In this document: piece after piece, positions 1 to 14,732 of the stretch
How the letters are laid out: each line of letters begins with the position of its first letter
Position numbering within the stretch: the first letter of the stretch is position 1
IMG/VR virus record: IMGVR_UViG_3300041809_001176
From: a virus
Reading direction: 5' to 3' (one strand)
Length of the DNA: 14,732 nt
The notes under the pieces: model-generated
What the model saw: the letters and a program-made list of their open reading frames with translations, nothing else
Database searches by the model: none
Told to the model about the DNA's origin: nothing
Translations under genes and position numbers: made by a program

Positions 1-6613: not shown

Positions 6614-6637
6614 TGATGCAAACCATGGTTTGCATCA
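6614..6637. repeat. Perfect 24-bp palindrome TGATGCAAACCATGGTTTGCATCA lying between the stop of gene 6644..7225 and the 5' end of the tRNA-like gene.
   Basis: Direct reading. Each 12-nt half is the exact reverse complement of the other, centred on CCATGG. Confidence 0.9.
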
Positions 6638-6643
6638 ACTACG

Positions 6644-7225
6644 TTAGACTTCAAGCACAGCAGCGTCAGCAGCGCCGGAGGCAATGCGGTCTTCCAGAAT
6701 GCTGTCGATGATGGTGCGCTCGTCGTCGGTGACATGGACGCTGTTCTTCTTGATGTTAACCAGATGCTCTGTGGTCAAGTCAGCGAACCGTTTGAACGTG
6801 GTGGACTGGTCTCCATTCACACCCTTGCTGCCCCACATGGCAACAGCCTTGGCGCGTTCCAGACCGAGGATACGTATCTTCAACAGGTCGGCATGGTCGC
6901 CCGGTACTTCGATGCCTTCGAGGCTGTCGATAAGCGTAGTGGTGTCCGGTGTAATGTTCTCGCCGCCGTCCGGTCCCTGCGGTTCGCCGTTCTCACCATT
7001 CTCGTCACCCGCCGTTTCCAGCGGACTGTCGTCATTGCCATCGCCATGCACCGGGCAGTTGCTATCGGTACAGGGGTCTTCGTCACTGTGGTGATGGACA
7101 ACCAAAACGCCGACGAGTTCGGGTTCCTCGTTTTCCTTTTTCGCTTTCATGCCCAATGCACCGACGACCACGCCGGTCAAGAATGCAAGGACGCCAACAA
7201 TACTTGTTCCCTTCGCGTTTCCCAT
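6644..7225 (-). CDS. Membrane-anchored protein of 193 aa. It has an N-terminal TM helix, an acidic His/Cys/Asp-rich low-complexity region (HHHSDEDPCTDSNCPVHGDGNDD...) and a C-terminal globular domain.
   Basis: The RBS GAGGAG lies 5 nt upstream of the third in-frame ATG (MGNAKG...). The upstream ATGs at 7243 and 7237 have no SD. Confidence 0.55.
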   Translation of the reverse strand: MGNAKGTSIVGVLAFLTGVVVGALGMKAKKENEEPELVGVLVVHHHSDEDPCTDSNCPVHGDGNDDSPLETAGDENGENGEPQGPDGGENITPDTTTLIDSLEGIEVPGDHADLLKIRILGLERAKAVAMWGSKGVNGDQSTTFKRFADLTTEHLVNIKKNSVHVTDDERTIIDSILEDRIASGAADAAVLEV

Positions 7226-7233
7226 GTGTCTCC

Positions 7234-7419
7234 TCATTTCCAATTGATTGTGTTACAGAGAGTGATGATGGTGCCGAGCATCAAAATCATGCCGACGATA
7301 ACAACAGCAAACCAACCGTCATTGATTTTCCCGCAGCCAGTGATGTGCGAATGTGCAGCTACGCCGAGAGCGGTCAGAGTGCAGATGCCAATGATGATAA
7401 TGCAGAGTACAACGAACAT
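7234..7419 (-). CDS. Small two-TM membrane protein of 61 aa.
   Basis: RBS GAGGT 6 nt upstream. The sequence is strongly hydrophobic (MFVVLCIIIIGICTLTALGVAA...VVIVGMILMLGTIITL). Confidence 0.5.
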   Translation of the reverse strand: MFVVLCIIIIGICTLTALGVAAHSHITGCGKINDGWFAVVIVGMILMLGTIITLCNTINWK

Positions 7420-7427
7420 AGTGAACC

Positions 7428-7892
7428 TCAGATGAAAAATAACAGGTGCTGAACTTTGGGCTTCCCGGCGAGAATGACAAGCACATCTTCAACGCACTCA
7501 TCAACCCCGTATGGAAAGTTGCGACCGGCAGTCCAGTTGTACGTTGGGTTCTCACCCTTTTCGTACGCAGTGTGAAGGACGCTCCAGTCGTTGACGTAGG
7601 AAAGAAACTGCCGCAACTCAGGCAAAAGGGTGACGCCCTTTACGGCTTCCAGTTCCTGAATCCTGAGTATGACCGCCTTGGTCTTTTCATTCAGCGGAAA
7701 GGCATACTGAGTCACGTACTCCTGCCATCCCGGCAGCTTACACGCACCCTGAGTATACAAGACAAAGTTGCCGTTCTCAATCTTCTTCGCCGCCGTGTAG
7801 CAAAAGCTATGAAAGGCGATGCGGCTGGTCAGAAGCTGGCCGTGAAGTTCGCGATACAGCAGGTATTGGCGCTCTTCAAAAGAGGTTGTCAT
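7428..7892 (-). CDS. Hypothetical protein of 154 aa (MTTSFEERQYLLYRELHGQ...).
   Basis: Its start ATG overlaps the TGA of the upstream gene (ATGA at 7889-7892). The longer track ORF (to 8030) would overlap the upstream gene by 140 nt. Confidence 0.55.
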   Translation of the reverse strand: MTTSFEERQYLLYRELHGQLLTSRIAFHSFCYTAAKKIENGNFVLYTQGACKLPGWQEYVTQYAFPLNEKTKAVILRIQELEAVKGVTLLPELRQFLSYVNDWSVLHTAYEKGENPTYNWTAGRNFPYGVDECVEDVLVILAGKPKVQHLLFFI

Positions 7893-8263
7893 TTCGTCAC
7901 CACCATAATCCCGTCTGCGCTGCCGCGCTTCCGTGCTAACGATTCCATGGGGGTCTCGGTGCGAACACGCGGCTCCATGGGGGTCACTTTGAATCTGTTG
8001 CCGTATTTGACTTTCTGTTCGCACAACCACTCGTATGCATTTTCAGGAGTCACCGTGGATGCGTCCACTTCCGCTAACTGCGGAAACTGCCGAAGCAATT
8101 CCGGGGCACATTCCTGACAAGCTTCACCGATTTCATGAGTGAACACCGGATGTCCGAGCACGAATTGCAAGATGGTGTAAAGGGAGCCGATGTCCCGAGC
8201 GAGAAATTTAGTAGTGATAACACTGAGGATGTCGCCCAAGGTGAAGTGTTTTGTCTTTGCCAT
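7889..8263 (-). CDS. Hypothetical protein of 124 aa (MAKTKHFTLGDILSVITTKFLARDIG...).
   Basis: RBS AGGAGA. The second ATG has better spacing. It lies directly downstream of the Ku terminator. Confidence 0.55.
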   Translation of the reverse strand: MAKTKHFTLGDILSVITTKFLARDIGSLYTILQFVLGHPVFTHEIGEACQECAPELLRQFPQLAEVDASTVTPENAYEWLCEQKVKYGNRFKVTPMEPRVRTETPMESLARKRGSADGIMVVTK

Positions 8264-8272
8264 CATTCTCCT

Positions 8273-8302
8273 GCGGAAAAGCCGGAGGCCGAAGCCTCCG
8301 GC
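8273..8302 (-). terminator. Rho-independent terminator following the Ku gene.
   Basis: Perfect 9-bp stem GCCGGAGGC/GCCUCCGGC with tetraloop (plus-strand CGAA) at 8281-8302. On the minus strand it is followed by UUUUCC. Confidence 0.55.
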
Positions 8303-8319
8303 GATTACCGAGTTGCTGG

Positions 8320-9357
8320 TTATGCTGCCGCTGACTTCGCCTTGCCCTTGTTGGCCGCGAGAGCGCCCGTGAGAAGTGCCATCAAGTCCATCTTCTTGTC
8401 CACGGTCGGGGTCGGTGCCAAGACCGGGGCGGTAGGAACGTTGCCCAAAATCTTGTCGTTGATGAGCCCCTTGTACTGGCGCATGGACAGATCGGAGTAG
8501 TCGGCGAGATTGAAGGTGCCGCCCATGGATTCGACCAACTGAGTCGCGATGTCCACCAGAGCCGCTTCCTTGGGACCGTCAAGGTTGACCTTTGTCCACT
8601 TGTCGCAGCCGCGAACTTCGTTGTCGAAGTACAAGTAGCTGACGATCATGCCACCGTCGTCAACGCCGCCGTAGGGGCGGATAACCACCGTCTCCTGACG
8701 GCCACGCTGGCTGGTCTTGGCGATGGCAACCTTGTTCGTCTCCACCATGGACTGACGCAGGATAGCGAACGAGACCTTGGAAACTTCGTCGGCAGGGGCG
8801 ATGTACTCGGAAGCCGCGAAGTACACAGGGTCGATTTCGTTCACGTCCACGAACTTCTCGATAGGCATCGACTTCTCGTTGGCAACTTGGCAAGCCTTCT
8901 TCTCGTCGTCGGTGACGATGGCGAATTCGCCGTCTGCATACTCGTAGCCCTTGAGAATGGCCGCACGTTCCACGGCTTCGTCGCACACCGGGCACTTCAT
9001 CGCACCCTGCTTGAGTTGCTTGTAGTCGGGGGCGGAAACCGGCGTGTACTTGGCTTTGGATTTGCTGAGAGTGCCAGCGGCGATGGCGGCGTCAATCGCG
9101 TTGTTCGCAGCAACCGCCGCCTCAATCTCGGTATGGTTGCAAGCGTGAACCATGTGCAGTTCCACTTTCTCAGGCTCAGTGGACTTGAAGGTTTTGACGT
9201 TCATGTTCAGAACGTTAAATGAAAGAACACCCGTCCAAGTCGCACGAGAAACCATTGCCTTCTCGGCGGGAGCGGTGCTCAACTGTGGCTTGGTGGGAGC
9301 GAGGCCAGCGGCGAGTGCCGCAGCCAGAAGGTCGGTTTGTGAGTTCAGAGTAGCCAT
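8320..9357 (-). CDS. ku: Ku-like DNA end-binding protein of 345 aa. The Ku core begins at M35 (MVSRATWTGVLSF...), preceded by a 34-aa Ala-rich N-terminal extension. The C-terminal tail is Ala/Lys-rich.
   Basis: Bacterial Ku signatures: RATWTGVLSFNVLNMNVK (compare RAIWKGxISFGLVNIPVK), CPVCDEAVERAAILKGYEYADGEFAIVTDDE, and FVDVNEIDPVYFAASEYIAPADEVSKVSFAILRQSMVETNKVAIAKTSQRGRQETVVIRPYGG (compare IDPIYFDRSYYLAP...[33 protein letters not shown]). Confidence 0.8.
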   Translation of the reverse strand: MATLNSQTDLLAAALAAGLAPTKPQLSTAPAEKAMVSRATWTGVLSFNVLNMNVKTFKSTEPEKVELHMVHACNHTEIEAAVAANNAIDAAIAAGTLSKSKAKYTPVSAPDYKQLKQGAMKCPVCDEAVERAAILKGYEYADGEFAIVTDDEKKACQVANEKSMPIEKFVDVNEIDPVYFAASEYIAPADEVSKVSFAILRQSMVETNKVAIAKTSQRGRQETVVIRPYGGVDDGGMIVSYLYFDNEVRGCDKWTKVNLDGPKEAALVDIATQLVESMGGTFNLADYSDLSMRQYKGLINDKILGNVPTAPVLAPTPTVDKKMDLMALLTGALAANKGKAKSAAA

Positions 9358-9363
9358 ATCCTT

Positions 9364-9393
9364 AGTATACCTGCAACCGGGGGGGTTTGGCTA
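9364..9393 (-). promoter_or_regulatory. Candidate promoter TAGCCA-N18-TATACT, with the TATACT box ending 6 nt before the Ku ATG.
   Basis: Minus strand reads ...CCAAAAACTAGCCAAACCCCCCCGGTTGCAGGTATACTAAGGATATG. The rIIA gene has the same architecture and spacing. Confidence 0.4.
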
Positions 9394-9420
9394 GTTTTTG
9401 GATATATTTTTTCGAAAAAT

Positions 9421-9462
9421 TTGAGTAAAAAGAGACCGGGAGAGCCACTTGGGCCCTCCCGG
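9421..9462 (-). terminator. Rho-independent terminator following rIIB.
   Basis: An 11-bp stem with one mismatch (CCGGGAGAGCC/GGCCCTCCCGG) and loop ACTTG at 9436-9462. On the minus strand it is followed by UCUCUUUUUACUCAAAUUUUU. Confidence 0.5.
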
Positions 9463-9533
9463 ATTAAGGTGCATTTCGAGGAGAACGATGGGCGGTGAGC
9501 GGAAGCAGAACCACCCTGTTCATGCACCTTAAA

Positions 9534-10763
9534 TCAACCATCGTAACCGTCGTCCCACTCCTCTTCATCGTCGTCAGCAGGAGCCACAGCGCGGCTCAGA
9601 GTAGGCCGAGGATACGAAACCCCGGCTTCGCCGATGTCGTCATTGCCTTGCAGCTTGGCAATCGCAATCAGAATCCGGTCAATAACCTCTTGCGACGGCT
9701 TCACGCACCGCTCTGCGTTATAGACCTCTTGCAATTCCATGCCAGCGGCTGCACGAACCTGACCCATGGTGAGCCCTGCCGCCTCACGAGCGAAGCGAAG
9801 AGGGTTGTCAAACAGCTTGGACTTCGACGGGGCGATGTCCATCTGGCTGAACTTGCGGAGCCAGCCGACAAGACGTTCAGTGGAAGCCTTGGTGAAGCTG
9901 GCCGCAGTCATTTTGCCACGCCGCAGGAGGCGCTTCACAGTCGGTAGAGCCTTGACCTTCTTGATGATGTCGAAGCGGCAATCAGGAACCTCAATCAGCG
10001 GCTGCATCATGATGGCAGCATCCGCCGTATCGGAGACCAGATTGGAAATTTCTTCGATGCCGACTTCCGCAAAAACTTCATACGTCCAGCAGCGGAACTT
10101 GCGGTGACCGAAGCCCAAAGGGCTGGCAACCACGTCGGCAGGATTGACCTTGACAACCATGATGTGGTTGCCGTGGCTGTAGAAGCTGCCGATGTAGCCA
10201 CGAACGCAAACGTGGTAACCACGGGAGCATTCGGTGTACTCACTCGGATCAACTTCGGAACGAGCCATCAAGGGACGAGCGCCAATGTGATTGTCCACCT
10301 TGTGGGTGTGCTTGTCCTTGTAGTTCGCATCGACCACCTTGTAACCGACGATGCAGCCGTCACTGGTGATAGCGTAGCGACCGGCGTTAACCCAGTCGTA
10401 AATCCGGTTCACCGTATTCACGTCTTCCTGTTGGTACAGGTTGTCCATGAAGCGGAGCCAACTCACGACAGACTGGCCGTGCTCGATGAGTTCGAGAATT
10501 TTGGCCGAGAGGCTGTTGTCCACCTTCTGATTGCGGTAGAACACGCCACCAGAATTGACAGTGACCTTGCCATGGGTCCGCTCTGCCAATTGAGCACTGA
10601 GGTCAACCAGCTTGGGAATGCGTGACCAGTCGCCGCGTTCCAGAGCCCGGTGAAGTTGCTTGAAAGTTGCTTGCCCCTTGGTCGCTTGGTGAGTCTTGCC
10701 ATCCAGCACCACGGCCACGTAGTCGTCTTGAAGAACGTACGGAATTGCAGTCGCATTAGACAT
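9534..10763 (-). CDS. rIIB: rIIB-like protein of 409 aa, with a C-terminal HTH-like segment.
   Basis: Matches to recalled T4 rIIB: ECSRGYHVCVRGYIGSFYSHGNHIMVVKVNPADVVASP versus TCSRGLHVCSKSYIRHFGSSTDRVVKVKVHPRDVVSIP. Also GKVTVNSGGVFYRNQKVDNSLSAKILELIEHGQ versus GDVRIEGGSLFYQNIELRSGLVDRILDSMEKGE, and DGCIVGYKVVDANY versus DGYFYAWKVVRSNY. Its start overlaps the rIIA stop by 8 nt, giving the T4 gene order rIIA then rIIB. Confidence 0.8.
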   Translation of the reverse strand: MSNATAIPYVLQDDYVAVVLDGKTHQATKGQATFKQLHRALERGDWSRIPKLVDLSAQLAERTHGKVTVNSGGVFYRNQKVDNSLSAKILELIEHGQSVVSWLRFMDNLYQQEDVNTVNRIYDWVNAGRYAITSDGCIVGYKVVDANYKDKHTHKVDNHIGARPLMARSEVDPSEYTECSRGYHVCVRGYIGSFYSHGNHIMVVKVNPADVVASPLGFGHRKFRCWTYEVFAEVGIEEISNLVSDTADAAIMMQPLIEVPDCRFDIIKKVKALPTVKRLLRRGKMTAASFTKASTERLVGWLRKFSQMDIAPSKSKLFDNPLRFAREAAGLTMGQVRAAAGMELQEVYNAERCVKPSQEVIDRILIAIAKLQGNDDIGEAGVSYPRPTLSRAVAPADDDEEEWDDGYDG

Positions 10764-13314
10764 TGACGGTCTCCTCTTCGTCTTCGGTTTTGGTTTCGTC
10801 GTCGGTTATCACTCGAACATCGGTCAAAACCAACCGTCTGTTCTGCTCATCAGTGTACCGGATGTAATCCACCAAAACGGTCTTCTCTTCTATTGTACCT
10901 GAACCGTAGGTGTTTCGGCTACAAATTTTCAGGATTGGGTAATTTTTTATTACCTTCTGCCACGCTTGATTGTAGTCCGCTGTGTTGTTGATGGCAATCC
11001 CAAGAGTCTTCGCGAGGGTTACCAGATTGGCGTGACCACGACGGTCTGCGGCCTCCGCTTTATGGATAGCCAGTGCGAACTGACGAAACGGACTATCCAC
11101 TGAAAGCAGTTGAGGATGCTCCGCCACGTATTCCATGACTGACTTCCAGTTCGAAGAGAACGGCTTCACAGCGAGGCTCAGTTCCATTTCCTTGGCCGGG
11201 GTGATGGTTTCAGTCACCCGAGCCCTTACGAAGGGCAGGAAGTCGATAAAGAGCGGGTCCGGGAGCAGTTTGGAGCCAGCCTTGATGCCGAAGATGCCGA
11301 AGATGGGAGTGTCAGCACTAATCTCCGGGAACAGATCAGACTCACGAACCGTATTCACGAAGTCGATGAAATTTCTGGCGTAGTAGAACCCCGGAAGGTT
11401 CATGGGTTCAATTGAACTACCGCTCACCATCACATAAAACTTCGTCGCTGTGGAATCATTGAGTTCAAAATTGTCGTCGCCCTTTTGCCACTGTTTCTTC
11501 CAACCACCACCGCTGCTACAGCGAGTGCGTTCAGCGTAGTGACGCAGGATGCGAACGTTCATCCGTTCACGCTTGACAACCTGCACGTCCTTCTCAGCTT
11601 TCAACAGCGGATCAAACTTCGCCTTGAGTTCAGACGCTTTGACCACCGGAGGATTGCCGATGCGGTCGAGTAGAGCAACAGCTTCATCGCCAGCGCGACC
11701 CATGGGGATGCTCCGAGTCAGCCGGTTAATCACCAAAGCCTTGCGATACTTGCCAACGGTAAAGGCACCCTCGCCGGTCCCTCCCTCGGAGATTCCATCC
11801 CACGCTTTTTGGGCTGCGATGCGGTCACCTTGAAGCAGGTAGCTAACGTATCTGTCAGCCTTCGTGTTGAGGTCGTTAATCACAAAAATTACGCCTTGGT
11901 CTACACTCAACTTGAGGTCGTAATCTTTCTTCTCTGTGATGTTAGACCCCAAATCGCGGAAAGCCTCAGCCCTCTTTGCCTGAGTTGCAAATTCGAACAA
12001 CGGCTCTTTCTTCGCTTTCTTTGCCGAGCGCCGGTCGCTGTAACGGAATGCTGTCACTTCGATGTGCTGATAGTCGAGTTCGTTAATGACGACCGTGTTG
12101 CTGCCTTCCTTGGTGATGCCCTCCAACTTGAAGAAGGTGTATGCACCATTCAACAGACCACGATTGTAGGCGTCGTTGACCAGAGCCCCCATACCCGGTT
12201 GCATGGTCAATTCACGAACCTTGAGACGTGCCTCCCATCCTGTCTTGCAGCCGTCAATCTGTTTCTTGATTTCTTCAAGCAGTTTGTCTTGCACGATGTC
12301 CAGACGGGCGAGAATGTTGTGAATGGTTTTGTCGTCCAATTGCAATGCTTCGCGGGACGCTGCCACACTCAACTCACCGATGTTGAAGAACAAGTCGATG
12401 GGCATCGAGACCAATTTCTTCTGAGCCTCGGTCAGGCGGGACTGGTCAATGTTGCCGACGCTGTACTGCACGTTGCCTTGAATCGCACGGAGAGCATCGC
12501 CCTGCGCCGTATCCGCATCGGTACGCATACCCCACAGGTCAGTTTTCACCGAGTAGGTGGGGTTCTTGATAGTGACCGCCTTGTTCAACTTCGGACGCGG
12601 AAAGAAAAATTCGAAAACGTTCGCAGCCTTGTTTTCGAACTCCCAAATATCGCGACGGTCAACTGGGAAGGAAACCTCCAAACCGTTCGGCTCGTTCGGC
12701 GTGTCGATAACCTGCATCGGTACCACGGTTGGAAATCCATTCTTGACCATGGCAGTGTAGATGTAGGTGCGGCCCTCATAGTGGTTGGTGACCGTGAAGC
12801 CGCCCGACTGCGTAGAGCCATCGCCAGTTTTCTTGTTGGTGTAAGCGAAGGGCGATTTGGAGCCAAGACCGAGAGCACCGATGAATTCGTTGCTCTGATT
12901 TTTGTCGGAGGCGAAGTAGGTGCAATAGAGACGCATCACAGCGTCATAGTCACCCGTGTGGTTGCAATCTTCACAGTAAATCTCTGCCGCCGATCCCTTG
13001 CCAATGATGCCAGTCCCGTGGCAAGTCTCGCACCCACCTTTGATGAAACGAAGGCCGGTACCAGTATCCTTGACGGTGAAGATGGGGGTGAATTGAGTGG
13101 GAAGATGAACCTCAAAAGGCTCATGTCGCTTGCCAGCAGCCACATGGGCGTCCCATGCATTGCATGAGAGTTCACGGATAACGGCTCCAATTTTATCGCC
13201 GTACAGGCCGCTGGATAAGATTTCGAAGGTGACGGTGGATGCTGCAATCTTGAAGCTGGATGGCGCTGATGCGTTTCCAATCTTGGCGTCTGTGCCTTGG
13301 GTTCCTAGCTGCAT
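10756..13314 (-). CDS. rIIA: rIIA-like protein of 852 aa with an N-terminal GHKL (Bergerat-fold) ATPase domain.
   Basis: FKIAASTVTFEILSSGLYGDKIGAVIRELSCNAWDAH versus T4 rIIA [41 protein letters not shown] N-box E..NA.DA, G1 box VKDTGTGL and G2 box GALGLGSKSPF are present. The ATG at 13312-13314 has RBS AGGAG at 6-nt spacing. The track start at 13329 is a GTG without an SD. Confidence 0.85.
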   Translation of the reverse strand: MQLGTQGTDAKIGNASAPSSFKIAASTVTFEILSSGLYGDKIGAVIRELSCNAWDAHVAAGKRHEPFEVHLPTQFTPIFTVKDTGTGLRFIKGGCETCHGTGIIGKGSAAEIYCEDCNHTGDYDAVMRLYCTYFASDKNQSNEFIGALGLGSKSPFAYTNKKTGDGSTQSGGFTVTNHYEGRTYIYTAMVKNGFPTVVPMQVIDTPNEPNGLEVSFPVDRRDIWEFENKAANVFEFFFPRPKLNKAVTIKNPTYSVKTDLWGMRTDADTAQGDALRAIQGNVQYSVGNIDQSRLTEAQKKLVSMPIDLFFNIGELSVAASREALQLDDKTIHNILARLDIVQDKLLEEIKKQIDGCKTGWEARLKVRELTMQPGMGALVNDAYNRGLLNGAYTFFKLEGITKEGSNTVVINELDYQHIEVTAFRYSDRRSAKKAKKEPLFEFATQAKRAEAFRDLGSNITEKKDYDLKLSVDQGVIFVINDLNTKADRYVSYLLQGDRIAAQKAWDGISEGGTGEGAFTVGKYRKALVINRLTRSIPMGRAGDEAVALLDRIGNPPVVKASELKAKFDPLLKAEKDVQVVKRERMNVRILRHYAERTRCSSGGGWKKQWQKGDDNFELNDSTATKFYVMVSGSSIEPMNLPGFYYARNFIDFVNTVRESDLFPEISADTPIFGIFGIKAGSKLLPDPLFIDFLPFVRARVTETITPAKEMELSLAVKPFSSNWKSVMEYVAEHPQLLSVDSPFRQFALAIHKAEAADRRGHANLVTLAKTLGIAINNTADYNQAWQKVIKNYPILKICSRNTYGSGTIEEKTVLVDYIRYTDEQNRRLVLTDVRVITDDETKTEDEEETVNV

Positions 13315-13331
13315 GATGTTCTCCTGCACCT

Positions 13332-13361
13332 AGTATACCGGCTGTACCCACCTTTTGGCTA
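13332..13361 (-). promoter_or_regulatory. Candidate promoter TAGCCA-N18-TATACT upstream of rIIA, with a 17-nt leader containing the SD.
   Basis: Minus strand reads GAATACTAGCCAAAAGGTGGGTACAGCCGGTATACTAGGTGCAGGAGAACATCATG. Hexamers and spacing are identical to the Ku promoter. Confidence 0.4.
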
Positions 13362-13365
13362 GTAT

Positions 13366-13578
13366 TCAGGAAATTTTTTTAGCTTTATCGACCAAATTTG
13401 AGTAGAGCAAAAAGGCAGCAAAAGCCACCGCAGCGAATAAAGCAGGGACAAACCACGATAGACCGGGGTTGAAAAAGTGGGCAATTACGAGGAGAATTGT
13501 GGACACCGACCCGGACACCCACAACCCGTGGACGAGTCCAATCAGTAAAGCTAGATTCTGCGATATGACAGGCTTCAC
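13366..13578 (-). CDS. Small two-TM membrane protein of 70 aa, with a GTG start overlapping the upstream stop (GTGA).
   Basis: Strongly hydrophobic (LALLIGLVHGLWVSGSVSTILLVIAHFF...FVPALFAAVAFAAFLLY). There is no in-frame ATG. It sits between the Cys-rich gene and the rIIA promoter. Confidence 0.4.
   Translation of the reverse strand: MKPVISQNLALLIGLVHGLWVSGSVSTILLVIAHFFNPGLSWFVPALFAAVAFAAFLLYSNLVDKAKKIS

Positions 13579-14732: not shown

Follow-up and report, generated by a model that had tools for sequence, protein, structure and literature searches.

Adjacent rIIA-rIIB and Ku genes in an uncultivated jumbo phage, and their possible role in counter-defence

The stretch of DNA analysed here (14,732 nt, called the window) belongs to an uncultivated jumbo phage, and in it the genes rIIA, rIIB and Ku adjoin each other. 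All features described below lie on the (-) strand. Checking of the open reading frames located rIIA at 10756..13314 (852 aa), rIIB at 9534..10763 (409 aa) and Ku at 8320..9357 (345 aa), where the first-pass annotation had placed them. The ATG of rIIB and the stop of rIIA overlap by 8 nt (ATGTCTAA), so the two genes may be translationally coupled. rIIB directly follows rIIA in one unit, and the order rIIA then rIIB is that of T4 and of all relatives. The gap between rIIB and Ku is 176 nt. With the 5-kb region as query, megablast found nothing similar among 50,697 phage records, and none of the deposited phages is close to this lineage. Scans of IMG/VR with the single proteins Ku and rIIB returned no relatives, and an alignment-based scan gave two loci. 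The related loci (numbered L001 onward) all come from metagenomic contigs of soil, peat and wetland, some of them 340-430 kb long. The window and L001 differ in an MVP-like gene, so the window is a near-identical but different contig.

The rIIA product matched PHROG 612 'RIIA' with an E value of 6e-105. By BLASTP it had 31% identity to T4 rIIA over residues 12-377 (E 8e-39), and this common part, the N-terminal 370 residues, includes the GHKL motifs; the C-terminal half had no BLAST similarity to T4 and was not alignable. The rIIA family profile matched the N-domain of Hsp90/TRAP1 (E 3e-8) with three boxes aligned: the N box (13176-13147), the G1 box DTGTGL (13068-13051) and the G2 box GALGLGSKS (12879-12853). 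This agrees with the N-terminal GHKL (Bergerat-fold) ATPase domain proposed in the first-pass annotation. rIIA is a dimerising-type GHKL-plus-transducer ATPase, in the class of Hsp90, topo II, MutL and MORC. In the alignment, the ATPase domain carries a zinc-finger-like insert in the window's clade (residues 93-124, 12943..13038, GGCxxCxGxG...CxxCxxTGDYD), which is missing from most rIIA proteins, T4 included. The start codon was assigned to ATG 13314, with GGAG just 5' of it, and the Shine-Dalgarno sequence GCAGGAG is conserved in L003 and L011. A start at GTG 13329 was rejected, because this codon overlaps the -10 hexamer of the promoter and ATG 13314 has the conserved leader.

The rIIB product matched PHROG 609 (E 1.7e-56), and its core (residues 15-234, 10721-10062) had 30% identity to residues 87-307 of T4 rIIB (E 1e-37); PF26926 (Phage_T4_rIIB) was also assigned to it in precomputed annotation. 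Both rII proteins gave zero matches in the local Pfam copy and NCBIfam, and PDB searches with single sequences gave chance-level matches only. The refuting condition set beforehand, a lack of significant similarity in profile searches, is thus answered by the PHROG profiles and not by Pfam. The PHROG and T4 comparisons are significant for both proteins, and the two genes can be named T4-type rIIA and rIIB as had been proposed. After the core, rIIB has a C-terminal extension of 175 residues, which contains an XRE/Cro-type helix-turn-helix (HTH; residues 320-372, 9648..9806) followed by an acidic tail, DDDEEEWDDGYDG (9575-9537). The XRE-type HTH is kept across the clade, and the extension was not found by tblastn in the 50,697 deposited phage records. 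In T4 rIIB an HTH is found at the other end, the N-terminus: an HTH_7-like domain at residues 7-45 (26.7 bits against a gathering threshold of 23.8, obtained when the 86-residue N-terminal segment was scanned alone). This segment 1-86 of T4 has no counterpart in the window rIIB, which begins at the core. The first-pass annotation had considered the C-terminal HTH as an accretion absent from the T4 protein; it is missing from T4 at that position, but the difference is more accurately called a swap than a pure accretion.

Two hairpins delimit the genes, and the first-pass annotation, which gave a terminator to each block, agrees with them. An intrinsic terminator after rIIB (9426..9462) has an 11-bp G+C-rich stem followed by UCUCUUUUU; its folding energy (9462-9436 plus the T-run) was -22.9 kcal/mol with z -4.3. 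After Ku, a hairpin at 8277..8302 is formed by a GC stem of 9 bp and a UUCG loop and is followed by UUUU (8302-8281 plus UUUU; -26.4 kcal/mol for a 55-nt stretch, z -4.2). It was missing from the consensus scan because its T-run is short, and it is a probable terminator, possibly a leaky one. The next gene after Ku, a DUF7736 gene, has its ribosome binding site and ATG (8266) directly past this hairpin. A candidate terminator upstream of rIIA at 13431-13415 was rejected as weak (z -1.8) and located inside the upstream 70-aa ORF.

The pattern TAGCCAAA-N16-TATACTA occurs exactly twice in the window, at 13361-13331 and 9393-9363, against 0.09 expected by chance. The first copy belongs to the rIIA promoter region (13331..13404), in which a TACTCAAATTT box (13404-13394) within an A/T-rich UP-like tract is followed by a -35-like TAGCCA (13361-13356) and a -10 TATACT (13337-13332); this layout recurs upstream of rIIA in L003 and L011. 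The second is the Ku promoter (9363..9427), with the TACTCAAATTT box at 9427-9417, an A/T tract, TAGCCA at 9393-9388 and TATACT at 9369-9364. From the Ku -10 box to the ATG there are exactly 6 nt, which suggests that the Ku mRNA is leaderless. The spacing is kept in L002 and L011 though the six nucleotides themselves vary, and the arrangement of -10 box, 6 nt and ATG is recurrent in this promoter class.

Since the rIIB-Ku gap contains both a strong terminator and a complete promoter, rIIA-rIIB and Ku are, as read from the sequence, two separate transcription units. The contiguous rIIA-rIIB-Ku module of the first-pass annotation therefore stands as adjacency and not as a single operon, and sequence-level evidence did not support co-transcription of the three genes. 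The same promoter had also been ascribed to rIIA and Ku as a particular link between them. The exact pattern is indeed found at both, but it is not exclusive to the pair: the type TAGCCAAA-N16-GTATACT precedes at least seven genes in 21 kb of the relative L002, plus a third gene of the window, which ruled out a promoter private to rIIA and Ku. We regard the shared promoter as marking a temporal class, not a private regulon, and it is thus weak evidence for a shared role of rII and Ku. Judging from the sigma-70-like promoter and the analogy with T4 rII, both units are probably expressed early. As a -35 box, however, TAGCCA resembles TTGACA poorly. An activator encoded by the phage could bind there instead, and the timing would then be middle, not early.

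The HTH of rIIB might also act on these promoters, so that rIIB would be a transcription regulator of the block, for example at the 11-nt TACTCAAATTT box, and Ku would be a regulatory target of rII, not its partner. Conservation of the HTH across the clade is consistent with this, as are the listing of rIIB among the specific transcription factors of jumbo phages by Iyer et al. 2021 (PMC7824862) and the presence of the box within the window only at the rIIA and Ku promoters. However, in L002 and L011 the sequences upstream of rIIA and Ku show no visible conservation of the box, it sits in a generic A/T-rich UP-like tract, and two or more matches appeared in 4 of 200 shuffles. Neither promoter showed an inverted repeat resembling an operator. 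We consider such a regulatory role quite unlikely.

The Ku assignment had been set beforehand to be tested against Pfam Ku, and the protein matched PF02735 with E 1.3e-32 and 113.6 bits (cut-off 25); its score against TIGR02772 (Ku_bact) was 176.8 bits, above the equivalog cut-off of 150. All three gene identities were thus confirmed by profiles or by direct comparison with T4. An N-terminal extension (residues 1-37, 9357-9247) is characteristic of this phage lineage: it is 37-45 residues long in all phage-clade Ku proteins, and none of the bacterial Ku proteins aligned has it. Because of this conservation, ATG 9357 was taken as the start. A start at Met35, which would give a bacterial-like N-terminus, was rejected, since both the extension and the promoter spacing favour ATG 9357. 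A Cys/His cluster (H71/C73...C122/C125, 9156-8977) has an insert between its halves. Near the C-terminus lies the motif MDLMALL (8391-8371), common with bacterial Ku; in this C-terminal region D324 is invariant and L329 and L333 are nearly invariant across the aligned phage and bacterial proteins. The window Ku therefore has the conserved minimal C-terminal region of bacterial-type Ku, with the motif D-L-M-x-x-L.

Bacterial NHEJ Ku (TIGR02772) has the same core and C-terminal DLMxxL, and the window Ku is 26-33% identical to the bacterial sequences aligned. In contrast to them, the window Ku has the N-terminal extension, its basic tail is very short, and it is phage-encoded under a phage promoter with no LigD gene beside it. 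Ku relatives were present in 87 records of deposited phages, 86 of them mycobacteriophages. The Ku of Omega and Corndog (PHROG 4873) is likewise phage-encoded, of bacterial type and with the PF02735 core, and the Omega-like proteins are the nearest deposited phage Ku, but at 23-25% identity; the window protein differs from them by its N-terminal extension and by the Cys/His cluster with its insert. Omega and Corndog are mycobacteriophages, whereas the window Ku belongs to an rII-bearing jumbo-phage lineage of soil, peat and wetland metagenomes. With this locus, phage-encoded Ku reaches beyond mycobacteriophages, into rII-bearing jumbo phages. Gam of phage Mu is a Ku-like end-binding protein that blocks RecBCD. 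The activity proposed for the window Ku is the same (end binding and shielding from exonuclease early in infection), as a functional analogy only: Gam has a short architecture of its own, whereas the window protein is a full-length bacterial-type Ku of 345 aa with a C-terminal region. It is not a member of the Mu Gam family, and the Pfam scan (E <= 0.01) gave PF02735 only.

Such a protein could serve mainly for circularising the injected genome by end joining with the host LigD, as in Omega and Corndog, and the rII neighbourhood would then be incidental. According to work cited in PMC12848934, mycobacteriophage Ku exploits host LigD, which gives a precedent, and the introduction of that paper has the C-terminal region of bacterial Ku in contact with LigD. 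The affinity with Omega-like Ku, the retained C-terminal motif and the probably early type of the Ku promoter also point to this role. On the other hand, the contigs of 340-430 kb are jumbo-phage-like, and in many jumbo phages packaging is by headful, the DNA is terminally redundant and no circularisation takes place. In L002, L004-6, L026 and L028-29, the DNA 5.7-8 kb downstream of Ku encodes a small ATP-dependent ligase (PF01068, E 7.5e-14 and 2.3e-11), but it is a minimal enzyme of 266-271 aa, not LigD. Searching with it by tblastn found no ligase in the window, nor in L001 including 10 kb downstream. Circularisation as the main function thus seems improbable to us.

At all related loci where the DNA before Ku extends far enough, rIIB lies upstream of Ku. 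The two genes are adjacent in the subclade of the window (L001-3, L011-12, L016-21 and L023), and in a distant subclade (L004-9, L026 and L028-29) one to five unrelated genes (0.6-4.5 kb) lie between them, among them an intein-bearing RtcB. Two loci of a related rII clade (L013 and L014, rIIB identity 38%) have no Ku within 8 kb, so Ku is dispensable for rII function. All linked rII-Ku loci come from one lineage, and the linkage may be only inherited gene order.

In the distant subclade, the rII-Ku block lies within about 6-10 kb of an end of a 342-kb and of a 143.6-kb contig. That it marks a genome terminus seems doubtful: the two contigs do not end at the same place, and the pattern does not recur in the subclade of the window.

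The first-pass annotation had suggested a shared role of rII and Ku in end protection or anti-exclusion, which is a conjecture, although a shared mechanism is possible. In its strongest form, an rIIA clamp, the HTH-bearing rIIB and Ku would make one DNA-end system, masking or processing ends or intermediates that would otherwise set off Rex-like sensors or draw in nucleases. Ku is still linked with rIIAB at Ku identities as low as about 34%, where the genes on both sides and even the promoter motif are different; rIIB bears a DNA-binding HTH both in T4 (N-terminal) and here (C-terminal); the rIIA and Ku promoters share the TACTCAAATTT box beyond the class consensus; and most structural relatives of rIIA (topo II, MutL, MORC, topo VI-B) manipulate DNA. 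But in structure rIIA is most like the Hsp90 chaperones, whose substrates are proteins, a strong terminator separates the units, and unrelated genes including RtcB intervene in the distant subclade. Moreover, rIIB is encoded in about 2,670 records of deposited phages, and Ku relatives were found in only 87, so rII works without Ku almost everywhere, and in a single lineage inherited gene order explains the linkage well enough. We therefore think one common system unlikely.

The explanation that we favour, and regard as reasonably likely, is two adjacent, separately transcribed and probably early counter-defence units: an anti-Rex-type rII unit and an end-protecting or end-joining Ku. In the first, a coupled rIIA-rIIB operon, rIIB with its core, HTH and acidic tail would partner the rIIA ATPase, and the operon would neutralise Rex-type abortive-infection or exclusion systems. 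Anti-Rex activity is its most likely function by homology with rII modules of five genera, divergent at <40% identity, which were found to counter lambda RexAB (PMC11879866). In the second, a leaderless mRNA would start at the other copy of the rIIA-type promoter, and its product Ku would encircle double-strand DNA ends in the ring usual for this protein. Bound there, it may keep enzymes of the RecBCD/AddAB type from degrading the linear phage DNA or breaks that host nucleases have made. A further possibility is ligase recruitment, since the C-terminal motif with which bacterial Ku engages ligase is retained: host LigD, or the small ATP-dependent phage enzyme encoded near Ku in relatives but not found in the window or L001, could then reseal or circularise the DNA. 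The adjacency of the two units is best read as a conserved counter-defence gene block of the lineage, not as a demonstrated joint machine.

To our knowledge, what rIIA and rIIB do biochemically has not been established in the roughly 70 years since their discovery. Downstream of rIIB, T4 has denB.1, denB and ndd where the window has Ku. If the linkage is inherited gene order only, the locus would be an ordinary counter-defence gene block with unusual domain variants. An HTH is a recurrent partner of the rIIB core, interchangeable in position and type, being N-terminal and resolvase-type in T4 and C-terminal and XRE-type here. A bolder proposal, which we consider rather improbable, is that rII itself acts on DNA, with rIIA as an ATP-driven GHL clamp and rIIB as an HTH adaptor, and together with Ku hides or processes DNA ends or intermediates from sensors such as RexA and from end-dependent nucleases. 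If this is true, the rII-Ku linkage would be the first genomic clue to the biochemical activity of rII. The GHKL-plus-transducer class of rIIA, the HTH swap of rIIB and the Ku kept near rII in one deep jumbo-phage lineage offer testable handles on the rII proteins.

The rIIA gene (minus strand, 852 aa) runs from ATG 13314 to the stop at 10756. GTG 13329, an extension offered by the ORF lister, was rejected as its start because this codon overlaps the -10 hexamer; ATG 13314 has GCAGGAG before it, and this leader is kept in relatives. The product matched PHROG 612 in a profile search (E 6e-105), direct comparison with T4 rIIA residues 11-330 gave 31% identity (E 8e-39), and by tblastn its N-terminal 350-430 residues were 30-37% identical to the rIIA proteins of T4-like phages. 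A family profile of 39 rIIA homologs matched TRAP1, Hsp75 and HtpG in their N-terminal ATPase domain (E 3e-8), and its N (RELSCNAWDA), G1 (DTGTGL) and G2 (GALGLGSKS) boxes aligned with the Hsp90-type domain. These results agree with the first-pass annotation, which had called the gene rIIA with a GHKL N-terminus. Because the matches span 236-329 aligned residues, covering the GHKL domain and the transducer-like domain after it, rIIA belongs to the 'GHL' clamp class and has more than bare GHKL motifs. Inside the GHKL domain, between G1 and the next helix, we identified a zinc-finger-like (DnaJ-like) insert, GGCxxCxGxG...CxxCxxTGDYD (12943..13038, minus strand; residues 93-124). It is confined to the window's clade and is absent from T4 and most rIIA proteins; some relatives carry a Cys-free insert at the equivalent site.

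The rIIB gene (10763..9534, minus strand; 409 aa) begins with an ATG that overlaps the rIIA stop (ATGTCTAA), which suggests the usual arrangement for translational coupling. Its assignment to rIIB also held: the protein matched PHROG 609 (E 1.7e-56, profile search), T4 rIIB residues 87-307 aligned with its residues 15-234 at 30% identity (E 1e-37), and PF26926 (Phage_T4_rIIB) is its precomputed annotation in the source collection. Neither rIIA nor rIIB had a match in the Pfam and NCBIfam copies searched, and no relative of the rIIB core fold was found among solved structures. The first pass would have been refuted by a lack of profile similarity to rIIA or rIIB, or by a Ku that fails against PF02735; the PHROG matches, the T4 comparisons and the Ku profiles bear it out instead. 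The core ends near residue 235, where the tblastn match stops (at 233-246) in nearly all matches listed, from about 2,670 deposited phage records. The last 175 residues had no tblastn match in deposited phages and are kept across the whole metagenomic clade.

Within this C-terminal part, the AF2 model has a four-helix unit at residues 320-372. The Foldseek matches of this unit were almost all XRE/Cro-type helix-turn-helix (HTH) proteins (HigA2, C.AhdI, HipB, SinR, 434 Cro; probability ~1, target TM-score 0.5-0.64), and 434 Cro was in register with the segment by hhalign. For Pfam HTH_31, the window protein stayed under threshold (E 0.026), the rIIB homolog P0068 exceeded the gathering score (33 bits) and the related locus L005 fell just short of it (26.7 bits). 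The model and these matches support a predicted XRE-type HTH, followed by an acidic tail (DDDEEEWDDGYDG) at the C-terminal end. The first-pass annotation had noticed such a segment as foreign to the T4 protein, and it is indeed lacking at that place in T4; T4 rIIB, however, has an HTH of its own, since HTH_7 and HTH_28 both hit its N-terminal 50 residues, over the gathering score if the 86-residue segment is scanned alone. This N-terminal segment has no counterpart in the window protein. With the HTH N-terminal in T4 and C-terminal in the window, the rIIB core retains a companion HTH that differs in type and place from one lineage to another, which fits the listing of rIIB among transcription factors by Iyer et al. 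2021 (PMC7824862).

The Ku gene (9357..8320, minus strand; 345 aa), also named correctly before, matched PF02735 (E 1.3e-32), TIGR02772 (176.8 bits, cut-off 150) and PHROG 4873. In an alignment of Ku proteins, 10 from the phage clade and 5 from bacteria, an N-terminal extension of 37-45 residues was present in every phage-clade member and in no bacterial one, and the C-terminal DLMxxL motif was common to both. Residues H71, C73, C122 and C125 reach 90% conservation or more inside the phage clade, and a variable insert, longest in the window, parts the two halves of this Cys/His cluster. The nearest Ku proteins in deposited phages, from 86 mycobacteriophages and one faecal contig, showed 23-25% identity.

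The 176-nt gap between rIIB and Ku holds a terminator hairpin and then a full promoter. The hairpin (9462-9426, minus strand) has an 11-bp G+C-rich stem and a U-run (-22.9 kcal/mol, z -4.3); a second, probable and possibly leaky, one after Ku (8302-8277, minus strand) has a 9-bp GC stem, a UUCG loop and UUUU, with the RBS of a DUF7736 gene directly after it. Each block thus has its own terminator, as proposed in the first pass. The motif TAGCCAAA-N16-TATACTA occurs at exactly two sites, 13361-13331 and 9393-9363 (0.09 expected by chance), and a TACTCAAATTT box in an A/T-rich tract precedes both the rIIA and Ku copies. The shared promoter was therefore real, but it was not private to these genes: the same type precedes another gene of the window (582-612) and at least seven genes in 21 kb of L002, a related locus in the window's subclade, so it is a class promoter. 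In a distant subclade (L004-L009), another promoter-like motif, TTACCCG...GTAGAGAG, stands in for TAGCCAAA...GTATACT and is shared by rIIA, Ku and the genes between.

The Ku ATG lies exactly 6 nt past TATACT in the window, L002 and L011 (also of the window's subclade), while the 6 nt differ (AAGGAT, ATAAAT, GTGTGT). This recurrent layout of -10, 6 nt and ATG points to putative leaderless mRNAs. It is seen in the window at 9364..9357 and 582..573 (minus strand), in L002 at 15045, 17427 and 18965, and in L011 at 9461 and 16747; a ligase-like gene of L002 is among the genes concerned.

Downstream of Ku, the DUF7736 protein (7889..8266, minus strand) and an R2K-clade ATP-grasp protein (5612..6412, minus strand; PF14243, E 3e-11), kept in four related loci (L011, L017, L019, L020), were identified. 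A tRNA gene (6522..6595, minus strand; Rfam 47.4 bits) was called tRNA-Asp with anticodon ATC by ARAGORN; its anticodon loop CAATCAG has A at position 33 instead of the usual U, and A at position 34, which is atypical. An 850-aa protein like the major vault protein (MVP) is also encoded in this phage (866..3418, minus strand; MVP_shoulder E 6e-24, Vault_3 E 5.6e-10). It is kept in the subclade, with 861 aa in L011 (58% identity) and 818 aa on a 413-kb contig; the distant subclade has, in its stead, a Band_7 protein downstream of Ku.

No close relative was found among deposited phages. The window Ku has an exact copy on a 40.8-kb ENA contig, and related rIIB, rIIA and Ku occur on metagenomic contigs of 75-431 kb, whose size indicates jumbo phages as the lineage carrying the block. 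The window equals ENA contig k141_122410 (L001) through rIIA, rIIB and Ku, and departs from it, by mismatches and a 3-nt indel, beginning with the MVP-like gene (window about 1..2715, L001 16643-19360). It means that the window is a different but closely related genome or assembly. In L005 (342 kb) and L028 (143.6 kb), two large contigs of the distant subclade, the block lies within about 6-10 kb of a contig end; this could hint at a genome terminus or repeat close by. The two ends are not at the same place.

By tblastn across loci, rIIB lay upstream of each phage-clade Ku for which the contig covers enough DNA on that side, as did rIIA where the contig extended that far. Such persistent linkage, the HTH in rIIB, the DNA substrate of most rIIA fold relatives and the DNA binding of RexA (PMC11077077) make a joint rII-Ku mechanism attractive. 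However, the terminator parts the rIIA-rIIB unit from Ku, and the two are adjacent in the window's subclade, where Ku is 41-83% identical; in the distant one (Ku 33-36% identical), which also differs in flanks and promoter motif, one to five unrelated genes intervene, including an intein-bearing RtcB. In L009, this RtcB RNA ligase, split by the intein, occupies 4268-6518. Moreover, nearly all rII-bearing phages lack Ku, none was found within 8 kb of rII in L013 and L014, a further rII clade (rIIB 38% identical), and the evidence comes from one lineage. For these reasons we keep a joint mechanism as a minority hypothesis. A minimal ATP-dependent DNA ligase (PF01068, 266-271 aa; 41% identity between subclades) is encoded downstream of Ku, at a distance of 5.7-8 kb, in L002 (18978-19778), L004-6, L026 and L028-29 (about 5.7-6.5 kb in L004-6, L026 and L028-29); tblastn with it gave no match in the window or L001.

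The contiguous rIIA-rIIB-Ku arrangement of the first pass is thus confirmed, and the interpretation given with it is partly supported; a shared role in end protection or anti-exclusion is a conjecture. The simplest reading has two counter-defence units side by side, both of one temporal class. Its rII side is supported by rII pairs of <40% identity from five genera that all counter lambda RexAB (PMC11879866), and by the ability of RIIB itself to trigger gasdermin/CARD defence (PMC10312443); its Ku side is supported by the precedent of phage Ku with host LigD in genome circularisation, as cited in PMC12848934. Every component of the region belongs to a known family, and the region stands out by its domain variants and by the conservation of rII next to Ku.

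Follow-up and report, generated by a model that had tools for sequence, protein, structure and literature searches.

The early promoters of bacteriophage T4 combine an UP element, a -35 box, a TGn motif and a -10 box into an 'uber' promoter, which carries an additional phage-specific consensus (Hinton, 2010, PMC2988021). In the middle promoters of the same phage, a MotA box of the sequence (a/t)(a/t)TGCTT(t/c)a is centred at -30 and located 12 ± 1 bp from the -10 box (PMC2988021). T4-like phages also contain PeSLs, cassettes that unite a promoter with a terminator (Arbiol, 2010, PMC2839356; Comeau, 2014, PMC4122927). A distinct arrangement, where a -10 box adjoins the open reading frame (ORF), is described for Actinobacteria, Deinococcus-Thermus and, by prediction, Acidobacteria (PMC3160421, PMC12340547, PMC3898074). 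In this arrangement, a TANNNT sequence beside the start codon marks leaderless genes, which were predicted in three out of three genomes of Acidobacteria, where they account on average for 13% of genes (PMC3160421), and the same relationship to the start codon is found in Deinococcus-Thermus (PMC12340547). Leaderless transcripts have also been described for a phage, the Thermus phage phiYS40, where they constitute the middle and late classes (Sevostyanova et al., 2007, as cited in PMC3594737 and PMC12340547).

The repeated sequences investigated in this study are contained in a window of 14,732 nucleotides, which is the whole stretch of viral DNA that was analysed and which forms part of a merged source stretch of 32 kb. 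They plainly exemplify an established type of element and do not represent a new one. In our view, they probably constitute a strong lineage-specific promoter class that would drive pre-replicative genes in an uncultured clade of large phages from peat and soil, and they are best read as phage early promoters of the housekeeping-sigma type with a built-in leaderless or minimal-leader design.

An earlier note on this DNA had described three minus-strand sites of the form TA(G/T)CCA-N18-TATACT at 9364-9393, 13332-13361 and 583-612, all of which we confirm, and had missed two more GTATACT sequences on the same strand (7752-7758 and 14411-14417, Table 1). The core pattern is found three times in the window and not once in 200 dinucleotide-preserving shuffles. 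The 32-kb source stretch contains five strong copies, all on the coding strand and none on the opposite strand, which score 63–76 bits on a matrix built from these strong sites, compared to 2 bits or less for anything else on either strand. Four of the five reside within the 6% of the source stretch that is non-coding (P=6.7e-5) and a site at position 29034 falls within called coding sequence. The bias in strand and intergenic location bears out the proposal of a co-oriented promoter-like class upstream of gene starts and answers the concern that the motif could be equally dense in coding DNA. With one 32-base pattern as search key, we have retrieved about 90 related stretches, and about 80 distinct copies are found in these metagenome or viral contigs from peat and soil, with contigs of the clade reaching 248–332 kb. 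Sites with up to two mismatches were observed by the dozens, compared to at most 0.03 expected over all loci by our own estimate. Approximately 12–15 metagenome matches that have no flanking blocks were regarded as chance occurrences, and matches in Caldilineaceae and other genomes were not assigned to the family, as they either show a different palindromic CCAAA...TTTGG context or arise by chance. Among deposited phages, a Megablast search with the window found no match and a short-query BLAST search with the promoter found chance-level matches only, and a search of viral contigs based on Ku was equally without a match. In one subgroup, the sites are followed by a conserved sequence that fits no Rfam family and that proved to be a same-strand ORF encoding a protein.

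Table 1. Features of the window. Transcription starts, promoter functions and modes of translation are predictions.
Feature	Coordinates	Strand	Remarks
Ku promoter	9357..9412	-	62.7 bits on strong-site matrix; family profile
Ku promoter, UP-like A/T-rich block	9395-9412	-	-55 to -38
Ku promoter, C-TAGCCA-AA	9386-9394	-	TAGCCA at 9388-9393
Ku promoter, GG-TATACT	9364-9371	-	TATACT at 9364-9369
Ku promoter, discriminator	9358-9363	-	aaggat
Ku-like gene	8320..9357	-	Pfam Ku, 1.3e-32; predicted leaderless translation
Terminator-like hairpin, then T-run	9436..9462	-	11-bp stem, 9 G-C pairs
rIIB gene	9534-10763	-	follows rIIA
rIIA gene	10756..13314	-	SD-led, minimal leader
rIIA promoter	13325..13380	-	67.2 bits on strong-site matrix
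rIIA promoter, UP-like block	~13363-13380	-	
rIIA promoter, TAGCCA	13356-13361	-	
rIIA promoter, TATACT	13332-13337	-	
Terminator-like hairpin, then T-run	13414..13429	-	directly upstream of rIIA promoter
Degenerate family member	576..631	-	TATCCA 607-612, N18, (T)GTATACT 583-590, ATG at 576
Gene 286..576	286..576	-	96 aa, or 101 aa from ATG 591; no assigned function
GTATACT	14411..14417	-	intergenic gap, 25 nt before ATG 14385; no family -35 or UP block; possible -10-only promoter
TTGAGA-N17-TATACT	7752..7780	-	within ORF 7428..8030; 10/12 to sigma-70 consensus; not a family member

The core that had been described previously is correct, but it misses long conserved flanks, and the whole motif, which extends over about 50 bases, is far larger. 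In the family profile, an A/T-rich block resembling an UP element, with the consensus AAAWWW-TTT-yCC-n-AAAAA in about 80 profiled sites, spans positions -55 to -38 and is followed by the element C-TAGCCA-AAAC at the -35 position (-37 to -27) and by the -10 region CC-GG-TATACT (-16 to -7). The spacing between TAGCCA and TATACT amounts to 18 bp in 84 out of 85 cases and the sequence of this spacer is itself unconserved. Since most sites were found by an exact-match search, which presets the core positions, the apparent invariance of the latter is partly a consequence of ascertainment, as in case of T-12, A-11, T-10 and T-7, which all 80 profiled sites retain. Bases that were not part of the search pattern are conserved as well, namely the succession of A-tract, TTT, CC and A-tract at -55 to -38, the AC at -28/-27 and the CC at -16/-15, and, around the predicted start, 59 of 80 sites have a T at -1 and 73 of 80 have a purine at +1. 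A C is strongly preferred at -8, and variants of the -10 box (TATCAT, TATTAT, TATCCT) differ only at -9 and -8.

These features are those of sigma-70-type promoters, with a -10 box of the form TANNNT that contains a conserved A-11 and T-7 and an A/T-rich UP element at about -40 to -60, similar to the E. coli UP consensus reported by Estrem and colleagues in 1998. When aligned to TTGACA-N18-TATAAT, the core matches at 9 of 12 positions. At 18 bp from the -10 box, the hexamer at the -35 position lies within the 17 ± 1 bp of such promoters, but its sequence matches TTGACA at only four of six positions, with TAG replacing the key TTG. The designation of the promoters as 'non-canonical' is overstated, as the 9/12 match of the core, the invariant A-11 and T-7, the UP-like block and the pyrimidine at -1 followed by a purine at +1 together correspond to the anatomy of a housekeeping-sigma promoter. 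The GTATAC palindrome, which had been pointed out in the -10 core, is most simply G-13 plus the -10 box and nothing separate. An upstream element TATCCAAAAAC, proposed to be shared between the Ku and the 583-612 promoters, results from mis-registration of two different elements, as it is located at -47 to -37 of the Ku promoter, within the upstream A/T block, and at -36 to -26 of the other site, which is the -35 region itself.

In their general organization, the sites resemble T4 early promoters, as they are found in many copies, all oriented alike, in a region of early or accessory character to which rIIA and rIIB belong, and as they share -10 and -35 positions of the sigma-70 type, an A/T-rich UP element and an extra phage-specific consensus. 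As in T4, they would presumably capture the host polymerase right after infection. In contrast to T4, the -35 element is TAGCCA instead of GTTTAC or TTGACA, the spacing is 18 instead of 17 bp, a GG at -14/-13 replaces the TGn, a C is strongly preferred at -8 and about one third of the copies place AUG at +1, an arrangement that is not known from T4 early promoters.

This relation to the start codon is exact. In 27 of 81 family sites, an ATG is found precisely 6 nt after TATACT (P=1.7e-28). In the tally of leaderless-type sites across the family, 26 have the 6-nt spacing and three a spacing of 5 nt, and four more have GTG starts. The leaderless-type ORFs (29 in total) belong to 20 unrelated N-terminal families, and orthologues retain the 6-nt spacing while the discriminator changes. 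Another 28 sites have a leader of 9–16 nt, which usually opens with a Shine-Dalgarno (SD) sequence, and in 14 of these 28 the first base of the SD tetramer is precisely +1. The comparative evidence, with 6-nt spacing in a third of the sites, its recurrence in 20 unrelated gene families and its retention in orthologues, thus backs the leaderless translation that the earlier note had proposed. Together, the block-wise conservation, the free spacer of fixed length and the nucleotide-exact tie to start codons and SDs point to functional selection on transcription and translation instead of mere copying.

Both modes are represented in the window. In case of Ku, TATACT ends exactly 6 nt ahead of the ATG (9357-9355), as had been noted before, and its transcript would be leaderless since the predicted +1 (9357) is the A of this ATG. 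There is good evidence that translation truly begins with the +1 codon, as an orthologue of Ku (in L037) retains GGTATACT-N6-ATG and shares 90% identity over the N-terminal 52 amino acids, which are conserved at the protein level with synonymous changes and which contain no better start downstream. For two other sets of orthologues, whose proteins begin with MAKITVRP and MKELRITSS, N-terminal conservation similarly backs a start at +1. The Ku promoter is directly preceded by a hairpin that closes the rIIB unit. In case of rIIA, the predicted +1 (13325) is the first A of AGGAG. The previously described leader of 17 nt with AGGAG correctly reflects the distance between TATACT and the ATG and the presence of the SD, although not all of this segment is leader: if transcription begins 7 nt after the -10 box, the leader would measure 11 nt to the ATG at 13314 and begin with AGGAG. 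Orthologues of rIIA (in L094 and L097) retain the conserved blocks and differ in spacer and discriminator.

The membership of the third site in the class is more ambiguous. Its coordinates and the 6-nt spacing between TATACT and the ATG (576-574) are as described, but the site is weak and degenerate, with two mismatches to the 18-base core and a score of 2.0 bits, which is the best match outside the training set. Its ACTATCCAAA variant is also present in a full site (L010). It resides wholly within the 3' end of the called gene 579..803 (stop 581-579), and the called start of the downstream gene is an in-frame ATG (591) inside the -10 box. A diverged orthologue has kept GTATACT-N6-ATG and lost the -35 element. 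The conserved GTATACTGTAA doubles as coding sequence for the C-terminus of the upstream protein (CIL-stop), which is itself conserved, and so is an in-frame ATG or GTG located 15 nt upstream of ATG 576. Gene 286..576 may thus either be leaderless and expressed from a weak internal promoter or be translationally coupled to the upstream gene.

In both Ku and the gene starting at ATG 576, the -10 box ends 6 nt before the start codon, within the 5–7 nt expected of leaderless genes, and leaves no room for an SD. The sites therein resemble those of bacteria with leaderless mRNAs, where TANNNT ends 6–7 nt before ATG or GTG, no SD is found and the mRNA begins with the start codon. In those bacteria, the -10 box usually stands alone, with a weak or absent -35, whereas here it is part of a highly conserved promoter of about 50 bp on phage DNA. 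Likewise, phiYS40, in the accounts of it in later papers, is a large phage with a -10 box beside the start codon and systematic leaderless mRNAs that relies on leaderless translation by its host. Its leaderless promoters reportedly have no -35 element, whereas the promoters described here contain a strong box at the -35 position and an UP-like block. Moreover, the leaderless class in phiYS40 is described as middle and late and was demonstrated by experiment, whereas here it would comprise genes of the early or accessory type and is proposed from sequence.

The genes downstream of the family sites encode rIIA, helicases, CCA-adding enzymes, a ligase and small ORFans, and do not include structural genes. 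The window's rIIA protein shares only about 30% amino acid identity with T4-like phages. This pre-replicative character agrees with the co-regulated and probably early gene set that had been suggested, with the timing deduced from gene type. In the mechanism that we envisage, the promoters would be recognized by a bacterial RNA polymerase holoenzyme with a housekeeping-type sigma factor. The A/T-rich block at -55 to -38 would bind the C-terminal domains of the alpha subunits in the fashion of an UP element, C-TAGCCA-AAAC would contact sigma region 4 at the fixed spacing of 18 bp, and A-11 and T-7 of the extended -10 element (CC)GG-TATACT would be recognized by sigma region 2. Transcription would start at a purine 7 nt after the -10 box, where the phage would place either the A of AUG, resulting in a leaderless mRNA in case of Ku, possibly of gene 286..576 and of about one third of the family, or an SD, resulting in a minimal leader of 9–16 nt as in rIIA.

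The conservation of the element at the -35 position over 11 bp, beyond the needs of sigma region 4, leaves room for a dedicated DNA-binding factor. It is conceivable, although unlikely, that such a phage-encoded factor would be required, as an activator that binds the CTAGCCAAAAC box in place of the contact between sigma region 4 and the -35 element, or as a phage sigma factor, with the start site remaining the same. This requirement would make the class middle instead of immediate-early. Such a factor would account for the conservation of the box over about 11 bp and for its departure from TTGACA at the critical second position. As in T4 middle promoters, a conserved box of 9–11 bp takes the place of a canonical -35 and keeps a fixed distance to a -10 of the sigma-70 type, the 14 bp found here being near the 12 ± 1 bp of the MotA box (PMC2988021), and in T4 such promoters are located upstream of rIIA and rIIB (PMC2988021, Table 1 therein). 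Moreover, the upstream TTyCC-n-AAAAAC partly repeats TAGCC-AAAAC one helical turn away, in a layout similar to that of tandem activators. The sequence of the box is unrelated to (a/t)(a/t)TGCTT(t/c)a, and with CTAGCCAAAAC ending 14 bp and not 12 ± 1 bp from TATACT, it does not qualify as a MotA box. A search for a sigma factor, MotA, AsiA or RNA polymerase among the proteins (59) of the 32-kb contig found none, but this contig is only part of a probably much larger genome, so that a phage sigma factor or activator may be encoded elsewhere. Large phages can encode sigma factors, as illustrated by the 309-kb phage Tunturi 5, the sole isolated acidobacterial jumbo phage, for which two are annotated. 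When used as probes against related loci totalling about 577 kb, these two retrieved no match, which constitutes a weak test. The complete genome of Tunturi 5, which shows only four weak protein matches to the source contig, contains no GTATACT and no site within four mismatches. The motif is thus not general among acidobacterial phages and, as Tunturi 5 presumably relies on acidobacterial RNA polymerase, not simply a generic host consensus, which would favour a phage factor. Conversely, a strong UP-like block typifies promoters for an unmodified host polymerase.

A further argument against a phage factor is that this promoter, upstream A/T block included, also stands at the head of a small module on bacterial contigs that are rich in defence genes and contain no phage genes nearby; one of these contigs was binned to Terracidiphilus. 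The module comprises a leaderless-type ORF of about 110 amino acids, a dual-specificity phosphatase and a serine recombinase, and its presence on bacterial contigs suggests that the promoter can function without a phage. A search for inverted repeats that would define an invertible promoter switch at this module found no consistent ones. The opposite reading, where the promoter would be read only by a phage-modified polymerase or a phage factor, and the bacterial module would act as an infection-triggered 'decoy' for a function in defence or mobility, strikes us as improbable. In a milder variant, the motif and its flanks would reveal an unrecognized specificity of the housekeeping sigma factor and the alpha subunit in a peat-soil lineage, possibly Acidobacteriota. 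In about 90 kb of presumptive host contigs, scanned for a promoter consensus or the use of leaderless genes, only the module's own promoter stood out, and a survey of the literature found no published acidobacterial promoter consensus.

It is very improbable that the repeats are mainly mobile or recombinogenic cassettes of the PeSL type, whose conservation would reflect spread and exchange, with a secondary role as promoters. PeSLs are lineage-specific promoter-terminator motifs of the sigma-70-like type that mediate shuffling (PMC4122927), and the sites likewise recur as presumed early promoters of lineage-specific consensus, in a region that is unidirectional, rich in ORFans and putatively hyperplastic, like those where PeSLs are located and associated with indel or replacement breakpoints. 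In the window, the rIIA and Ku copies follow terminator hairpins and thus form terminator-plus-promoter composites, with TACTCAAATTTnnTCGA common to both between hairpin and promoter. Two anecdotal cases hint at breakpoints at the promoter: the loci L086 and L090 are identical throughout the promoter and the initial 19 nt of the ORF, beyond which they diverge fully, and an RNA ligase gene that abuts the promoter in L063 is separated from it by a 65-codon ORF in the source contig. Nevertheless, a terminator-like hairpin is located upstream of only 7 out of 78 family sites (~9%), compared to 2.4% in controls, which led us to reject an assignment as T4-type PeSL, where an early promoter is coupled to a stem-loop terminator. 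The block-wise conservation and the single-nucleotide tie to start codons and SDs also speak against this origin, which in any case would complement the function as promoter and not replace it. Finally, an origin by chance or as by-product of coding, with no regulatory role, carries a negligible probability and, for the class in its entirety, stands refuted by the shuffled controls, the excess over the expected number of matches and biases in strand, intergenic location and start-codon spacing far beyond chance, and could apply only to the 583-612 site, located like the site at 29034 within called coding sequence, where the overlapping CIL-stop could explain the conservation of GTATACTGTAA.

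Collectively, the presented study provides a precise model of the consensus, the start site and two modes of translation in large phages from peat and soil, a widespread clade that has no cultured member. Since a single 32-base pattern has retrieved about 90 related stretches, the motif should be usable to find further genomes of this clade. Our work also illustrates how gene callers assign wrong starts to leaderless genes or miss them, as in case of the start at ATG 591 and of the uncalled 65-codon ORF at the 29034 site. As a compact candidate for a strong promoter, the motif may become a genetic tool for poorly tractable soil bacteria. With respect to the biology of these phages, their host must translate leaderless mRNA efficiently, which is consistent with Acidobacteriota, though not proof of it.

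The TA(G/T)CCA-N18-TATACT architecture described in the earlier note is found on the minus strand ahead of Ku, rIIA and the gene starting at position 576 (third site), and the distance of 6 nt claimed between TATACT and ATG in the first and last of them is borne out by the coordinates. We regard TAGCCA-N18-TATACT sites as likely promoters with a predicted start site, and the proposed shared class proves real and better supported than could be known at that stage. In the window, TAKCCA-N18-TATACT matches three times, compared to zero matches in 200 dinucleotide-preserving shuffles, and GTATACT is present in five copies, all on the minus strand, where 0.33 would be expected. In a generic sigma-70 scan, the Ku and rIIA sites match TTGACA-N18-TATAAT at 9 of 12 positions. 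Both units also contain TACTCAAATTTnnTCGA between terminator hairpin and promoter (two matches found, 0.2 expected), an element absent from orthologous promoters elsewhere, which suggests local duplication of a terminator-promoter cassette.

Positions of predicted promoter sites and other features in the window and in fetched loci (L-numbers)
Feature	Locus	Strand	Position	Details
Ku site	window	-	TAGCCA 9388-9393; TATACT 9364-9369; ATG 9357	18 nt between boxes; 6 nt to ATG
rIIA site	window	-	TAGCCA 13356-13361; TATACT 13332-13337; ATG 13314	18 nt between boxes; 17 nt including AGGAG to ATG
Third site	window	-	TATCCA 607-612; TATACT 583-588; ATG 576	18 nt between boxes; 6 nt to ATG
GTATACT beyond the three sites	window	-	7752; 14411	
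TACTCAAATTTnnTCGA, Ku and rIIA units	window	-	9417-9427; 13394-13404	
Vault-like gene	window	-	866-3418	850 aa; PF11978 (6e-24), PF17795 (6e-10)
Variable patch	window		~2520-2715	inside vault-like gene
Single plus-strand gene	window	+	3688..3939	83 aa; within 3419-4057
Terminator-like hairpins	window	+	3745-3774; 3963-3985	
A/T block AATTTCCTCAAAA	window		near 4006	
tRNA gene	window	-	6524-6595	Rfam 47 bits; overlapped by mechanical ORF 6447..6638
Three tRNA-Lys genes	L002		20-271	far end of source contig
Uncalled 65-codon ORF	L006		16993-17190	source contig, outside window
tRNA cluster behind promoter	L011	-	6296-6424	related 89-kb viral contig
Shared promoter and ORF start	L086; L090	-	296-327; 5858-5889	
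Bacterial module	L103; L028, L035, L038, L039, L040, L045, L054, L057, L060, L064, L071, L081, L098			L103: Terracidiphilus-binned MAG contig CAZYCV010000001.1 (Acidobacteriota)

The window represents a strain variant nearly identical to the ENA metagenome contig ERZ27250145 k141_122410 (40.8 kb), of which 32.4 kb were recovered as basis for our counts over 32 kb. In this stretch, TATACT occurs nine times on the gene strand, in every case as GTATACT, and twice on the opposite strand, and five sites share the longer pattern aaaaWWtttyCCnAAAAAC-TAGCCAAAA-N11-CCGG-TATACT. On a matrix built from these five strong sites, they score 63-76 bits, with the runner-up on either strand, the third site, at 2.0 bits. 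As to the concern that the motif might be similarly dense in coding regions, four of the five are located wholly inside the non-coding 6% of the stretch (P=6.7e-5).

The anatomy of the resulting family of promoters, which extend over about 50 bases, is reflected in a position profile of 80 sites, where bases outside the searched core provide independent evidence. The A at -38, C at -37, TAGCCA (-36 to -31) and AA (-30, -29) were searched for and are hence not independent. Upstream, A is conserved from -55 to -50 and again from -42 to -39, with T from -49 to -47 and C at -45 and -44 in between; past the box at the -35 position come A at -28 and C at -27, a spacer nearly devoid of information (-26 to -17), a pair of C residues (-16, -15), T at -1 (59 of 80 sites) and a purine at +1 (73 of 80). 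When 13-25 bp are permitted, TAGCCA and TATACT still stand 18 bp apart in 84 of 85 cases. The layout runs from an upstream A/T block and the box at the -35 position, across a spacer fixed in length but free in sequence, to an extended -10 and a pyrimidine-purine start signature.

A search of public collections with a pattern of 18 specified bases, ACTAGCCAAA-N14-GGTATACT, retrieved 16 stretches of IMG/VR viral contigs and 75 stretches of JGI metagenome contigs, mostly from peat and bog samples, among them contigs 248 kb and 332 kb long. Most of the 77 distinct contexts also contain the A/T block, for which the search did not ask, and about a dozen matches lacking it look like chance rather than members of the family. 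Rescanning the fetched loci with up to three mismatches revealed 28 further sites, nearly all with the A/T block, which vary at the -35 position (TAGCTA, TATCCA, TAGCCG, TAACTA, TGGCTA, TAGACA) and at the -10 (TATCAT, TATTAT, TATCCT), with T-12, A-11, T-10 and T-7 unchanged in every case. The matches in L029, L059, L099, L100 and L104 (Caldilineaceae MAGs and metagenome contigs) are coincidental and stem from another repeated sequence, GATCACTAGCCAAA-N-TTTGGTATACT, whose CCAAA/TTTGG arms are palindromic and which may be an operator-like site in Chloroflexota.

The relation of these promoters to the genes they precede follows two regularities. An ATG is found exactly 6 nt past TATACT in 27 of 81 sites (about 1.3 expected, binomial P=1.7e-28), a count that none of the other offsets from 0 to 40 approaches. 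Altogether 29 sites open ORFs of 23 to >231 codons, 26 at offset 6 and three at offset 5, which comprise 20 unrelated N-terminal families. Between orthologues, the 6-nt discriminator varies at conserved spacing and synonymous changes appear from codon 2 onward, as found for Ku (two copies), MAKITVRP... (five), MKELRITSS... (three), the CCA-adding enzyme (two) and an ORF of ~110 aa (three, offset 5). In a second class of 28 sites, a Shine-Dalgarno (SD) sequence precedes a start codon 15-32 nt downstream; the SD tetramer begins at the predicted +1 in 14 and at +3 in five more, leaving predicted leaders of mostly 9-16 nt. To this class belongs rIIA, for which the AGGAG and the 17-nt distance noted earlier stand and the predicted leader comprises 11 nt (AGGAGAACATC), not 17. 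ATG spacing and SD onset both place the start 7 nt past the -10 and together point to a promoter-gene junction designed for either no leader or a minimal SD-opening one.

In this phage, leaderless genes seem prone to being overlooked or given wrong starts by gene callers: an uncalled ORF starts 6 nt after a strong family promoter on the source contig and ends at the called start of the RNA ligase, whose orthologue in L063 itself begins at +1 of a family promoter. In L086 and L090, the promoter and the first 19 nt of a leaderless ORF (MANLKA...) are identical and followed by complete divergence, which places a recombination breakpoint shortly after the start of the gene and recalls the PeSL-mediated shuffling of T4-like phages.

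The third site contains two core mismatches and resides inside gene 579..803. Since by our own estimate about 0.03 sites with up to two mismatches are expected across all loci, its membership in the family is statistically real. The ACTATCCAAA variant that it carries is found again in a full-length site of L010, and GTATACT-N6-ATG is exactly retained in a diverged orthologous locus (L014, L077, L088; 55-71% amino acid identity), where the -35-position hexamer is TACTGG. The same nucleotides also encode the conserved C-terminus of the upstream protein (...PCIL-stop), and the start chosen by the gene caller, an ATG or GTG that lies in frame 15 nt before ATG 576, is likewise conserved. The site may act as a weak internal promoter providing a leaderless mRNA for the gene at 576, or this gene may simply depend on translational coupling to the gene upstream.

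On the recovered source stretch, about 60 genes were called, all but one on the same strand. They include rIIA (in the window ~30% identical to that of T4-like phages), rIIB, Ku, an RNA-repair set (Tpt1, RNA or DNA ligase, a TyrRS/TrpRS-like protein), tRNAs, an M24 peptidase, an R2K ATP-grasp protein, a vault-like protein and numerous small ORFs without known relatives; no structural genes are among them, and no close relative was found among deposited phages. The vault-like protein matches the Major Vault Protein shoulder domain and a vault repeat, which is unusual for a phage gene. Within it, window and source contig differ by ~17 substitutions and a 3-nt indel in ~200 nt, with one difference over the remaining 14.5 kb; judging from this comparison, the patch is localized hypervariable or recombinant. 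The tRNA in the window is a tRNA-Asp according to ARAGORN, its ATC anticodon being unusual. Unusually long non-coding gaps with plus-strand terminator-like hairpins surround the single plus-strand gene of the region; in the same region, AATTTCCTCAAAA resembles the family upstream block without -35 or -10 parts. Downstream of family promoters are rIIA, helicases, CCA-adding enzymes and other nucleotidyltransferases, ligase, ATPase and many small proteins of unknown function, with no head, tail, portal or terminase families across the family, a content that fits a pre-replicative class. In L011, a family promoter directly precedes a tRNA cluster, whose first member carries a CUA anticodon (amber suppressor; 'Pyl' in ARAGORN), a hint that stop codons may be suppressed or recoded in this group of phages.

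A layout of this kind is that of promoters read by the bacterial holoenzyme through a housekeeping-type sigma and contacts of the alpha C-terminal domain. The sigma-70-like anatomy, the UP-like block and copies on bacterial contigs suggest that host polymerase alone would read the family promoter. On these contigs, a near-perfect copy heads a small module consisting of the ~110-aa ORF, whose ATG or GTG follows 5 nt after TATACT, a dual-specificity (DSP-type) phosphatase and a serine recombinase; restriction-modification, AbiC and DndB genes abound on the contigs, with type I R-M, MvaI/BcnI, RmuC and integrase among the genes present, and a search for inverted repeats flanking the module found none. 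That recognition would require a phage factor appears unlikely in light of these features, and no phage transcription factor was detected in the available sequence (neither sigma factor, MotA, AsiA nor RNA polymerase subunit among the genes of the source stretch). Speaking against a plain host consensus, the box has TAG in place of TTG and is conserved along 11 bp, part of it recurs in the upstream block one helical turn away, and the isolated acidobacterial jumbo phage Tunturi 5, which encodes its own sigma factors, contains zero copies of the motif. Promoters of single-subunit or phage multisubunit polymerases, which are short and continuous around the start site, differ in layout, and the family box does not conform to the definition of a MotA box. 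Leaderless genes were predicted in three of three Acidobacteria genomes, on average for 13% of genes (PMC3160421).

The closest functional analogue would be the early promoter class of T4, which combines strong UP, -35, TGn and -10 elements with further phage-specific consensus and is found in an early region of uniform gene direction (PMC2988021). In related phages, each lineage contains its own sigma-70-like early consensus within PeSL promoter-terminator cassettes (PMC4122927); the rIIA and Ku copies of the window are likewise promoter-terminator composites, whereas a hairpin is found at only 9% of family sites. Systematic leaderless expression, of middle and late genes, is described for the large Thermus phage phiYS40 (PMC3594737, PMC12340547), and in several bacterial phyla, leaderless genes are recognized by a -10 box adjoining the ORF (PMC3160421, PMC12340547). 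Our functional statements on the family are throughout drawn from sequence, by which it is a lineage-specific case of known kinds, namely a phage early promoter class and a leaderless or minimal-leader gene design. It stands out by its unusual box at the -35 position, by a spacing held strictly at 18 bp, by the high share of leaderless junctions among early-type genes and by the recurrence of its promoter on bacterial defence-island modules.
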